Source: Candidatus Heimdallarchaeota archaeon (GTDB lineage Archaea > Asgardarchaeota > Heimdallarchaeia > Hodarchaeales > Hodarchaeaceae). Taken from it: DNA of 64,000 nt. The stretch covers positions 3,225,532 to 3,289,531 of the forward strand of contig CP070695.1 of NCBI GenBank assembly GCA_020353515.1. Direction: 5' to 3'. This document shows positions 1-64,000 of the stretch, piece by piece (position 1 is the stretch's first letter; each line of letters begins with the position of its first letter). A model generated the notes under the pieces. The model did not search any database, had not been told where the DNA came from, and saw nothing but the letters and a program-made list of their open reading frames with translations. A program made the position numbers and the translations under genes.

Positions 1-488
1 GCAAATTTGGTTGCCCATTTTTCTTTTAATTCATCTAGGTACTTTTTTCCTTCTGTGGTTATTTGATATTTCTTCTGAGCTCTACCATCAACAACAGATT
101 CAGCTGTTTCAACCAGATTCTTTTCTTCTAGTTTTCTTAAAATGCGAATGACATTACTCCTAGGAATTTTATACTTCTCTTGAATTTGATACCCCGTGAT
201 ACCCTCTGCATGATCAGCTAACATTGTTAAAATGAAAAAGGTCTTTAGATCTTTAAAAGCCCCACGACTTAAGGGGAAAGGAGGAATAAATGGGCCATGA
301 TGACCAGGAAAAAAAGGCCTATGACGTCTTTTGGATCTAAATGGGGATGGTGGGGGTGGTTCATGATGTTCTCCCATCATATAAGGGAAATTACATTTAA
401 AATACCCCTTTGGGAAATGATAGTTGTCTTCATATGAAGGAGAAGAATTGAACTCATCAATTGGTATTTTTTCTTCGTTGTTATTCAT
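1..488 (-). CDS. PadR-family winged-helix transcriptional regulator with His/Pro-rich N-terminal extension (3' end runs off window)
   Basis: Not in ORF track; hand translation from ATG at 488: MNNNEEK...GEHHEPPPPSPF...FILTMLADHAEGITGYQIQEKYKIPRSNVIRILRKLEEKNLV...DGRAQKKYQITTEGKKYLDELKEKW, a typical PadR wHTH pattern. Confidence 0.85.
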   Translation of the reverse strand, partial: MNNNEEKIPIDEFNSSPSYEDNYHFPKGYFKCNFPYMMGEHHEPPPPSPFRSKRRHRPFFPGHHGPFIPPFPLSRGAFKDLKTFFILTMLADHAEGITGYQIQEKYKIPRSNVIRILRKLEEKNLVETAESVVDGRAQKKYQITTEGKKYLDELKEKWATKF

Positions 489-503
489 GTTTTAACACCA
501 ATT

Positions 504-555
504 AGTTATATACTGTAACCATTTATAAATATGTCCATAGCGGTCATATATAACT
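504..555. promoter_or_regulatory. TATA box (TTTATAAA 522-529) flanked by inverted 9-mers, putative PadR operator
   Basis: AGTTATATA (504-512) and its exact reverse complement TATATAACT (547-555) bracket an archaeal-type TATA box 34 nt upstream of the PadR start. Confidence 0.5.
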
Positions 556-712
556 TTCAGACATATGTTCAAACTAAATAGGACTATTGGTGAAACTGAT
601 TTCTAGATAAGAAAAAACGAAAACGAGAGAAAATTCCAGTTGTTGATAGTTAAATAATATTTTAGAAGAAATAAAAAAAGAGAGAGGGGGAGAAATCCTT
701 ACTTATTTTCTC

Positions 713-3700
713 CTACTTTTTTCTCCGTTTGGTAAGGGTTGCAACAAAGTACACACTAATCAAGCTGAAGATGAGAATTTCAAATTCGAACCCTGGTGCA
801 CCACCAATAACTGGGGCATCACCTGTATCTTCTATATTATCTACTTGCAGTATAATACGGATGAATAAGTGATTTACCTTTGTATCATTATCCTGTACAT
901 CAATTTCACAGAGATAATAATCATCAGCTATATCGGTACTATCCCATGTATGTTCAAACATATGCCACCCTGCTTCTGATCCAGTATAACCCATTACCGT
1001 ATCTTCTACATTCCGACCGATATCTGGTTCTCCAGTAGTGGGATCAAAGTCATCAATGACATTAGCTTTAAAGACAACGGAGGTTAATTCTAGATCGTCC
1101 TTAGTTGCAATCTCAAAGTAGATATCACCAGCAACTGGGTCATATTCGTTTAATCTTCCCTCAGCAACATAGTCACTAATGTTTTCTGGAAGATCAGAAC
1201 GACTTGGACTCCATTCAGGGGGATTACTAACTGTTGGTCCTTCCTGACCACCAACAACGATGAAACCAATCTTTTCATATACAGTGTGTTGATTCTCATC
1301 GATATCAATGATGGTTATGTTGAGAATCCGATCGCCATTTATTTCCTTAGTAAGATCGTGTGTTCTCTCATAATAACCAGTCCCATCATTGTAGGTCATT
1401 GTGTACATTGGCCCTTGATCAATCTGCATCTTGACTGATTGAATTCCTAGATCGTCGATTACTTCAACTTCGAATTTGTAACTACCTGTTAGTGTTTCAC
1501 CCACTGCACCTGGTGAAATAATATTTACTGTTGGAGGATTTCCTGGTCTTATATTATCTACTTGGAGGAAGAAATCATATATTACCTTGTGACCATCCAT
1601 ATCCCAGACGGTTATCGTGAAGAAGTGAATACTGTTCTCAGTCTCACCTAAAGTATTCCAGTTGAACTCATAAATATCATCACTGTCAGTGTCGTTCAAT
1701 AAGAAAGCTGTAAAATCCCTAGTTAAGACCACTGCGAAGACTTCGACGTCGTCGGTAACTTCCACTTGGACAGTATGGGTTCCATAAACAGTTGTATTTT
1801 CTGCACTAAGTAGATCAATGACAGGAGGATTGGTGGCAGCTTCATCGTAATTGTCCACTAATAAATTGTGGATTCCAAAGTCTATCCAATTACCTTCATT
1901 ATCCTCACTATATGCCAGAAGTGTCCATTCTCCATCTGCGAATCCATTAGTTGTGTCCCATGTAAGGTTATAGTCTATAGTTGGATAATTATCCCACCAG
2001 ACTGAAAGAGGGATATCTTGTTCAAATTGTGCTATTCGTGCTGGTAAGTCAGCAAAATATGCTTTAACTGTTGTTTCTTTGAATCCAGAGGAACCAAAAC
2101 GCTGATCCCAATCTGTTCCATTCCAGTAATAAAATGGCCAATGAAAACTATGAATACCATGGGAGTTATCATCCCATACTCTCACATGTAGGTGGTTATC
2201 CACCCCTGAGAAAGTAATATCTCGATTTTGAATGTTGTGGTCACCCCAATATTCTTCGTCAGGCTCAGCAGTGTAATTATGGTAATAAAAGTTACCATTT
2301 GGTGGTTGGGTGTCTACATCGTCTTCAAGGAATGTATAGTCAAATATAAGTCCAAATTCGTCTAATACTGTCCCATTGGGGTTATAATCATCATCAACAA
2401 ACTCAAGGGATGCAGCATCAGTATAGATTTCCAAGTTATGATTTACGTACCTTATATCCCTAAACCAATGTTCTTCCCATGTGTCAATATGCCAACCCCA
2501 ACCATTGTTTTCGCGAGGATAGACAGCGTACGCCTCGTATGGAACAACTATCGGAAATCTAGAAGCGGAATAATTACTGCTAAATGGGAAAGATGACCAG
2601 CCCCATTCTGTTAATAATTCGAGATCCTCATTTACATACGATCCTGAATATATCTTAGTTGGATTGACATATTCCTCTGCAAGCGGATTCCACCTGAAAT
2701 CGATTTCATCTATCCATTGATCTACATCAGGATGATAATAAGAAAATTGTCTATATTCTGATGTGGCTGTATTTTGATTTTCAAAGACTGGACTACTTGG
2801 TATTATGTCACTGTTACTTAAAAGACTGTCACTCATTGCTGGAGTGAAAGTGTGGTTACAATAGAACCGATAGGTGTTTCCTTCATAATGCAGGCGATGC
2901 CAGTCCCACCAATTGTGGTGAGTTTCGTTATGTGTAAAATCGATACCCAAATAAGTTTCGATATCCAAAGCTAGATCGTTTGCGGCATTATAATGATCAA
3001 CGAAATCATTATACCCAATAGTAAGCTCAAAACTGTTTGGTGTTACATCTTGTCTGGTGGGTCGGAATGACATCTCTACTATTACTATGTTGGAATCCCA
3101 ACTGTCTGTAACTGTTGGAGATTCAAAATCAATAATTCTCGAGTAATCTCCTCGTAGATAAATGCTTTTGTGTAAATAGCCATAATGATTAACAACTAGT
3201 GATGCTTCCATTCTTGATTGTAAGTAATGGGGGACAAAGTCATAGCCGAAGCTGACTGATAGATCGGTATAGAGACCACTATTGATTTCAAAATCAACAT
3301 CCCAGTAATGATGAGTAACCCAAGGTTCTGGTGGAGGATGATACTTCTGATATATTGTACAAGAACTACTATTTGTTGAAGGAATATGACTTAATGATGT
3401 GACATCTGGAAGAGCATAGTTAATCCATAAATGATCCTGATAACTATTTTTTTGGATCTTTTCTGTGTGGATTAACTCATTCATTGTTAGCATATGAGAC
3501 CCACTGTAACTTCCTGAAATGTCGTAAATGTCGTAATTAAACTCAAACCCAAAAGCAAACCTAATTTCTGGACTACTGCCATCACCTGATGGCCACGCCC
3601 AAGCGCTGATATGGTTTGCTTCAGTTACATTAATGGTTTCAGCTAATCCTCCAATATCACGAGGAATAATTTCATCATTGACATATTCAGTAAACCAAGG

Positions 3701-4249
3701 CCATACAATGTGTGACCGATAACGAACAGCTGTCAGATCGGTCCACCTGTCACCTCTCCAATCCTCCCACGCCCATGTGCCTGCGTACTCATAGCTGATC
3801 ATTAAACCTCGACTCATGTAATCAACGATGCGATCAGCATAGTCTCTAGCTAACTCCGCATTATTGGTTCTAAAGTGGATTTCTACCTCAGTATTCTGAT
3901 CTCCTGGATTATCCGTCGGCCAAAACCACCAATTAGCATGATCAAATATATCATAGACATCTTGATAACTTGCTATGAAAAGATTCAGGTTCTGTTCTCC
4001 AAATCCTAGATCCTTAGAATGAATCTCTGCTCGAGCGTTCATCCACCCGTCGTGATTAACCCATACCCAAGCTGACTCCCAAATATCGGAATATATTTCA
4101 ACAGAAGGAGTAGGAGTGATGAATGTTCTTTTAATAGGTACTGAATCGGTGCCTTGCGTTATCTGTAGTGATGATGATATTAAAAGCAATGAAAGGAGAA
4201 GAAGACAAAGTGTAGAAATTATGGTCTTATTTCGTTTTGTTTCATTCAT
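713..4249 (-). CDS. Large secreted cell-surface protein: duplicated N-terminal domain, about 4 Ig-like repeats, PGF-type C-terminal anchor
   Basis: N-terminal signal peptide; repeated PP.V.I....V.V.DD..V..V and WDT...DG.Y Ig-like units; ends GAPGF + TM helix + KRRKK. Confidence 0.8.
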   Translation of the reverse strand: MNETKRNKTIISTLCLLLLSLLLISSSLQITQGTDSVPIKRTFITPTPSVEIYSDIWESAWVWVNHDGWMNARAEIHSKDLGFGEQNLNLFIASYQDVYDIFDHANWWFWPTDNPGDQNTEVEIHFRTNNAELARDYADRIVDYMSRGLMISYEYAGTWAWEDWRGDRWTDLTAVRYRSHIVWPWFTEYVNDEIIPRDIGGLAETINVTEANHISAWAWPSGDGSSPEIRFAFGFEFNYDIYDISGSYSGSHMLTMNELIHTEKIQKNSYQDHLWINYALPDVTSLSHIPSTNSSSCTIYQKYHPPPEPWVTHHYWDVDFEINSGLYTDLSVSFGYDFVPHYLQSRMEASLVVNHYGYLHKSIYLRGDYSRIIDFESPTVTDSWDSNIVIVEMSFRPTRQDVTPNSFELTIGYNDFVDHYNAANDLALDIETYLGIDFTHNETHHNWWDWHRLHYEGNTYRFYCNHTFTPAMSDSLLSNSDIIPSSPVFENQNTATSEYRQFSYYHPDVDQWIDEIDFRWNPLAEEYVNPTKIYSGSYVNEDLELLTEWGWSSFPFSSNYSASRFPIVVPYEAYAVYPRENNGWGWHIDTWEEHWFRDIRYVNHNLEIYTDAASLEFVDDDYNPNGTVLDEFGLIFDYTFLEDDVDTQPPNGNFYYHNYTAEPDEEYWGDHNIQNRDITFSGVDNHLHVRVWDDNSHGIHSFHWPFYYWNGTDWDQRFGSSGFKETTVKAYFADLPARIAQFEQDIPLSVWWDNYPTIDYNLTWDTTNGFADGEWTLLAYSEDNEGNWIDFGIHNLLVDNYDEAATNPPVIDLLSAENTTVYGTHTVQVEVTDDVEVFAVVLTRDFTAFLLNDTDSDDIYEFNWNTLGETENSIHFFTITVWDMDGHKVIYDFFLQVDNIRPGNPPTVNIISPGAVGETLTGSYKFEVEVIDDLGIQSVKMQIDQGPMYTMTYNDGTGYYERTHDLTKEINGDRILNITIIDIDENQHTVYEKIGFIVVGGQEGPTVSNPPEWSPSRSDLPENISDYVAEGRLNEYDPVAGDIYFEIATKDDLELTSVVFKANVIDDFDPTTGEPDIGRNVEDTVMGYTGSEAGWHMFEHTWDSTDIADDYYLCEIDVQDNDTKVNHLFIRIILQVDNIEDTGDAPVIGGAPGFEFEILIFSLISVYFVATLTKRRKK

Positions 4250-4491
4250 TTTTGAGTTTTCTCCATAATTTTTCTAGAATATGATTATGTGTCGTAGGGA
4301 AAGAGGGGAATGGATATTGATAAAGTAAACCATATCAAATATCCCTATTACAAGAATCCTCTGTGGTGTGTGAGGCTTTTACAAGTCTGGTTTATTGATT
4401 AAAACCCCACAAGTTCGTAATGTCATTAATAATATGCTAGAAGAACGTTAAAAAAGAATGTCAAGTAATCTCCCCCTATTTTCCATTTTTT

Positions 4492-4794
4492 TTAAAATGA
4501 AGAACATTTTAGTTGTGGTTTACCAACAACTGCAAAGACTTCTACATCTTTAAAATCTTTATTAGGAGAATTCACTTCAAAAAGTGGAACTGATGCTAAT
4601 TCACAGTTCTTTGATAAAATCTCATATTCTTTCTTCTGAAATGTTTCTAAAACGTAAACAGCTTTCACTAAACCGCTCATCACGTATACTAATGTCGCAT
4701 AGTAACCTGTTACATAGCTTCCCTCTTCCAAATAATATGTACTTTGATCTAGTGATCTGTTATTCTCTATGATGACTTTTCCTTCTGGGGTCAT
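4492..4794 (-). CDS. Hypothetical protein, possibly a 5'-truncated remnant
   Basis: 100-aa ORF with no recognised motif; an upstream coding-like frame ends in a TGA overlapping its ATG. Confidence 0.4.
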   Translation of the reverse strand: MTPEGKVIIENNRSLDQSTYYLEEGSYVTGYYATLVYVMSGLVKAVYVLETFQKKEYEILSKNCELASVPLFEVNSPNKDFKDVEVFAVVGKPQLKCSSF

Positions 4795-5041
4795 TGAACA
4801 TACCGCTGACTAAATGTGCTTAATGATCTAGTATAGGCATTCTTTGAAGCAAATCGTATTATTGGCATGTTACTGTCATAAACGATTTCATCATTTTATT
4901 ATTAATATCACTAAATTTTATACCTTTCATTATAGGCACAAAGGAAGAAAATAGTCATTATATTTTGGCTTTTTCATAAATATCCTTCTTCCAGAATTGG
5001 GAAATTCTTTCTTTCGTGGAATTTCTGCTGGAGAGGTGATT

Positions 5042-5392
5042 ATGAAACCAAGAAAATCATATATTACACTGATTAAGATTTTCATCAAAGTGGGATTTGG
5101 TTTATTTCTTGGTTTACTTGTGGAAATCGTATACTCTGATAGGGCACGGATAAATCCCTCCCTTAGACTTCTCGGACTATGTAATTTCTTGGTAGGTGGT
5201 ATTTTCCTTATCTTTGCAGGCTTGAGATTGTTTTTTGGACCTGCTTACATTGAAGTTATTACTGATGGAGAAAGTGGAGAACTCTTTAGTTCTTTAGAAA
5301 CCGAGTTTTTATGTGGTTTTGGTAAATCAGGGGAAGATATACTTGCAGGATTAATAATTTTTGTTATCTCTATTGGGCTGATGATAACTTAA
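5042..5392 (+). CDS. Hypothetical membrane protein (about 3 TM)
   Basis: Hydrophobic segments; SD-like GGAGAGGTGA just before ATG 5042 (track start 4997). Confidence 0.6.
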   Translation: MKPRKSYITLIKIFIKVGFGLFLGLLVEIVYSDRARINPSLRLLGLCNFLVGGIFLIFAGLRLFFGPAYIEVITDGESGELFSSLETEFLCGFGKSGEDILAGLIIFVISIGLMIT

Positions 5393-5419
5393 CAATAAAT
5401 TCAATTCTTGACTTGAATT

Positions 5420-6394
5420 CTATGTGATTGCTGCAATTGCAATCACATATCCAAGTAATGATCCAAAAAGGGGAATTATCGCTGATACACGAATCAATTG
5501 AGGAATAGGATAGGAAGACATTGAAATAAGGCGGTTAAAATTGTTTTGATGTCGTATGATGGTTATTTCATCACTTTTATTAAGAATTAGGGAATGAATA
5601 ATCTCTTGTTGCTTATATATCACAGAATTAAGGATATTGTGATATTTCTTCCAGCTACGAAAGATTGATAGTCCACTCTGTTGAAAACCAATGAGGATTA
5701 ACAGCAATAGAGAACTTAGGAAAAGAATTAAGAACCAAGACATGTCCAAGATAGCAAAAAATAATGAGATTATTGTTGATACAAAAAATGGTAAGAGAAA
5801 AGAAAGAAGTAAGAATTCAAACAGTAACGGTGGGAAATCATCAAAAATAAATGGATAAATCCATTCAAGATCGATATCAGTTGATATCTTCTTTAGCTGG
5901 AATCTTTTTTTTCTATTCACTTCATCGAAAGTAATAAAGTTTTCAATCGACCCAACATTTTCTAGCCTCTTGAATAAAGACAACATTTGATCATGATAAC
6001 TACTCCAATTAGGTCTACAAAGAAATGATCTGTATAAAATCGTAATTACAGAAAAAGAAATACCTAAAGACGTTGCAAATCCAATTGAGATCTCCAATCC
6101 AGCAGATACCTCAAAAGGGACATTACTAAAAGCTTCAGGACTTTCAAATGTTCCTAAAAAGACACTAGAGATCACATCAATTGAGAATGCCAAGGAACTC
6201 AAACCTGTAAGGCTTAATATTATGGAAATGATTAATGGAAAGATTTTTTGGCGCCATGATTGTGGGCGATCAAATTTCTCCTTCTCTTTTTGTAAATAAT
6301 CCACAAAGCTTTCTGATTTCTCATGTGGGATATCTTCTTTAATTTCCCAATAGAGTTCTTCCTCCAAAATCATATTCTGTTTTAATTGATCCAT
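5420..6394 (-). CDS. Hypothetical multi-pass membrane protein
   Basis: About 5 hydrophobic helices; probable start ATG 6394 (track start 6466). Confidence 0.65.
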   Translation of the reverse strand: MDQLKQNMILEEELYWEIKEDIPHEKSESFVDYLQKEKEKFDRPQSWRQKIFPLIISIILSLTGLSSLAFSIDVISSVFLGTFESPEAFSNVPFEVSAGLEISIGFATSLGISFSVITILYRSFLCRPNWSSYHDQMLSLFKRLENVGSIENFITFDEVNRKKRFQLKKISTDIDLEWIYPFIFDDFPPLLFEFLLLSFLLPFFVSTIISLFFAILDMSWFLILFLSSLLLLILIGFQQSGLSIFRSWKKYHNILNSVIYKQQEIIHSLILNKSDEITIIRHQNNFNRLISMSSYPIPQLIRVSAIIPLFGSLLGYVIAIAAIT

Positions 6395-6462
6395 TGATCT
6401 TCCCTTCAGAATTCTATAGCTTATTATTGAGATACAACAAGTCCTCTCTTCTTGAATTAGAT

Positions 6463-6912
6463 TCAATCTTCGATTTTGAATTCCAGATTTATCATATCGC
6501 CTCGTGTAAAACCAATGGCATTAAAAAATCGTAATAATTCCCAATCTCGCCAGTTAACCAAGGTATAGACTGTATCAACGCCTACTTTTTTCATGTAATT
6601 AAGGAGCTCTTTCATCAATAATCCTCCTACCCCTTTTTTCTGAAATGCTGGATCAACACCTATTGTATCGATCCAACCAATGTTTTCTGGTACACCATAT
6701 TCCCAGCCACTGGCCTCACCAAAGATGAAACCAACAACTTTTCCCTCTATTTCAGCGACGAGTGAGGGCAGAGGTGATTTTTTTCCAGCCATTTCAACCT
6801 TTCTTTCCCAGTAGTCGGGTCGTTGTTCTCCAAGGACTTTATCATCAATCTCAATGATTACTTCAAGATCTTCTTCCTTCATTACCCTGATTGTTGCTTC
6901 TTGTGTTGACAT
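6463..6912 (-). CDS. GNAT-family N-acetyltransferase
   Basis: IGVDPAFQKKGVGGLLM acetyl-CoA binding motif A; FFNAIGF C-terminal motif. Confidence 0.9.
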   Translation of the reverse strand: MSTQEATIRVMKEEDLEVIIEIDDKVLGEQRPDYWERKVEMAGKKSPLPSLVAEIEGKVVGFIFGEASGWEYGVPENIGWIDTIGVDPAFQKKGVGGLLMKELLNYMKKVGVDTVYTLVNWRDWELLRFFNAIGFTRGDMINLEFKIED

Positions 6913-7124
6913 GTTTTCCTATCCTTCTCCTATCTACAAGCTTGCAAGTCAATTATAAACCTTTCATAGATATAACTGAAAAGTTGACAATCTAAATCCA
7001 TTTTTTTTATAAAAAATACCGTTATTATCCGTATTATCCTTGATAGAGGTAATAAAATTAATAGGGAAAATTATTTTGAAGCTTCTTTTCCCTGGATGTT
7101 GGTAACTTATAATCATTCCCAAAA

Positions 7125-7535
7125 ATGAGTCTTAACAGCTTTTCAGGAGAAATAATTATGTCTAATGATATCCTATTATATGTAGGAGCTATAATCCCTA
7201 TATTTTGGGGCATAGCCCATATATTCCCAACAAATTCTGTATTAAAGGATTTTGGGGATATTTCAGACGATAATAAGAATATTCTAAAAATGGAATGGCT
7301 CAACGAAAGCCTCACATTGGTCTTCATTGGAATTCTTATTATCTTAGTCACTTTTCTAGGTGATTCAACAAGCTATATTGCACAAATTGTGTACTGGTTG
7401 TCAGCTTTAATGCTTGTTGCAATGGCAGTCTTATCATTAATGACTGGATTTAAGGTTGATTTTCTCCCTTTTAAACTGTGTCCCCTAATATTTGGAGTAT
7501 CCGCCATAGTAGTAATTTTAGGTGCCATTTTATAG
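7125..7535 (+). CDS. Hypothetical 4-TM membrane protein
   Basis: Four hydrophobic helices; likely start at MSNDILL after AGGAGA. Confidence 0.7.
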   Translation: MSLNSFSGEIIMSNDILLYVGAIIPIFWGIAHIFPTNSVLKDFGDISDDNKNILKMEWLNESLTLVFIGILIILVTFLGDSTSYIAQIVYWLSALMLVAMAVLSLMTGFKVDFLPFKLCPLIFGVSAIVVILGAIL

Positions 7536-7577
7536 AAGCCATTTATATTCTGAGATAAAAAGGTATATCTCCTCTAA

Positions 7578-8492
7578 TTAGTGTTTATATCTCTTAGCCA
7601 TTGCTAAGATGTGATCAACCCTCCAATCTTGGAAATGAAACCCTTCACCCCCAGTGATGGTATCTGTAGATAGAATATCAGAGAATCTTTGCTTAAGCTC
7701 TTCCTCGATATTTCTGATCGTTTTAATGTTTGGAGCAAAGAAGCTTAAGATAACAACAGGTTTTTCAACGACTATCCAACCAACCCAGAAATTTTCAGCA
7801 AAAATTCTTATTATATTCTGAAAGAAATCAATTTTATTGGCCTCTAATTTTAATGTACAAAAAATCGTGAATATTATCAGTTCCTCTGAAGATCCTGGAG
7901 ACAATAATAAGGAAAAGTAAATATGACCTGCATTAGTTAATCGATCAAGCCTTTTCTTCAATGTCCTTGTGGAAATCTGGGTTCGTTCTGAAAGGGTTTG
8001 TAATGGCATTCTACCATTATTTCTTAGTTCAGAAATTATTTTATAATCAGCAGGAGCTATTTTTGGTTTATCTTCAATTGGTCTCGATAGTAACAAGAAA
8101 ATTTCAACCGTATCTACATGGGAGATTGATTTTAACCAGGTCTCCAGATTTACAACTTCTGAACTCGTTTTATAAGTAAAAACCGCGATTATTATGTTAC
8201 CGATTCCTACTCCCACTGTGAAGATGAGTTCATGCTTGCCAATCGTGTCAACAACATCTTGTACACGTTCAATTGTACTAGAAACATTGATTCGTGCTAG
8301 TCCAGATTCTTCCCCTAGGATTCCAAAACTTAGTTCACACGAATAACCCTTAATAACTCCTTCCTTTTCCAAATTATTAATTCGTTTTTTCACTCCACTG
8401 ATACTTAATTTTACCTTTTTCGCTATAGTTGTAATAGGCATTCGGCCATTAGAATTCAATAATTTAATGATTTCAAGATCCTTGGAGTCCAT
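7578..8492 (-). CDS. Tandem (double HTH) Lrp/AsnC-family transcriptional regulator
   Basis: Two HTH units: DLEIIKLLNSNGRMPITTIAKKV...RINNLEKEGVI and DYKIISELRNNGRMPLQTLSERT...RLDRLTNAGHI, each followed by a RAM-like region. Confidence 0.9.
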   Translation of the reverse strand: MDSKDLEIIKLLNSNGRMPITTIAKKVKLSISGVKKRINNLEKEGVIKGYSCELSFGILGEESGLARINVSSTIERVQDVVDTIGKHELIFTVGVGIGNIIIAVFTYKTSSEVVNLETWLKSISHVDTVEIFLLLSRPIEDKPKIAPADYKIISELRNNGRMPLQTLSERTQISTRTLKKRLDRLTNAGHIYFSLLLSPGSSEELIIFTIFCTLKLEANKIDFFQNIIRIFAENFWVGWIVVEKPVVILSFFAPNIKTIRNIEEELKQRFSDILSTDTITGGEGFHFQDWRVDHILAMAKRYKH

Positions 8493-8566
8493 CTAGAACA
8501 GCTTTACGGTTTCATAATAAAAATTTAATTATCTAACTCAGAATCCAAAAGGATGCTTTCACGTTT

Positions 8567-8584
8567 TTGCACTTTAAAGTACAA
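8567..8584. promoter_or_regulatory. Near-perfect palindrome in divergent promoter, putative operator
   Basis: TTGCACTTT|AAAGTACAA, 8 of 9 positions pair; lies between the Lrp gene and the 8700 operon. Confidence 0.45.
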
Positions 8585-8699
8585 CTTTATGAAGGTTTTA
8601 ACCGTTCTATATGAGCTTCTTTACACTCTAAGTTATCGAAACGTATTAATTCTTAATCATTTGTGAGGTCAACTGAAAATATTTCGAGAGAGATGAAAT

Positions 8700-8972
8700 A
8701 TGAAACAAAAAAAGGAAACTATTCCCCAGAGAATTGCTTTGGATTTATGTGAAGAAGTTCGAATAAGAAATCAGCAGAAACGCTGGCCTTTCTACATTGG
8801 AAAAATACAATGTCATTTTTGCTGGCGTTTCGGAAAGAAAGCCTATAATGCAGGTAACCCTGGAAATTTATGTGCTTTTGGTTCAGATGACAATCGTGGC
8901 TGCTGGCAGGTGAATAAATTATATGATGAACAGTTTTCTAATGAAGATTTAAGTTCTCTTCTAAAAGAATGA
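8700..8972 (+). CDS. Small Cys-containing hypothetical protein
   Basis: 90 aa with 5 Cys including CHFC; first gene divergent from the Lrp regulator. Confidence 0.65.
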   Translation: MKQKKETIPQRIALDLCEEVRIRNQQKRWPFYIGKIQCHFCWRFGKKAYNAGNPGNLCAFGSDDNRGCWQVNKLYDEQFSNEDLSSLLKE

Positions 8973-8990
8973 TATAGAAGGTGAAAAAAG

Positions 8991-9692
8991 TTGCCAGCAA
9001 CAACAGGAACGGATGGATATCGGTTTCCTATGCGATTGGAATCCCAGAATTATCAGAAAATTAGACCTAAATTGATAATCAAATGGGGTATAATTTTCAG
9101 TTGTATTCTCCAGATTGTATTTTTTCTTTGTATCTTTTTTTGGGACTATTATGCGGGACAAGCAACAATGGGTTTCGGGATAGAAGGAGAGTCATACATG
9201 GGAATTGGGATGTTTTATATCTATACGATTTCTTTCCTCTTAAGTTTGATAGTACTCTCGGCAATTTACAAAACTGACCAAACCTTTGGTATAGGTGTTT
9301 TTATTTTTATCCCGTATGCAATAATTGGATTTTTTGTTGAATATTACTATGAGATTGATGTGTTAAAAGGTGTATGGGCTGTTATTGGATGGTGTTTGAT
9401 TGGTTTATTGGTTGGATTTTCGGCAGATGTCTCTTTCAAGTTACTAAAAGGTCAAACAAGAATCCGTGAAGAATATATTGCTGGATTAACGGGTATATTT
9501 TTGAATTTGGTTTACTTTATACTGGTTTGTATAGCCATCGAAACTTTCTACATATCAGGGACTGGCCTTTCTGGACCAGGTTCATTTATTGGTGTTACCT
9601 ATTTTGGTTTACCCTGGATGCTGATTCATGGCTTCTTTGGCGGATATCTAGCAGGTGTAATGAAAAATCGCGAACCACGTTATCATTATTAA
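8991..9692 (+). CDS. Hypothetical multi-pass membrane protein (about 6 TM)
   Basis: Gly-rich hydrophobic helices; AGGTGA upstream of TTG. Confidence 0.7.
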   Translation: MPATTGTDGYRFPMRLESQNYQKIRPKLIIKWGIIFSCILQIVFFLCIFFWDYYAGQATMGFGIEGESYMGIGMFYIYTISFLLSLIVLSAIYKTDQTFGIGVFIFIPYAIIGFFVEYYYEIDVLKGVWAVIGWCLIGLLVGFSADVSFKLLKGQTRIREEYIAGLTGIFLNLVYFILVCIAIETFYISGTGLSGPGSFIGVTYFGLPWMLIHGFFGGYLAGVMKNREPRYHY

Positions 9693-9785
9693 TGTGCTTT
9701 AGAAGAATAGATACTGTTTTAATTGAGAATTAACACTTAAAAGTAAATCAACCACTTCCAACCTATTCTGATTGGAGGATTTTCA

Positions 9786-11153
9786 TTGATCCTAAACGAC
9801 ATTTTAGAGAAGGTTCCGAATTATACTGATTTTTTAACGGTCAAAGAACTGAATGAATCTAGTAAGAAACTAGAGGATGACTTTGAATCGGTTGAATTAA
9901 CCGAGATTGGAAGATCTAGAGAAGGGAGGCCAATTTCATATCTTAAGATAGGAAAAGGGGCAAAAAATGCACTTCTTTTTGCATTCCCACATCCAAATGA
10001 GCCTATCGGAAGCTTAACGATCGAATTTCTTTCCCGATTTCTTGCAGAAAACCCAGAAATAACCAAGGAATTAGGATATACATGGTATTTAATTAAAGCG
10101 ATCGATCCAGACGGAGCAGCTCTCAATGAGGACTGGTTTAAAGGAAAATTTGATCCAGTCAAATATACCAGACATTATTACAGACCTGCGCCACATGAAC
10201 AGATTGAATGGACATTTCCAGTTAAATATAAGAAATTAGAATTCTTAAATCCACCTTCAGAGACTCAAGCCCTCATCCAGTTGATCGATAAAATAAAACC
10301 CACTTTCATGTATAGTCTCCATAATGCGGGTTTCTGTGGGGTTTATTGGTATGTTTCCCACGCTATAGAAGATGTATTCTCACGATTACCACAGCTTGCA
10401 GAACAAGTACAATTACCTATCCATCGTGGTGAGCCTGAAGCTCCTTTTATCAAAAAACTACGTCCTGCAATTTTCCAGATGTTTGGAATCCAGGAAGATT
10501 ATGATTTTTATGAACAAAATGGAGTTGAAAATCCTCAAGATCTAATATTATGTGGTACATCGTCAGATGATTATCTCAAACAGGTAACTGCAGGACAGGG
10601 ATTCACCTTGGTATGTGAGATGCCTTATTTTTATGACAAAGACTTAGGAAATGAAACCCCTTCTGATTATAATCGTAGAGAATTGGTTTTAGAATATTTA
10701 CGATTCTGGCAAGAAGCCCACAGCTTCGTGAAACCGAAATTCGAGTCCATAAGGCAATATTGTGACCCCTCTTCTAGAATTTTCACAGCAGTGGCAGATG
10801 GTGTTGAAAATTTTGACAAACGAATTGCACCTCAAATTCATCATGCAAAAACCTCACCTATGTATGAAGGGGAAGCAACCATTGCCCAAGCTTTTGATTC
10901 AATGGTAGCACGGAAATACTGGGCAGTTTTTCGTCCAGCGATGACCGCAAGACTGTGTAAAAGGGCAATCACAAGCCATCCTGAAGTAAAAACCGAATTA
11001 ACAAACATAAAAGCTGAACTTGATCAGTGGGTTGAACACACGATCAATGATACTCTAAAGGATACTCATTTTGAGGTGATCCCTATTCAGAAACTAGTAA
11101 AAGTTCAGGTAGGATCTGCGTTAATTACCATGCAACATTTAACTAATCGTTAG
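9786..11153 (+). CDS. M14-family zinc carboxypeptidase
   Basis: IGRSREGRPI, HPNE (HxxE), DPDG, YSLHN zinc/substrate motifs; GGAGG upstream of TTG. Confidence 0.85.
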   Translation: MILNDILEKVPNYTDFLTVKELNESSKKLEDDFESVELTEIGRSREGRPISYLKIGKGAKNALLFAFPHPNEPIGSLTIEFLSRFLAENPEITKELGYTWYLIKAIDPDGAALNEDWFKGKFDPVKYTRHYYRPAPHEQIEWTFPVKYKKLEFLNPPSETQALIQLIDKIKPTFMYSLHNAGFCGVYWYVSHAIEDVFSRLPQLAEQVQLPIHRGEPEAPFIKKLRPAIFQMFGIQEDYDFYEQNGVENPQDLILCGTSSDDYLKQVTAGQGFTLVCEMPYFYDKDLGNETPSDYNRRELVLEYLRFWQEAHSFVKPKFESIRQYCDPSSRIFTAVADGVENFDKRIAPQIHHAKTSPMYEGEATIAQAFDSMVARKYWAVFRPAMTARLCKRAITSHPEVKTELTNIKAELDQWVEHTINDTLKDTHFEVIPIQKLVKVQVGSALITMQHLTNR

Positions 11154-11251
11154 GCTATAGAGCTAATTGAATTAGCTCTAAAATGATACCCAGATTCTCT
11201 TCAGTGTCTAGATAAGCAAACTTAACCATCTCTTGAACTATACCCCTCTCT
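11064..11251. repeat. Left copy of diverged direct repeat (peptidase 3' end plus VOC-gene 3' fragment)
   Basis: 11064-11153 aligns to 13381-13470; 11155-11251 aligns to 13532-13628 (92/97 nt). Confidence 0.95.
11155..11251 (-). pseudogene. 3' fragment of a VOC-family gene (RGIVQEMVKFAYLDTEENLGIILELIQLAL*)
   Basis: Same peptide as the end of 13532-13969; five nucleotide differences, all synonymous; no start. Confidence 0.85.
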
Positions 11252-11371
11252 TCAACTTAAAAGTGCACTAATTTCATCCCAGTATTTAATGAAGTTAGAT
11301 TTTCACAAAGTTTATTCAAAATCTCACCCCTTCTTTTATCTTTTTACTAAAGTACTAGTTCTTGAAACTTG

Positions 11372-13282
11372 TTATTTGTTCCTTTCCCTATTTTTTTCTG
11401 ATCTCTTAATCAAAATGATTCCAAAACATGCGATGAAAACTATGAAAGAAAATCCAGAAGTGCTAGCTATTGAGGTACTTGTAGTTTTAGAGGTTTGAGT
11501 CATATTCATTGGAGTAGTTGATAGATCCTCTGAAGTAGTAATGGGTACATCAAGTATACCCCAATGCCAGTCTTTAAATCGAAGAAGACTGATGTATTCA
11601 CCTGTAATGTATTCATCCCATTTATAGGGACCAGAACCAATCATTTGCTCATCTGTTGGATTAAAGGTCATGACATCTGTTACGTCTTGCCAAATGTGCC
11701 ATGGTACAATATATGGGAAGTTAGTAACATCACCCCACTCAAAGTAGCCAGTCTTATTAACAAAAAATTCGATAGTATAATTGTTAGGTATCTTAACATT
11801 ATAGATATCATTGAGTTCTTGGGGAGACCATAGACATTGCTTTGCAAGGTCAAAAGAATGCTTAACGTCCAAAGAGGTGATTGGTTGTCCATCATGCCAA
11901 GAAGCATTTTCAGGTAGGTAGAATGTGAATTTCTGGCCGTTTTGGGTGCCAGCAGCAACGTTTTCTATGGTTGTTTCGATGTCCCAATCATAAGCCAAAC
12001 CTGGGATTGGAGCCCATGTATTAGGATCAACATTCCATAACTTCTCATAGATGTATTGAAAGACTGTAAAATCATATTTTGATTGCTGTAAATAACAGTT
12101 TCTAGTGCTAAGATCAGCTGACAAGCAATATTTGAACGTTCCACCATACGGACCCCCTTTAGATTCTATTAAATGGATTTTTGTAGCAAAATATGGATTA
12201 TTACCATCAGAGATGCCCCTGCCATTGAAACTAGCAAAACCCTCAAATTTGTCTGTACGGTAGGCATTAGTGAATACAACGTTGTAGGCGACAATCTGTG
12301 GTTGTTCATAAACCAATAGCTTATTGACTTCGTGGGCATATTTCTTTATGTCTTCAACCGAATTTGAATTCACCATTTTATCAAGGATAGTCTCAATTGT
12401 TGTGTTTCTGAAGCAATAATAGTCCCAATCTTTACCACTGCTATGAAATCGGTTGTAAAGTATTTTTGCTGTATTGACAACAGGAGTACCCTCAGTCCAA
12501 CACCCAACCTGAAATGCATTAAACCAATTACCTGAAACGGGATAGGATGGAACAAGAGTCGCACGCATCCCCATCGATTGAAGACCTTCTGCAGCTATTT
12601 CACAAGTGATGCGGGCAGGGCTATATCCTTCAGAATAGGAAAATTCAATTTCACAATCTTGATCATCTATGTCTACACTCGAATCATAAATCCTGTTATC
12701 GTTGACATCATATTCACGCCAACCATCACTGTCTAAATCGATAAATCCAGCATTCTCAAGAGATAAATTACCAGAAATTGAATCAGCCTCATAAAAATAT
12801 TCTGTCAATTGGCTTTCGATTTCCCATTCCGTTGCAGCAGTCGGAATATAACTATCCATGGGTTGTCCAGCACCTCCAACAGCTTCAATATTAGCCCTAT
12901 ATTTATCCATACCAAAGGCCATTGCTCGACGGTACCCAGTAATATTGGTAGGAAATCGGCCACAATTTGGGGTTATCACGCGATATCGTAAGTCTGGTGT
13001 AAATCTAACTTCAATGTCAGGATCTCTAACAAGGGCTGCTAGGTAATCGTTTGGAACTCGGTCATCATACGCGTCGATATCACCTTTTTGTAGTGCCAAC
13101 ATCGCTTGGGGGACTTCCCCCTCCTTAAAAATCACGAATCTTAATTCATCGATATATGCTCCATAAGGTAGGAAATCAGAAGACCAGCTGGAAGTTTTCA
13201 TATCTGATGGCAAGGTGTAAAGAATATTTGTGAGTGATACGACTAATAGTACGGTTCCAAATAGAAGACTAACCACTTTCAC
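11372..13282 (-). CDS. ABC transporter substrate-binding protein, family 5 (peptide/nickel), circularly permuted, C-terminally anchored
   Basis: PGLAYDW, TFYLPENASWHDGQPITSLDV, IGSGPYK, ALQKGDID and RRAMAFGMD motifs; Thr/Ser linker, SGF + TM + basic tail. Confidence 0.9.
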   Translation of the reverse strand: MKVVSLLFGTVLLVVSLTNILYTLPSDMKTSSWSSDFLPYGAYIDELRFVIFKEGEVPQAMLALQKGDIDAYDDRVPNDYLAALVRDPDIEVRFTPDLRYRVITPNCGRFPTNITGYRRAMAFGMDKYRANIEAVGGAGQPMDSYIPTAATEWEIESQLTEYFYEADSISGNLSLENAGFIDLDSDGWREYDVNDNRIYDSSVDIDDQDCEIEFSYSEGYSPARITCEIAAEGLQSMGMRATLVPSYPVSGNWFNAFQVGCWTEGTPVVNTAKILYNRFHSSGKDWDYYCFRNTTIETILDKMVNSNSVEDIKKYAHEVNKLLVYEQPQIVAYNVVFTNAYRTDKFEGFASFNGRGISDGNNPYFATKIHLIESKGGPYGGTFKYCLSADLSTRNCYLQQSKYDFTVFQYIYEKLWNVDPNTWAPIPGLAYDWDIETTIENVAAGTQNGQKFTFYLPENASWHDGQPITSLDVKHSFDLAKQCLWSPQELNDIYNVKIPNNYTIEFFVNKTGYFEWGDVTNFPYIVPWHIWQDVTDVMTFNPTDEQMIGSGPYKWDEYITGEYISLLRFKDWHWGILDVPITTSEDLSTTPMNMTQTSKTTSTSIASTSGFSFIVFIACFGIILIKRSEKNRERNK

Positions 13283-13380
13283 ACTTTTCAGAAAAAAATC
13301 CTTCCATTTTTCCCATAAAACACAGATAAAAGATCCTAAAATACCTAGGGTTTAATCTTATTAAACATTATATAAGTGCA

Positions 13381-13470
13381 ACTCATTTTGAGGTAATCCC
13401 TATTCAGAAACTTGTAAGAGTTCAGGTTGGATCCGCATTAATTGCTATGCAACATTTAGCAAGCTTGTGA
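13381..13470 (+). pseudogene. 3' fragment of the M14 peptidase gene (THFEVIPIQKLVRVQVGSALIAMQHLASL*)
   Basis: 70/78 nt identical over the first 26 codons to 11064-11141; stop at the equivalent position. Confidence 0.85.
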
Positions 13471-13628
13471 TTTAATAATCCCATGAGTAATAGATAATTC
13501 GAGAGTACAAACTACTCCAGAATTTAATCTACTATAAAGCCAATTGAATAAGCTCTAGAATGATACCCAGATTCTCTTCAGTGTCTAGATACGCAAACTT
13601 AACCATCTCTTGAACTATACCCCTCTCT
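13381..13628. repeat. Right copy of diverged direct repeat, with 61-nt spacer between the two gene ends
   Basis: Matches 11064-11251; spacer is 61 nt here versus 1 nt in the left copy. Confidence 0.95.
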
Positions 13629-13969
13629 AATACTTTAATTCCCTCTTTCTCCAGTCTGGTTAATTCCTCTTCAATATTTTCAACAATAAAACCAATATGA
13701 TGGAGTCCTTCTCCTCTTTCTGTAAGGAACTTGGAATGAATAGTTTCACCTTCGAGAACCTGAATCAACTCAAGTTGTATTTCACCGACTTGAAATAAAC
13801 CAAATTTCAATTTACCAGAATTTACGTCTGATTCGAAAGTTAAGAAAGGGGGACCAAACATTTGCTCATAAAATTTAAAACTAAATTCCATATCCTTTAC
13901 GACAATTCCAATCTGATCAAGTTGGGGAAATTTAGAAAGAAGTGGGATCTTTTCAACATCATCAGCCAT
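13532..13969 (-). CDS. VOC/glyoxalase-family protein (methylmalonyl-CoA epimerase-like)
   Basis: QIGIVVKD, QLELIQ, GEGLHHIGFIVENI, GIILELIQ metal-binding motifs. Confidence 0.9.
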   Translation of the reverse strand: MADDVEKIPLLSKFPQLDQIGIVVKDMEFSFKFYEQMFGPPFLTFESDVNSGKLKFGLFQVGEIQLELIQVLEGETIHSKFLTERGEGLHHIGFIVENIEEELTRLEKEGIKVLERGIVQEMVKFAYLDTEENLGIILELIQLAL

Positions 13970-14026
13970 GATTTAACCTCCAAATTCCCCCTGATTTTCA
14001 AGATAAAGAAAAATCTTTCTCTTTCC

Positions 14027-15454
14027 TCAATGATGATGTCTGGTTACTTCTTCTAATAACGCATGATAGTCTCTCGGTCGCATTAATCTTCCAAATGCTC
14101 GTTCTACGACTTCACTGAGAGCAGGATGAATATGCATACCTCGATTGATTGGATAACTGCTCCTTTCTGGTGTATACATGAGAGTTATAATTTCTTGGAT
14201 CAAAACACTTGCCTGTGGGCCTATAATATGTGCTCCTAATATTTTTCGCTCCTTGTCAAGGATAACTTTCACAAAATAAGCTTTAACATCCATAGCCATC
14301 CCCTTAGCTGTATCCTCATACTTTTGATAACCGATAATGATGTTGTCTTCTCCGTACTCAACAATGGCTTCTTTTTCACGTAATCCTACCCTAGCAATTT
14401 CTGGATACGTAAACACAGCACTGGGTATTGCATGATAATCAACCTTTACTTTGTTCTTTAGTACAGCGTTGTAAAAGACGACCATTGATTCATAATTTCC
14501 CACATGCTTAAAGAGGTGTTTTCCATTGGCATCTCCAAAAACCCAGACATTTGGTTGTGAGGATTCTAAGTATTCATTCACCTTAATCCATCCTTTCTCA
14601 TCAGTTTCTATCCCTGCTTTCTCTGGGTGTAAGATATCATTATTAGAACCTCTTCCTGCCGCAATAAGTACTTCTTCAGCCGTAAATTTTACCAAGTTGC
14701 CATTATCTCGATTTCTAGATGTAATTTCTTTGAGATTGTCTTTAAGATTACTTTCAACAGCTTCATGATTTGTGAAAATTTGCATATACTTTGAAAGCTC
14801 TCTTTTCGCTAGTTCAGAAACTTCAGGTTCTTCTTGAGGAAGAAATTGAGGATTTCTCCCAATTATTGTAACCTTTGATCCCATTGCTGAGAAGAAGTGT
14901 CCATATTCTGCTGCAATATACCCTCCTCCAATGATTATCAAACTTTTAGGAAGTTTTTTAATGTGTAAAATGTTGTCACTAGTATGATAACCAATTTTTT
15001 CGAGCCCCTTAATAGGAGGAATAATGGGTTTTGATCCTGTACAAAGAAAAATGAATTTTGAGGTTATTATTTCCTCTCCAACTTTAAGCTCATAAGGAGC
15101 AGAAAATTCTGCCACGGTAGGGTAATAATCAATATCCTCTGAACGGGAGAGACCTTCCCTGATATTTTCAATATCCTCATCTATTAATGATCGCATACGA
15201 GCCATAATTTCCGTGAAATTAACATCATCAATTTCTAAACTGATACCTAGTTGTTTTGCGTGTTCAATTACTCTAATTAATTCTGCCGGATAGAGTAAAA
15301 TCTTTGTAGGAATACATCCACGGGTTAAACAAATCCCTCCAGGTTCATCTTTATCTATCACTGCAACCTTCATTGATGGATTCTGTTGAAGAATAGGACT
15401 CACTAGATTCATTGCAGATCCCGTTCCTATAACGATCAGGTCATAATTTTTCAT
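14027..15454 (-). CDS. Class I pyridine nucleotide-disulfide oxidoreductase (dihydrolipoamide dehydrogenase / mycothione reductase-like)
   Basis: GGICLTRGCIPTK redox disulfide, IIGGGYIAAE, GD motif, HPALSE. Confidence 0.9.
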   Translation of the reverse strand: MKNYDLIVIGTGSAMNLVSPILQQNPSMKVAVIDKDEPGGICLTRGCIPTKILLYPAELIRVIEHAKQLGISLEIDDVNFTEIMARMRSLIDEDIENIREGLSRSEDIDYYPTVAEFSAPYELKVGEEIITSKFIFLCTGSKPIIPPIKGLEKIGYHTSDNILHIKKLPKSLIIIGGGYIAAEYGHFFSAMGSKVTIIGRNPQFLPQEEPEVSELAKRELSKYMQIFTNHEAVESNLKDNLKEITSRNRDNGNLVKFTAEEVLIAAGRGSNNDILHPEKAGIETDEKGWIKVNEYLESSQPNVWVFGDANGKHLFKHVGNYESMVVFYNAVLKNKVKVDYHAIPSAVFTYPEIARVGLREKEAIVEYGEDNIIIGYQKYEDTAKGMAMDVKAYFVKVILDKERKILGAHIIGPQASVLIQEIITLMYTPERSSYPINRGMHIHPALSEVVERAFGRLMRPRDYHALLEEVTRHHH

Positions 15455-15572
15455 CCAATCACCTTGGGTCTAGTATAGTTGTTGTTCGGAATTTATTCTT
15501 TAAGAGAGGAGTAAAAAGAGAATCTTATTAAAAATCCGTGTAATTTTTTCGAAAATAATAGAGCTTTGAATA

Positions 15573-16751
15573 TTATTCCCAAACAGGTGTAGTTCCAATT
15601 GATCCACAAAAGGGGCAGGGTACTGGTTTTACCTTAGACCCATCTTTGAACGTTTGTGTTTGAAACACATAAAAGCATTGTCCACAGGCCATCTTTAATG
15701 TAACTTTTTCCCATAGTCCAGAAATTATTTTTGTCTTCTCCCCCCCCTCTAAGATATCAACAGGTTGTGGATAATTAAATACTGTTCCTCTAAGAGCGAA
15801 AACCATTTCAAATTGGTCCTTTATATAGTCCATACTTGCCTCGAGATTCTCGAACAACTCAGGGGCGAGCTTATTGAAAAAATGATAAACTATCATTATA
15901 GAAAACGAAACTGTAGGACTTAACACCAAAAGTACAATCCATAAACCAATATTTGTGATCAAAAGATAAACTGGAAATGGAAATAAATTAAAAATCAGTA
16001 TTAATGGAACTATGATCGTTGATGTCTGTAGAAAGAAAATAGTTGCGTTCAATTCTTGTTCTACTCGTTCTCTTTCTTTTTCTATCCATTGATTTAACGA
16101 CCAAACCACTTCTATTATTCCTACAACGCTAATGACGTAATAAAAATATATTATTATTATATCTGGGTTTATTAAACTAATTAAGACAGAAAAACCATAA
16201 GGAATTAGGCTCAGTACACCTATGACTGTCAATGCTGTTACTTGGCCTATATCAAAGGCCACTCTTTGTAGAAATTTATTTAGACCTAGTTTCTTCCTAT
16301 AAGCTTGAAAACCGATAAAAGCATAAAAAAGACTCACCAAAATTAAATTTATCCAACTAATGTTAATAATGTCATAGATTTCAAAATATATGGGTATGAA
16401 ATTCCCTTTAACGAGAACAGAAAAAAATTCAGCGTAAAAGAGTAATGAACCTTCAAATCCTGAAACTACAATCCATGATTGAAACATCTCAAGAACAAAT
16501 TTAATTTGTGGGGCTCCTGTATAAGAAAACCAAAAAATGCCCCTCCAAATTAGATGACCAGTAATTAGACTACATCCGACTATAAAAGCCATTTCAATAA
16601 AGCTTAGGGCATATGAAACAATAAGATCTCTTTGAGCTGGTGAAAATCCCACCCAAATATCTTCAGATTGAAGCCCTTGGATAGAAAAATAAATGATTAT
16701 ACATAAAAAACAAAAAATCAACCAGAAAAGAGCCAATCTCCTAAGTTTCAT
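15573..16751 (-). CDS. Multi-pass membrane protein with C-terminal zinc ribbon
   Basis: About 8 TM helices, then CGQC...CPFCG. Confidence 0.75.
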   Translation of the reverse strand: MKLRRLALFWLIFCFLCIIIYFSIQGLQSEDIWVGFSPAQRDLIVSYALSFIEMAFIVGCSLITGHLIWRGIFWFSYTGAPQIKFVLEMFQSWIVVSGFEGSLLFYAEFFSVLVKGNFIPIYFEIYDIINISWINLILVSLFYAFIGFQAYRKKLGLNKFLQRVAFDIGQVTALTVIGVLSLIPYGFSVLISLINPDIIIIYFYYVISVVGIIEVVWSLNQWIEKERERVEQELNATIFFLQTSTIIVPLILIFNLFPFPVYLLITNIGLWIVLLVLSPTVSFSIMIVYHFFNKLAPELFENLEASMDYIKDQFEMVFALRGTVFNYPQPVDILEGGEKTKIISGLWEKVTLKMACGQCFYVFQTQTFKDGSKVKPVPCPFCGSIGTTPVWE

Positions 16752-16790
16752 TTTTTTCCCTCTTAAATTTTATTTCACCTAGTCCTATAT

Positions 16791-17582
16791 CTAATTTACC
16801 CTCCAATATGTTTGATTGATATCGACTTGCTTATGGATTGAAACTCGTTGTAGCGAATCCCTGCTGAATGCTTCCTTAAGTTTCTCTAGTTCTTGAAGAT
16901 CAAATGGTGGAGACCATTCAATTCCCAACTTCTTTCGGTATAGGATGGAGGGAACTCCTATATCAACAAGATATAAATCCCCAATAGTGTCTTTTGGTGC
17001 TTTCAACAATCCTTGCTTAATGAAGGCAATAGTTAATGTTGCTGATGGTTTAATCTTTCCAGAGTCTACTCCTGTTGATACATCAAAGCCTGATGGAGTA
17101 TCAAGTGAAATAACTTCTTTCTGGTTTCTCAAATACGAGAAAACTTGATTTGACAGTTCATTTGACCGATTTCTAAATCCGTAACCAATATAGCAATCAA
17201 AAACGAGGTTTTTGCTATTATTACTTGTAGAAGCTAAGGGAATCCCATCAAATATCGAAGCTCCAATCTTTCGTAGACGCATTAGCTGTTTCATTGGAAC
17301 ATCAAGAAGAGATTCCTCTCCTTTAGGAAGAAAAACCTCAGTTTTCAATCCCCAACAGACAAGACGTCTTGCTGCAACCAATCCTCCACCACCGTTATTT
17401 CCAGAGCCAGCGATTATTTGGATAGTATACCTCTTGTTATTGGTCATATTTACTGCTAAACGGGCAAGATTCAATCCTGCGTGTTCCATCATTAATTCTA
17501 CTGGAATTTGATACTCTTCTATCATCAAACGATCGACTTCTTGCATTTGCTTTTTTGTTATTCCTGGTAACCCAAACTTCAT
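16791..17582 (-). CDS. nnrE: NAD(P)H-hydrate epimerase (stand-alone YjeF-N domain)
   Basis: LMMEHAG, GSGNNGGGGLVAARRL, SLDTPSG, LYLVDIGVP. Confidence 0.88.
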   Translation of the reverse strand: MKFGLPGITKKQMQEVDRLMIEEYQIPVELMMEHAGLNLARLAVNMTNNKRYTIQIIAGSGNNGGGGLVAARRLVCWGLKTEVFLPKGEESLLDVPMKQLMRLRKIGASIFDGIPLASTSNNSKNLVFDCYIGYGFRNRSNELSNQVFSYLRNQKEVISLDTPSGFDVSTGVDSGKIKPSATLTIAFIKQGLLKAPKDTIGDLYLVDIGVPSILYRKKLGIEWSPPFDLQELEKLKEAFSRDSLQRVSIHKQVDINQTYWRVN

Positions 17583-17604
17583 TCATTCACCTCCTATCTT
17601 CTTA

Positions 17605-18312
17605 TCACAATTCTCGTGTTTTCTCTGGTGGATATGGATAAGCACGTTTACTCTGGGATATTCCCATATCAACGAGAGTTTCAGCCATCTTTAATGATGC
17701 AACTGTTGGATCTATAACAGGAATTCCCAATGTTTCTTGTAACTCTTTTGCTACCCCCAACATTCCAGTACATCCCAGGATTAGTGTATCTGCTCCATCT
17801 TCTTCTACTGCTTTCCTTGCTTCAGCTAAAAGTGTATCAAATGTCTTTTCTTCATTTTCTAGTTGGAGTACTGGGATCTCGATAGATCTTACCGAGGCTA
17901 ATCTCTCTGAAAATCCGTACATTCTTATTTTATTCTCGAATCGTGGAATTACTTTCTTAAGGACAACTAAGACTGAATATTTATGCCCGATAATATATGC
18001 CAAGGCTAATGAAGCCTCACCAGGCCCTACAATAGGGATTTTCGCTATTTCTCTTGCAGCATATAGGGCGGGATCACCCATACAATTTATAATAACAGCA
18101 TCAAATGCTTTTTTCTCTGCTTCTAATACATAGTTCAATATCCATGGAGAAGCGATCTGTTCATCGTACATTGATTCGATGGACGCAGGTCCTCTTCCTA
18201 AACTCACTACTGCAATATTCGTATCTGGCCGTGCCCTGGCTTTATATTCTTGAAGTGTAACTTCTTCAAAATGTTTGTTATATAAAATTGGGATTATAAC
18301 TTGGATTTCCAT
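17605..18312 (-). CDS. Hydantoin/allantoin racemase (Asp/Glu racemase family)
   Basis: GPASIE, DAVIINCMGDP, LILGCTGM catalytic Cys pair, PVIDP. Confidence 0.9.
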   Translation of the reverse strand: MEIQVIIPILYNKHFEEVTLQEYKARARPDTNIAVVSLGRGPASIESMYDEQIASPWILNYVLEAEKKAFDAVIINCMGDPALYAAREIAKIPIVGPGEASLALAYIIGHKYSVLVVLKKVIPRFENKIRMYGFSERLASVRSIEIPVLQLENEEKTFDTLLAEARKAVEEDGADTLILGCTGMLGVAKELQETLGIPVIDPTVASLKMAETLVDMGISQSKRAYPYPPEKTREL

Positions 18313-18404
18313 TTTATCATCCTTTAAGCAAGTGATTCTTTATGTTTTAAACCTTTTAATAGGCCTTGAAGTTTTGAGATGATTGCTTAGGAATCTACAA
18401 TAAA

Positions 18405-19187
18405 ATGAAGATTATTTTATCTGGGAAAAATTTAACGAGATTTCCTGATATTGATCGTCCTGAATCTCTGGAACGATTGATATTGAGTAATAATGAATTG
18501 AATTCTCTACCTGAAACCATAAACAATTTTTTAAATTTAAAAACACTAAAATTGGATGTTAACCGCTTAACTACATTACCAGAATCACTAGGAAGATTAA
18601 CACGGCTTGAAATACTTGTTTTAAGTTATAATTACTTATCCTCACTCCCTAAGACACTAGGGACTCTAAAAAATCTAAGAATTCTAGATTTAGAGCATAA
18701 TCATTTAGACTCCCTGCCAGAAACGTTATTGGAAAATCTTTCACATCTAAGAGAATTAAATTTATCTGATAATAATTTAGAGTGTCTACCTAAAAGTATT
18801 GGAAGGCTTTCTAATCTTATGAAATTAAGTGTACGAGACAATCAATTAAGATCTCTCCCTATTTCTATTGGGACTCTTGAAAATTTGTGGTTCTTGGATC
18901 TCTATCACAATGATTTGACAACGCTTCCTGATTCATTAGGAAACCTCAAATCGCTACGAGTTCTTTACCTGAAGTCCAATAGCTTATTTTCTCTTCCAAA
19001 CACCATAGGTAACCTTAAAAATCTTCAAGAAATCGTTCTACGTGATAACAATCTTAAATCCCTTCCCAACACGCTTACAAATCTCACTAACCTCCAATAT
19101 CTAGATGTTGGATTAAACAAACTAGATAAGGTTTCCAAAAAATTAATTGAAAAGCTGTGGAATCAAGGAGTTAGAATAAACTTGTGA
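18405..19187 (+). CDS. Leucine-rich repeat protein (about 10 repeats of 23 aa)
   Basis: Repeating LPxSLGxLxxLxxLxLxxNxLxx. Confidence 0.93.
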   Translation: MKIILSGKNLTRFPDIDRPESLERLILSNNELNSLPETINNFLNLKTLKLDVNRLTTLPESLGRLTRLEILVLSYNYLSSLPKTLGTLKNLRILDLEHNHLDSLPETLLENLSHLRELNLSDNNLECLPKSIGRLSNLMKLSVRDNQLRSLPISIGTLENLWFLDLYHNDLTTLPDSLGNLKSLRVLYLKSNSLFSLPNTIGNLKNLQEIVLRDNNLKSLPNTLTNLTNLQYLDVGLNKLDKVSKKLIEKLWNQGVRINL

Positions 19188-19190
19188 TTT

Positions 19191-21029
19191 TCATATAGAT
19201 TTTCGATTTACCCTTTTAAATACTATAATAACAAACATCCCAGTAAGAAGGATAGAAAATGTCCAGCTGGGAGTTACTGATGACTTTTTTGATGATTGAA
19301 AGGTTATTTCAGTTAGATCTGGATTATTAGGGGTGGTTTCAGGATCTTCATCTTTGTTGTTATTATCACCATCTATTAGGTAGGGATCGTCCACTATCCC
19401 ATCATCATCCCTATCGGGCCCGAGCCAGTCACTCCAATAATTATGAGAGAATTCATTCTTCTCTTGATACCCTTCATCGAACACTTGTGAATCTCCATCG
19501 GGATTGTTGTCAAAGAAATCATTTTGTTCCACTTGGCAATCATCACATCCACCCAATTTTACACCATATAACTCATTGTCTCTAATGATATTGTTGGTAA
19601 TAGACCCATCTGTGACGTCTAAAAGATCAATTCCTTGATCAAGGTTATTTTCAATAATATTCCGATTAATGGTGGTATCATCTGACCAACCACCATAGAT
19701 CCCAGAAAAAGGATTATTCTTGATTGTATTGCCATCAATAGTCAAATCAGATGAATCCTCAAAATATATTCCTGAATCTTTATTATTAGCAATAAGATTG
19801 GTTGAGACATTGACATATTTCGAGAACCACACAAAGATTCCAGAAAAAAGGTTATCCATTATATAATTACCATTGATGTTTATATTTGAGCTGAAACACA
19901 CGAGAATCCCATCAACAGTTCTTTCCAGTATTTGTTCCCTAATTTCTATTTCATCACAATCAACCAGAACAATTTGTCCTGCACCTGAAGGAATAGTTTC
20001 CTCCTCTTTATTTTCCCAATAGATTAATGGCTTGTCATTTACTGTATTGCCAGTTACTTCGTCCTGTACGCACTCATCGACTTCTAAACCAAGAAGAAAT
20101 AAACCATTGTTTTGTAGTTCATTATTTTTTATTGTATTGTCTGAAGAAAACCAGAGATAAATACCAGCAGCAGTATTATTAGTAATATGATTATCATGGA
20201 TATTTAGACCCGAGCATAAGACTGCTGTTATCCCCGCAGAGCCAGCTGTTAATGTTACATCAGTTACTTCAATATTTTCACAATTATAAAGAACTATTTG
20301 ACCAGCATCGGTTGAAATAGTCCCATCATCCTCATTTTGCCAATAAATCAACGGTTTATCGTTCACGGTATTGCCAGATACTTCAGTTTGCTCACATTCT
20401 GCCGGATCTTTGAGTGCCCTAAGAATAAACCCATTATTTGAGAATTCATTGTCCAAAATTCTATTATTTGGAGAGTATCGTAGGTCAATTCCATACCAGC
20501 TATTATCTGACAAGATATTTTTTGTTATTGTCATATTTGTAGATTCTACAGTGCATATACCTCGCCAATTATTGTTTGTAAGATCGTTATTTTTAATGTA
20601 GATGTTATTACATCCATAAAAATTTATCCCATCTTGATCATTCCCTTCTATCGTGCAATCGACTATCTTGCCATTTGAAACACTGGAAAATTCGATTCCA
20701 ATGTCTCCATCCTTCAAGATACAATTACTTATTTGAAAAAACACGTCTGTATCACGAATTGATATCAAGGATCCGGAACCAGTAATTGAAAGACCATCAA
20801 TAATATACGGATCTAAATGACTACCATCACCTTCTAAGTCTTCAGAAATTATTAGATCATTGAACTCGGAGTTCCCAGAAATTGAGATGGGATTATGAGA
20901 CTCGTAATCACTAGCTACAATCTTTCTATGGGCTATTTTTGAATCCTGGTTTCCCAATCCAAATTCAGAAACCATTAGAATTAATAAGAGAAAAAATACT
21001 AGAAAAAGTAGACTTGAGGACCTTCTCAA
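19191..21029 (-). CDS. Surface-anchored right-handed beta-helix (NosD/CASH-type) protein
   Basis: Probable TTG start 21029 with GGAGG 9 nt upstream and a signal peptide (track start 21170 overlaps the neighbour); N.I..N...GI repeats; duplicated NTVNDKPLIYW; NYWSDW..PD; TPSW + TM + basic tail. Confidence 0.88.
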   Translation of the reverse strand: MRRSSSLLFLVFFLLLILMVSEFGLGNQDSKIAHRKIVASDYESHNPISISGNSEFNDLIISEDLEGDGSHLDPYIIDGLSITGSGSLISIRDTDVFFQISNCILKDGDIGIEFSSVSNGKIVDCTIEGNDQDGINFYGCNNIYIKNNDLTNNNWRGICTVESTNMTITKNILSDNSWYGIDLRYSPNNRILDNEFSNNGFILRALKDPAECEQTEVSGNTVNDKPLIYWQNEDDGTISTDAGQIVLYNCENIEVTDVTLTAGSAGITAVLCSGLNIHDNHITNNTAAGIYLWFSSDNTIKNNELQNNGLFLLGLEVDECVQDEVTGNTVNDKPLIYWENKEEETIPSGAGQIVLVDCDEIEIREQILERTVDGILVCFSSNININGNYIMDNLFSGIFVWFSKYVNVSTNLIANNKDSGIYFEDSSDLTIDGNTIKNNPFSGIYGGWSDDTTINRNIIENNLDQGIDLLDVTDGSITNNIIRDNELYGVKLGGCDDCQVEQNDFFDNNPDGDSQVFDEGYQEKNEFSHNYWSDWLGPDRDDDGIVDDPYLIDGDNNNKDEDPETTPNNPDLTEITFQSSKKSSVTPSWTFSILLTGMFVIIVFKRVNRKSI

Positions 21030-21084
21030 TATTAATAACCTCCACTCTCCTCCTTGGGTTTTCTCCAGATATTTAATGTTTTCA

Positions 21085-21402
21085 TCAAGTTGACTTTGAC
21101 CGATTTTCGATAATCTGACATCTTCTAGTACGTAGTTCAATTCGATATTCTGCAATAAAATATCCTGCAAAGAAAATCAAAAGAAATAAGGCTATTTGTG
21201 AAGTTATATGCAGAATGAAGAAAAAAGGTGGAAGTATTTCCTGGAGTTCATAAAGACTAAGTGGGGAGATTTGGGGATAAAATGAGCTCACAATTATTCC
21301 TCCTCCAAATGATAAAAGAAAAAGGAAGCAGATCAACATTACTCGCTTAAATTCGAAGAAAAATAGTCTAATTTGTGATATGTTTACCTCAGAATCCTCC
21401 AT
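21085..21402 (-). CDS. Small 2-TM hypothetical protein
   Basis: Two hydrophobic helices; GGAGA upstream of ATG. Confidence 0.55.
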   Translation of the reverse strand: MEDSEVNISQIRLFFFEFKRVMLICFLFLLSFGGGIIVSSFYPQISPLSLYELQEILPPFFFILHITSQIALFLLIFFAGYFIAEYRIELRTRRCQIIENRSKST

Positions 21403-21525
21403 TTGTACATATCTCCGTGTAGAAAGTACATTTTTTATTTATCTTCTGAATTGAAAAATCAATCAATGACTGCAAAATTTACAGGTTTTTCCATTTTGTT
21501 TAAATCATCAAATAAATTATCTGTA

Positions 21526-22731
21526 TCAGAAGAATTCACGGTAGAAATTAGTTTGTGGAGGAAATAGCTGATTTAGTATTGGAAGCATTTCTTCTGAACA
21601 ATCTATCTCCCATGAATCATATAGTTGAGATGCAGTTCTGAACCCCACGATCATTTGTGATAAGGATCCAATATCTATAGTCACATCGGGGGATTGTGAT
21701 GTTTCTTCAAGATTTGCTTTTCCTTCTGAAACAATAAATGTGAAGGCTTTGTTATTCCATTCACACAATTGATCATTTACTTTTATAACGAATTTGATAT
21801 CTTTTAAATAGCCAAATGCTTCAATAACTGATTTTACATCAACAATTCGTGTCATTGAGCCAGGAAAAACTTCATTGGCCTTTACTCTTGCTTCTATAAG
21901 AGATTCCAAGATATTGGGATCTGTGGTGGAGAATACAACATATTTTCGATGATCCTCGTGCCTTTTAAGGAAGTTAAACAAAGCTTGTTTGGTTTTTCTA
22001 TCATACCAAAATATTTCTTGTAAATAAATGGTAGCAGCACTATTTTCTACCCCTTCATCCTGTGGTGGCTGGTGCTCCAAAAATCTCGCGATTAAATACC
22101 CGCAGGGATTGTCTTTGTCATCATAACATACAAAAAGATACCCAGGTTCTTTAGGATTAACTTTTCGTCGCCAATCTTCCTCTGTTCGCTTTCCCATATA
22201 ATTATATTTTTTTCCTGCGATATTGGAGTAAACTTCTTTGAGATCATCGAGTTCAAAGACTTCCCTCACTACTCTATCAGAAATCGGACGGAAAATGAAT
22301 TTATTTGTCTCAATGTGGTATCTATGATTAATATTTGCGAGTTTCCAGCCGAATTTTTGGTAGAATGAGAATTTGAAAGGATAAAGACATGATATTTGGA
22401 TTTTGTTGTTGTACATCTTTTCTAATGTTAGTTGAGTTAATTGTCGGATAAGTCCCCTATTACGATAGTGTGGTGCAGTCGCCACCCCCCAAATACCAGA
22501 CATTGGGAATTCTTTGTTACGAATGACAACAATTGAGGTAAAATATGCAAATGAGGAGACCAATGTACCTTTATCAAAACACCCATAAACCTGACTCATA
22601 TCCTTGAGGTGTGGCTGTGTTTCTTCATAATCTTCTTTAACCACACCCTCATAAGTATTTCGTGCTGGTTCAAATGCATATCGTTCTAACCGAGCAAACG
22701 CTTCTCGGTCTTCAGAAGTAAGTTGCCGCAT
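21526..22731 (-). CDS. Eis-like GNAT acetyltransferase (GNAT plus SCP2-like C-terminal domain)
   Basis: GIWGVATAPHYRNRG, LYPFKFSFYQKFGW, RIVDV, D.LCEWN; probable start ATG 22731 (track 22770). Confidence 0.88.
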   Translation of the reverse strand: MRQLTSEDREAFARLERYAFEPARNTYEGVVKEDYEETQPHLKDMSQVYGCFDKGTLVSSFAYFTSIVVIRNKEFPMSGIWGVATAPHYRNRGLIRQLTQLTLEKMYNNKIQISCLYPFKFSFYQKFGWKLANINHRYHIETNKFIFRPISDRVVREVFELDDLKEVYSNIAGKKYNYMGKRTEEDWRRKVNPKEPGYLFVCYDDKDNPCGYLIARFLEHQPPQDEGVENSAATIYLQEIFWYDRKTKQALFNFLKRHEDHRKYVVFSTTDPNILESLIEARVKANEVFPGSMTRIVDVKSVIEAFGYLKDIKFVIKVNDQLCEWNNKAFTFIVSEGKANLEETSQSPDVTIDIGSLSQMIVGFRTASQLYDSWEIDCSEEMLPILNQLFPPQTNFYREFF

Positions 22732-22989
22732 TTCCAATGTGTAAACCTCAAATGGTACCTTTAATATCATCTTGTTAGCATTTAGTTTAGATTAAATGTT
22801 CTAGAAGGTTCCCAAAACGATGTTAATGGTTTTTAACATACACAAATAAGACTAGTTGATATGGCAATTGATTTGAATTGAGAGATTCTTAGAATGTAAT
22901 GCCGAGGAATTTTTCACATACAATAACAATAATATAGGAATAGTTCTTCGCATACTTGATTTAATAAAATACATCATTTTTTAGTAGGA

Positions 22990-25383
22990 TTGATGCAACT
23001 GACCCATAAGAGAATAGCATTCCCTTTTTCCGCTATCGTTGCGATGGATAAATTAAAATTAGCAACAATAGTAAACGCAATTAATCCTAAAATTGGAGGA
23101 GTGCTAATTCAAGGAGCAAAGGGTTCAGGAAAAACCACAGTTGCTCGTGGATTAACTGATATTCTTCCAGAATTGGAAGTAGTAAAAGGGTGTTCATTCA
23201 ATTGCAACCCTCATGATCTTTCAAATATGTGTGAAACATGTGGTGAAAAATATCGTAAAGGAGAGCAATTTGAAATAGAAGAGAGGGAGATGGCAGTCGT
23301 AGATCTTCCACTGGGAGCAACAGAGGATCGAGTAGTTGGAAGTCTCGATGTAGAAAAAGCAATAAAGCATGGAATAGGAGCATTAGAACCAGGGATCCTT
23401 GCAGAAGCAAACCAGAATATTCTATATGTTGATGAAGTCAATTTGCTACCTGACCATGTAGCTGACGATTTATTAGATGCAGCTGCAACAGGATGGAATG
23501 TGGTTGAGCGTGAAGGAATTTCAGTTCGCCATCCCTCCCGATTCGTATTCATAGGAACCATGAATCCTGAAGAGGGACAACTTAGACCACAACTCTTAGA
23601 TCGCTTCCCTTTGTCTGTAAGTGTTGAAAGAATAATGACTGTTGAAGACAGAATGGAAGTAGTTAAGAGAACCATTGAGTTTGAAGCGAATCCTGAACGT
23701 TTCATCGAAATCTATAAAGAAAGTCAAATAGAATTACGAAATCGAATAATTGCTGCAAGAAAGTTGTTGTCAAAAGTTGAGTTACCTGAAAAGCTCCTTG
23801 AAGTCATTTGCCTTACCTGCTTAGATCTTCAGGTCGATGGGATGAGACCCGATATTGTCATAAGCAAAACAGCACAAACATTAGCAGCATTTGAAAACAG
23901 AAGTGTTGTTACCCCAGATGACATCTTGATTGCTTCAGAACTTACATTAAAACACAGAACTAGAGAGGGAGGTTTTCAGGATCCTGCAACACCAGAAGAA
24001 ATAGCGAAATTATTTGTAGCAAAAGTAAAGCAGGTAAAATACGTCGAACAAATTGAATCTTCAGATACTGACCAAAAAAAAAAGCGGGAAAAACCTAAAG
24101 GCCGAGTCATGATTTGGGCTCCACAAGAAACAACAGAAAAAGAAGAAGATTTGGCTCATAGGAAGAGTAGTAAGACTCGGGCAAGGATTTTTCAATTTTT
24201 TAGCAGGATCGGTCCAAGCTTCGCACTTGGTAAGAGACTGAGGAAAAGTCCTGAAGACTCCCCCGTCATGAATGGTGCTATAAAACAAGCAGAAAATATT
24301 AAAGGTGAGATTTCTGAAGGAGTAGAACGGGGCAAGTTTAAGGGGATTCCCTCTGTCACTTATGCAGTTAAGTCTTCTGATATGAGAAAAGGTAATTCTT
24401 TAATCTCAAGGATAAAAGATAGTATCCTTTCACCATTTAAACCTCCTGATTTTAAAAAAACTCGATTTAAAGGAGTTAGTAGTACTGCTGGAAAACGAGC
24501 GGAGTCGATTACAACTCTCCATCGCGGCCGACCTTGGGGTTGGAAGTTTCCGAAGGGAAAACCATCAGATATTCATTTACCAGCAACAATTAGAGCTGCA
24601 GCTAGACATCAGAATCATCGAGTCCCGTCTCTAGGAACTTCGATTAGTATATCCTTAGAGGATGTCCGAGAAAAGTTAAGAGTATACAAGGCTCCTATGA
24701 CGCTAATCTTTGTCATAGATCTTAGTGGATCTATGATGTTCAATATTGAAGCTAGTAAAGAAGCCCTCCTACGGTTGCATAGAGATGCCTACCGTTATAG
24801 AGATAAAGTAGGTATTGTAGCTCTCAAAGATACAAGAGCTGTTGTTGTTCAACATCCTATCACAAACTTAGGTGTGGTAGCAAACAAGCTATTCGGATTA
24901 AAAATCAGTGGGTTCACTCCTTTGGCAGCGGGTATGTTAAAAGCGCTGGACGTCTTAAAGGAAACTAGACGTCGGGATAGAGCAACTATTCCAGTCATTG
25001 TTATCATTACGGATGGAAACACAAATGTCCCGCTTTATAGAAGTCTAGAGACTGGAGAACTTCGTGATTTCAAAGAGCTAGGAATCGCATTAAGGGAATT
25101 TGAAGATTTAGCCGTTAAGGATGTGGTCTCTGTTTCTAAAGCCATTGAAAGAGAAGGGATCCATACAGTGATTGTTAATACAAACCCTCATTATATTGGA
25201 CGTGAAACTTATGGTTTTGCAGTAACGAAAATCATTACCTCTATAACCAAGGGAAGTCATCACCAAATTAGCAGACTTAGTGACGGCGAAGAGCTTGTCG
25301 AAGACATCTTTGAAGGTATTAGTGAAGACCAAAGAAAAATTTCTGCAGGAGTCCCTTTATCACAACTCAATGTATGGGATTGA
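22990..25383 (+). CDS. chlD: Mg/Co-chelatase subunit D-like protein (ChlI-type AAA+ plus vWA domain)
   Basis: GAKGSGKT Walker [43 protein letters not shown]; DLSGS MIDAS, TPLAAG, ITDG. Confidence 0.9.
24074..24098 (+). other. Putative -1 frameshift / slippage site (A10G; A_AAA_AAG) with -1 frame stop
   Basis: Zero-frame CAA AAA AAA AAG; -1 frame reads AAA GCG GGA AAA ACC TAA (stop 24096-24098). Confidence 0.55.
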
Positions 25384-25480
25384 TCCCAATCTAGTTTAGA
25401 CCTTCAAAAATCAGTGGGAGAAAAACTGTTTAAGTGGATGAATATTACCTGAAAATGGCACACATCTAACAAGTGTTTAA

Positions 25481-28400
25481 TTAGTAAAATGAAATGTCGA
25501 AATACGATTGTAATTCTCTAACCAATGTGAAGGCATGTTTTATTGCCTCAGTAGTCTTGATACATGAGAGTTCTATATATAATTCTCCTATAATTTTCGA
25601 TTCGGCCTTAATTAATGCTGTACCTAAAGAATTCAATCCATTAGCGATCTCTGTTCGCAATTTGATCCCTCTAATTATTTTATCTTCCCCCTTTAGAGTT
25701 ATATCCTTCCACGGATTGTCCCATATTGACTCCCGTGGATCACCATCGATTTTCAACTCAATGAATAGCTTTTCTGAGATTTCTGGTTTTTTCAAGCAAC
25801 CACTCATTATGATCTGATTTTGGTCTAGTTTCACAAGGATTTCTTTAATTGATCCTGAATATGGAACTAATTGTGCATTAAGACCAGTATCAGCTTTTTT
25901 AAAAATCACGTCTTTTACTCGATACTGAATGGATGAAAATAATTTTTCATCATCATCAACTGGTTTTATGGGTGGGGGAATTTCTATGGCTTTCTTTACT
26001 GGTTGAAGGTCTGCTGTAATAACTGGTTCAGCTGGTTCCTCCACTAAAGGCTTTTCTGGTACCTTTGGTTCTAGCTTTAGGAGTTTAGGTGGAAGAGTTG
26101 GTTCTATTTCAGAGGGTTCTTCTCTAACAACAGGCTTTATTTTTGTAGGTTCTTTTATTGGTGGTTCGGGTTTCAATGGTTCTACTAAAATTACTGGTTC
26201 CTTGATTGGGGTCTTTATATGAACAGTAGGTTCTATTTCCAGAGACTCTTTAACAGCAGGTTCTATCATCAGGGGTTCTTCTTGAATAAGGGGCTCTATA
26301 ATTCTAGCTAGTTGCGTATCGGGAGCTGGGGTCGGTTTCTTCTTTGTTGAGTAACGCCATGCAAAAAAACCAAAAGAAAGGATTATTATTATTCCACTGA
26401 TAAGGAGTAGTAAAAACAATACAATGGATAATAAATCTGGGATAAAAGAGTCCGATGGAGGAATTATATTCTTAACGCTAAATGTTTGGTCTGATATATC
26501 TTCTGTTGTTAAGCCTCCAGAACTGGTTGCTACTACTTTGATCAAATAGGTAGTTCCATCAGGAAGGCTGGTGGTGTTCCAATCATAACGAGTAGTGGTT
26601 AACCTTGAAGCTATTGGATCCCAACTACTCCCGTTATCAGAGGAATAGTATAGAGTATAAGTGACATTGTGACCCAACGAATCTGTTGAAGCTGACCATT
26701 GAATAGTGATGGTTTCATTGAGGATTTCCCCACCATTGGGAGATAAAACACTTACTTGTGTAATGTAATGTATAGAAAATGTACCATCAGAGACGTCTTC
26801 AGCTGTTAACTCCTCTGAACATGTTGCTACAACATGTATCGTTAAAGATGTCCCCTCAGTAATTGTCGAAGTATCCCAACTGTATTGAGTTGTAGTTAAT
26901 CCTGAACCTAGCAAATTCCAAGTATTTCCATTATTGGTTGAATAGAATACGGTATAGGTGACATCATGACCTAATCCATCATTAGATGCTGACCATTGAA
27001 CTGAGATGGTTCCATTTAGAGTTTCCCCTCCATTAGGAAATATGATAGTCGGTGTGGAAAGAGTATTATGAATTGAAATTATATCATCAGAAATATCTTC
27101 AGCTATTAATCCTTCTGAACAGATTGCAACAACCTTAATCAAGTATGTTGACCCATCAGCGACAGAGACAGTGTTCCAACTATAATTCGTTGTATTTAAT
27201 CCTGATACTAAAGTCTCCCAAGTGTCCCCATTATCCGCAGAAATGTTTATTGAATAGACCACCTTATGTCCTAACGAATCTATTACTGGTAACCACTGAA
27301 TTCCTTCAGTCCAAGTGTAGATTTCACCTCCATTGGGAACCACGACAGTAGGCTCTGTAAGTATGTCTACTAAAGCAGTTGGATACTGGGAAGTCAAAGG
27401 ATATGAGTCTTGGCCTCCTCCATCCATGTGATAGGGATTATCAACTATATTATCAACATCAATGTCAGGATTTGTCCATTCACTCCAGTAGTTGAAAGCA
27501 AATACATTCATACTCCCCTCAATTAATGAGCCCTCATTTAATGCTTGAGGACTATTTGGGGGATAATTCCCTTCACCGTTTCCAATGAAATTGTTCCAAC
27601 TAATAGTATTATAACTTGTAAAACTACAATCGAGACCATAATAATAATTATCTGCTAGATTGTTACTTGAAATGTTATTATAATTTGCAGAAGTACCTAA
27701 ATTAATTCCCCTCCCATCATTATCAAAAATATTATTGCCAGTCAAGATGTTGTTTAGTCCATCAAGGTGGATACCGTTCATAGTATTGTTATATATGGTA
27801 TTTCTTTCAATTACATTAGAATCAGACGTTCCATCTCCGAGTTCAATCCTAATTCCGTCTCCAGGAGTCTTAAATACAGTATTATTTCTGATAATGCACT
27901 CTGAGGAACCCCGAATATTGATCCCACAATCAACCCCGTTTTCATAAACGGTATTATTGGAAATAACAGCGTGAATAGAACTTTCGATATAGATTCCTAA
28001 TCCATTACATCCATGAACAGTATTGTTGGTAATCACGTTATAATCTGAATAGTAATTAGTGATTCCTTCAAAATTATTAAATATAAAATTATTTGTAACA
28101 GAATTATTCAATGAGTTTTCTACATAGATCCCAGGGCCTCCTCCTGCATCTTGAACACTATTATTCGTTATTTCATTATTATTCCCATAGATCCATATTC
28201 CATTAACATTATCAAAATAATCGTTAGAACTGATGATGTTATTATTACCATTAATAATAAATGGGAACTCAATGTTATAGAAAGTATTATTGAAAATAGT
28301 ATTATTATTAGATTCAGTGAGAAGAATCCCCCATCGCTCATTATTCCCCCCAATAGAATTATGAATTGTGTTATTGACAATATAACCAGAGCTCACATTC

Positions 28401-28894
28401 CGAAGAGAGATTCCTGTTATACCATTAACAAAAAAGGAGTCCCTAATCTGGAAGCACAGATCAGTGTTTAAAATTTCTACTAGAAAATCTGAACTAGTTA
28501 TTTGGAATCCAGAAATAATAATTGGATTACTCTCCATTCCATTTCCAGACCAACCCTCGGTAATAGATTGATTGATAAAATCGGTGTTGCCATCTATAAA
28601 AATAGGATCATGGTCTATAAAGGTGGAAGAAGTAAATTTTAGTTCTTTTTTTGAAACTATTTCATGTATGTTTCCAGTGTTAATAAAAGAGTGATTATCT
28701 CCGTTAATTTCAATAAAACGAGACGTTATACCTCTGAGATCTAGAAATCCAAAATTTTCAGAACCTCTCAAAGGGAGGATCAGTATTAAACAACAAGTCA
28801 AAATTCCAATAAGAATGATTGTGTTTATTACGAACTTCCTCCATGCTAATCTCGTCATCTTATTACTGAAAAGTGTAATATGACTTTTATTCAT
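25481..28894 (-). CDS. Single-pass receptor-like protein: beta-helix, 3 Fn3/Ig-like repeats, TM, Pro/Glu-rich linker, novel cytoplasmic domain
   Basis: N-terminal hydrophobic anchor; NosD-like repeats; 3 x PNGGE...QW...D.LGH.V.Y...S.DNG..W; TM followed by RYSTKKK; C-terminal domain shared with 28923-30185. Confidence 0.88.
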   Translation of the reverse strand: MNKSHITLFSNKMTRLAWRKFVINTIILIGILTCCLILILPLRGSENFGFLDLRGITSRFIEINGDNHSFINTGNIHEIVSKKELKFTSSTFIDHDPIFIDGNTDFINQSITEGWSGNGMESNPIIISGFQITSSDFLVEILNTDLCFQIRDSFFVNGITGISLRNVSSGYIVNNTIHNSIGGNNERWGILLTESNNNTIFNNTFYNIEFPFIINGNNNIISSNDYFDNVNGIWIYGNNNEITNNSVQDAGGGPGIYVENSLNNSVTNNFIFNNFEGITNYYSDYNVITNNTVHGCNGLGIYIESSIHAVISNNTVYENGVDCGINIRGSSECIIRNNTVFKTPGDGIRIELGDGTSDSNVIERNTIYNNTMNGIHLDGLNNILTGNNIFDNDGRGINLGTSANYNNISSNNLADNYYYGLDCSFTSYNTISWNNFIGNGEGNYPPNSPQALNEGSLIEGSMNVFAFNYWSEWTNPDIDVDNIVDNPYHMDGGGQDSYPLTSQYPTALVDILTEPTVVVPNGGEIYTWTEGIQWLPVIDSLGHKVVYSINISADNGDTWETLVSGLNTTNYSWNTVSVADGSTYLIKVVAICSEGLIAEDISDDIISIHNTLSTPTIIFPNGGETLNGTISVQWSASNDGLGHDVTYTVFYSTNNGNTWNLLGSGLTTTQYSWDTSTITEGTSLTIHVVATCSEELTAEDVSDGTFSIHYITQVSVLSPNGGEILNETITIQWSASTDSLGHNVTYTLYYSSDNGSSWDPIASRLTTTRYDWNTTSLPDGTTYLIKVVATSSGGLTTEDISDQTFSVKNIIPPSDSFIPDLLSIVLFLLLLISGIIIILSFGFFAWRYSTKKKPTPAPDTQLARIIEPLIQEEPLMIEPAVKESLEIEPTVHIKTPIKEPVILVEPLKPEPPIKEPTKIKPVVREEPSEIEPTLPPKLLKLEPKVPEKPLVEEPAEPVITADLQPVKKAIEIPPPIKPVDDDEKLFSSIQYRVKDVIFKKADTGLNAQLVPYSGSIKEILVKLDQNQIIMSGCLKKPEISEKLFIELKIDGDPRESIWDNPWKDITLKGEDKIIRGIKLRTEIANGLNSLGTALIKAESKIIGELYIELSCIKTTEAIKHAFTLVRELQSYFDISFY
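26475..27352 (-). repeat. Three tandem ~98-aa Fn3/Ig-like coding repeats
   Basis: Three copies of PNGGE...YSW(N/D)T...G.TYLIKVVA...EDISD...FS; boundaries approximate. Confidence 0.8.
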
Positions 28895-28922
28895 TTCTGA
28901 ACCTCCTTTGGTTCATAATGGA

Positions 28923-30185
28923 TTAATAAAATGAAATCTCGAAGAATAATTGTAGGTCTTTGATTAATGAGTAAGCAATACTCACAGCTTCCTCCATCTC
29001 GATACAGGTCAACTGAATACAGATTTCTCCTTTGGTTTGTGACTCCACCTTGACTTCTGCTTTTCCTAAAGAAACTAACTGATTTGCGATTCCACTATGC
29101 ATTTTGATTCCGTTTAGGACTCTTTCTCCTCCACTTAGATTAATATTTCGCCAGGGATCCTCCCATGATGGTTGTTTCGGTTCCCCCTCTGTTTTTAACT
29201 CAAGGTTCACGAAAGGAAGATTTGATTTTCTCAAACAGCCTTCCAATAGTATTTGATTCTGATTAAAAGTAACCTTGATCTCATTTATTGATCCTGAAAA
29301 TGGAATAATACGTACAACTTGCCTATTAATTTCCTGTTCAAAGATCAACTCTTTGACCTGATATTGAATGGATGAGAATAATGATTTTATTTCTTTATCC
29401 AAAAGTTCATTTTTGGGATCAGTTTCAGGTATGATCTCTTGGGAAAAGTCTGTATCTGCTATTTCTAATGTAGATGGTTCTTGGTCAGGAATTTCTGGAA
29501 TATTTTTCACAACAGAGAGATTTTGGAGTTCGATAGCTTTTTGAGGTGTTTCTTCTGATAATTCCACTTTATTCATTATTGGAGATATAAATTCTTCCTT
29601 AAAATTAACTTCTTTTTCAATTTTTTTAGGAGATAAGGTGTCTAATACTGTTTCCTCATCAGATTCATATGAAATATGTGCTTCAGGTTCTAATAATTCA
29701 GGTATTATCGCTATGGAATTCAGATACTCTTGTAGACTATTTAAATGATCATAAAACATTTCATTCGAAATATTCCTTTCTAGGAATCTTTTTTTCTGGT
29801 TGAAATACCATATTTTCTTCTGGTTCAATAATAAGTCTTGAGAGGCACCAGGCTGTTTGGCTTGGTCAGCAAAGAGTTTATCGAAGCTTTCAATAGCTTG
29901 CTCTAATGATCTACGGTCTTTGGTAAACTCAACATCTATATTTTGTTGTGATTGGGGAAGTGGTTTTGTTTCTTCTACTTGTTTTTGACCACATTTTGGA
30001 CAATAGCTGGCTTCATGCTTGATCCTTGCATTACAGGAAGAACAGCGTTTCATGCTATTTTTTAAAACATGATTCCACGAGGATGATTCCCATTGGCGTG
30101 GGAGTGTGCTATCACATTTTCGACATTTCGAGAAAACCCGATTGTTTTTTTCTCCACAATATCTACATACAACAAATGGTTCCAT
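28923..30185 (-). CDS. Soluble double-zinc-ribbon protein with C-terminal domain paralogous to the neighbouring receptor tail
   Basis: CRYCG..CRKC and CSSC..CPKCG; acidic linker; LFSSIQY...ISFY domain; probable ATG 30185 (track 30212). Confidence 0.85.
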   Translation of the reverse strand: MEPFVVCRYCGEKNNRVFSKCRKCDSTLPRQWESSSWNHVLKNSMKRCSSCNARIKHEASYCPKCGQKQVEETKPLPQSQQNIDVEFTKDRRSLEQAIESFDKLFADQAKQPGASQDLLLNQKKIWYFNQKKRFLERNISNEMFYDHLNSLQEYLNSIAIIPELLEPEAHISYESDEETVLDTLSPKKIEKEVNFKEEFISPIMNKVELSEETPQKAIELQNLSVVKNIPEIPDQEPSTLEIADTDFSQEIIPETDPKNELLDKEIKSLFSSIQYQVKELIFEQEINRQVVRIIPFSGSINEIKVTFNQNQILLEGCLRKSNLPFVNLELKTEGEPKQPSWEDPWRNINLSGGERVLNGIKMHSGIANQLVSLGKAEVKVESQTKGEICIQLTCIEMEEAVSIAYSLIKDLQLFFEISFY

Positions 30186-30421
30186 AATCAGCACCATTTC
30201 TTTAGAAATCAAGAATATTCTTTATAAACCAACCGTTACCTCTAGTTTAGGCTGATTAAATCAAATACTTTCTTTCTAAACAATCCATACCTCATTTTTA
30301 ATATGGAATAGAAGCATTATTTCTATTATTCTATCTTGGGCAGTCTTACCTATAAAAGGAATTTCATCCTTCAGATTACCCTCTTATTCGCTGTTTTCTA
30401 TCCGTCAATGAAAAGCGATTT

Positions 30422-30559
30422 CTAAACTTGTAATAATCTGGAATTAGTAACAAAGTTAAAAATTAACATGATAATGATATATAATAATATTAAGATAACT
30501 AGACCGCGAATTATACTAGGAGCGACCTTTGTTCTCTTATCCACAATCTTTTTAGTCAT
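30422..30559 (-). CDS. Small single-TM protein (45 aa)
   Basis: Below track cutoff; MTKKIVDKRTKVAPSIIRGLVILILLYIIIMLIFNFVTNSRLLQV*; basic N-terminus plus TM; starts 28 nt after the HD gene stop. Confidence 0.5.
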   Translation of the reverse strand: MTKKIVDKRTKVAPSIIRGLVILILLYIIIMLIFNFVTNSRLLQV

Positions 30560-30587
30560 TTTTAAGTGTCCAAGTTCAAAAACAAAC

Positions 30588-31280
30588 TTAAGATTTTTTC
30601 TTTTTTCTCTTTTTCACCTTAGCTTTCTTGTTAATCAAGCCTTCTTTTTCAAAGATAGCAGTTATACTACTCATTCTATCATCGAGTCTCTTTTGAATGA
30701 CATGTGAAAAGCCCTCTAACTCTTGAGCTCCCATCATTCCTAGTTCACGAGAATATTCATAATTTAATTTTTCATAATCTTGCTGTCGACTGGTCATGTA
30801 CTTTTCAAGAATTTCTTGCATTGATCCTTCTTTCCCAATGAATCCACGTAATAATCCCATTAACCCTAAACGATCCAAGGTGTCCGCATCATAAACCACT
30901 TTTTCTTCTGGTGTTACAGGGGGAATACTCGATGTAGGTGTATGACGCACGACCACACGACAAATTCTCTCACTCAAAGAATTTTCTATTTCTAATCCTT
31001 CTAGGAATTCTTCTGCAATGCTACCCCCGAATAAACCATGAAATCCTGCAAAGTCATTAGTTGTTTTACCTATATCGTGTAATAATGAACCCGCTATTAC
31101 GATAAAAGGGTCGATTGGATCGTCAATATTTTTACTGATTTGAATTGCAGTGCGTGTAACCATAAATACATGAGAATAATCATGAGAGTCGCTTTCGGCA
31201 TGACATCGTCTCACAAATTCTTGGATTCTTAATAAAATCTCCTGTTCTTTCTCTGTTAGTGCTCTAGTAAACATTTTCAT
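30588..31280 (-). CDS. HD-domain phosphohydrolase
   Basis: HDYSHV, LLHDIGK, H...HT, VYDADTLDRLG. Confidence 0.9.
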   Translation of the reverse strand: MKMFTRALTEKEQEILLRIQEFVRRCHAESDSHDYSHVFMVTRTAIQISKNIDDPIDPFIVIAGSLLHDIGKTTNDFAGFHGLFGGSIAEEFLEGLEIENSLSERICRVVVRHTPTSSIPPVTPEEKVVYDADTLDRLGLMGLLRGFIGKEGSMQEILEKYMTSRQQDYEKLNYEYSRELGMMGAQELEGFSHVIQKRLDDRMSSITAIFEKEGLINKKAKVKKRKKKKS

Positions 31281-31645
31281 CGCCTGTAATATGATTAAAT
31301 GAGCTGTGGTTCTTATCGGAAGTTTAATTCCTCAATGATTGATAATTCTTTCGCCTCACAAAGTAAATTCTACTCGTTTGAAAAAAGCTATAACAAATAA
31401 TTGTAATAATCTCAACTAAAAAAGTATTTCATATAAAAAATGGACTATACTGATAATCCATCCCCTTAGAATGTTCTATTTTCAATCAGAGTACATGGGA
31501 GATAATGATTGAGCAAAAAAAATTGGTTTTTCAAAACGAAATTTTATAAGAATGGATTGCATGTAAACTATTATACCCCTTTAATGTATTATCTGAATCA
31601 TTCAAAAGCTTATGAGAATTTTACACAATAATTTATTAGGTATAA

Positions 31646-31936
31646 ATGATGTCTAACAAAGGTTTGGTTGAAAAACTTTATTGTGCAAAGTACACACTTG
31701 TTTTCAACAACAGCAAAATGGACAAATGTGCATTTATCTCTGCGTCCTCTGCTCAAGAAGCATGGGATCTTACGGAAACCCTAGCATCATTCTGGAACAC
31801 GGAAGAAAAAGCTTGGGACTCGTTTAGAATTCAAAAGGTATTCAAGCAACCATGTTCCAAAAATCCGATAATGATTTGGTCAAAGAAGATTTTTTCTAAG
31901 ATCAGGAAACAGGGAAGATCTTTCTCATTTTCTTGA
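31646..31936 (+). CDS. Hypothetical protein
   Basis: 96-aa ORF in otherwise empty space; no motif recognised. Confidence 0.5.
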   Translation: MMSNKGLVEKLYCAKYTLVFNNSKMDKCAFISASSAQEAWDLTETLASFWNTEEKAWDSFRIQKVFKQPCSKNPIMIWSKKIFSKIRKQGRSFSFS

Positions 31937-32005
31937 ACTTCAGGTCAAAATTTCGGGTGAATACAACTCTTCTACAGGATCTCATTAGAATTTAATTTCA
32001 AAATT

Positions 32006-32578
32006 TTAGGCCTCTGAAGCCAATTCCACACCAATATTATATGCCTTATCCATTAACTCCGAATTTTGCCTTATTTGACCTGCATCCATCGCACTTCCAT
32101 GAATTATTCCTACTATTTCAGCTCCAATATATCTGAACATATCCTTAAAGGAATTTATCGCATTGATCGCTCCAGAGGAATGTTCATTCGTATCCCCGTA
32201 AGTTAATATTATTCCTATCCTTTTCTTTCGCAAGGCATGTTTTTGAGGTTCTATCAAGCCGTAAAAACGATCAATTAATATTTTAGTCTGTGCGCTCATA
32301 TTAAACCAGTATATTGGACTCGCAATGACAATTGAATCAGCAGAACGAAGTTTTGGATAGATTAGCTGCATATCATCATCGATAATACAGCCTTTCTCTG
32401 GCTTTCTAATACATGCATCACAGGCATTACAGGGTTTAATATCCATATTTTGAAGAAAAAATTCCTCTACCTCTGCATTACTAGCTTTAGCACCCTTTGC
32501 TAAAGAGTCAGCCAAAATATTACTGTTCCCTTTTTTTCGAGGGCTACCCTTCAGTATCACAATTTTCTGTTGGCTCAT
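32006..32578 (-). CDS. Iron-sulfur flavoprotein / NADPH-dependent FMN reductase family
   Basis: GSPRKKGNS, CNACDAC...C.IDDDM, ASPIYW, K..IDR. Confidence 0.9.
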   Translation of the reverse strand: MSQQKIVILKGSPRKKGNSNILADSLAKGAKASNAEVEEFFLQNMDIKPCNACDACIRKPEKGCIIDDDMQLIYPKLRSADSIVIASPIYWFNMSAQTKILIDRFYGLIEPQKHALRKKRIGIILTYGDTNEHSSGAINAINSFKDMFRYIGAEIVGIIHGSAMDAGQIRQNSELMDKAYNIGVELASEA

Positions 32579-32610
32579 AAACTTTTCTCCTGTTTTTCTT
32601 TCAATTTTAA

Positions 32611-33309
32611 TTATGCCAAAGGACGTTTAATCATTTCAATCGCATTCTGGACACAACTAGTAACGCAGAGTCCACAACCAAAGCAAAAATTTGGATCAAA
32701 CACCAGAATATCTTTGTTGAATCGTCTTGCATTGAATTGACACCGATCAACACATTCTCCACAATCTATACACTTGTCTTGATCATGGGTGGAAACAAAT
32801 TCGCTTGATTTCACCAAATTTTTCATGTTCATAATTAGAAGTCCTTGAAGTGCATGACAACAACAGGAACAGCAACTACAGATCGCCTGAATGTTCTTTT
32901 CATCTTCTCCTGGTCTATGTAACGCTAGATGTACAAGTCCTGTCTCATGAGTTTTTATGATGATCTTTTTGGCCTCTTCCATGGAAATAAATTCTGCTGT
33001 ACCCTTAGAAACCCCTTTAATTGCGTATTTGTCTAGCGATAAACACACCCTTCGAGGATAATCACAATTTCCGAGTTTCACACGACAGATACAGTCTGTA
33101 ACTGCGATTTTCTTTGCTGATTCGACAATTTGGATCACATTTTCCAGAAATAATGCAGTTTGTTGGGTGTCAATCTTGATATTCACTGGTATGGTTACTG
33201 CTTTCCATCTGCTTTTAAAAGACACAAGTTCTTCTTCTGACCATTTATTTTTCTTATTTTTGAGCAAGATATATTCACCAAAAATAGCTAGGACGACTCC
33301 TGAATTCAC
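32611..33309 (-). CDS. 4Fe-4S dicluster protein with additional Cys-rich domain
   Basis: CICR...C...C, GLVH, ICSCCSCCCH, CIDCGECVDRC, CFGCGLCVTSC. Confidence 0.85.
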   Translation of the reverse strand: MNSGVVLAIFGEYILLKNKKNKWSEEELVSFKSRWKAVTIPVNIKIDTQQTALFLENVIQIVESAKKIAVTDCICRVKLGNCDYPRRVCLSLDKYAIKGVSKGTAEFISMEEAKKIIIKTHETGLVHLALHRPGEDEKNIQAICSCCSCCCHALQGLLIMNMKNLVKSSEFVSTHDQDKCIDCGECVDRCQFNARRFNKDILVFDPNFCFGCGLCVTSCVQNAIEMIKRPLA

Positions 33310-33540
33310 TTAACCTTTAAAATGGATTTTTGGAGCACTTAAATTGTTGGATAAGAGAAATATAAGGATAATTATCGTGGCAGAATGATAGATGCATAAT
33401 AAAAAAAACACATATCCATTTGTATTCCTTTTAAAGTAAATATTGATATTGACAATTCTTTGATAAATATCAAATCTAGGATTGAGGAATATGGCTAATA
33501 ATCATGAGTTCAAAACAAGGATGCAGTAAAAGAGTCAATT

Positions 33541-34056
33541 ATGGATTTTGCTGGGCATTTTTCCACAGCTAGCGCTATTCTAGCTGGATTCTACATGGCA
33601 ACGTGCGCATTTATTATCAGTATTGAAGCTCAAGGAGCTGAAGCCTTTTCTTTCTTGAATGAACCTCTCCTAGCTGAAATTACTTTACTGGGAGATCTTA
33701 TTATGAATATATTGATCACATTGAATCTAAATGAATTGTGGCCAACACATTTTGAATATATGTTAGTAGTATTTGTCAGCTTATTTCTATTAAGCCTCAT
33801 TTCCTACGCGTGCTTTTTACGAGTCGGAATGATTCAAATGACGATGTATAAGTCTGTTGGAATTATAGAAGAGAATGAAGAAATACTTCTTATTTGGCAA
33901 CAAAGAGGAATGTATTCACTCCTTATTAGTCTCATCTTTAGCTTTATTACCCTTCCGTGGGCATTATTAAGATTTATTTCTGAACACGCACTATTCTTAG
34001 CCGTCCTGTTACTCGTGGTTATTATTTCTGGCTTGATATTAGCATTCAAAACCTAG
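33541..34056 (+). CDS. Hypothetical membrane protein
   Basis: About 4 TM helices. Confidence 0.6.
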   Translation: MDFAGHFSTASAILAGFYMATCAFIISIEAQGAEAFSFLNEPLLAEITLLGDLIMNILITLNLNELWPTHFEYMLVVFVSLFLLSLISYACFLRVGMIQMTMYKSVGIIEENEEILLIWQQRGMYSLLISLIFSFITLPWALLRFISEHALFLAVLLLVVIISGLILAFKT

Positions 34057-34105
34057 AGTCTTGTGAGACCGATATTCAGAAAAGAAATGTAATCCTCATC
34101 AGACA

Positions 34106-34819
34106 TCAATTATTAGCTAATTTCAGTTTTGTTTTCCTATAATTCTGTAAGAATTTCAAAAATTCTTGATCTCCGTACAAATTTCGTTTAATGATAGTAC
34201 GTAAAAACTCCTCGACAAATTTAACAGCATCTTTCCTTTTTTCATATCCAAGTAGAATATCAATGCCATCACTTCTTCCAAAACATGGAAATTTGTTGAA
34301 TTTCAAGAGTAGGTCATAATCTTCTGATTCTTTTTCATTCAAACTGTGTGCGATCAAATATTCCCCCTCTGTTCTGGATTTAAATCCTTTTGCTACTGGA
34401 CTGGTAAACCAAATGACCCAAGAAGGATGATGACTGACAGTCCACTCTAGCACACGTACAATTGGTTTTTTAGCATCTGCTTCAGGTAATAAATTATAAT
34501 AAGCTATTGATTTTAGAGGTCTACTATACCCTTCATATTTATCGATGATTTCGATCTTTTTAACAACGTTGTCTCCTAATACTATATCACCAAAATCCTT
34601 TCTTGTCCGAATCATTTGCTTAGTAGCTTTTATTACCTTTATTTCACCCTTTTCGTTTTTCACTTCTTTTTTAACTAATTCTTCTAATTGTTTTAGGAAT
34701 TCTAATGTTTCTTGAGTAGGCTCATTAATTTTATCAAGTACTTCCCACTCTCGAAAGATGTTTTTTGTCGCTCTTTCTATTTTTTCGTGAGTTGTTTCAT
34801 TTTCTTCCTTTTTATTCAT
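34106..34819 (-). CDS. Hypothetical protein
   Basis: 237-aa charged ORF co-oriented with the TPR gene. Confidence 0.6.
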   Translation of the reverse strand: MNKKEENETTHEKIERATKNIFREWEVLDKINEPTQETLEFLKQLEELVKKEVKNEKGEIKVIKATKQMIRTRKDFGDIVLGDNVVKKIEIIDKYEGYSRPLKSIAYYNLLPEADAKKPIVRVLEWTVSHHPSWVIWFTSPVAKGFKSRTEGEYLIAHSLNEKESEDYDLLLKFNKFPCFGRSDGIDILLGYEKRKDAVKFVEEFLRTIIKRNLYGDQEFLKFLQNYRKTKLKLANN

Positions 34820-34901
34820 TTTAACACAGCTTAACGAATAATTGAGAAGTACCTATGATTCCAATGGTATGTGTTTGAAAAAAGGCTTTATAGAGTTGAG
34901 A

Positions 34902-36719
34902 TTATCCTTCTTCTTTTTCCCATTTCTCGACAAGTGCAGAAGCCTCGGCTGCATAATCTATTATTTCTTCTTGTTTTTGAAAGATTCTTTTATGTATCAT
35001 TCGATCCAATAAGTCTTCTAGTTGGATTAAATTAATTCTTTCCTTTATAGAGAGCTCTTTTCCAGCCAATCGCTCCCATTTATTTGATTGTTCATGTAAA
35101 AAGAATTGTTCATCCAATATTTTTGTATGAAGTTGGTGTAATTCATTTTCCTCTGTTAAGATTTTTGCTTTATCCAGTAGAGTTTGAGCTTGTTGGATGT
35201 CTAGTTCGAGTAAAGCTAACCTTGACTGGAGAAGATATGTCTCTGCAAGTAAAGAAAATGAATGTTGCTTCTGAGCTAGCTCAAGCAACTTATTGGACCA
35301 AGTTTTCACTTCGTTAAGAACCTCCTCGTTACCAAAAGTTCGTAATTCCCCCAACAATAGATCACACAAGTTGAGAATTGCATCAACAGTTAATTCAAAA
35401 AAAACGATTTTCTCTTTAGCAACCTGTTGGAGTAATCTTTGCGCTTTAGCTAGGTTTGTGATTCTTTTACTGGTTTTAAGAAGCAAGGCTTCAGCTACGC
35501 GACATATTTGGTTGAGAACTACATTGTCTCCTTTTTCATTTATCTTTTGTATTTGCTGAATATATTCCTTTGCTTGATCTAGTGCATTTGTATCGATACT
35601 TAATCTAATCAAATTATAATAAAGGTTCTTCGTTTCTATAAGTTCGTACCCCATCTTTTCAAAAGAATCTAGGCTTTGTTTGTATTTTTCTAAAGCTAGC
35701 TCGAATTTCTCCTTTGCGTGAAATATCTCTCCTATACTTGCAAGGGGTAACGCACCAGGCCTACCTATCTCTTGATAAAGAATGAGGCTTTTATCGTAGA
35801 ATTCCAAAGCTGAATCTAAATCTCCTTTGGTTTTAAAAATATCACCAATGAAAAATAAACTTTCAGCGATCGAATGCTTACTATCAAGCTCCTCGAAGAT
35901 GGCTAGACTTCTTTGTGCGTACTCGAAAGCTAAGCTTAACTCTCCTTTACTTGTATATATCTCACCAATATTTTGAAGTGTAATAGCAAAATTCCGCTGA
36001 TCTCCGACTTCTTCTAGAATTTGAATAGCATTCTGCTTATATTCAAGTGCTAAATCAAGATTACCACGTTCTTGATAAACAGACCCGATATTGCTAAGAT
36101 TTATGCCTATCCCTCTCTGATCCTTTAATTTTCCAAAAATACTGAAGCTTTTGCGAAATTGGTCTAATGCCCTATCAAATTGTCCCTGATTCCAGTATAT
36201 GACGCCAAGAAAAGTAAGAAATTCAGCAATAGAGTGTTCATTACCTACTTTATTTTGTTGTAAGTTTAATCCTTTTTGTCCCAATTTAAGTGCTTCTTCA
36301 ACATCTCCCTTTAGAAATAAGATATTGGCTTCATTATAAATTAATGATACTTCTCTTGTTAGGCTCTCTTGAGCTTGAGTAATTGTACCAAGGAGCTGTT
36401 TTCCTTTTTCAATCATTTTGAAACTTTCGTTATAATTCCCAAGTCTCCATAATGTTTCAGTTTTTAATATGATAGCATCTAACACTTGTATTTCGTTATT
36501 AGTTTTTTTGCTCAGCTTTAACGATTGATCAGCTAGTCCTAATGCTCCCTCAATGTTTTCTAACTTGATTAAAATCTTACATTTTAAAAGTTTAACAGTT
36601 GTAATTATATCCTTCTGTTTTACTTTCTTTTCCAACTCTTCTACTTCTGATAATGCTGCTATTAGCCGTCCTTGAAAAAGCAGTTGTGTAACATGTCTTA
36701 ATTCATCTGTTATTGTCAT
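34902..36719 (-). CDS. Tetratricopeptide-repeat protein
   Basis: About 40-aa repeats L.NIG.(V/I)Y...G.LD.ALEY...SL.I.EE.G. Confidence 0.9.
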   Translation of the reverse strand: MTITDELRHVTQLLFQGRLIAALSEVEELEKKVKQKDIITTVKLLKCKILIKLENIEGALGLADQSLKLSKKTNNEIQVLDAIILKTETLWRLGNYNESFKMIEKGKQLLGTITQAQESLTREVSLIYNEANILFLKGDVEEALKLGQKGLNLQQNKVGNEHSIAEFLTFLGVIYWNQGQFDRALDQFRKSFSIFGKLKDQRGIGINLSNIGSVYQERGNLDLALEYKQNAIQILEEVGDQRNFAITLQNIGEIYTSKGELSLAFEYAQRSLAIFEELDSKHSIAESLFFIGDIFKTKGDLDSALEFYDKSLILYQEIGRPGALPLASIGEIFHAKEKFELALEKYKQSLDSFEKMGYELIETKNLYYNLIRLSIDTNALDQAKEYIQQIQKINEKGDNVVLNQICRVAEALLLKTSKRITNLAKAQRLLQQVAKEKIVFFELTVDAILNLCDLLLGELRTFGNEEVLNEVKTWSNKLLELAQKQHSFSLLAETYLLQSRLALLELDIQQAQTLLDKAKILTEENELHQLHTKILDEQFFLHEQSNKWERLAGKELSIKERINLIQLEDLLDRMIHKRIFQKQEEIIDYAAEASALVEKWEKEEG

Positions 36720-36809
36720 CTATTAGACACTTCTTTAATGGATAGAATGGAATATACTCAGTATTTTTGCAAATCCTTGTAACAGCTTTTAATCGATCAT
36801 TCATCAGCA

Positions 36810-38828
36810 ATGTTTATTAAACCCTATCATATTATCTGGTCAGTAATGGTTTGTCTTAGCAATCAATTAACCCTAAAACAAGTTCAAATTAATGATTCTT
36901 TTTGGAATTCTCGTTTAAAAATGAACATTGAAGATGCAATTTTTCATCAATGGAAGCAGCTTGAAAAATATCGCTGTATAGATAATTTTCGAATCCTAAT
37001 AGGAGATAAAGAAGAAGGATTTCGAGAAGGCTGGTTCTTCTCTGATTCAGATGCATATAAGTGGTTAGATGCCGCTTGTCGAATTTATACCATTTTTCCC
37101 TCTAATAAATTAAAAGGATTAATCGATGAATTCATTAAAATTATTCAAAGGTCTGAAGATGACGGATACATTTATACATTTAATCAAATTCATTTTCCTG
37201 ATAAACAATGGACAAATCTTTGGATAGAACATGAATTATATTGTTTGGGGCATCTAATAGAAGCTTTATTAGCACATTATGAGTTTAGTCTAGAGTTAAA
37301 GATCCTCGAGCTTGCAATCAGAATAGCTGATCTCTTAGTCCAGCAATTTCTCGAGGAAAACACAAGCTCAAATGCAATTCCTGGACATCAAGAAATTGAA
37401 ATAGCGCTGATAAAGCTCTTTCGAATCACAAATAGAACACGGTACTTGAAATTAGCAGAAGAGTTTCTTCAACGAAGGGGAAAATCTAGGTTAAAATGGT
37501 TATCATTATTAAAACAGGATTTCAAGCACAATAGAAGGCTTGGAAGGGTTAAAAGATTAAAAGAAAAATATTTGATCCAACATCCTGAGGATAAAGATTT
37601 TCGCTTACCAGATAATGTCTATATAACATTCCCTTCAGGATTTAAACGACGTGTATTCTTTAATTACGTTACTGGGAAGTATTTTCAAATACATAATCCC
37701 TTAGAAAATCAAACAATACCAGAAGGTCATGCTGTACGCTTTTCTTATCTGATGACTGCTGCGGCTATGTATTCCTATGAAACAGATAAAAAATACCTAC
37801 CTAATCTACAAACTGTATGGAATCACATGGTCAGTAAAAAAATGTTTGTAACAGGTGGGATTGGGTCACTGCCAGGGATAGAGGGGTTTGGACGAGATTA
37901 TGAGTTGAATCCAGAATATGCATACTGTGAAACATGTGGAGCACTAGGATCTATATTTTGGAATTGGGAAATGACGCTTCTTACAGCAGAGGCCAAATTT
38001 GCGGATCTTTTAGAGTGGCAGCTTTATAACGCGGTTTCTGTTGGAATATCACAAGATGGAAAATCGTATTTATATAGGAATCCGCTTGTTTCAAAGGGGG
38101 ATGTTACTCGTAAAGAGTGGTTTGCTATTCCCTGTTGTCCATCAAACCTATCCAGAACCTGGGCCTCATTAGGGCAATACATCTATTCGTATCACGGAAG
38201 TAAAATATGGATTCATCAATACATAGGTAATGAAACGCATTTCACTCTAGAATCCATGTCACCGATGAGAATGATATTAAATTCAGGTTTTCCTTGGCAT
38301 GGTAATGTTCAAATCGAACTAGACTTAATATCATCAGAATTTTTTGCAATTTATCTAAGAATCCCGAGTTGGGTAGAGAGTTATTCTCTAAAAATTAACG
38401 ATGAGGATCAGCAAGTCTCCAGAAATGAACTAAACACAGTAAAAACAGCTTCAGGATACTCCCCCTTCAGATCTTGTTATATCTCTCTAGAACGAGAGTG
38501 GAATCCAGGCGATAGAATAGATCTTCATTTTCCTATGAAAATACAAATTCTTCAATCCCGTCCAGAAGTGAAAAATGATTTCGGAAAATCAACCATAACA
38601 CGGGGACCAGTTGTTTACTGTCTGGAGAACATTGATAATCCAAACATTGATATCTTTAACGCAAGGATTTTCGGCAATTCCCTCACTGTTGAACCAACAG
38701 AACTATTTGGAGACATATACATAATCAAAGGTCAGACTGAAGATGGAAAAAAAGTGGCCTTTATTCCCTATTATTGTTGGAGTAATCGAGAACATTCCCA
38801 AATGACAGTTATGGTGAATGTAATTTGA
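36810..38828 (+). CDS. Glycoside hydrolase family 127 (beta-L-arabinofuranosidase-like)
   Basis: DSDAYKWL, HELYCLGHL, GHQEIE, GHAVR, TGGIGS...EGFG.DY, YCETC, CCPSN, RGPVVYC; start may be ATG 36846. Confidence 0.92.
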   Translation: MFIKPYHIIWSVMVCLSNQLTLKQVQINDSFWNSRLKMNIEDAIFHQWKQLEKYRCIDNFRILIGDKEEGFREGWFFSDSDAYKWLDAACRIYTIFPSNKLKGLIDEFIKIIQRSEDDGYIYTFNQIHFPDKQWTNLWIEHELYCLGHLIEALLAHYEFSLELKILELAIRIADLLVQQFLEENTSSNAIPGHQEIEIALIKLFRITNRTRYLKLAEEFLQRRGKSRLKWLSLLKQDFKHNRRLGRVKRLKEKYLIQHPEDKDFRLPDNVYITFPSGFKRRVFFNYVTGKYFQIHNPLENQTIPEGHAVRFSYLMTAAAMYSYETDKKYLPNLQTVWNHMVSKKMFVTGGIGSLPGIEGFGRDYELNPEYAYCETCGALGSIFWNWEMTLLTAEAKFADLLEWQLYNAVSVGISQDGKSYLYRNPLVSKGDVTRKEWFAIPCCPSNLSRTWASLGQYIYSYHGSKIWIHQYIGNETHFTLESMSPMRMILNSGFPWHGNVQIELDLISSEFFAIYLRIPSWVESYSLKINDEDQQVSRNELNTVKTASGYSPFRSCYISLEREWNPGDRIDLHFPMKIQILQSRPEVKNDFGKSTITRGPVVYCLENIDNPNIDIFNARIFGNSLTVEPTELFGDIYIIKGQTEDGKKVAFIPYYCWSNREHSQMTVMVNVI

Positions 38829-39523
38829 AAAAGAATTGGAGAGATTATGCATTTCTTTTTACAATTATTGGCTGTATACAATTCATCGTTCTTTCATCCC
38901 TAGCTATGTTAAGCTATGGTGGTGGAACACGTGTTAATCCAAATAGTTCAGGTTATAGCTTTTCTTTGAATTTCTTTAGTGACTTAGGGAGAATTAAGGC
39001 GTTTGGTAATCCAAATACGGTTTCTGCCATTCTTTTTTTCATTACTCTTATGGTAGCTAGTTTTGCGTTCGCAATCTATTTCATTGCAATTCCTGGGATT
39101 TTAAATGGTGCTAATCCTGAACACTTAAAGGCTCTCTCTCTATTAGGAGTCTTAACTTCGTTATTCTTTGGTTGTATTGCATTAACCCCGGTTGATCTTT
39201 TCCCTCAATTGCATGAACTGATTGTACTCCTTGCTTTTATTTTTTCATTTATCGTATCAATGTTAATGTATCTCTTGTTTAATGGTATAGCAACTATCCC
39301 CAGAGTTTACCGTCTTATTTTTTTAGGATTCAGTGGTCTTATTGTTATGTATGGAGCAGTATCGTTAGTTACTACATTTTTCCCTGAAAATCTCATAGAA
39401 TTTTCATTATTCTTTCGTGTGATATTACAAAAAATTGTTATCTATTATCTAATTGGATGTTTTCTTTTCCAAAGCCTAGGTGCCCTTAAGAATTACCCCA
39501 CAGTGTTTATTCAAGCAAATTGA
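38825..39523 (+). CDS. DUF998-like membrane protein
   Basis: YSFSLNFFSDLG motif, P.D....H, QKI; about 6 TM. Confidence 0.65.
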   Translation: MKKNWRDYAFLFTIIGCIQFIVLSSLAMLSYGGGTRVNPNSSGYSFSLNFFSDLGRIKAFGNPNTVSAILFFITLMVASFAFAIYFIAIPGILNGANPEHLKALSLLGVLTSLFFGCIALTPVDLFPQLHELIVLLAFIFSFIVSMLMYLLFNGIATIPRVYRLIFLGFSGLIVMYGAVSLVTTFFPENLIEFSLFFRVILQKIVIYYLIGCFLFQSLGALKNYPTVFIQAN

Positions 39524-39570
39524 CTACTTATGTGCTGCTATGTTAATCAATAGTTTGATGTTGTGATCCA

Positions 39571-40455
39571 TTGAGCATTCAAAAGTTAGAAATACAAATA
39601 TTAGTTGAAAATGTTGCTGGTCCTGGAGGAATACTGGGTGAAAGTGGTTTTTCCGCCCTCTCCAAAGTCCAATTCTCCGAGTCGGAATTAAAAATCTTAT
39701 TTGATACTGGCCCCTCACCTGTTGCGTTTCTTAACAATGCTAAAAAACTACAAGTTGATTTTACTACTATTGATGCAATAGTGCTAAGTCATGGCCATTG
39801 GGATCATGTAGGAGGATTGAAAGAGGCGATTGCCTTAACAAAAAAACGAATTCCCGTGATCTGTCATCCTCAAGCTCTCTCACCTAAAATCTTTACTGAA
39901 AAAGGAAAGAAATATGATGTAGGAATTCAAGAATTCTTTTCATCGATTGATGACCTCAAGAAACAAGTTGATTTAATGACAACGACTACCTCTCATGAAT
40001 TTACTGAATCAATTATGACCACTGGTGAAGTTCCTCGTCAAAATGATTATGAAGTATTATCGGGTGACCTTAAAGATGTCACAACAATGAAGAATGGAGA
40101 AACTGTTCCAGATGAGCTAGAGGACGACCTCTCCTTGATTTTTCATCTAGCAGATAGTTCAATAGTAATTCTTGCAGGATGTTGTCATGCTGGAATAGTA
40201 AATACAGTTGCTAGAACAGAAGAATTAACTGGCACGAGTGACATTGTAGGAGTAATAGGCGGCCTCCATCTTCATGATGCATCAGATGACCGCCTTTCTT
40301 GGACAAATCAAGAATTGAAGAACTACCCTATAACAAAAATAGCTCCCTGTCATTGTACTGGGTTTCGGGGAAAGTATGCTTTATCAACAGCATTTGGAAA
40401 AAAATTTTTGGATGTATCTACTTCCTCTACTATAAAATTTGAAGCTGCTAAATAG
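39571..40455 (+). CDS. MBL-fold metallo-hydrolase (archaeal dihydropteroate-synthase-like group)
   Basis: LFDTG, LSHGHWDHVGG, GCCHAG, GGLHL, PCHCTG. Confidence 0.88.
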   Translation: MSIQKLEIQILVENVAGPGGILGESGFSALSKVQFSESELKILFDTGPSPVAFLNNAKKLQVDFTTIDAIVLSHGHWDHVGGLKEAIALTKKRIPVICHPQALSPKIFTEKGKKYDVGIQEFFSSIDDLKKQVDLMTTTTSHEFTESIMTTGEVPRQNDYEVLSGDLKDVTTMKNGETVPDELEDDLSLIFHLADSSIVILAGCCHAGIVNTVARTEELTGTSDIVGVIGGLHLHDASDDRLSWTNQELKNYPITKIAPCHCTGFRGKYALSTAFGKKFLDVSTSSTIKFEAAK

Positions 40456-40611
40456 AAGCTCTTCGTTCTTTGCACTAATGTCTTTTATCCATCAACAAGG
40501 GATAATCTTTTTTAATAAATCAACTCATAGTTTGATAACACCTAATAATTTAACCTAATTTGCTAAAAAAAAAAGAAATAGGATTGATGAATTGTCTTAT
40601 GGTGATTTAAT

Positions 40612-42051
40612 ATGAGTACATCTGAATATAGAAAACCTGACATACAAACGGATTTTTCTAGTATGCCAACATGGCTATACTTACTGGTAGTCGTAATTCT
40701 TTATGCTTTTGGAGCATACTCTTTTGTGCACTTTATTTTTGCTCCAGAAAATACTGAGATTCTAGAATCAATCTCAGAGGTCTTTTATCTAGTAATTCCA
40801 GTTACTATGCCTTTCTTACCACTTTTAATCGCTTTTGCTGCAATCTTCTTATTTATTACAATCATTCTAGCATATATTATTGTCTGGATTATGAGTAAAC
40901 TTGCCCAAGAAGTCACAATTATAGTTTGCATTCTTTTTCCCCTATTTATGGTTGCAGTTGGCGCTTTAATCTATTTCTCTGATCCAGAACTTTGGATTCT
41001 CGCTTTATTCATTGCAGGACTTGGGGCTTTGTTCTTTCTTTTTGTCCTTTGGAAATTCACTTTAATTAAACGTTCTGGGCAATTTGTTGAATTTTCTGCT
41101 CAGCTTGTACTGGATGAAAAAGCTGTAATAGCGATGCCTATCTTTTTAGGAATTTATTCTATTATCACAGGTTTTTTTATGCTCTTTGGTTTCTTTGAAA
41201 TTCTTAGCCTTTTTACAGTTGAGAATGCCGCAGGTGACCCTGAGCTCAGTCTTCCTGGTTATGTTTTTGCCATTTTATTCGAATATATTTACCTGATAGT
41301 ATATTTGGGAGTTTACTATAGCCTATCTGCTGGTGTGATCTCGTACGCTAGTGATTGGTATCGAGGCTTAGATCCAGATTTGAATTCTGCGATGAAAGAT
41401 GTTCGGCAAGTATTTCCTATAATCATAAAATTTGCTTTTGCAATGGCAACTGTTAAGATGATTATGCAAATAGCTACATCAGCAGGAAGAAGCCAAACAC
41501 GAGCTACTGATAGACAAGGGGGTGGTGCAATTATTTTTGCGTTTATTGGTGCTGCTGTCGCAGGTTTGTTTATTTCGATCCTTGGTGCGATCTGGATGTT
41601 CATGAATTATTTTACACTAATATCCATCGTACAGAATAAACGAGGATTGACGGATTCGATTAAAGATTCAGCAAAGACGACATGGAATTCATTATTAGAT
41701 GTCTTAGTTGGAGAGTCTGGATTTGGATTGACAACGTTCATTTTTGCTGTCATAAATTCCTTGTTGTGGATCGTGGTTGGATTTGGCCTAGGATTTGCTG
41801 TTAGCCAAGATTTTGGATTTGGTATCATATTTGCTTTCATATTTCTTATTTTAGGAAGCTTACCCTACAATGTTGTTACAATGCCTATGAAAGTAGCCTT
41901 CCGTTCTTTCCTTTATTCCTATGCAAAGGATACTATTGAAGGTTACAAGAAACCAAGTCGTTTACCCACAGAGCTACGCACGGAGTTCAGCACATTAGCC
42001 AGTAAACAAAGAAAAAGACGAGGCCTGAGAGATCCTAATCAATATTTCTGA
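40612..42051 (+). CDS. Multi-pass membrane protein, choline-transporter-like (CTL/SLC44-like) by pattern
   Basis: About 10 TM; IKRSGQFVEFSAQLVLDEKAVIAMP and NYFTLISIVQNKRGLTDSIKDS resemble conserved CTL segments. Confidence 0.55.
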   Translation: MSTSEYRKPDIQTDFSSMPTWLYLLVVVILYAFGAYSFVHFIFAPENTEILESISEVFYLVIPVTMPFLPLLIAFAAIFLFITIILAYIIVWIMSKLAQEVTIIVCILFPLFMVAVGALIYFSDPELWILALFIAGLGALFFLFVLWKFTLIKRSGQFVEFSAQLVLDEKAVIAMPIFLGIYSIITGFFMLFGFFEILSLFTVENAAGDPELSLPGYVFAILFEYIYLIVYLGVYYSLSAGVISYASDWYRGLDPDLNSAMKDVRQVFPIIIKFAFAMATVKMIMQIATSAGRSQTRATDRQGGGAIIFAFIGAAVAGLFISILGAIWMFMNYFTLISIVQNKRGLTDSIKDSAKTTWNSLLDVLVGESGFGLTTFIFAVINSLLWIVVGFGLGFAVSQDFGFGIIFAFIFLILGSLPYNVVTMPMKVAFRSFLYSYAKDTIEGYKKPSRLPTELRTEFSTLASKQRKRRGLRDPNQYF

Positions 42052-42071
42052 ATAACCCAATTCAGGGTTAT
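42052..42071. terminator. Small hairpin between convergent genes
   Basis: ATAACCC-AATTCA-GGGTTAT 7-bp stem filling the gap between two stop codons. Confidence 0.35.
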
Positions 42072-42715
42072 CAACCCATTCTCCTTTTTTTATTGTTGCT
42101 TTGAGTTGGCCGTGGAGCCTCTTTCATATCAATTCTTTCAGATAAATTCAATGTTTCTTGAATTTTTTTAGCTAATTGATTTGTTCTCGCACCTGCTAAC
42201 CTAGTTTCATCTGAATAGAGAATAGATGTCTCTAGAGGCGAATCATCAGAAAGTTGATAATCTACTTCAAGTTGATAACGATTAAAGAGTTTTAGAGTGT
42301 CCAATGGAATTATATGAATCCTAAGTGATCGAATTTGATTTCTTGAAATTGTTTTCATTCTTGACCATTGGAAGAGTTGCCATTGCTTCTGTATCCCTGG
42401 GGTTTTTAGAGATAACTCCTTTTTGATAATCCAACTTTCAGTCCACATCCCTTCTTTTATAGCGATTAGAAAGCAACCTCCCCCAAACAAAAATAAAAGT
42501 GATGTAAACGGAAAAAGATCACTATTTATCAGTCCAAGCCAAAAGAACGCCCAAGGCCCTGACGCGTCTAAAAAACTCCAATAAGCCCATACAAATAGTA
42601 CTTGAAAAAGGAAACCCATTATCATGAAAAAGAGGCTTTTTAATTTACTCCCATGATGAGTTATCCATAATTCATTAGGATTTGACTCGTTTATGTCAAA
42701 TGTCATTTTGTTCAC
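42071..42715 (-). CDS. Hypothetical 2-TM membrane protein with soluble C-terminal domain
   Basis: Two TM helices followed by a beta-rich region. Confidence 0.6.
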   Translation of the reverse strand: MNKMTFDINESNPNELWITHHGSKLKSLFFMIMGFLFQVLFVWAYWSFLDASGPWAFFWLGLINSDLFPFTSLLFLFGGGCFLIAIKEGMWTESWIIKKELSLKTPGIQKQWQLFQWSRMKTISRNQIRSLRIHIIPLDTLKLFNRYQLEVDYQLSDDSPLETSILYSDETRLAGARTNQLAKKIQETLNLSERIDMKEAPRPTQSNNKKRRMG

Positions 42716-42797
42716 CGATTAAATAGATTTCAGTCAAAATTATCAATTTAGAAATCGTAAACCTTTCTAAAAACGTTTTAGCTTTATTTTTTACCCC

Positions 42798-43871
42798 TCA
42801 AATTACTTTTACAATCCAGTCATATGGATCTTCCACTCGCCCATATTGAATATCTGTTAGCTGGTTGTACAGCTCTCTTGAAATGTCACCAATCTCAAAG
42901 TTATTTATTATGTGTTCTTTATTTTGATAATAAAGACTCCCAACAGGTGCTATTGATGCAGCAGTCCCACTCATGAATACCTCAGATATTTTTCCATTGT
43001 GTATTCCTTTGATAACGTTCTTTATTGAAAGGGCTTCTTCTTCCACATTCAGTCCTTTATCCTTTGCTAATTGAATTGTACTATCACGTGTTACACCAGG
43101 CAATATTGTACCTGATGATAAAGGTGCTGTATAGATTACATCATCAAAGACAAAGAATATGTTACTAGCACCGACTTCCTCAACATACTCTTTCTGGATA
43201 GCATCTAACCACAAGACTTGACTACAACCGTACTGTTCGGCTTCACTACCCACTAATAAGCTTGCTGCATAATTACCACCCGTTTTTACATTGCCAGTAC
43301 CACCAGAAGCAGCTCGTATATAAAATTCACTGACAAAGATTTTTACACACTGGAACCCTTCAGGAAAGTATGGTCCAGAAGGGGAAAGAATGACATAGAA
43401 AAGATAATCAGTGGATGGCCTTACTCCTAAACCTGGTTCTGTACCAATCATGGTGGGCCTTATGTATAATGATGTACCAAGAGATTTTGGAGCCCAATCT
43501 TTCTCGAGTTTTATTAATTCCTTGAGTGCAAATAAGTAATTTTCTGGATCTATTTCTGGCATCATCATCCGCCTAGCAGAAGAATTAAAGCGTTGAGCAT
43601 TTCTATCTGGCCGAAACAGATTTATGTGACCATCTGGTGTACTAAAAGCCTTTTGCCCCTCGAAGATTTCCTGAGCATAATGTAAAACGATTGCAGAGGG
43701 ATCAAGATCTATTGGTGAATATTTTCTTATCACAGGATTCTCCCAAACTCCATTCTTATACTCCATGACAAACATTCTGTCAGTGAATATTTTTCCAAAT
43801 CCTAAATCATCCTCTGACTCATATTTTGGTTTTAGTTCAGATTCAGGAATGTTTTTATAGCTTATTTTCAT
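42798..43871 (-). CDS. ilvE: Branched-chain amino acid aminotransferase
   Basis: LHYAQEIFEGQKA, LFRPD.N, SLYIRP, KTGGNYA, EEVGASN, ILPGVTR, GTAA; probable ATG 43871 (track 43931). Confidence 0.95.
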   Translation of the reverse strand: MKISYKNIPESELKPKYESEDDLGFGKIFTDRMFVMEYKNGVWENPVIRKYSPIDLDPSAIVLHYAQEIFEGQKAFSTPDGHINLFRPDRNAQRFNSSARRMMMPEIDPENYLFALKELIKLEKDWAPKSLGTSLYIRPTMIGTEPGLGVRPSTDYLFYVILSPSGPYFPEGFQCVKIFVSEFYIRAASGGTGNVKTGGNYAASLLVGSEAEQYGCSQVLWLDAIQKEYVEEVGASNIFFVFDDVIYTAPLSSGTILPGVTRDSTIQLAKDKGLNVEEEALSIKNVIKGIHNGKISEVFMSGTAASIAPVGSLYYQNKEHIINNFEIGDISRELYNQLTDIQYGRVEDPYDWIVKVI

Positions 43872-43939
43872 ATTTAATACTTCCAACGTTGTGGGGTAAA
43901 ACAAAAGACCTTTTTGAAGAATTTTTTTCATTTATGAAA

Positions 43940-44857
43940 TCATTTCTCTTCTTTGGTGAGAATAATTGGTTTGATTAACCTTAAAACTTGTCGTCCAGAT
44001 TTCTTTGTCTTCCAATTAAGAAGATCCATATGAGTTGCAGAAGGGACAGTGAAATTTGTAGCAAATTTCAGAGGCACCCGACTTGCATCCACCAGCCCAT
44101 CATTAGGGATAATGCCAACATGTATAAATGGGAAATGATGATCTATCCGCAATCTTCTGAAGAGGAACGGCTGCCATACAACTGGTAACCATCCAAGTTG
44201 CTTAATCCACTTCAGTCCTCTCACTGTTACCCAAGTGATGAGTTCTTCAATATTTTTGGAACGTCGATTGAGGTGTTTAAGAAAAACAGAATTTGGAACC
44301 ATTTGCATGAATTGTGACTTAAATAATTGAAGATCATCTGATGTTACTCCGTCAGGTAGCTCAAATACTAAGTTTAGTCCAGTCATCAGGATATCAATTG
44401 GTATGTTAATTGAGCATTGGGCTAACCTCGTTCCATGATTTGGGGTTCCTAATAGGAAGATATTGTTAATAATTCCATTTCTGATCCAAATACTATTATT
44501 TTTCTCCTTTGATAAATATTTTACCATACTCCGTGTAACTAATCCGCCCATGGAGTGTGCAAAAATATCTAAACTCACTTCTTCTTGATAATTCTTAAGT
44601 ACAGCACAGATTTGTGCGTAAAAGTGATGAGCTAGAGTTTGAGATGTATTCTCATCGTAAATTGGAGTTTTTAAGTCATAAGGCCTACTAAAGTTTATTC
44701 CATATTTTGAGCTATAATATGAGATATTGAATACATTATCATAAATCTGGGCAAAAGGATCTTCATTTAGTGTGTTTTCAACTTCATGTAGCATTATTGG
44801 AGCGCCTAAAAACCCATGACAACAGACCGCAATACGCTTTCTTGATGTATGAGACAA
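43940..44857 (-). CDS. Alpha/beta hydrolase (lipase/PGAP1-like)
   Basis: HGFLG oxyanion, AHSMGGL nucleophile elbow, LGTPNHG, NDGLV, H at ATHM. Confidence 0.88.
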   Translation of the reverse strand: MSHTSRKRIAVCCHGFLGAPIMLHEVENTLNEDPFAQIYDNVFNISYYSSKYGINFSRPYDLKTPIYDENTSQTLAHHFYAQICAVLKNYQEEVSLDIFAHSMGGLVTRSMVKYLSKEKNNSIWIRNGIINNIFLLGTPNHGTRLAQCSINIPIDILMTGLNLVFELPDGVTSDDLQLFKSQFMQMVPNSVFLKHLNRRSKNIEELITWVTVRGLKWIKQLGWLPVVWQPFLFRRLRIDHHFPFIHVGIIPNDGLVDASRVPLKFATNFTVPSATHMDLLNWKTKKSGRQVLRLIKPIILTKEEK

Positions 44858-44869
44858 AAATACTGGCTC

Positions 44870-46816
44870 CTATTCTTTTTGGGTGATAGAAGATATATCT
44901 TCTTTCTTTTTAAAAATGTCTTTTACAACTGTAGGGGAGAGATATAACATGAAAAATAGATCAATTACAATTATATTTAATAGAAGGAAAACGAGGGGGT
45001 TGTTTATAAATGTAGTTCTGTTCAATAATGCATGTATGATCATAAATACAAGTATAGAGAAGACGGTATATTTGTGAATTCTTCTAACCAGTTTTCTTTG
45101 TCTAACCAACTTAAAAGCAAAAATAATTCCAGTTACCCCAGCAATAATACCTAAGAGGATGTTCAAGTTCGCTAAATAAATTCCTATGTCATACCGTGTG
45201 GTTGGAAATGAAATGATACCCTCTATAAAGTAAGAAGAAGTACTAAAATATGTATCGATGTTCAAAAAATTCCAAAGGTCACGAACATGACCATGGATTA
45301 CCATAAAATGAAATATGACTCCTATAAGAGGGATAATTCCTATAATACAATGTATCCATCGCATTTTCTTTGTTAATTTTCGTCTAAGAACGGGGAGAGA
45401 CAAATACAAACAGATATAGAAGGGAATATAAGACAAAAGGGCAAATGTTCTTGCCATATCTGTTAACGGAATAATTGGTTCTTTTTCTTCTTCATAATAT
45501 TCTGATGTTAAACCAATAGGAATGATATAGATAGGAGTATGTGTGGTAGAAAGATCAATCACTTGAGCTGTCGTCCCCTCATATAATGCACCAACAACAA
45601 CAGTTCCTAGACCGTATGATGCACATTTTAAATAGACATTCTGAGCAAACATACCAATATTGAACATCATTATACGATGATATAGGATAGAATCAGCTTG
45701 TTCGCCAATCCAAGATGTATTAACGGAAATAATAATATCTAATTGAGCCTTTTCGATCATCATCTGGTTTAATCCAGCTTTTCTAAGATCTGTCCGCAAA
45801 TCTCCTACTGTTAACAGTTGGAGTGAGTTATTTTTTATAAAAAAGTTGTAAGATCCGTTTATTAATCCATCTACATCACCAATTACTAATTTAAGATCTA
45901 AATGTTGATTTCCTTCAGATAAGTATGGTATTTTGGTACTATCTTTTACAATATCTAAGATCACTGAAAGGGGTATATTTCCATCTAAGTACTGTCTTAT
46001 AGATTTTCGTTTTACAAGAGCCTGCTCAACAGTCATTTCTTCTGTGTTATCAATAGATCGTTTTTTAAATTTTAATAATGGCGAATTAGATTCTCCGTTA
46101 ATTCCAACAGGCAGCACGGTCATAGGTATTAAGGTTGTATTAAGAAAATCCTGTATTATTTCGGTATTGAGATCAGTAATTATTCGTGATTTTAGATTCA
46201 GAGATGTAAGCTGAAGTAAAAAATTTTGAATGGCATGCCCCACCTCCAAATGAACATACTGTACCCCCCGATATTCATATAGCGGATGATCGGTATTATA
46301 TCTAAAAGTAGTGCGTGCATAATCAGCTAAAATTAGGAATACAGTAGAAACGTTGGAAACTGCATCTTGATCTTCACCAAAAAGAGACGATATGAGCTTC
46401 ATCGAATTATATGATGAAGAAACAATTCTTAACTCATGATTCTGGGGCACATAGTTATAACATCCCCTTCTCAGGGAAGAAGATCCGTTATGAACTAAAT
46501 AAATCTCTAAGGGGTATGTTGCTCCAGCAGAAGGAGCAGTTCTTTTATTAATACCATGTGTTATCCCTTGGAGAGACCACAGTATCTGAGAAACCTCTTT
46601 AAGCTCAAGTGGAATATCTCTCAGGTTATCAGTCGTTTTTGATTGATGAATGGCTGAACTTAAAGGAAGATGTCCCTTATAATCTGGTGTAGATAAAGAT
46701 AGTGTATTAGCTGGGAATGGTATGAGTTGAAAAATCAATAAAATTGATGAAAGTCCAAGTACCCCCAGTAAGAAGAAGAATATAACATATTCTGATGATT
46801 TTGTATTTTTACTCAT
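44870..46816 (-). CDS. Tandem SagB/ThcOx-type nitroreductase domains fused to a His-paired (cytochrome b-like) membrane domain
   Basis: RTAPSAGATYPLEIY, LEVGHAIQN, KRKSIRQY, QNVYLKCASYGLGTVVVGA; N-terminal TM; C-terminal TMs with two H-x13-H pairs. Confidence 0.8.
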   Translation of the reverse strand: MSKNTKSSEYVIFFFLLGVLGLSSILLIFQLIPFPANTLSLSTPDYKGHLPLSSAIHQSKTTDNLRDIPLELKEVSQILWSLQGITHGINKRTAPSAGATYPLEIYLVHNGSSSLRRGCYNYVPQNHELRIVSSSYNSMKLISSLFGEDQDAVSNVSTVFLILADYARTTFRYNTDHPLYEYRGVQYVHLEVGHAIQNFLLQLTSLNLKSRIITDLNTEIIQDFLNTTLIPMTVLPVGINGESNSPLLKFKKRSIDNTEEMTVEQALVKRKSIRQYLDGNIPLSVILDIVKDSTKIPYLSEGNQHLDLKLVIGDVDGLINGSYNFFIKNNSLQLLTVGDLRTDLRKAGLNQMMIEKAQLDIIISVNTSWIGEQADSILYHRIMMFNIGMFAQNVYLKCASYGLGTVVVGALYEGTTAQVIDLSTTHTPIYIIPIGLTSEYYEEEKEPIIPLTDMARTFALLSYIPFYICLYLSLPVLRRKLTKKMRWIHCIIGIIPLIGVIFHFMVIHGHVRDLWNFLNIDTYFSTSSYFIEGIISFPTTRYDIGIYLANLNILLGIIAGVTGIIFAFKLVRQRKLVRRIHKYTVFSILVFMIIHALLNRTTFINNPLVFLLLNIIVIDLFFMLYLSPTVVKDIFKKKEDISSITQKE

Positions 46817-46842
46817 ACTATACGCAACCGATAGTCTATCGG

Positions 46843-47682
46843 TTATGGATTTTCTGAGATTAGATTCACAGATTTTCCTTTTTGACGATCATAAATTTCC
46901 TTACGGGGTTCCAATTCAAAGACTTTTTTAGGACAATTCTCGACACAGAGTCCACAACCTAGGCACTTCTCTTGATCGATATGAGGACCGCTTTCGTTAT
47001 CAAGGGTTAGCGCTTTTTTATGGCAAAATTTCACACAAATCCCACATTTATCACAAGCATCTGCATTAATTACACTTGACTGATAGAATGAGGGAAGTTG
47101 TCCCCAATCGATCTCAGGAGCCCACCAAGAAGCACAGAATTGGTCACAATTACATAAGCATGCGACACGGGGAGGCCATTTCCAAAGTACTGTTTGAAAG
47201 CAGTGTTCTTCTTTTCTTGATTCCACAATGATATCTCTAGCATCTTCAGGGTCAACATAGGTTCCGATTGTTGGTTTTCCTTTGAGTTTAGCTTTCCCAT
47301 CCCATCGACGAGCCTGTTCAGCATCATTATTCAGTAAAATACACTTGTATAACTTGGGATGTTCAGAATGTGTTGAATGGCGACAACTACAGTATGTCAG
47401 ATAAACATCTTTACTCATCTCAAGAATCTTCAATGACTCCTCTAAGGTTGATACTACTTGCCCACCATGAATTTTTTTAGCATAAAAATTATAGAAATTC
47501 TTTTTTGGAAAACCCCAAGGTTTTGTTTTTTTCGAGATGTCATCTATGGTTCCATAGAGTATCCCCATGTCAATATGCCAGTCCCAAAACCGTTGAAACC
47601 TATTTATTGTACCTAAATCATGGTTTGAAGGCTCTAAATACCAAACCTTACGTGCAGTATGTTCAACACACCATCGACACAT
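46843..47682 (-). CDS. 4Fe-4S dicluster protein with additional Cys motifs
   Basis: MCRWCVEH, CSCR, CLCNCDQFC, CDKCGICVKFC, CLGCGLCVENCP. Confidence 0.85.
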   Translation of the reverse strand: MCRWCVEHTARKVWYLEPSNHDLGTINRFQRFWDWHIDMGILYGTIDDISKKTKPWGFPKKNFYNFYAKKIHGGQVVSTLEESLKILEMSKDVYLTYCSCRHSTHSEHPKLYKCILLNNDAEQARRWDGKAKLKGKPTIGTYVDPEDARDIIVESRKEEHCFQTVLWKWPPRVACLCNCDQFCASWWAPEIDWGQLPSFYQSSVINADACDKCGICVKFCHKKALTLDNESGPHIDQEKCLGCGLCVENCPKKVFELEPRKEIYDRQKGKSVNLISENP

Positions 47683-47772
47683 ATATTACACCTTGCGAGA
47701 AATGTTATCGGAAACAATTTTTTCAACTTTTAATATGTGTCTATTAACCTTCTTTTTAGGAAATTATTTGAT

Positions 47773-48432
47773 ATGACACTGATTGATTTAGCTCAGGCAC
47801 TTATGTTATCATTTTCAGCAGTTTTCATTATGGAATTGGGAGATAAAACTCAATTGGCTGCATTTGCATTGAGTATGAGGTATCGAAGTCCGTTAAAAGT
47901 GTTCTTAGGAGCTATTTTGGGATTAACTGGGGTTACAGTACTTGCTGTAATTATTGGAACCCTAATGAAAAACACAGTTGATGTATCTCTATTAAAACCT
48001 ATTATAGGACTTCTTTTTATTCTAGGTGGAATAATGATCTTAATAATTAACTTTAAGAAAGGATCTGATGAAGCTGTCCGAATCTGTCCTGTTAGAATGG
48101 AATTTTGCGCTAAACCTCATGAAAACTGTCCTGATATAGAGCATTGTGATCTCTATTTAAAGGAAGTTGTGCAGAAGGGGGGATTTGTAGGTTCGCTATC
48201 CTTTATGTTTCTAGCAGAATTAGGGGATAAAACGATGTTGATGGGTGTAGGATTAGCTACTCAATTTGATCCCTGGGGGGTATTATTTGGAGCTGTATTA
48301 GCGTTATCTCTAATTAATGGTATCGGAGTTTATGCTGGTGACAAAGTGGCAAAAAAACTTCCTAGAGATAAAATAAATCTGGTTTCAGCAATATTATTTA
48401 TAGTATTAGGTTTTCTTATCTTTTTCCTTTAA
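47773..48432 (+). CDS. TMEM165/GDT1 (UPF0016) Ca2+/Mn2+ transporter
   Basis: Two ELGDKT motifs in inverted-repeat halves; probable ATG 47773 (track 47737). Confidence 0.92.
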   Translation: MTLIDLAQALMLSFSAVFIMELGDKTQLAAFALSMRYRSPLKVFLGAILGLTGVTVLAVIIGTLMKNTVDVSLLKPIIGLLFILGGIMILIINFKKGSDEAVRICPVRMEFCAKPHENCPDIEHCDLYLKEVVQKGGFVGSLSFMFLAELGDKTMLMGVGLATQFDPWGVLFGAVLALSLINGIGVYAGDKVAKKLPRDKINLVSAILFIVLGFLIFFL

Positions 48433-48444
48433 GCCTGGGAGAAT

Positions 48445-49473
48445 CTAATCTTCCAATTCAAAACATTTTGTAACGATACGTTCTTTAAAACAGCGGTTGC
48501 AGGAGATACAATCAGCTCTTTTTTTCCCCGATCTGAACTTTTGTACTAGATCAGGTTCTCTGATGAAAGGACGACACAGCGAAATAAAATCAGCGAATTC
48601 GTCATGAAGTTCTTGTATCTGGGTTTGAGATCTGAGCCCTCCAACTAGGATAAGTGGCATATCACCAATATGGTGACTAATTCTTCTTCCTGTAGCAACA
48701 AAATATCCCTCATTTGCTTTCTTAACTGGACGAGTTGACTTCATTCCACTAACCTCGATCGCATCCAGTCCTTCATTAGCTAGCCAACTCGCTACTTTAG
48801 CCCCTTCTTCTACAGTAAAGCCTTCTAAAGGATCATCGGAACCATTCATTTTCACTAATACAGGATAATTAGGTCCGACAGCTGCTCTTATCGCATGATA
48901 GACTGTCAATAAGAATCGAGCACGATTCTCTAAACTTCCCCCCCAAGAATCAGTTCGTTTATTTGTTTTCGTGGAGAGAAATTGGCTTAGTAGATAACCA
49001 TGAGCAGAGTGGATTTGAACTGCATCATAACCAGCTTTTTTGACGCGTAAAGCAGCTGCTCCAAATCCCTTAATTACGTTCTCTATGTCCTCCCCACTCA
49101 TAACCTTAACTCCTTTATCCTCTCTAGCAGAAGCAGTTTTGGTGCTAACAGAATTTGCACCACCGTGGTTCAATTGAGCAGCGATTAAATTCCTTTTGTC
49201 TGCTTCGTGAACTAGTTTGGTAATTTTTTTCAAGCCATCTATCTGCATATCATTTGCTATACCAGCCATATGTGTGTGAGCCTTCCCTTCATCCATTACA
49301 TAAAGATGTCCTTGAATTATTAGTCCTATTTCCCCTAACCCGAGATTTGAGTACAAAGGGTAATATTCTTCAGTTATTGTGCCATCTTCATCGTTTGCAA
49401 TGAATTCAGCAGTAGCAGAACGGATAAAACGATTTTGTAGCTTTAATTCGCCAATATTTCCAGGATTAAACAT
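48445..49473 (-). CDS. NADH:flavin oxidoreductase (Old Yellow Enzyme family)
   Basis: LQNRFIRSAT, QLNHGG, HSAHGYLLSQFLS..TNKRTD.WGGSLENR, CISCNRC. Confidence 0.93.
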   Translation of the reverse strand: MFNPGNIGELKLQNRFIRSATAEFIANDEDGTITEEYYPLYSNLGLGEIGLIIQGHLYVMDEGKAHTHMAGIANDMQIDGLKKITKLVHEADKRNLIAAQLNHGGANSVSTKTASAREDKGVKVMSGEDIENVIKGFGAAALRVKKAGYDAVQIHSAHGYLLSQFLSTKTNKRTDSWGGSLENRARFLLTVYHAIRAAVGPNYPVLVKMNGSDDPLEGFTVEEGAKVASWLANEGLDAIEVSGMKSTRPVKKANEGYFVATGRRISHHIGDMPLILVGGLRSQTQIQELHDEFADFISLCRPFIREPDLVQKFRSGKKRADCISCNRCFKERIVTKCFELED

Positions 49474-49530
49474 GATTTTCTAATATTTCAGATTTTTCTT
49501 AAGATCTTTTCATCTGTAAAGTCAAGATCT

Positions 49531-50004
49531 CTAAATATCTGATTTTTGTCGAATTAAGTAGAAAATAGTAGGAATGACTATAATCCATCCAACAATGACT
49601 CCTACTGCAATATGAGCGGGAGGATTACGAGCAACAAGCATATTTGTTATAAATCCTAAGATTAGGGCAAAAAATCCCACTCCAGCTCCTAAAAGGTCAT
49701 TTTTTCGTATTAAAAATGCTGCTGCGAAGCTTATGAAGCCTACACACAAGCTCAACAATCCCCACCAAGATGATTTAATCGTCCAATGTTCGAGATGATC
49801 TGTAATATAATTTAGATAACCTGGAGCAGATAGCTCGAATATCAGAGACAACCCCCAACCCACGAATCCGACTAGACCAATTATTCCGAGAACTATAAAC
49901 TGAAAGACCACCAAGCTTAGAAGTGGATCACTTCTAACAGATAATGCTAATTGTTTGTATTTTTGAAACAATTTTTTACTCCAAGTTGAACTAGATTCAG
50001 GCAT
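49531..50004 (-). CDS. Hypothetical 4-TM membrane protein
   Basis: Four hydrophobic helices; AGGAGA upstream. Confidence 0.65.
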   Translation of the reverse strand: MPESSSTWSKKLFQKYKQLALSVRSDPLLSLVVFQFIVLGIIGLVGFVGWGLSLIFELSAPGYLNYITDHLEHWTIKSSWWGLLSLCVGFISFAAAFLIRKNDLLGAGVGFFALILGFITNMLVARNPPAHIAVGVIVGWIIVIPTIFYLIRQKSDI

Positions 50005-50052
50005 TTCGATCTCCTCTAATTATTATTCTAAATTCTCCCATCTTCATATTTT

Positions 50053-51192
50053 TTGGGTTATTTTATTGAAATACCTAAACAAATTATGTATCTTCTGTAC
50101 GAGGTCTTCTATTTGACATTATTAATTACTGGTGGAACGGGGTTAGTTGGCCGACATCTAGTTCAACATTTACTTGATGAATCCCCCTATGCCAATCAAC
50201 CCGAAAAAATTAGATTATTGGTTCGCAATAAGGAAAGAAATCCCCATCAGCAACGATTTTTACAAAAGTGTTTTGAAATAGGGGTTGACATCTTTCTAGG
50301 GAATTTGAGAAATGATGACGATGTATTAGCTTTTACAGATGTATCAGATCCTCAGAATTCTATATTGATTCATTCAGGGGCCATTTTTAACTTCTGGCAA
50401 CCGTATGAGCTTCTTTATGATGTTAATGTCTGTGGTACAATGAGAATCTTACATGGTTTTCTTCAAAATCGGATAAAAAAGATGATCTATCTCTCTTCGG
50501 TTGCTGTATATGGACGAATGACTGGAAATAATGGTCGTGGTGTTACAGAAACCAGTGAGATTGACCTCACTCTCAATAAGAATTATGAATTAACAAAGGC
50601 ATTGGGAGAAGCCTGTGTTCAAGAGTTCCAAAACAATCATCCTGAGAAATTAATAACAATTTTACGTCCATCTGGTATTATTGGTGGATCTGGATCAACA
50701 TTGGATGTTCTTGCACGAATGTTTGTTGGCCGTTTTGCACCTTTACCTCGTGGTGGAAAGGATAGGATCAGTCTCGTTGATGTAAAGGATGTAGTCTCTG
50801 CAATTGTATATTTTTCTGATTTTACTAGAGGTAACGGTGAGGAGTTTAATCTTGTAAGTTTTACTCCCACTCTGCGTGAGGTTGTACAGGAATTGAGTCA
50901 AGCTCTTCAAAAGAAGAATTTAAACATTATAGCCATCCCTCTTTTTATATTCAAGCCCCTTTATTATCTTGCACGTATTATTCGCAAGATTAAAAAACCC
51001 CAAGAACACTCATTTCTGCTTCCAGTCTTATTTGACAAGTTAGGACAGGATGTATGGATTGATAGTGAGAAACTAAGATTGTATGGGTTTCAATCAAATG
51101 GTACAAACCTCTCTGAGTCAATGGCAAGATTTGGATCCTTTTTAGCGAAAAATCCTTGGTATGCTGAACAGAAATTTGGTTTTGCTTTATAA
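50053..51192 (+). CDS. NAD-dependent epimerase/dehydratase (extended SDR)
   Basis: ITGGTGLVG, YLSSVAVYG, YELTK, LRPSGIIG; real start probably TTG 50113. Confidence 0.88.
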   Translation: MGYFIEIPKQIMYLLYEVFYLTLLITGGTGLVGRHLVQHLLDESPYANQPEKIRLLVRNKERNPHQQRFLQKCFEIGVDIFLGNLRNDDDVLAFTDVSDPQNSILIHSGAIFNFWQPYELLYDVNVCGTMRILHGFLQNRIKKMIYLSSVAVYGRMTGNNGRGVTETSEIDLTLNKNYELTKALGEACVQEFQNNHPEKLITILRPSGIIGGSGSTLDVLARMFVGRFAPLPRGGKDRISLVDVKDVVSAIVYFSDFTRGNGEEFNLVSFTPTLREVVQELSQALQKKNLNIIAIPLFIFKPLYYLARIIRKIKKPQEHSFLLPVLFDKLGQDVWIDSEKLRLYGFQSNGTNLSESMARFGSFLAKNPWYAEQKFGFAL

Positions 51193-51311
51193 CTTTCACT
51201 TAAAAATTATTTAATTTCCAATCATTTCAAATTTACCCAGTCTGAAATGGCTTTATAGGGTAGTGGAATTGCTTTTTTTGTTTTATCGAGACAATAATCG
51301 TGAGTTGGTAA

Positions 51312-52067
51312 TTGATTATGATAAGTTTAGATGTTTCTAATCATGTGGGAATACTCAAGCTAAATCGAGATATCACAAATGCAATAAATCTCGAACTAGT
51401 GAAAAAAATTACTAAGAATATTCGAGAAATAAAGACTGATCCAGATATTCACAGTATTGTACTTTCTAGTACAAATGATAAGTTCTTTGCTATTGGTTTT
51501 GATATTCCAGAGTTGATTGAGCTTTCTCGGAACGAATTCAAGGTTTTTTATCAATCATTCAATCAGTTATGTCTGGATCTATATTCTTTCCCTAAACCCA
51601 CGATTGCAGCATTAACTGGACATGCAATAGCAGGTGGATGCATTCTAGCTCTCTGTTGTGACTACCGATTTATTGCAGAAGGCCGAAAACTCATGGGACT
51701 TAACGAAGTCAAACTAGGAGTTCCAATTCCGTACCCAGGAGACTGTATTTTACGACAGGCTGTAGGTTCTCGGCATGCGCAGGAGATAACATATGTTGGT
51801 GACTTCTATCCTTCCGATGAGTTACTAAAAATGGGTATGGTTGACAATGTGTTTCCTGTAGACCAGGTACTAAATAAATCGATTGAAAAAGCTCAATTAT
51901 TAGGCTCCTTACCACAAGGAGCATTTGAAAGAATCAAACGTAATCGTATCGAATTGGTTAGAACACAAATTATTGAATATCTAGCTGAAAAAGAAGAGAT
52001 TTTTCTAGAACACTGGTTTTCAGCAGAAGCCCGAGAACGACTGAAAGAAGCCATCGAAAAGTTCTAG
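51312..52067 (+). CDS. Enoyl-CoA hydratase/isomerase family
   Basis: FFAIGFDI, PKPTIAALTGHAIAGGCILALCCDYR, MGLNEVKLG. Confidence 0.92.
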   Translation: MIMISLDVSNHVGILKLNRDITNAINLELVKKITKNIREIKTDPDIHSIVLSSTNDKFFAIGFDIPELIELSRNEFKVFYQSFNQLCLDLYSFPKPTIAALTGHAIAGGCILALCCDYRFIAEGRKLMGLNEVKLGVPIPYPGDCILRQAVGSRHAQEITYVGDFYPSDELLKMGMVDNVFPVDQVLNKSIEKAQLLGSLPQGAFERIKRNRIELVRTQIIEYLAEKEEIFLEHWFSAEARERLKEAIEKF

Positions 52068-52543
52068 ACCTTACCTTCTTCGGCCATTGACTTACATTTT
52101 CTTAAGACATAATCTAGAAATATATCACAAGTCTGCTTCCAACCCTTGGTAGCCAGATATTGACCGAGTTCCTCTCCTTTGCTAAAATCTGTTCGACTTA
52201 GTTCTTTACATTTAGTAGAACCGAATTTTTCTAAGAAATCACTATACAATTCCCCTACAGCCTGTACAGCCTTATTTCTCTCATCATCACACTCCTCTGG
52301 AACTTTTTCCTTCCCTTGACCACAACGAAATCCAATGGCAACACTACTACCTATTAGAAGTCCACATGTTGTTTTCCCTGACATTATGGCCCCTAAATAC
52401 CCTCCTGTTGCCCAAGAATACTCCTCCAGAGGTAAATTCCATAGAGTTAGTAATGCTTGTAATGATGCCTCAGCACAAGTATATCGATGCATTCTCTTGT
52501 ATGCTTGAGTGAGAATATCATTGAAAGCGTCTTGATCTGCCAT
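52064..52543 (-). CDS. C-GCAxxG-C-C family putative redox protein
   Basis: CAEA, TCGLLIG, FLEKFGSTKCKEL, terminal TC. Confidence 0.8.
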   Translation of the reverse strand: MADQDAFNDILTQAYKRMHRYTCAEASLQALLTLWNLPLEEYSWATGGYLGAIMSGKTTCGLLIGSSVAIGFRCGQGKEKVPEECDDERNKAVQAVGELYSDFLEKFGSTKCKELSRTDFSKGEELGQYLATKGWKQTCDIFLDYVLRKCKSMAEEGKV

Positions 52544-52576
52544 GTGATAATCCCTTTTCCTAATTAGTTGTGGTTT

Positions 52577-53071
52577 TTATAATTCTTCTTGTTCTAATTG
52601 TCCCCAGCACTTTTCACAGAAAATGCTCGTTTTTAATCTAGCTTCCCATACACTGTTTGAGAAAGTCATCACACAGGGAAGAGAACAGTGTTTTAATCCA
52701 AAAACGTGCCCTAATTCATGAGTGATTTCTTTTTGTAGAAATTCTGGGTCATCTTCAAGTCTATAAACCGAAACGACTGCACCTACACCTGTTAATGCGA
52801 TTCCAAATACAAAATTCAACTCTGGAACATATGTATCTTTAGAGATTATTAATAGTACAATCCCAGTAGAGTTATGAGACGAGGCAAAAGCTAACAGACA
52901 ATTTGCATCATATTGCCTTCGATTTGCATTCCAGCAAGAACTAGGAAGTTGAACTGATTTCTTCACATCAACCTTGTCGAATGGAAAGACATCCATTAAA
53001 TGATTATCAAGTCCTGATATTAAAGTTTGAGAAATGTCTGGATCAAGCATGATTTTTAAACAAAGTGGCAT
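52577..53071 (-). CDS. Archaemetzincin (M54 zinc metalloprotease)
   Basis: RRQY.A, LNFVFG, HELGHVFGLKHC, CVM.FS, FCEKC. Confidence 0.92.
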   Translation of the reverse strand: MPLCLKIMLDPDISQTLISGLDNHLMDVFPFDKVDVKKSVQLPSSCWNANRRQYDANCLLAFASSHNSTGIVLLIISKDTYVPELNFVFGIALTGVGAVVSVYRLEDDPEFLQKEITHELGHVFGLKHCSLPCVMTFSNSVWEARLKTSIFCEKCWGQLEQEEL

Positions 53072-53403
53072 TATTTGTCCTCATAAGACCCTGCTGTTTC
53101 CGATTTTCTTTTTAATACCTTGTTTTCAATGTAGATAATAATCCCCAGTAGTAAGATTTTAATATAATAAATAAAACCAGCCATATGGAGATGAGAATGC
53201 TCTACCAATGGAATCCGTCGCTAGTGGACGACCACCAGCATTTATTTTCAAGTCCAAAATGTTAAGGTTGAGCATATCCTATAGATTTTGTTGTTCTCTT
53301 CTACCAATATTATATAATAGCGGAGTCTGCAGCTTTTTAATTAGAAAAAATACTAGATCAGCAGATTTTACAACATTTCGCCTAATTTATGGAGTTTTTA
53401 AGC

Positions 53404-54534
53404 ATGAAAAACAATAATGATTTCGTTGTCACACCATATGAAGTACAGGGAAAAGTGGACTATAACAAGCTTATGGAACGATTTGGAACAGAACCAATAG
53501 ATCAGGCTTTACTAGAAAGAATCCGAAAGCATACTGGTGATTTACATTTCATGTTACGTCGTGGAACCTTCTTTACTCATCGAGATATGAATTTTATCCT
53601 AGATGAATGGGAGAAAGGTAATAAATATTATCTTTACACTGGTCGGGGCCCCTCTGAGGATATTCACCTTGGACATCTGGTTCCATGGATTTTTACTAAA
53701 TGGTTGCAAGATAAATTTAAAGTCAAGTTTATATTCCAACTTACTGATGATGAAAAATTCTTGATTGAAGAAAAATTAAGCAAAGAAGAAACATATTCCT
53801 TTGCAATTGAAAACGCTTGTGATGTGATCGCTTTAGGATTTGATCATAAGAATACTGAAATTATTATCGATACAGACAATGCTCAAACATTCTACAACAT
53901 TGCCCTTCCTGTTGCCAAGAAAATCACTTATTCAACGGTAAAAGCATCTTTTGGATTTGATAATTCCATAAATATTGGAAGTGTCTTTTATACAAGCATC
54001 CAAGCTGTTCCTGCAGTTCTTGAAAGTGTCAGACAAGGAAAAAACATTCCCTGTCTCATTCCTCACGCGATAGATCAAGACCCTCATTTCAGATTAGCAC
54101 GTGATGTACTTCCAAGATTGGGATACTACAAACCAGCCAGCATCCAATGTTCATTCCTTCCTGCTCTTGGTGGGCCTGAAGGTAAGATGTCTGCTTCTGA
54201 TCCCACTCAAACAGTATATGTTACAGATGACCCCAAAACTGTTGAAATGAAGATCAAAAAACATGCATTCTCTGGAGGACAAGTATCTGTAGCTGAACAC
54301 CGAAAGAAAGGGGGGGATCCAGATATTGATGTTAGTTTTCAATGGCTAAAAATCCTCTTTGAACCTGATGATAAAAAGATCAAGACAATAGAGGAGGATT
54401 ATCGGAATGGAGATATGCTTACTGGAGAGTTAAAAGCAATTTTAATCGAGAAAATCAATACATTCCTTGAAAGTCATAGATCAAAACGTGAAAAAGCACG
54501 AGATCAGTTGGATAATTATTTAGTCAAAGATTAA
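53404..54534 (+). CDS. trpS: Tryptophan--tRNA ligase (archaeal/eukaryotic type)
   Basis: YTGRGPS, HLGH, TDDEKFL, AIDQDPHFR, KMSAS, HAFSGG; probable ATG 53404 (track 53389). Confidence 0.97.
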   Translation: MKNNNDFVVTPYEVQGKVDYNKLMERFGTEPIDQALLERIRKHTGDLHFMLRRGTFFTHRDMNFILDEWEKGNKYYLYTGRGPSEDIHLGHLVPWIFTKWLQDKFKVKFIFQLTDDEKFLIEEKLSKEETYSFAIENACDVIALGFDHKNTEIIIDTDNAQTFYNIALPVAKKITYSTVKASFGFDNSINIGSVFYTSIQAVPAVLESVRQGKNIPCLIPHAIDQDPHFRLARDVLPRLGYYKPASIQCSFLPALGGPEGKMSASDPTQTVYVTDDPKTVEMKIKKHAFSGGQVSVAEHRKKGGDPDIDVSFQWLKILFEPDDKKIKTIEEDYRNGDMLTGELKAILIEKINTFLESHRSKREKARDQLDNYLVKD

Positions 54535-54650
54535 TTGTTTTTATCACCCTCTCCCTTATTACTTTTTGAATAGATCAGGAGGAGTAAAGGCCAGAAATCC
54601 TCTTAAAACTCCTAAATCATTCTTGTTTATTACTCTTGGAGGTTAAGAAA

Positions 54651-54968
54651 GTGTTTATTGTATGTGTAACTGTCTTTGTTAAACCCGAATATCGAGACGC
54701 GTTTATAGAAGCTTCCTTAGAGAATGCTAGAAATACAAGAAATGAACCTAAGAACTTACGATTTGATGTCTTACAATGCTTAGATGACCCTGATCGTTTC
54801 TTCTTATACGAGGTCTATCAAGACGAAACTGGCATGAATGATCACAAAACCACTAGCCATTATCAAAAATGGCGAGAGACTGTCGAAGAAATGATGGCAA
54901 AACCCCGTGAAGGCATCAAACATAAGAATCTATTTCCAATAACAGAAGAATCTTTTCTGTCAAAATAG
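54651..54968 (+). CDS. ABM/LsrG-like dimeric alpha+beta barrel protein
   Basis: EPKNLRFDVLQ...RFFLYEVY...HKTTSHY..WR; GGAGG before GTG 54651. Confidence 0.85.
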   Translation: MFIVCVTVFVKPEYRDAFIEASLENARNTRNEPKNLRFDVLQCLDDPDRFFLYEVYQDETGMNDHKTTSHYQKWRETVEEMMAKPREGIKHKNLFPITEESFLSK

Positions 54969-54977
54969 GAGAGAAAA

Positions 54978-56150
54978 ATGGAATTTGAGTTTCTTCCTAC
55001 TCCCTGTATTTTCTTTGGTCCCAAACAGTTTCATAAAATTGGAACTCTTGTGAAAGAGCTTGGTTCACGATTATTGATCGTTGCAAGTGGAAGTGCATTA
55101 AACTCTCCTGAGACGAGAGAAACGGTTTCAACCTTAAAGCAAGAGATTGAGTTTGATACCTTTTTAGTTACAGGAGAACCAACTATCGAAACCATTGATT
55201 CTGGTGTTCAAAAAGCTCACGATTTCAAAGCAGATGTGATTATGGGACTTGGTGGGGGAAGTGCTATTGATGGCAGTAAGGCAATTGCAGGCTTAATCAC
55301 AAACCCAGGGGGATCAGCTAGAGATTATATGGAAGTGATTGGGAGAGGATCTGTTATTACTCAACCTTCACTACCCATCGTAGCAGTGCCTACAACAGCA
55401 GGTACTGGTAGTGAGGTTACAAAAAATGCAGTGATTTTAGCAGAGAAGGAAAAATTTAAAGCTAGTATTCGTAGTCCCCTTTTAATCCCCAAAATAGCAA
55501 TCATTGATCCAAGGTTGATGCAAGCAGTTCCACCTTCTGTTACTGCAACTTGTGGAATGGATGCTTTAACGCAACTGATTGAGGCTTACACATCAAATAA
55601 AGCTCAACCATTAACAGAAACATTAGCTTTACTGGGAGTCAAAAAAGCAACAAAATCTCTTTTAATCTGTTACAAAAAAGGAGAATCTTTAGAAGCGAGA
55701 GAAGATATGGCTTTAGCTTCATTATTAAGTGGAATCTGCTTAGCAAATTCAGGTTTAGGAGCTGTACATGGATTCGCCTCACCTATGGGAGGATTGAAAA
55801 TCCCTCATGGAGTTATATGTGCAGCTCTCCTAGCACCCACAATCGAAGCAAACATCAAGCAATTGACAATGAAAGACCCAAAAAATACAGCACTTAAAAA
55901 ATATGCAAAATTAGGAGAAATTGTCTCTGGAAAGACAATTCCATCGATTAATGATGCTCATATTGCTCTAATAAATTACTTGAAAACCTTAACAAAACAA
56001 TTAAATATCCCAACTTTGTCGAAATTTGCATTATCTGATTCTGATGTTCAAACTATTGTTGATAACGCAATTAAGTCCTCAAGTATGAAGTATAATCCAA
56101 TCAAATTGAAAAAAGAAGTATTAAAAGAAATATTACATCAAATCATTTGA
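54978..56150 (+). CDS. Iron-containing (group III) alcohol dehydrogenase
   Basis: GLGGGSAID, PTTAGTGSEVT, GMDALTQLIE, GAVHG, PHG. Confidence 0.93.
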   Translation: MEFEFLPTPCIFFGPKQFHKIGTLVKELGSRLLIVASGSALNSPETRETVSTLKQEIEFDTFLVTGEPTIETIDSGVQKAHDFKADVIMGLGGGSAIDGSKAIAGLITNPGGSARDYMEVIGRGSVITQPSLPIVAVPTTAGTGSEVTKNAVILAEKEKFKASIRSPLLIPKIAIIDPRLMQAVPPSVTATCGMDALTQLIEAYTSNKAQPLTETLALLGVKKATKSLLICYKKGESLEAREDMALASLLSGICLANSGLGAVHGFASPMGGLKIPHGVICAALLAPTIEANIKQLTMKDPKNTALKKYAKLGEIVSGKTIPSINDAHIALINYLKTLTKQLNIPTLSKFALSDSDVQTIVDNAIKSSSMKYNPIKLKKEVLKEILHQII

Positions 56151-56152
56151 AA

Positions 56153-57301
56153 CTAATCTGATCCAAGTATTTGATGAGCTTCTTTCAGTTGGTCAATTAT
56201 TGGAATATTTTGTGGACATTTCTCGAGACACTCTTCACATTCAATACAAGCTGTTGCATCTTTGCCAGGTAGCCACCGCAGCTTCCCAATCTGAGCATAC
56301 ATCACTTTTGAGTCTTCCTTTTGCCCATATACTTGATATCGAATTAAAAAGTTGAAGATTTCCTTGATATTTACCTCATTTGGGCAGGGCATACAATAGC
56401 CACAACCAGTACAGACCACATCAGAGAGTTCCTTGAATTTAGCTGCGATGTTCTTAATCCGGTCTTTCTCCTCAGTAGATAGTACATTATAATCTTCTTT
56501 TGACACTAATTTTAAATTTTCATCCAACATCTGGTCAGATCCCATCCCTGAAAGAGCAACCGACACATTGGGATTATTGAGCACGAATTTCAAAGCTAGA
56601 TCCACAAAGTTATTTCTACCCTCGGTAGTCCAGTGTTGCATTGATTCAGGGAGAGGAGAACCTGCTAACCTGCCACCCCCGACAGGCCCCATGATCGCAA
56701 CACCTAATCCTTTTTCAGCGGCATATGCCAACATCTCTTCGTTCACTTGATCAATGATGTTGTATTGCACCAACATCAGTTCAAAATGCCCAGTATCAAT
56801 TATTTCCTTGAGAACTTCTGGTGTATCATGAAATGAGAATGCAATATGTTTGATTTTTCCAGCTTCTTTTGCTGCCTTTGCTCTTTCGATGAGATTTAAT
56901 CCTATAATTTTTTCCTTGAATGTTTTACCATTAATGCCATGGAAGAGATAAAAGTCCAAGTAGTCAACATCGAGTTTCTCCAGCTGTTCATTGAGATACT
57001 TATCGTAATGAGCAGACTCTGTGAAATCAGGCATTCCTACAGGACATTTCGTTGCAAGAATCACTTTTTCGCGATAACCGTCCTTTAATGCCTGTCCGAC
57101 AACAATCTCACTTTCCTTATCATGATATGGATAAGCAGTATCGATATAATTAATACCAGAGTCAATTCCTTTTCTAATTAACCGAATCGCTTCTTCACGA
57201 TTAATCGCGGGTTGTCCAGGTTTTAGTGTTGGAAGTCTCATACATCCAAATCCTAAAGCAGATACTTTTATACCTGTATTTCCTAATTTTCTATAATTCA
57301 T
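56153..57301 (-). CDS. Aldo/keto reductase with C-terminal 4Fe-4S dicluster domain
   Basis: LGFGCMRLP, IDTAYPY, ATK, LFHG; CTGCGYCMPCP, CIECEECLEKCP. Confidence 0.92.
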   Translation of the reverse strand: MNYRKLGNTGIKVSALGFGCMRLPTLKPGQPAINREEAIRLIRKGIDSGINYIDTAYPYHDKESEIVVGQALKDGYREKVILATKCPVGMPDFTESAHYDKYLNEQLEKLDVDYLDFYLFHGINGKTFKEKIIGLNLIERAKAAKEAGKIKHIAFSFHDTPEVLKEIIDTGHFELMLVQYNIIDQVNEEMLAYAAEKGLGVAIMGPVGGGRLAGSPLPESMQHWTTEGRNNFVDLALKFVLNNPNVSVALSGMGSDQMLDENLKLVSKEDYNVLSTEEKDRIKNIAAKFKELSDVVCTGCGYCMPCPNEVNIKEIFNFLIRYQVYGQKEDSKVMYAQIGKLRWLPGKDATACIECEECLEKCPQNIPIIDQLKEAHQILGSD

Positions 57302-57351
57302 AATCTTTTGATTCCTTTTTTCTTGTGATAAGATGCTTTTCGAGTATGCAG

Positions 57352-58764
57352 TTAGGCTGATTTGTCGATCTTTGTTTGATGGAGTTCTTTGAGTTTTTCC
57401 TTAACGCTCTTTAGTTTTTCGCCATATAGACCAAAATAGTTAATAAAAAGGATTGATAATAGAGAGGCAACTGCTGGGAATATAGAGAAGAGGAGTCGAA
57501 GACCTAAACGAAAATCTTCTAATTTTTGAGGATCGACAGCTTCACCAAAATATTGTTCCCACCCAAAACCACTAAAGACTACTGCAATAGAAACGAAGAC
57601 AAGAATGATTGATAAACGCATTATGAACGCATTAACTCCATAATAGGCTCCTTCCCGCCTAACTCCTGTGCGAATTTCATCTTCATCTATAATATCACTC
57701 ATAATGAGGTCTTTCAAGTACAAACTACCAGCTATGCCAATACCAAGAAAGAAAAAGCTCAGAACTCCTAGAATCCAGTCATCGATGACAAAAAATGGTA
57801 ATAATCCTAATATCAGAACAGCTAATGATATCATCCATGTTTTTCTTAAATCACCTAATCGATTTCCTACATATTTCCACAGGTTAACGAATATAGCGGC
57901 AGAAATAAAAGTAAATCCCAAAAGGATTCCCACTAGAAATGTAGGAATGTCCTGTAATACAGATGTTGCATATAATGGAGCAATGGTTGTTAAAATACCG
58001 AAAACATACCAGCTAAAGGTATTTGCTACCACAAAAATTTGAAAATATCTGTTCTTTAAAGTATGGAGAAAAGCATTTTTCCATTCAGGGACATTTAATG
58101 CATCATCCACAAATTCTGGCCGCTCTCGAAAAGCTCCACCTCTAATCCCGATGAAATAACATATGAAAACAATTATCCCAATAACTATCCCAGCAAGCTG
58201 ATATTGTCCAATGGTCGTTACTTGATCAGTTTCTCCTTTTAAATCCGAAATTATTAATGTAGGAACAATGAATGCGATTAATAATCCCATAATTAAGAAA
58301 ATCTGGCGAAAATTATTTGCTTTCGCTCTATCGTCCTCTGTTTGATACATTTCAGGAAAGAGACTAGTCATATTCAGTGAATTTGTCGTATAGATTGTAT
58401 CCCATAGCACGATTATTCCTAAAAAGTAAAAGTAGCTCCAATCTAAATTCCAAAACGGTGGTGTCCAGATCAAAATCATAATTGCGGATAATGGGATGAA
58501 TGAACCCACAATAAACGGTATACGACGACCCCAACGAGTTTTTGTCCTATCAGAAATCAGTCCAATAAGGGGATCGTTTATTGAATTCCATAACGACCAT
58601 GCAATAAATCCTAATGCCATGTGAATTACATTAAGACCAATGACAGCGTAATAGAAAGTAAATATAAGAAAACTAAAATTTTGATATGAAATTGCATCTC
58701 CCATTGTGGCAAGAGCAAAAAAAATAGGATTACCTGGTGTATATTCAGTTTCTGATTTTTCCAT
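57352..58764 (-). CDS. MFS glycoside-pentoside-hexuronide (MelB-like) transporter
   Basis: NDPLIGLISDRTKTRWGRRIPF, DIIDEDEIRTGVRREGAYYG; 12 TM. Confidence 0.92.
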   Translation of the reverse strand: MEKSETEYTPGNPIFFALATMGDAISYQNFSFLIFTFYYAVIGLNVIHMALGFIAWSLWNSINDPLIGLISDRTKTRWGRRIPFIVGSFIPLSAIMILIWTPPFWNLDWSYFYFLGIIVLWDTIYTTNSLNMTSLFPEMYQTEDDRAKANNFRQIFLIMGLLIAFIVPTLIISDLKGETDQVTTIGQYQLAGIVIGIIVFICYFIGIRGGAFRERPEFVDDALNVPEWKNAFLHTLKNRYFQIFVVANTFSWYVFGILTTIAPLYATSVLQDIPTFLVGILLGFTFISAAIFVNLWKYVGNRLGDLRKTWMISLAVLILGLLPFFVIDDWILGVLSFFFLGIGIAGSLYLKDLIMSDIIDEDEIRTGVRREGAYYGVNAFIMRLSIILVFVSIAVVFSGFGWEQYFGEAVDPQKLEDFRLGLRLLFSIFPAVASLLSILFINYFGLYGEKLKSVKEKLKELHQTKIDKSA

Positions 58765-58779
58765 ATTTGATTCACCTTT

Positions 58780-60543
58780 TTATTCTAGATAGGCAGGTTT
58801 TGGGACATCCCAAGCACCATATACAGGGCTTTCACTTAGAGGATGGTTTCTTTCAACGTTAACCCAGAGAAGAGTTGGTCCTTCTTGCCACTTAAGGGCT
58901 TCTTTAAAATATTTCTGAAACTCTTCTGGATTTTTGATCTTCTTTGCCCAACAACCAAAAGCTTCGGCTAACTGGGTAAAATCTGGGCTGTATGGTTTGT
59001 CGTTTCTAAGAAATTCAGTTCCATAAATACGATTTTTTCCATAAGCATTAATTTGTAAATCTCTAATTGATATCCAGCCAGAATTATCTGCAATTACTAT
59101 TACTATTGGAATTTTTAGCTGTTGAGCAGTTGCCAATTCTTGACAAGTCATTAAGAAACTTCCGTCTCCTTCTACTGAAACAACAGTTCGATTAGGATGA
59201 GCGAGTTTTACACCTATTGCTGCAGGAACACCAAATCCCATTGTACTAAAACCCCCAGATGATATATGTGTCCCTTCAGAAAGAATTTGAAATTCCTGAA
59301 AAAGAGCTGCTTGGGTATGACCTGCACTTGTTACCACATAACCATCTTTTGGTAAAGCTTTTCTTAATTCCATCAGGAGTCTGGAGATGGTCATTGGAGA
59401 TGTATGTTGTTTTAATGGTTCAAGTTTTTCAAACCAGTCTTTTCGTTGTTCTTCCAACCATTTAACGATGGGTTGGTTTGACAAATCAGCTTGTTTTTTA
59501 TTTCGGCTTTTTAATTCCAGAAATATTTGATTTAACGTGGTTTTAATATCTGAAAGGAGAGGTAAATAAACAGGATAGTTTTTTCCAAGTTCACCAGGAT
59601 CAATATCCACCTGAATGACTTTAGTAGGTGGAATTGAGAATGAGACCCCTTTTTCATAACTGCTTGTGGTTTCGTCTGCAAACCTACATCCTAAGGCAAG
59701 AAGTACATCAGCTTTACGAGTCAATTCATTTCCAATTGGGGAACCTTTAGTCCCAGGATAAAATCCAAATAAGGGGTGGTTTTCAACAAATGCTCCTTTT
59801 CCAGCTAATGTGGTACACACAGGAATTCCCAAAAATTCTGAAACTTGTTTAAGCTCAAGAAATGCTTTTGATGAAAGCACACCCCCTCCAGCTAGAATAA
59901 CAGGGTTTTTTGCTGCTAACAGAAGGTCAACCACTTGTTTAATTGCCTCTGGATCTGGAAAGACTCGTTGCTGGTTAATCACAAAAGGTGGATCGTTAAA
60001 AAGCTGCATCTCTTTTGCACTAGACTGGATATCCATTGGGAGATCAATATGAACAGGGCCAGGACGCCCTGTTACAGCTGTTTTAAACGCGTTATGTAAC
60101 ACCCAGGGTAGCTGATCTAAGCTTGTTACTTGGTAACTACGCTTAACAACTGGTTTCATTATTGAAGGGAAATCTGCCCAATGTTTACGTTCAATCTCTT
60201 GAAGAACACCGACACCTTGCCAATGGACATGAACTCCTCCAGTAATGACAATCATTCCGGTGGAATCAACAAATGCTGTTGCTACACCTATCACTGTATT
60301 ACATCCCCCTGGTCCAATGCTTGTAAAAACTACTAAAGGTTTTCCAGTTACACGGAAATATCCATCTGCCAAATGACACGCAGATTGTTCATGTCTTACT
60401 TGAATTAATGGAATTTCATGCTCTAAAAAGGCATCAACAAGTCCTAAACATCCATGGCCTGGAATTCCAATTGCATAAGGTACTTTTTGGGCTTTAATAT
60501 ATTTTGCTACTGCTTCTCCACCAGTGAGTCTAGATGTAGTCAT
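58780..60543 (-). CDS. Thiamine-diphosphate enzyme (acetolactate synthase / IolD-like)
   Basis: GIPGHG, VRHEQ, TSIGPG, VLQEIE, GPVHIDLP, GDGSFLM...DN; ATG 60543 after AGGTGA (track 60609). Confidence 0.9.
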   Translation of the reverse strand: MTTSRLTGGEAVAKYIKAQKVPYAIGIPGHGCLGLVDAFLEHEIPLIQVRHEQSACHLADGYFRVTGKPLVVFTSIGPGGCNTVIGVATAFVDSTGMIVITGGVHVHWQGVGVLQEIERKHWADFPSIMKPVVKRSYQVTSLDQLPWVLHNAFKTAVTGRPGPVHIDLPMDIQSSAKEMQLFNDPPFVINQQRVFPDPEAIKQVVDLLLAAKNPVILAGGGVLSSKAFLELKQVSEFLGIPVCTTLAGKGAFVENHPLFGFYPGTKGSPIGNELTRKADVLLALGCRFADETTSSYEKGVSFSIPPTKVIQVDIDPGELGKNYPVYLPLLSDIKTTLNQIFLELKSRNKKQADLSNQPIVKWLEEQRKDWFEKLEPLKQHTSPMTISRLLMELRKALPKDGYVVTSAGHTQAALFQEFQILSEGTHISSGGFSTMGFGVPAAIGVKLAHPNRTVVSVEGDGSFLMTCQELATAQQLKIPIVIVIADNSGWISIRDLQINAYGKNRIYGTEFLRNDKPYSPDFTQLAEAFGCWAKKIKNPEEFQKYFKEALKWQEGPTLLWVNVERNHPLSESPVYGAWDVPKPAYLE

Positions 60544-60618
60544 CTCTTTCACCTGAATTAAGTGACATATTAAGTAGAATGGAGGCTGTTTTTGAATATT
60601 TAAGAACACTTTGAGATT

Positions 60619-60873
60619 TTAATCCAAGTCTTGATAGATATTAACGCCACATTTTGGACAATAAATTGAATCAGGGGGTAATTTAATCCCACATCTTCTG
60701 CAAAAGACATGTGTATACTTTTGTTCTTCCCTAATAACGTCTCTAAACCCAAAAGCCAGAGGAAGAAGTAGAAACAAGAATAAAAATGGAAAATCAAAGA
60801 AAATGAACAAGATTAGACTTATTACAGAAATTGTAATAGATATAATAAAGATTAAAGCCAATTTAGTCTCCAT
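60619..60873 (-). CDS. Small membrane protein with zinc ribbon
   Basis: N-terminal TM hairpin; FCRRCG...YCPKCG. Confidence 0.8.
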   Translation of the reverse strand: METKLALIFIISITISVISLILFIFFDFPFLFLFLLLPLAFGFRDVIREEQKYTHVFCRRCGIKLPPDSIYCPKCGVNIYQDLD

Positions 60874-60900
60874 TCTGTTCCCAATTTTCTGGTTGATTAT

Positions 60901-62568
60901 TCAAAAAACTGCTCCTTTATCAGTAGAACGAACTAATTTGCGATATTTTTTCAAAACACTTCGATTTTTAGTGATCTTTTGAGGATTAGGGGTAAATTCT
61001 TGTAATCTAGTTTTTAATACTTTCTCCTCAAGTAATACATTTAATTTTCGATCAGGAATAGAATAAGATACTACATCGTTTTCTTTAATAACTCCTATTG
61101 GCCCACCAACAGCTGCTTCAGGAGAGACATGACCGATTACTGCTCCACGAGAGCTTCCAGAAAATCTACCATCAGTAACTAATGCAACATCCACCTCCAG
61201 TCCAGAAATTAATGAGGTGATCGAATGTTGCTCTCTCATCCCTGGTCCGCCGACAGGGCCCTCGTTCCTAACAATCATTACATCTCCAGATTTAATTTTA
61301 TCCGCCCAGAGTGCATCTAATCCAGATTCTAAAGATTCGAACACTCTTGCTGGCCCTTGATATTCCATCATCTTAGATTTTACAGCTACCTGTTTAATGA
61401 CAGCGCCATCAGGAGCCATATTGCCATATAGAATAGCAATTCCTCCTTGTTTTCGGACTGGTGTTTGTAAACTGTGAATTATAGAATCTTTGATTTTCTT
61501 AAAGGGAAAGAGATCAAGATTTTCTCTGATAGTTTTCCCTGTCACGGTTATAATCTCAGTGAAGAGGTTTTGAGCAAGTTTGGACATAATAGAAGGAATC
61601 CCTCCAGAACGATCCAGATGCCAAATAGAATGTGCTCCAGCTGGTTTTAATGAACACAAAACGGGAGTTTTTTGACTAATCTCATCAAATTTTCTCAGAT
61701 TGAGATCTAATTCAAGCTCTTCTGCTAAAGCGATTAAATGAAGTACTGAGTTTAGACTTCCCCCCAAAGCCATATCAATAGTAATAGCATTCATTAATGC
61801 TTTTTCATTCATTATCTGTTTTGGTAAAAGAGGGATTCTTAATAGATTCATGATTTGTTTGCCACTATTACGGGCGATTCTCAACTTGTCTGCCATTACT
61901 CCATGACTGGTAGCACAACCTGGTAATGACATTCCCAATGCCTCCGTGATAGCAGCCATGGTATTTGCGGTACCTAGCATACTGCAGGAGCCAGCAGAAG
62001 GACAAGCCAGCTCTTCAACATGAAAAAGTTCTTGTTCGGTCATTTCTCCTTTTCGAACTTTTCCAATAAACTCTCTCATTTCTACAAGACTTATTTCTTC
62101 TCCATTATACCATCCAGGAAGCATCGGTCCACCTGTAACAATGACTGATGGAATATTAAGCCGTGCGGCAGCCATCAGATGAGCAGGGACAGTCTTATCA
62201 CATGATGGAATTAGAACCATTCCATCAAATCCATGAGCTTCAATCATTATCTCAATTGAATCAACAATGATATCTCTACTTGGTAAGGAATACTTCATTC
62301 CTTGTGTTCCCTGAGCAATTCCGTCACAGACAGCAACAGTATTAAATTCAAAAGGAATACCCCCAGACATTAATATGCCTTCTTTAACCGCTTCAGCTAT
62401 TTTGTTCAGATGTACATGTCCAGGTACAATTTCGGTAAAGGAGTTTACCACGCTGATCCATGGTCTGTCTATATCTTCCTGTCCTAAACCCATACTCTTT
62501 AATAAAGCGCGTGCGGCAGCTCTTTGAATACCATCTTTGATTTTTGTGCTTTTCATAATAAGATCCAT
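60901..62568 (-). CDS. ilvD: Dihydroxy-acid dehydratase (IlvD/Edd family)
   Basis: [50 protein letters not shown]; start 62568 or 62556 (track 62649). Confidence 0.9.
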
Positions 62569-62584
62569 TCTCTCTAGACTTTTA

Positions 62585-63670
62585 TTATTCCATTTCGTCA
62601 GGATGTTCTTCTTTATGCGTCTTACAGGAGATATGAGCAGCCTGAGCAAATTGTTGTATTTTTTTCCCTTCCTCAGGAGTTACTTCAGGTTCGGTGTCAT
62701 TAATTATCGCTGCAATGAAGTGGTGAACAGCATTCGAAAAACTAGCTTGCCAATCAGTCTCTATATCGAAATACTCTTTCAATTCTCCATTAAGAAAACT
62801 TATTACGGGAGCTTCATTCCGTATAGTCTTCGCAGTACACTGATTTATCCAAATGTAACCGTTGTCACCCGTAAGCTCAACCCGTTCATCAGCTGCATAA
62901 TAGTTCGATGGAAATTCACAATTTCGTGAATATGTAATATCCATACTTCCATTTGTCCTTGGTGTTTTATACTTCCAGATGAATTTTGCTGGGGAATCGA
63001 TTTTAGGTTCACCATCATCTTCAACGATACCTATGGAGTCGATCCATCCATAAACGGATTCAACTTCTGATTCTATAAACCATCTAGCAATACTCCATTT
63101 ATGGTACCCGTCGTCCCAACATATCGGCCCTCCTCCGCATTGATCTCGATCAAGTCTCCAAAGCCAGGCCTCTAAAGGCACTTCCCAACCACCAGTTCCT
63201 ATTCCTAATTTTATATGAATTGAAGAGACACGGCCTATTTTTCCTTCATCAATCATCGTTTTTGCTAAAATATACGGTGGATAAAAACGAAAATTCTCAA
63301 AAACCCGAAATTTTACACCTGCTTTTTTCGTGGCTGTTATCATCTCATCACATTCTTTGAGAGAATTAGCCATAGGTTTTTGTACCGAGATATGTTTTCC
63401 TGCTTCTGCTGCTTCTATAGTTAAAGGAGCATGAAGGTGGTGTGGAACTAATAACTCCACCGCGTCTATCTTATCATTTTTTAGCATCATTGAGAAATCT
63501 GAGTAGACTCTTTCCTTGGGAACATTCCATTCAGCTGCTTTTTCCTGTGCTTTGGTAGTTTCCACATCACAAAGAGCATATACAGTTGCATTAGGATTTT
63601 CTAAATAACCAGGATAATGTAAATCACTAATTCGGCCGCATCCTACTATTGCAAAGTTTAATTTCTTCAT
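62585..63670 (-). CDS. Gfo/Idh/MocA-family oxidoreductase
   Basis: IVGCGRI Rossmann motif, [26 protein letters not shown]...DDGYH. Confidence 0.92.
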
Positions 63671-63751
63671 TATCCTTTATTCCTTTTAATTTTAGCTAGT
63701 ATCTAAAATATCCTGAGAGTATTTGATCATTTAAATCGTGAGATAGATAGT

Positions 63752-64000
63752 TTAATCTTTTAATTCCTTTTTAATTTCATCAACAAGAATTGATACTAGT
63801 TTTTCGATGTAAACCTCACCCTTTTCACGTGTTGCCGTTGAAGGATCTCCTAAGATACCATTTTTTGTCAGCGCAGTCATTCCTTTTTCAAAAATTAGTT
63901 GTGATTGTTCTGCTCCAATTTCTCCAACATACCCAATTTCAAATCGTTCTTTTTTAACGAGATCATTTGCTAAAGCTAACATAAAAGAGGTTTCAGATTC
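63752..64000 (-). CDS. Creatininase/amidohydrolase-family protein, 3' part only
   Basis: Open from window edge: ESETSFMLAL...NGILGDPSTATREKGE, a typical creatininase C-terminus. Confidence 0.8.
   Translation of the reverse strand, partial: ESETSFMLALANDLVKKERFEIGYVGEIGAEQSQLIFEKGMTALTKNGILGDPSTATREKGEVYIEKLVSILVDEIKKELKD

Follow-up and report, generated by a model that had tools for sequence, protein, structure and literature searches.

An in-frame chlD-like gene of an Asgard archaeon with a genus-wide A10/A11 run, and its probable second, ChlI-sized product

The window analysed here is a stretch of 64,000 nucleotides from a Candidatus Heimdallarchaeota archaeon (contig CP070695.1, positions 3,225,532 to 3,289,531). 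Its plus strand carries a chlD-like gene, a single open reading frame of 796 amino acids in which a ChlI-like AAA+ module, a basic linker and a VWA domain follow one another (Table 1). Both neighbouring genes, which encode a GNAT-SCP2 acetyltransferase and a beta-helix/NosD surface protein, lie on the minus strand, and the chlD-like gene is therefore monocistronic. Pfam models assigned AAA_5, Mg_chelatase and AAA_lid_2 to the N-terminal third of the protein and VWA_2/VWA to residues 571–680. The AAA+ module contains a Walker motif, a Walker B motif reading LYVDE and an insert with four cysteines (C67, C71, C80 and C83), which are invariant in the columns of the orthologue alignment. PF26791 was among the precomputed domains of every orthologue.

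Table 1. Coordinates of the chlD-like gene, its domains, the proposed slip site and the stop codons of the shifted frames, in window positions.
Feature	Position	Strand	Details
chlD-like gene	22993–25383	+	ATG at 22993; TTG at 22990, one codon upstream
ChlI-like AAA+ module, aa 1–353	22993–24051	+	TIGR02030 positions 1–321, E 5e-116; PDB ChlI
A10 run, proposed slip site	24074–24083	+	read C-AA AAA AAA AA-G
Linker, Lys/Arg-rich, basic, aa 365–570	24085–24702	+	long form only
−1-frame stop TAA	24096–24098	+	frame reads KKKAGKT, tail AGKT
+1-frame stop TGA	24110–24112	+	tail SGKNLKAES
VWA (integrin-I-like) domain, aa 571–680	24703–25032	+	MIDAS motif DLSGS; PF13519, 5e-13; BchD chain 2x31_A, aa 569–682

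The relationship of the protein to known chelatase subunits was investigated with NCBIfam models and with a search of solved structures. Residues 10–330 matched the BchI/ChlI model TIGR02030, and the full-length protein scored 611 bits against the 'putative cobaltochelatase' model TIGR02442 (curated cut-off 779) and 361 bits against the ChlD/BchD model TIGR02031 (curated cut-off 500). The protein lies under the curated cut-offs of all three models alike. Among solved structures, residues 5–353 aligned to ChlI (8osf, 6l8d and 1g8p; E about 1e-100, best 8e-102), and the VWA domain aligned to the integrin-I domain of BchD (2x31). What sets the window protein apart from BchI/BchD is that the N-terminal ATPase of its long form is fully ChlI-like and that it carries the four-cysteine insert. 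An earlier sequence-only reading of this DNA had noted that the window holds no separate chlI gene, and a TIGR02030 search extended this to the whole genome, where the only strong match was the chlD-like gene itself.

The placement of the structure matches means that the A10 run starts 9–12 residues past the end of a complete ChlI-homologous module. As assembled, the frame around the run reads GAC CAA AAA AAA AAG CGG GAA AAA CCT AAA, with two heptamers in phase, A_AAA_AAA at 24075–24081 and A_AAA_AAG at 24078–24084. The sequence-only reading had the run, the phased heptamer and the coordinates all correct; its codon numbers, 362–365, count from the TTG, and become 361–364 when counted from the ATG. 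Its −1 stop, closing a product of about 369 aa, was borne out by translation of the −1 frame; this TAA would end the short product of either a −1 ribosomal shift or an A11 transcript. The +1 frame also closes within about 10 codons, as had been claimed, at a TGA where the short product encoded by an A9 transcript would terminate. The zero frame of an out-of-frame sister gene (L004, described below) ends at a TGA in the same position. The predicted short products are about 368–376 aa long, and ChlI chains are 350–380 aa long. The weak hairpin pointed out earlier (CCGAGU/AUUUGG) is present in the minimum-energy fold, 17 nt after the heptamer, but it was no better than chance when compared with shuffles (z −0.17 to −0.35) and was rejected as a stimulator. 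An exact-flank search for further same-species assemblies carrying A9 or A11 returned none.

Two A10 runs were seen in the window, where dinucleotide shuffles of the window expected 3.8. This window-only shuffle is uninformative, and genome-wide ORF statistics were used in its place. In the single-contig assembly (4.94 Mb, 35.8% GC, 96% complete), just 57 runs of at least ten A or T are present, nearly all of them intergenic or adjoining stop codons. In a set of 2,565 long ORFs, which make up 72% of the genome, the run in the chlD-like gene is the sole sense run of at least ten A that lies more than 50 codons from either ORF end. Lysine is encoded by AAA at 72% of its codons in these ORFs, and Lys-Lys-Lys was found as AAA AAA AAA 26 times against 180 expected, an approximately 7-fold depletion. 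The rarity of the runs and the depletion of the triplet together indicate that such runs are removed from coding sequence in this genome, and that the chlD-like gene is the exception. The A10 run is far from chance and is not a chance lysine patch.

A search of the genomes of the genus recovered an orthologue in seven species, and every junction was read. A gene was called out of frame when its zero frame stops within 9–13 codons and its −1 frame runs on into the conserved linker. All seven orthologues carry an A10 or A11 run, one per gene, within the first ~30 codons of the linker; the reading frame is continuous in three of them, and a −1 shift is required in the other four. Five of the runs lie at the position of the window run (site 1). 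Specifically, those of the window genome (G000; C-A10-G), of G139 (GAT-A11-G; L006 = L035, a 'Hermodarchaeota' MAG) and of G136 (G-A10-G; L007) are in frame, and those of G208 (GAT-A10-G; L204, a 'Promethearchaeota' MAG) and G206 (C-A10-C; L205) are out of frame. The G208 gene is the same in sequence as L004 and is 84–87% identical to the window gene. The remaining two, G130 (GTG-A10-GG; L008) and G210 (GT-A11-G; L206), are out of frame with the run at site 2, 27 codons downstream of site 1, which is itself broken up in both species.

The three in-frame species, at 72–78% identity, keep A10/A11 despite changed flanking codons. Across the genus, the run may be preceded by Q, K, E or D while its length is constant at 10–11, which points to selection acting on the nucleotides and not on the peptide. 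The window gene is colinear with that of G139 save for two substitutions (GAC CAA against GAT AAA in G139). G208 and G139 are separated by one A in the run and one extra codon, and 5 nt that differ upstream of the run contribute as well to the difference in frame between the window gene and L004. The standalone ChlI-like paralogues of the congeners had no adjoining co-oriented VWA gene.

Outside the genus, in-frame orthologues were drawn from 8 genome and 80 metagenome loci, at 50–72% identity and mostly of Bathyarchaeia type. The longest A-run in the linkers of these 88 was A9, present in four (three at site 2 and one at site 1); the others have A3–A8, none reaches A10, and KKK is not conserved at the protein level. 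The orthologue alignment that the sequence-only reading had proposed as a check came out in favour of a conserved run within the genus, but not outside it. The missing long runs in the outside genes argue that a short form is not a general need of the in-frame genes of this family, and that the recoding strategy would be lineage-specific. Frame breaks elsewhere also coincide with particular sequences. In loci of the phylum whose halves differ by −1, A9–A11 was found in the short frame overlap in 11 of 11 cases, and in those whose halves differ by +1, TTT TTT CGY followed by GAA or AAA was found in four of four. A Zixibacteria gene is also split at A10.

A tree was built from the AAA+ module alone, with the columns of the trait itself left out. 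The seven genus sequences formed one clade (SH-aLRT 87), nested (94, 96 and 99) within genes that are otherwise in frame and without the run. The window gene and L004 were sisters (SH-aLRT 99), sharing A10 at the same site with opposite frame status, and G139 was next. Frameshifted and in-frame genes were intermixed within the genus, with the break at two different sites, and frame status required at least four changes on this tree. The long run looks like an innovation of the genus around which frame status flipped several times, at two sites; this is a lead, with moderate support from a quick tree search. A frameshifted gene of ancient origin, passed on by horizontal transfer, has been proposed as the source of frameshifted chlD (PMC9227772), and the genus clade appears, again as a lead, to behave differently from that picture.

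The family has a well-described precedent. Genes annotated as 'magnesium chelatase' in bacteria and in Methanocaldococcus/Methanococcus group together as a −1 frameshift cluster in which an A_AAA_AAR site is conserved (Antonov 2013, PMC3711429; reviewed in PMC5009743). In E. coli reporters, chlD poly-A sites gave 63% shifted product with A11, 40% with A9 and 10% with A7, and poly-A tracts may slip at transcription, translation or replication (PMC3711429). The window gene shares with these frameshifted chlD (fs-chlD) genes the order of ChlI-like AAA+ module, linker and VWA domain, the poly-A/A_AAA_AAR site at the same AAA+/linker boundary, and the presence of one gene in place of a chlI and chlD pair. 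Like the window genome, some genomes with fs-chlD also lack a large subunit or tetrapyrrole pathway. The halves of fs-chlD genes lie in different frames, as in L004, a textbook member of the family, and in G206, G130 and G210, whereas a single frame runs through the window gene. Slippage gives the long product in fs-chlD but would give the short product in the window gene. Frameshifted chlD genes are reportedly treated also in work by Antonov from 2020 (MBE).

A second likeness is to dnaX, which belongs to an unrelated protein family (clamp loader). In dnaX, as in the window gene, a long in-frame AAA+ ORF has an A-run just past the ATPase module, and the N-terminus would be common to both products. 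The window gene also has an in-phase A_AAA_AAG and a run of at least nine A within the long ORF, with near stops in the shifted frames. The truncated dnaX subunit joins the same complex as the long one, and dnaX exists in single-ORF and two-ORF (A10) forms. In Thermus thermophilus, an in-frame dnaX gives its short subunit by transcriptional slippage on A9; other bacteria have a two-ORF dnaX with A10, and that of E. coli uses a −1 ribosomal frameshift on A_AAA_AAG (PMC3711429). The shift in E. coli dnaX is stimulated from both sides, by a Shine-Dalgarno-like element upstream and a stem-loop downstream, and the stem-loop finds no counterpart above chance in the window gene.

The genome-wide list of A10 runs contained another AAA+/VWA gene with A10 at the AAA+/VWA boundary, a MoxR-like gene (G000:C1:2931163). 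Its orthologues keep the A10 and are split (−1) in four species and fused in frame in two, differing between the two states in phase only. This repeats the pattern of the window gene, with A10 at the boundary and congeners either split or fused, but in another AAA+ family (AAA_5/AAA_3) and with the split version in this genome.

We propose that the chlD-like gene is probably an in-frame, dnaX-like variant of fs-chlD, in which one gene gives two products, a short ATPase and a long ATPase-VWA protein. Standard decoding of the A10 template would give the full AAA+-linker-VWA protein of 796 aa. A substantial share of expression events would slip on the run, either through A11 or A9 transcripts made by RNA polymerase or through a −1 slip of the ribosome on A_AAA_AAA or A_AAA_AAG. 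The shifted reading would end 4 to 9 codons on and leave a ChlI-like ATPase of ~368–376 aa that shares its N-terminus with the long form. As slippage would belong to the run and not to the frame relation, an in-frame A10 should divert a similar fraction into the shifted frames, and since those frames close at once, a ChlI-like protein would accompany the full-length one. We infer slippage in this archaeon, its frequency and the use of the short form from sequence comparisons. The central claim of the sequence-only reading, a long default form plus a ChlI-sized form made by slippage, gains support at this level from the genus-wide run and from the out-of-frame sister. If the BchI/BchD analogy holds, the two forms would come together in one AAA+ ring of mixed composition, and its VWA arms would bind a client; as the genome has no chelatase large subunit, the client would not be a large subunit of a tetrapyrrole chelatase.

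The A9–A11 runs agree with transcriptional slippage no less well than with a dnaX-type ribosomal shift. A large transcriptional share is favoured by the uniform length of at least nine, where seven would be enough for a heptamer, and by downstream structure that does not rise above shuffles. In an incomplete aragorn scan, tRNA-Lys(CUU) was the only lysine tRNA among the 15 tRNAs found, and its presence would in principle disfavour a dnaX-style slip on AAG. The proposal predicts that, with a slip rate near one half, a swap of frame merely swaps the default product, and this would account for the persistence of both arrangements among sister species.

Other explanations of the run were weighed against this one. 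The run could be a tolerated relic, inherited from a frameshifted state or heading to one, with slippage as noise, a truncated product that has no role and a long protein that alone matters. Such a reading accommodates the in-frame orthologues outside the genus that manage without a long run, the frequent flips of frame status within it, and the intact ATPase module of the long protein, which could form rings by itself. We nevertheless consider it unlikely, given that the three in-frame species retain the run while its flanking codons change, that such runs have been cleared from all other long ORFs of the genome, and that a costly product loss of ~50% could be removed by a single synonymous AAG. 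Chance would be hardly credible as an explanation. It would hold that a lysine patch of the basic linker happens to use AAA codons in an AT-rich (36% GC) genome, a caveat already raised by the sequence-only reading, and the share of AAA among lysine codons, the number of A10 runs expected from window shuffles and the fast closing of alternative frames in any AT-rich sequence all lend it some appeal. It is disfavoured by the standing of the run as the only one of its kind inside the 2,565 long ORFs, by the depletion of AAA AAA AAA, by the run in all seven congeners at one of two sites, and by the coincidence of such runs with frame breaks in relatives.

The remaining alternative, which we judge decidedly improbable, places the effect in the DNA: either the run was miscalled in the assembly and the true gene is split, or replication slippage makes the locus phase-variable, switching between mostly-long and mostly-short states. 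Long-read assemblies are prone to errors in homopolymers, and the 4.94-Mb genome was assembled as one contig; poly-A tracts also slip in replication (PMC3711429), and split G208 and fused G139 are one A apart in the run. A miscall or a replication slip in the run alone sits poorly with the 5-nt difference upstream of it that also contributes to the frame of the window gene relative to L004, and with the colinearity of the window gene with G139 but for two substitutions. Moreover, the split state was found in four independent assemblies and four sequence contexts, and the MoxR-like locus keeps its A10 in split and fused species, where phase alone differs.

The genome was also searched for the partners that a chelatase would need. 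Searches of the genome, a single contig that is 96% complete, found no CobN/ChlH (PF02514), HemB (PF00490), HemC (PF01379) or CbiX (PF01903), and control genomes gave matches for each of the HemB, HemC and CbiX searches. Two further Asgard families with chlD-like genes gave the same picture for CobN, which was found in none of 43 genomes of the one and none of 19 of the other. Compared with Mg-chelatase systems, then, the window genome showed neither a ChlH/CobN partner nor a porphyrin pathway, and these results argue that the protein is not a tetrapyrrole chelatase. The earlier suggestion to look for chlI and cobN/chlH in the genome was followed, and neither was found; the role of 'chelatase subunit' given in the same reading finds no support. 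The term describes family resemblance, not function. The window genome agrees in this with the so-called 'stage 1' genomes, which have ChlI and ChlD without the large subunit and were described by Kuznetsov et al. (2022, PMC9227772), who left the role of the proteins unexplained. The present case points to a non-chelatase role for the ChlI/ChlD-type motor in this archaeon.

A wider reading can be offered tentatively, as possible though somewhat short of probable. In Hodarchaeales-type Asgard archaea, poly-A runs that slip about 50% of the time may be a general device for making an AAA+-only and an AAA+-VWA protein from one gene, chlD-like or MoxR-like. The frame relation between the halves would then be nearly neutral and would flip repeatedly, and frameshifted chlD genes would arise de novo, again and again, from in-frame genes that first gained the run, with horizontal transfer (PMC9227772) as just one of the routes. 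The recoding of chlD into two products from one gene is already published, and the mechanism itself is not new. What is added here is an unambiguous in-frame version of dnaX type, with a proposed slip site that all orthologues in the genus retain, together with direct evidence that sister species have moved between the in-frame and split states while an A10/A11 run stayed in place. From this interconversion follows the prediction of a slippage rate near one half, and it can be argued from the same observation that the frameshifted state can evolve locally. The case also comes from the archaeal group closest to eukaryotes, and from a genome without a chelatase large subunit or porphyrin pathway. 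Experimental tests of recoding in archaea are scarce (PMC8211752), which makes the chlD-like gene a simple candidate for one. For annotation, split copies of the chlD-like family should be joined, and in-frame copies flagged as likely two-product genes.

Coding sequence in the source genome strongly steers away from poly-A. Among its 2,565 long open reading frames, Lys-Lys-Lys was encoded as AAA AAA AAA 26 times, versus 180 expected, and mixed Lys triplets containing AAG were over-represented across the same genome. This strong avoidance suggests that slippage on A-runs carries a real cost in this archaeon.

A second gene of AAA+/VWA type with an A10 junction was found in the same genome, outside the window. 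Its MoxR-like open reading frame is 306 aa long (AAA_5 match, 6e-20) and ends in AGA AAA AAA AAA TAG, while the VWA frame carries on past the A10 run in the −1 frame. The same split, with A10 followed by TGA, was present in three congeners (G062, G209, and G208). Two further congeners, G210 and G102, encode the MoxR-like AAA+ and VWA parts as an in-frame fusion (599 and 624 aa, respectively), and both retain the A10 run. The only A10 run in the window besides that of the chlD-like gene lies in short open frames, shortly upstream of a gene starting near 40612, and therefore falls between genes rather than forming a slip site in coding sequence.

Coordinates of the features described in this section
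Feature	Locus or genome	Position
Four Cys (C67, C71, C80, C83; CxxxC...CxxC) within the AAA+ module	window	23191-23241 (aa 67-83)
Sole further A10 run	window	40565-40574
MoxR-like AAA+/VWA gene with A10 junction	L195/L196, outside window	G000:C1:2930255-2932047; A10 at genome position 2931163
+1-offset chlD-like overlaps, other Asgard families	L016	1042-1071
	L017	2798-2857
	L025	2522-2551
	L027	2516-2560
Standalone ChlI-sized genes	L207-L211, L216 (congeners G207, G204, G119, G211, G193, G130)	

The overlap in all four +1-offset chlD-like loci shared TTT TTT CGY, followed by GAA or AAA. This looks like a +1 site at which tRNA-Phe would re-pair from UUU to UUC ahead of the CGY Arg codon.

The standalone ChlI-sized genes of congeners have open frames of 343–422 aa, with 47–51% identity to the AAA+ module of the window. 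None is adjoined by a co-oriented VWA gene, and the chlD-like VWA half, used as a query, had no match in five of the six genomes.

CobN/ChlH, HemB, HemC, and CbiX were not found in the source genome, a single, 96%-complete contig, and tetrapyrrole synthesis seems to lie beyond this organism's capacity; because of this apparent inability, the ChlI/ChlD-type protein of the window must have another role. The four cysteines of its AAA+ module were invariant across 26 orthologues of 60–78% identity, and this region may be a metal-binding insert.

What the first reader, a model, noticed from the sequence alone, without database searches (positions are those of the whole stretch)
25481..30185. Candidate receptor-adaptor pair sharing an unrecognised ~150-aa C-terminal domain
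Seen: two adjacent co-oriented genes, 28 nt apart, end in paralogous domains (about 25481-25942 and 28923-29381). Both start LFSSIQY.VK..IF, share P.SGSI.EI.V, QNQI, GCL, W..PW, GIK, IAN.L.SLG.A, and end exactly in ISFY-stop; my hand alignment gives roughly 69/153 identities. One protein is single-pass (extracellular beta-helix + 3 Fn3-like repeats, TM, basic stop-transfer, long linker), so the domain is cytoplasmic. The other is soluble with two zinc ribbons. Established: receptor plus adaptor joined by a homotypic domain is the logic of TIR and death-domain signalling. Inference: a transmembrane signalling or scaffolding module built on a domain I cannot assign to a known family, in a probable Asgard archaeon.
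Basis: partly seen in the sequence, partly recalled or inferred. Interest (0 to 1): 0.88.

Follow-up and report, generated by a model that had tools for sequence, protein, structure and literature searches.

The report
Shuffled CCDC47-fold tail in Hodarchaeales
Two neighbouring genes of an Asgard archaeon end in the same unnamed domain, which is predicted to fold like the eukaryotic ER-translocon subunit CCDC47 and is attached to many different proteins in this one genus, but the two genes sit together only in this genome, so they look like products of domain shuffling rather than a fixed receptor-adaptor pair.

Summary
In detail: both genes end in paralogous ~153-aa domains (69/153 identical). 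The larger protein has a sequon-rich beta-helix/Fn3 ectodomain and one TM helix, so its domain is cytoplasmic.

The domain is not a new fold. A pLDDT-94 model matches CCDC47's globular domain (Z 12.4-12.8), TtfA (10.3), then YbjN/T3SS chaperones (6-8.5). No residue is invariant.

It is a promiscuous C-terminal tail: five copies in this Hodarchaeales genome, 99 sequences in five architectures, and matches in 24 of 400 genomes of the phylum, nearly all in one genus. It probably derives from a conserved membrane protein carrying two copies of the fold.

The pairing is not conserved. Eight orthologous loci of the zinc-ribbon gene have no tail-bearing receptor beside them, the two domains are not sister copies (AU p=0.01), and the ISFY end varies. 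The receptor looks like a chimera. The recurring neighbour of tail-bearing membrane proteins is a six-TM protein that shares a helical module with the soluble protein.

Best reading: a docking tail, probably heterotypic. Homotypic TIR-like signalling remains possible (~20%). Earlier scan notes found this fold in other prokaryotes.

The parts
25481..28894 (-). 1137-aa single-pass surface protein: signal/anchor, beta-helix, three Fn3-like repeats, TM, Pro/Glu linker, domain B; probably a chimera
28775..28831 (-). N-terminal hydrophobic stretch (aa 22-40), signal peptide or signal anchor
   Evidence: hydropathy
27395..28612 (-). Right-handed beta-helix (NosD-like) ectodomain, sequon-rich
   Evidence: PF13229 E 8.5e-36, PF05048; sequons
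26471..27364 (-). Three Fn3-like repeats
   Evidence: PF00041; three internal hits
26351..26434 (-). Transmembrane helix (aa ~821-848), followed by basic RYSTKKK
25955..26329 (-). Pro/Glu/Lys-rich cytoplasmic linker (22% Pro)
25481..25942 (-). Domain B, copy 1 (CCDC47/TtfA fold by homology to copy 2)
28923..30185 (-). 420-aa soluble protein: two zinc ribbons, helical module M, acidic linker, domain B; the older resident of this locus
29991..30167 (-). Two CxxC..CxxC zinc ribbons (DZR)
   Evidence: PF12773 E 3.2e-6
29691..29945 (-). Unnamed ~85-aa helical module M, shared with the cytoplasmic tail of a six-TM protein (genome C1:3793750-3796491)
   Evidence: E 1e-17 pairwise, HMM E 2.4e-22; no family by Atlas
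28923..29381 (-). Domain B, copy 2 (modelled: pLDDT 94.3, pTM 0.88)

Best explanation
Domain B is a non-catalytic cytoplasmic docking domain of the CCDC47/TtfA fold, an elaborated YbjN/T3SS-chaperone fold. Shown by computation: the fold, the cytoplasmic side, the always-terminal position on a long flexible linker, the spread over five architectures and the lack of conserved pairing. Inferred: (1) it arose as the second copy in a conserved membrane protein (TM, domain A, linker, domain B). (2) One clade was then shuffled onto surface proteins, small membrane proteins and soluble zinc-ribbon proteins in one Hodarchaeales genus. (3) The 1137-aa gene is a chimera of a common surface ectodomain and this tail that came to lie beside the older zinc-ribbon gene in this lineage. 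(4) The tail works as an address label that tethers its carriers to a common membrane-associated partner, as the CCDC47 and TtfA proteins attach to membrane machines. The best candidate partner is the six-TM, module-M protein encoded directly upstream of tail-bearing genes in five genomes.
For: Fold: CCDC47 7tut_4 Z 12.4, 152 aligned, rmsd 3.5; 9i78_4 Z 11.7; TtfA Z 10.3; 7tm3_4 Z 12.8. TM plus domain A of the 442-aa form: CCDC47 Z 14.3, 198 aligned including the TM; Foldseek E 8.8e-5. Architectures: 53 TM+A+B, 19 soluble ZnR+B, 8 beta-helix-TM+B, 8 TM+ZnR+B, 8 other TM+B, 3 partial; the domain ends at most 7 residues from the stop. The shuffled clade (98/99 support) is sister to TM+A+B proteins. 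One gene slot carries different N-termini in different genomes (351, 852, 859, 1238 aa). The ectodomain is 50% identical to a tail-less paralog at C1:3800345-3803275; the genome has about 32 such beta-helix proteins. The pair as one clade is rejected, p-AU 0.010. dN/dS is about 0.1-0.3 where measurable. Six-TM/M gene directly upstream of a B gene or B remnant in G000, G008, G014, G007 and L056, and M fused with B in the soluble protein. Literature: the CCDC47 globular domain contacts eL6 and rRNA H25 (PMC7505659); CCDC47 and SND3 interact through their cytosolic domains (PMC12572126); TtfA is a TM-anchored accessory protein of MmpL3 (PMC6593404).
Against: A shared fold at 5-10% identity does not transfer function. 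The partner is inferred only from gene order and a fusion, among related genomes that are not independent. Two of five copies lying side by side in a genome of roughly 4,000 genes is unlikely by pure chance, and a tail-less beta-helix/Fn3 gene follows the zinc-ribbon gene in one relative (L054), so some link between the two genes is possible. The tree root rests on long branches.
Confidence: 0.55

Rival explanations
1. Homotypic receptor-adaptor signalling: domain B self-associates, so all B-tailed receptors recruit B-tailed soluble zinc-ribbon proteins whether or not the genes are adjacent.
For: The same terminal domain sits on receptors and on soluble proteins in one genome. The wider fold superfamily includes T3SS chaperones, which are dimers (general knowledge; SycN-YscB heterodimer). 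The founder protein has two copies in one chain. The genes are adjacent and co-oriented here.
Against: The adjacency is absent at eight orthologous loci. The pair is not a clade. Co-occurrence is patchy: G003 has the soluble form and no shuffled membrane form found, G012 and G018 the reverse (83-86% complete). The closest structures are CCDC47 and TtfA, which are described binding other partners (PMC7505659, PMC6593404). The soluble protein has no recognisable effector domain.
Confidence: 0.2
2. A CCDC47-like role in membrane-protein biogenesis: the TM+A+B protein is a translocon or ribosome accessory, and B tails direct their carriers to that machinery.
For: CCDC47 is the top structural match for both A and B, TM included. 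Hodarchaeales are a proposed sister lineage of eukaryotes (PMC12077186).
Against: No PF07946 (CCDC47) or PF03669 (Asterix) match over cut-off in the genome. No latch coiled coil follows the domain. Neighbours are not translocon genes. The family was found in only 23-24 of 400 genomes of the phylum. Bacterial clusters match equally well (TM 0.67-0.71, against TMq 0.64 for CCDC47), and domain A weakly hits bacterial DUF3137 (9 of 38 members, best E 2e-4).
Confidence: 0.1
3. A TY-type peptide-binding chaperone domain that holds unfolded or linker segments, of its own protein or of clients, at the membrane.
For: Fold relation to YbjN/T3SS chaperones, Z 6-8.5, a superfamily described as peptide-binding chaperones (PMC9503650). 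Conserved aromatic positions F8, Y13, W79, W83, Y143, F152.
Against: The Z-scores are in the range of a common arrangement. The domain has about 35 extra residues that align only with CCDC47/TtfA (141-152 aligned against 106-119). No member scan hits CesT, YbjN or TY-Chap models.
Confidence: 0.1
4. Neutral hitch-hiking: the tail is a recombination-prone cassette with little function on most carriers.
For: Truncated or frameshifted copies and remnants are common (C1:1950716, C1:2850213, L053, G007, G012, G018). Close ectodomain paralogs lack it.
Against: dN/dS of about 0.1-0.3 and intact frames across 45-66% identity; the hydrophobic core is conserved.
Confidence: 0.05

Closest known systems
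CCDC47 (PAT complex subunit; PDB 7TUT/7TM3/6W6L chain 4 or 7, fungal 9I78; Pfam PF07946)
   Same: Predicted fold of the whole domain (Z 11.4-12.8, 146-152 residues aligned). The related 442-aa protein also matches TM plus globular domain (Z 14.3). Cytosolic location.
   Different: 5-10% identity, no HMM match, no latch coiled coil, no Asterix found. Domain B lies 40-320 residues from the membrane or on soluble proteins, and is multi-copy and shuffled.
TtfA (MSMEG_0736/Rv0383c, PDB 6T84), MmpL3 accessory protein
   Same: Fold (Z 10.3 for B, 11.8 for TM+A); N-terminal TM, domain, then disordered region, as in the 442-aa form.
   Different: TtfA has a single domain and an essential role in mycolate transport. 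No such transporter link is seen here.
DUF3137 (PF11335), uncharacterised bacterial family
   Same: Weak hits in domain A (9 of 38 members, best E 2e-4).
   Different: Domain B itself has no hit; none is over the cut-off in the genome search.
YbjN / T3SS chaperone (TY-chaperone) superfamily
   Same: Core sheet with flanking helices (Z 6-8.5).
   Different: An inserted hairpin, W..PW loop and helix; fused as a tail instead of being a stand-alone small dimer.
TIR- and death-domain receptor-adaptor systems
   Same: Architectural logic only: one terminal domain on both single-pass and soluble proteins.
   Different: Unrelated fold (no TIR or death domain among the top structural matches), no conserved gene pair, no recognisable effector.

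Membership tests
CCDC47 / PAT complex | Cytosolic globular domain fold | tested here: met
   Z 12.4-12.8 for B and 14.3 for TM+A; predicted models
CCDC47 / PAT complex | Single TM directly before the globular domain | tested here: not met
   About 135 residues of linker in the 1137-aa protein and no TM in the 420-aa protein; met only by domain A of the 442-aa paralog
CCDC47 / PAT complex | C-terminal basic latch coiled coil reaching the ribosome exit tunnel (PMC7505659, PMC12572126) | tested here: not met
   Domain B ends at the stop codon; domain A is followed by a poorly conserved, low-complexity linker
CCDC47 / PAT complex | PF07946 profile match | tested here: not met
   No match at E <= 10 in the genome; none in member scans
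CCDC47 / PAT complex | Asterix partner present | tested here: inconclusive
   PF03669 best E 0.56, under cut-off; a small divergent protein could be missed
CCDC47 / PAT complex | Binding to ribosome or translocon | not testable with these tools
   needs biochemistry
YbjN/T3SS (TY) chaperones | Core fold | tested here: met
   Z 6-8.5 over 106-119 residues; middling scores
YbjN/T3SS (TY) chaperones | Profile match to CesT, YbjN or TY-Chap families | tested here: not met
   None among 39 members scanned against Pfam
YbjN/T3SS (TY) chaperones | Dimerisation and peptide binding | not testable with these tools
   needs SEC-MALS and binding assays
DUF3137 | PF11335 match over the gathering score | tested here: inconclusive
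   Domain A weak in 9 of 38 members; domain B none
TIR/death-domain receptor-adaptor | TIR or death-domain sequence family | tested here: not met
   No Pfam match; the model is a mixed sheet of the CCDC47/TtfA type
   0 of 8 orthologous loci
TIR/death-domain receptor-adaptor | Homotypic binding | not testable with these tools
   needs pull-down, two-hybrid or SEC-MALS

The most novel reading that the evidence does not exclude
Hodarchaeales independently turned a CCDC47/TtfA-fold domain into a homotypic (or M-B heterotypic) interaction module that wires a set of variable surface receptors to soluble zinc-ribbon adaptors: a eukaryote-style modular signalling network built on a fold that eukaryotes kept for the ER translocon.
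Probability: 0.2. Interest if true: 0.75.

Novelty: new variant of a known kind. Interest (0 to 1): 0.42.

Why it matters
It gives a fold to an unnamed domain family and shows active shuffling of cytoplasmic tails onto surface proteins in Hodarchaeales, a proposed sister group of eukaryotes. It adds a prokaryotic branch of the CCDC47/TtfA fold that is used away from the membrane, as a detachable tail. I found no paper describing that use; searches for CCDC47 or Asterix together with Asgard returned none. Five small, well-folded paralogs from one genome make the homotypic-versus-heterotypic question directly testable in vitro. The value is limited by the narrow range (one genus), the wide prokaryotic spread of the fold and the unknown partner.

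Tried and rejected
Complex prediction of the two window domains, with alignments: 'no answer', score 0.00 against a mark of 0.32; it is no evidence either way. Sequencing runs: no RNA holder listed; other DNA runs cover the stretch only in pieces. Sequence searches of the isolated domain against Pfam, PDB sequences and NCBIfam gave nothing. Foldseek alone gave no match at E <= 0.001 for domain B, though CCDC47 appeared at prob 1.0. Profile-profile comparison of A with B was not significant (E 0.14 and 0.052), so their kinship rests on the shared structural matches. Atlas search of module M gave no usable hit. TIR and death-domain folds were not among the listed structural matches. Promoter/terminator scan was at chance level. 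The search for related loci failed with the broad alignment and with the single protein. The TtfA structure paper is not held. Rejected: tandem duplication as the origin of the pair (AU p 0.010); ISFY as a functional tail motif (5 of 39); a link to the convergent ChlD-like AAA/vWA gene (opposite strand, and absent or displaced at several loci); misassembly of the junction; CCDC47 orthology (see membership test). Many dS values are saturated, so the dN/dS figures are rough.
Full report
OBSERVATION. Two minus-strand ORFs, 28923-30185 (420 aa) and 25481-28894 (1137 aa), lie 28 nt apart. Their last ~153 residues align with 69 identities, E 4e-52. The long protein has a hydrophobic N-terminus, a beta-helix, three Fn3-like repeats, one TM with a basic stop-transfer and a Pro/Glu-rich linker. 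It has 22 N-glycosylation sequons before the TM and none after it; nine other beta-helix carriers show the same asymmetry. The shared domain (domain B) is therefore very probably cytoplasmic. The short protein is soluble, with two zinc ribbons. A contig from the probable source sample bridges the junction without differences. Names on homologous records point to Candidatus Hodarchaeales.

FOLD. Pfam, NCBIfam and PDB sequence searches find nothing for domain B. A 39-sequence alignment has no invariant residue; the near-invariant positions are hydrophobic or small, which argues against an enzyme. The AlphaFold2 model is confident (pLDDT 94.3, pTM 0.88). Against 48,161 representative chains the best matches are CCDC47 (rabbit Z 12.4, 152 aligned, rmsd 3.5; fungal Z 11.7) and mycobacterial TtfA (Z 10.3). 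YbjN proteins and type III secretion chaperones follow at Z 6-8.4; a second run agrees (Z 12.8 and 11.4). Unnamed bacterial clusters in the Atlas match about as well (TM 0.67-0.71). The fold is thus known and is not special to Asgard archaea; earlier scan notes report it in other archaea and bacteria (unchecked).

FAMILY. The genome holds five full copies and one 25-codon remnant. A search of 1.84 billion proteins gives 49 hits, one of them spurious. With other searches I collected 99 distinct domain sequences. All end within 7 residues of the stop. Architectures: 53 TM+A+B, 19 soluble zinc-ribbon+B, 8 beta-helix-TM+B, 8 TM+zinc-ribbon+B, 8 other TM+B, 3 partial. Matches occur in 24 of 400 genomes of the phylum: 17 of 22 in this genus and weak ones in seven others.

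ORIGIN (inferred). The most constant form is a ~445-aa protein (TM, domain A, linker, domain B) at a conserved site upstream of small-GTPase genes. TM plus domain A also folds like CCDC47, with the TM included in the alignment (Z 14.3, 198 of 210 residues; Foldseek E 8.8e-5), and weakly hits DUF3137. A and B do not align significantly by profile, so their duplication is inferred from structure. In the trees the variable architectures form one supported clade (98/99) that is sister to TM+A+B proteins. This fits one escape of domain B followed by shuffling. One gene slot carries a 351-aa two-TM, an 852- or 859-aa, or a 1238-aa N-terminus in different genomes. Another slot holds an intact 715-aa receptor in one metagenome, a frameshifted one in another and only linker plus domain in this genome. 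Intact copies appear to be under purifying selection (dN/dS about 0.1-0.3, with saturation).

THE PAIR. The zinc-ribbon gene is the older resident. Its orthologs occur at the same locus in G014, G008, G003 and contigs L050, L051, L063, L064 and L054. None has a B-tailed receptor downstream; most run straight into a convergent gene. These loci are kin and not independent. In L054 a beta-helix/Fn3/TM gene does follow, and its best hit in this genome is the 1137-aa protein by a small margin, but it has no tail. The ectodomain of the 1137-aa protein is 50% identical to a tail-less paralog at C1:3800345-3803275, one of about 32 beta-helix proteins. Its tail DNA is closer to the orphan copy (71% over 449 nt) than to its neighbour (63%). 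An AU test rejects the two window domains as one clade (p 0.010). ISFY ends only 5 of 39 members. The receptor is best read as a chimera and the pairing as lineage-specific. That two of five copies are adjacent is still more than chance would easily give. Homology-aided recombination, an old surface-protein slot, or selection for co-expression could each explain it; I could not separate them.

A BETTER-CONSERVED NEIGHBOUR. The soluble protein carries an ~85-aa helical module (M, nt 29691-29945). M also occurs in the cytoplasmic tail of a 913-aa six-TM protein (E 1e-17 pairwise). That gene lies directly upstream of a B-tailed gene or B remnant in five genomes or contigs. Longer orthologs of the soluble protein share further segments with these six-TM proteins. 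The soluble protein thus joins in one chain two modules that are otherwise on adjacent membrane proteins. By gene-fusion logic this suggests that B works with M-bearing proteins; this is inference only.

MECHANISM. In the two characterised relatives the fold attaches a membrane protein to something else. The CCDC47 globular domain contacts eL6 and rRNA H25 (PMC7505659), CCDC47 meets SND3 through their cytosolic domains (PMC12572126), and TtfA is an accessory protein of MmpL3 (PMC6593404) with no lipid pocket (PMC7458404). I put 0.55 on a docking tail with a heterotypic partner, 0.2 on a homotypic network, 0.1 on a translocon role, 0.1 on a peptide chaperone and 0.05 on neutral hitch-hiking.

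MEMBERSHIP. It folds like CCDC47 but is not a CCDC47: no profile match, no latch helices, no juxtamembrane position, no Asterix over cut-off and a patchy distribution. It is not a TIR or death-domain system by sequence or fold, and the conserved-pair test fails.

VERDICT. A real, previously unnamed domain family with a known fold and a new use as a shuffled tail in one Hodarchaeales genus. The receptor-adaptor reading is only partly supported. New variant of a known kind; interest 0.42.

Noticed in passing
G000 C1:4596179-4597519 (L005; P0057), outside the window: Conserved 442-aa protein with an N-terminal TM and two CCDC47/TtfA-fold domains, at a syntenic site upstream of three small-GTPase genes across the genus. 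A second, divergent paralog exists in G008, G011, G012, G003, G014 and G010.
   Followed up: yes
G000 C1:3791186-3803275 (L060): Four-gene envelope operon: beta-helix/Fn3 protein, 1285-aa repetitive multi-TM protein, 913-aa six-TM protein with repeats and module M, 859-aa B-tailed receptor. The two middle proteins have no Pfam match.
   Followed up: partly
G000 C1:1950578-1951240 (L002): Truncated B-tailed gene (linker plus domain only) after an FtsX/ABC/FtrD-like cluster; the same slot holds an intact or frameshifted beta-helix receptor in L052 and L053.
   Followed up: yes
   Followed up: no
window 22990-25383 (+): ChlD-like AAA+ and vWA protein encoded as one 797-aa ORF here but as two overlapping ORFs in G014, G008, L050 and L063.
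   Followed up: no
window 19191-21170 (-): 659-aa beta-helix protein with a C-terminal TM and no cytoplasmic tail, a few genes downstream of the pair.
   Followed up: no
G000 C1:3584431-3585063 (-): Small two-TM protein that starts with module M, just downstream of a probable HTH regulator gene (third copy of M in the genome).
   Followed up: no
G000 C1:2850213-2850278; G012 C271, G018 C179, G007 C1: Short remnants of the last helix of domain B in intergenic DNA, a sign of frequent loss.
   Followed up: partly
L044 5457-7319, L045 7158-8930, P0046: Distant members in other families of the class: zinc ribbon, long coiled coil, then a divergent domain B.
   Followed up: no
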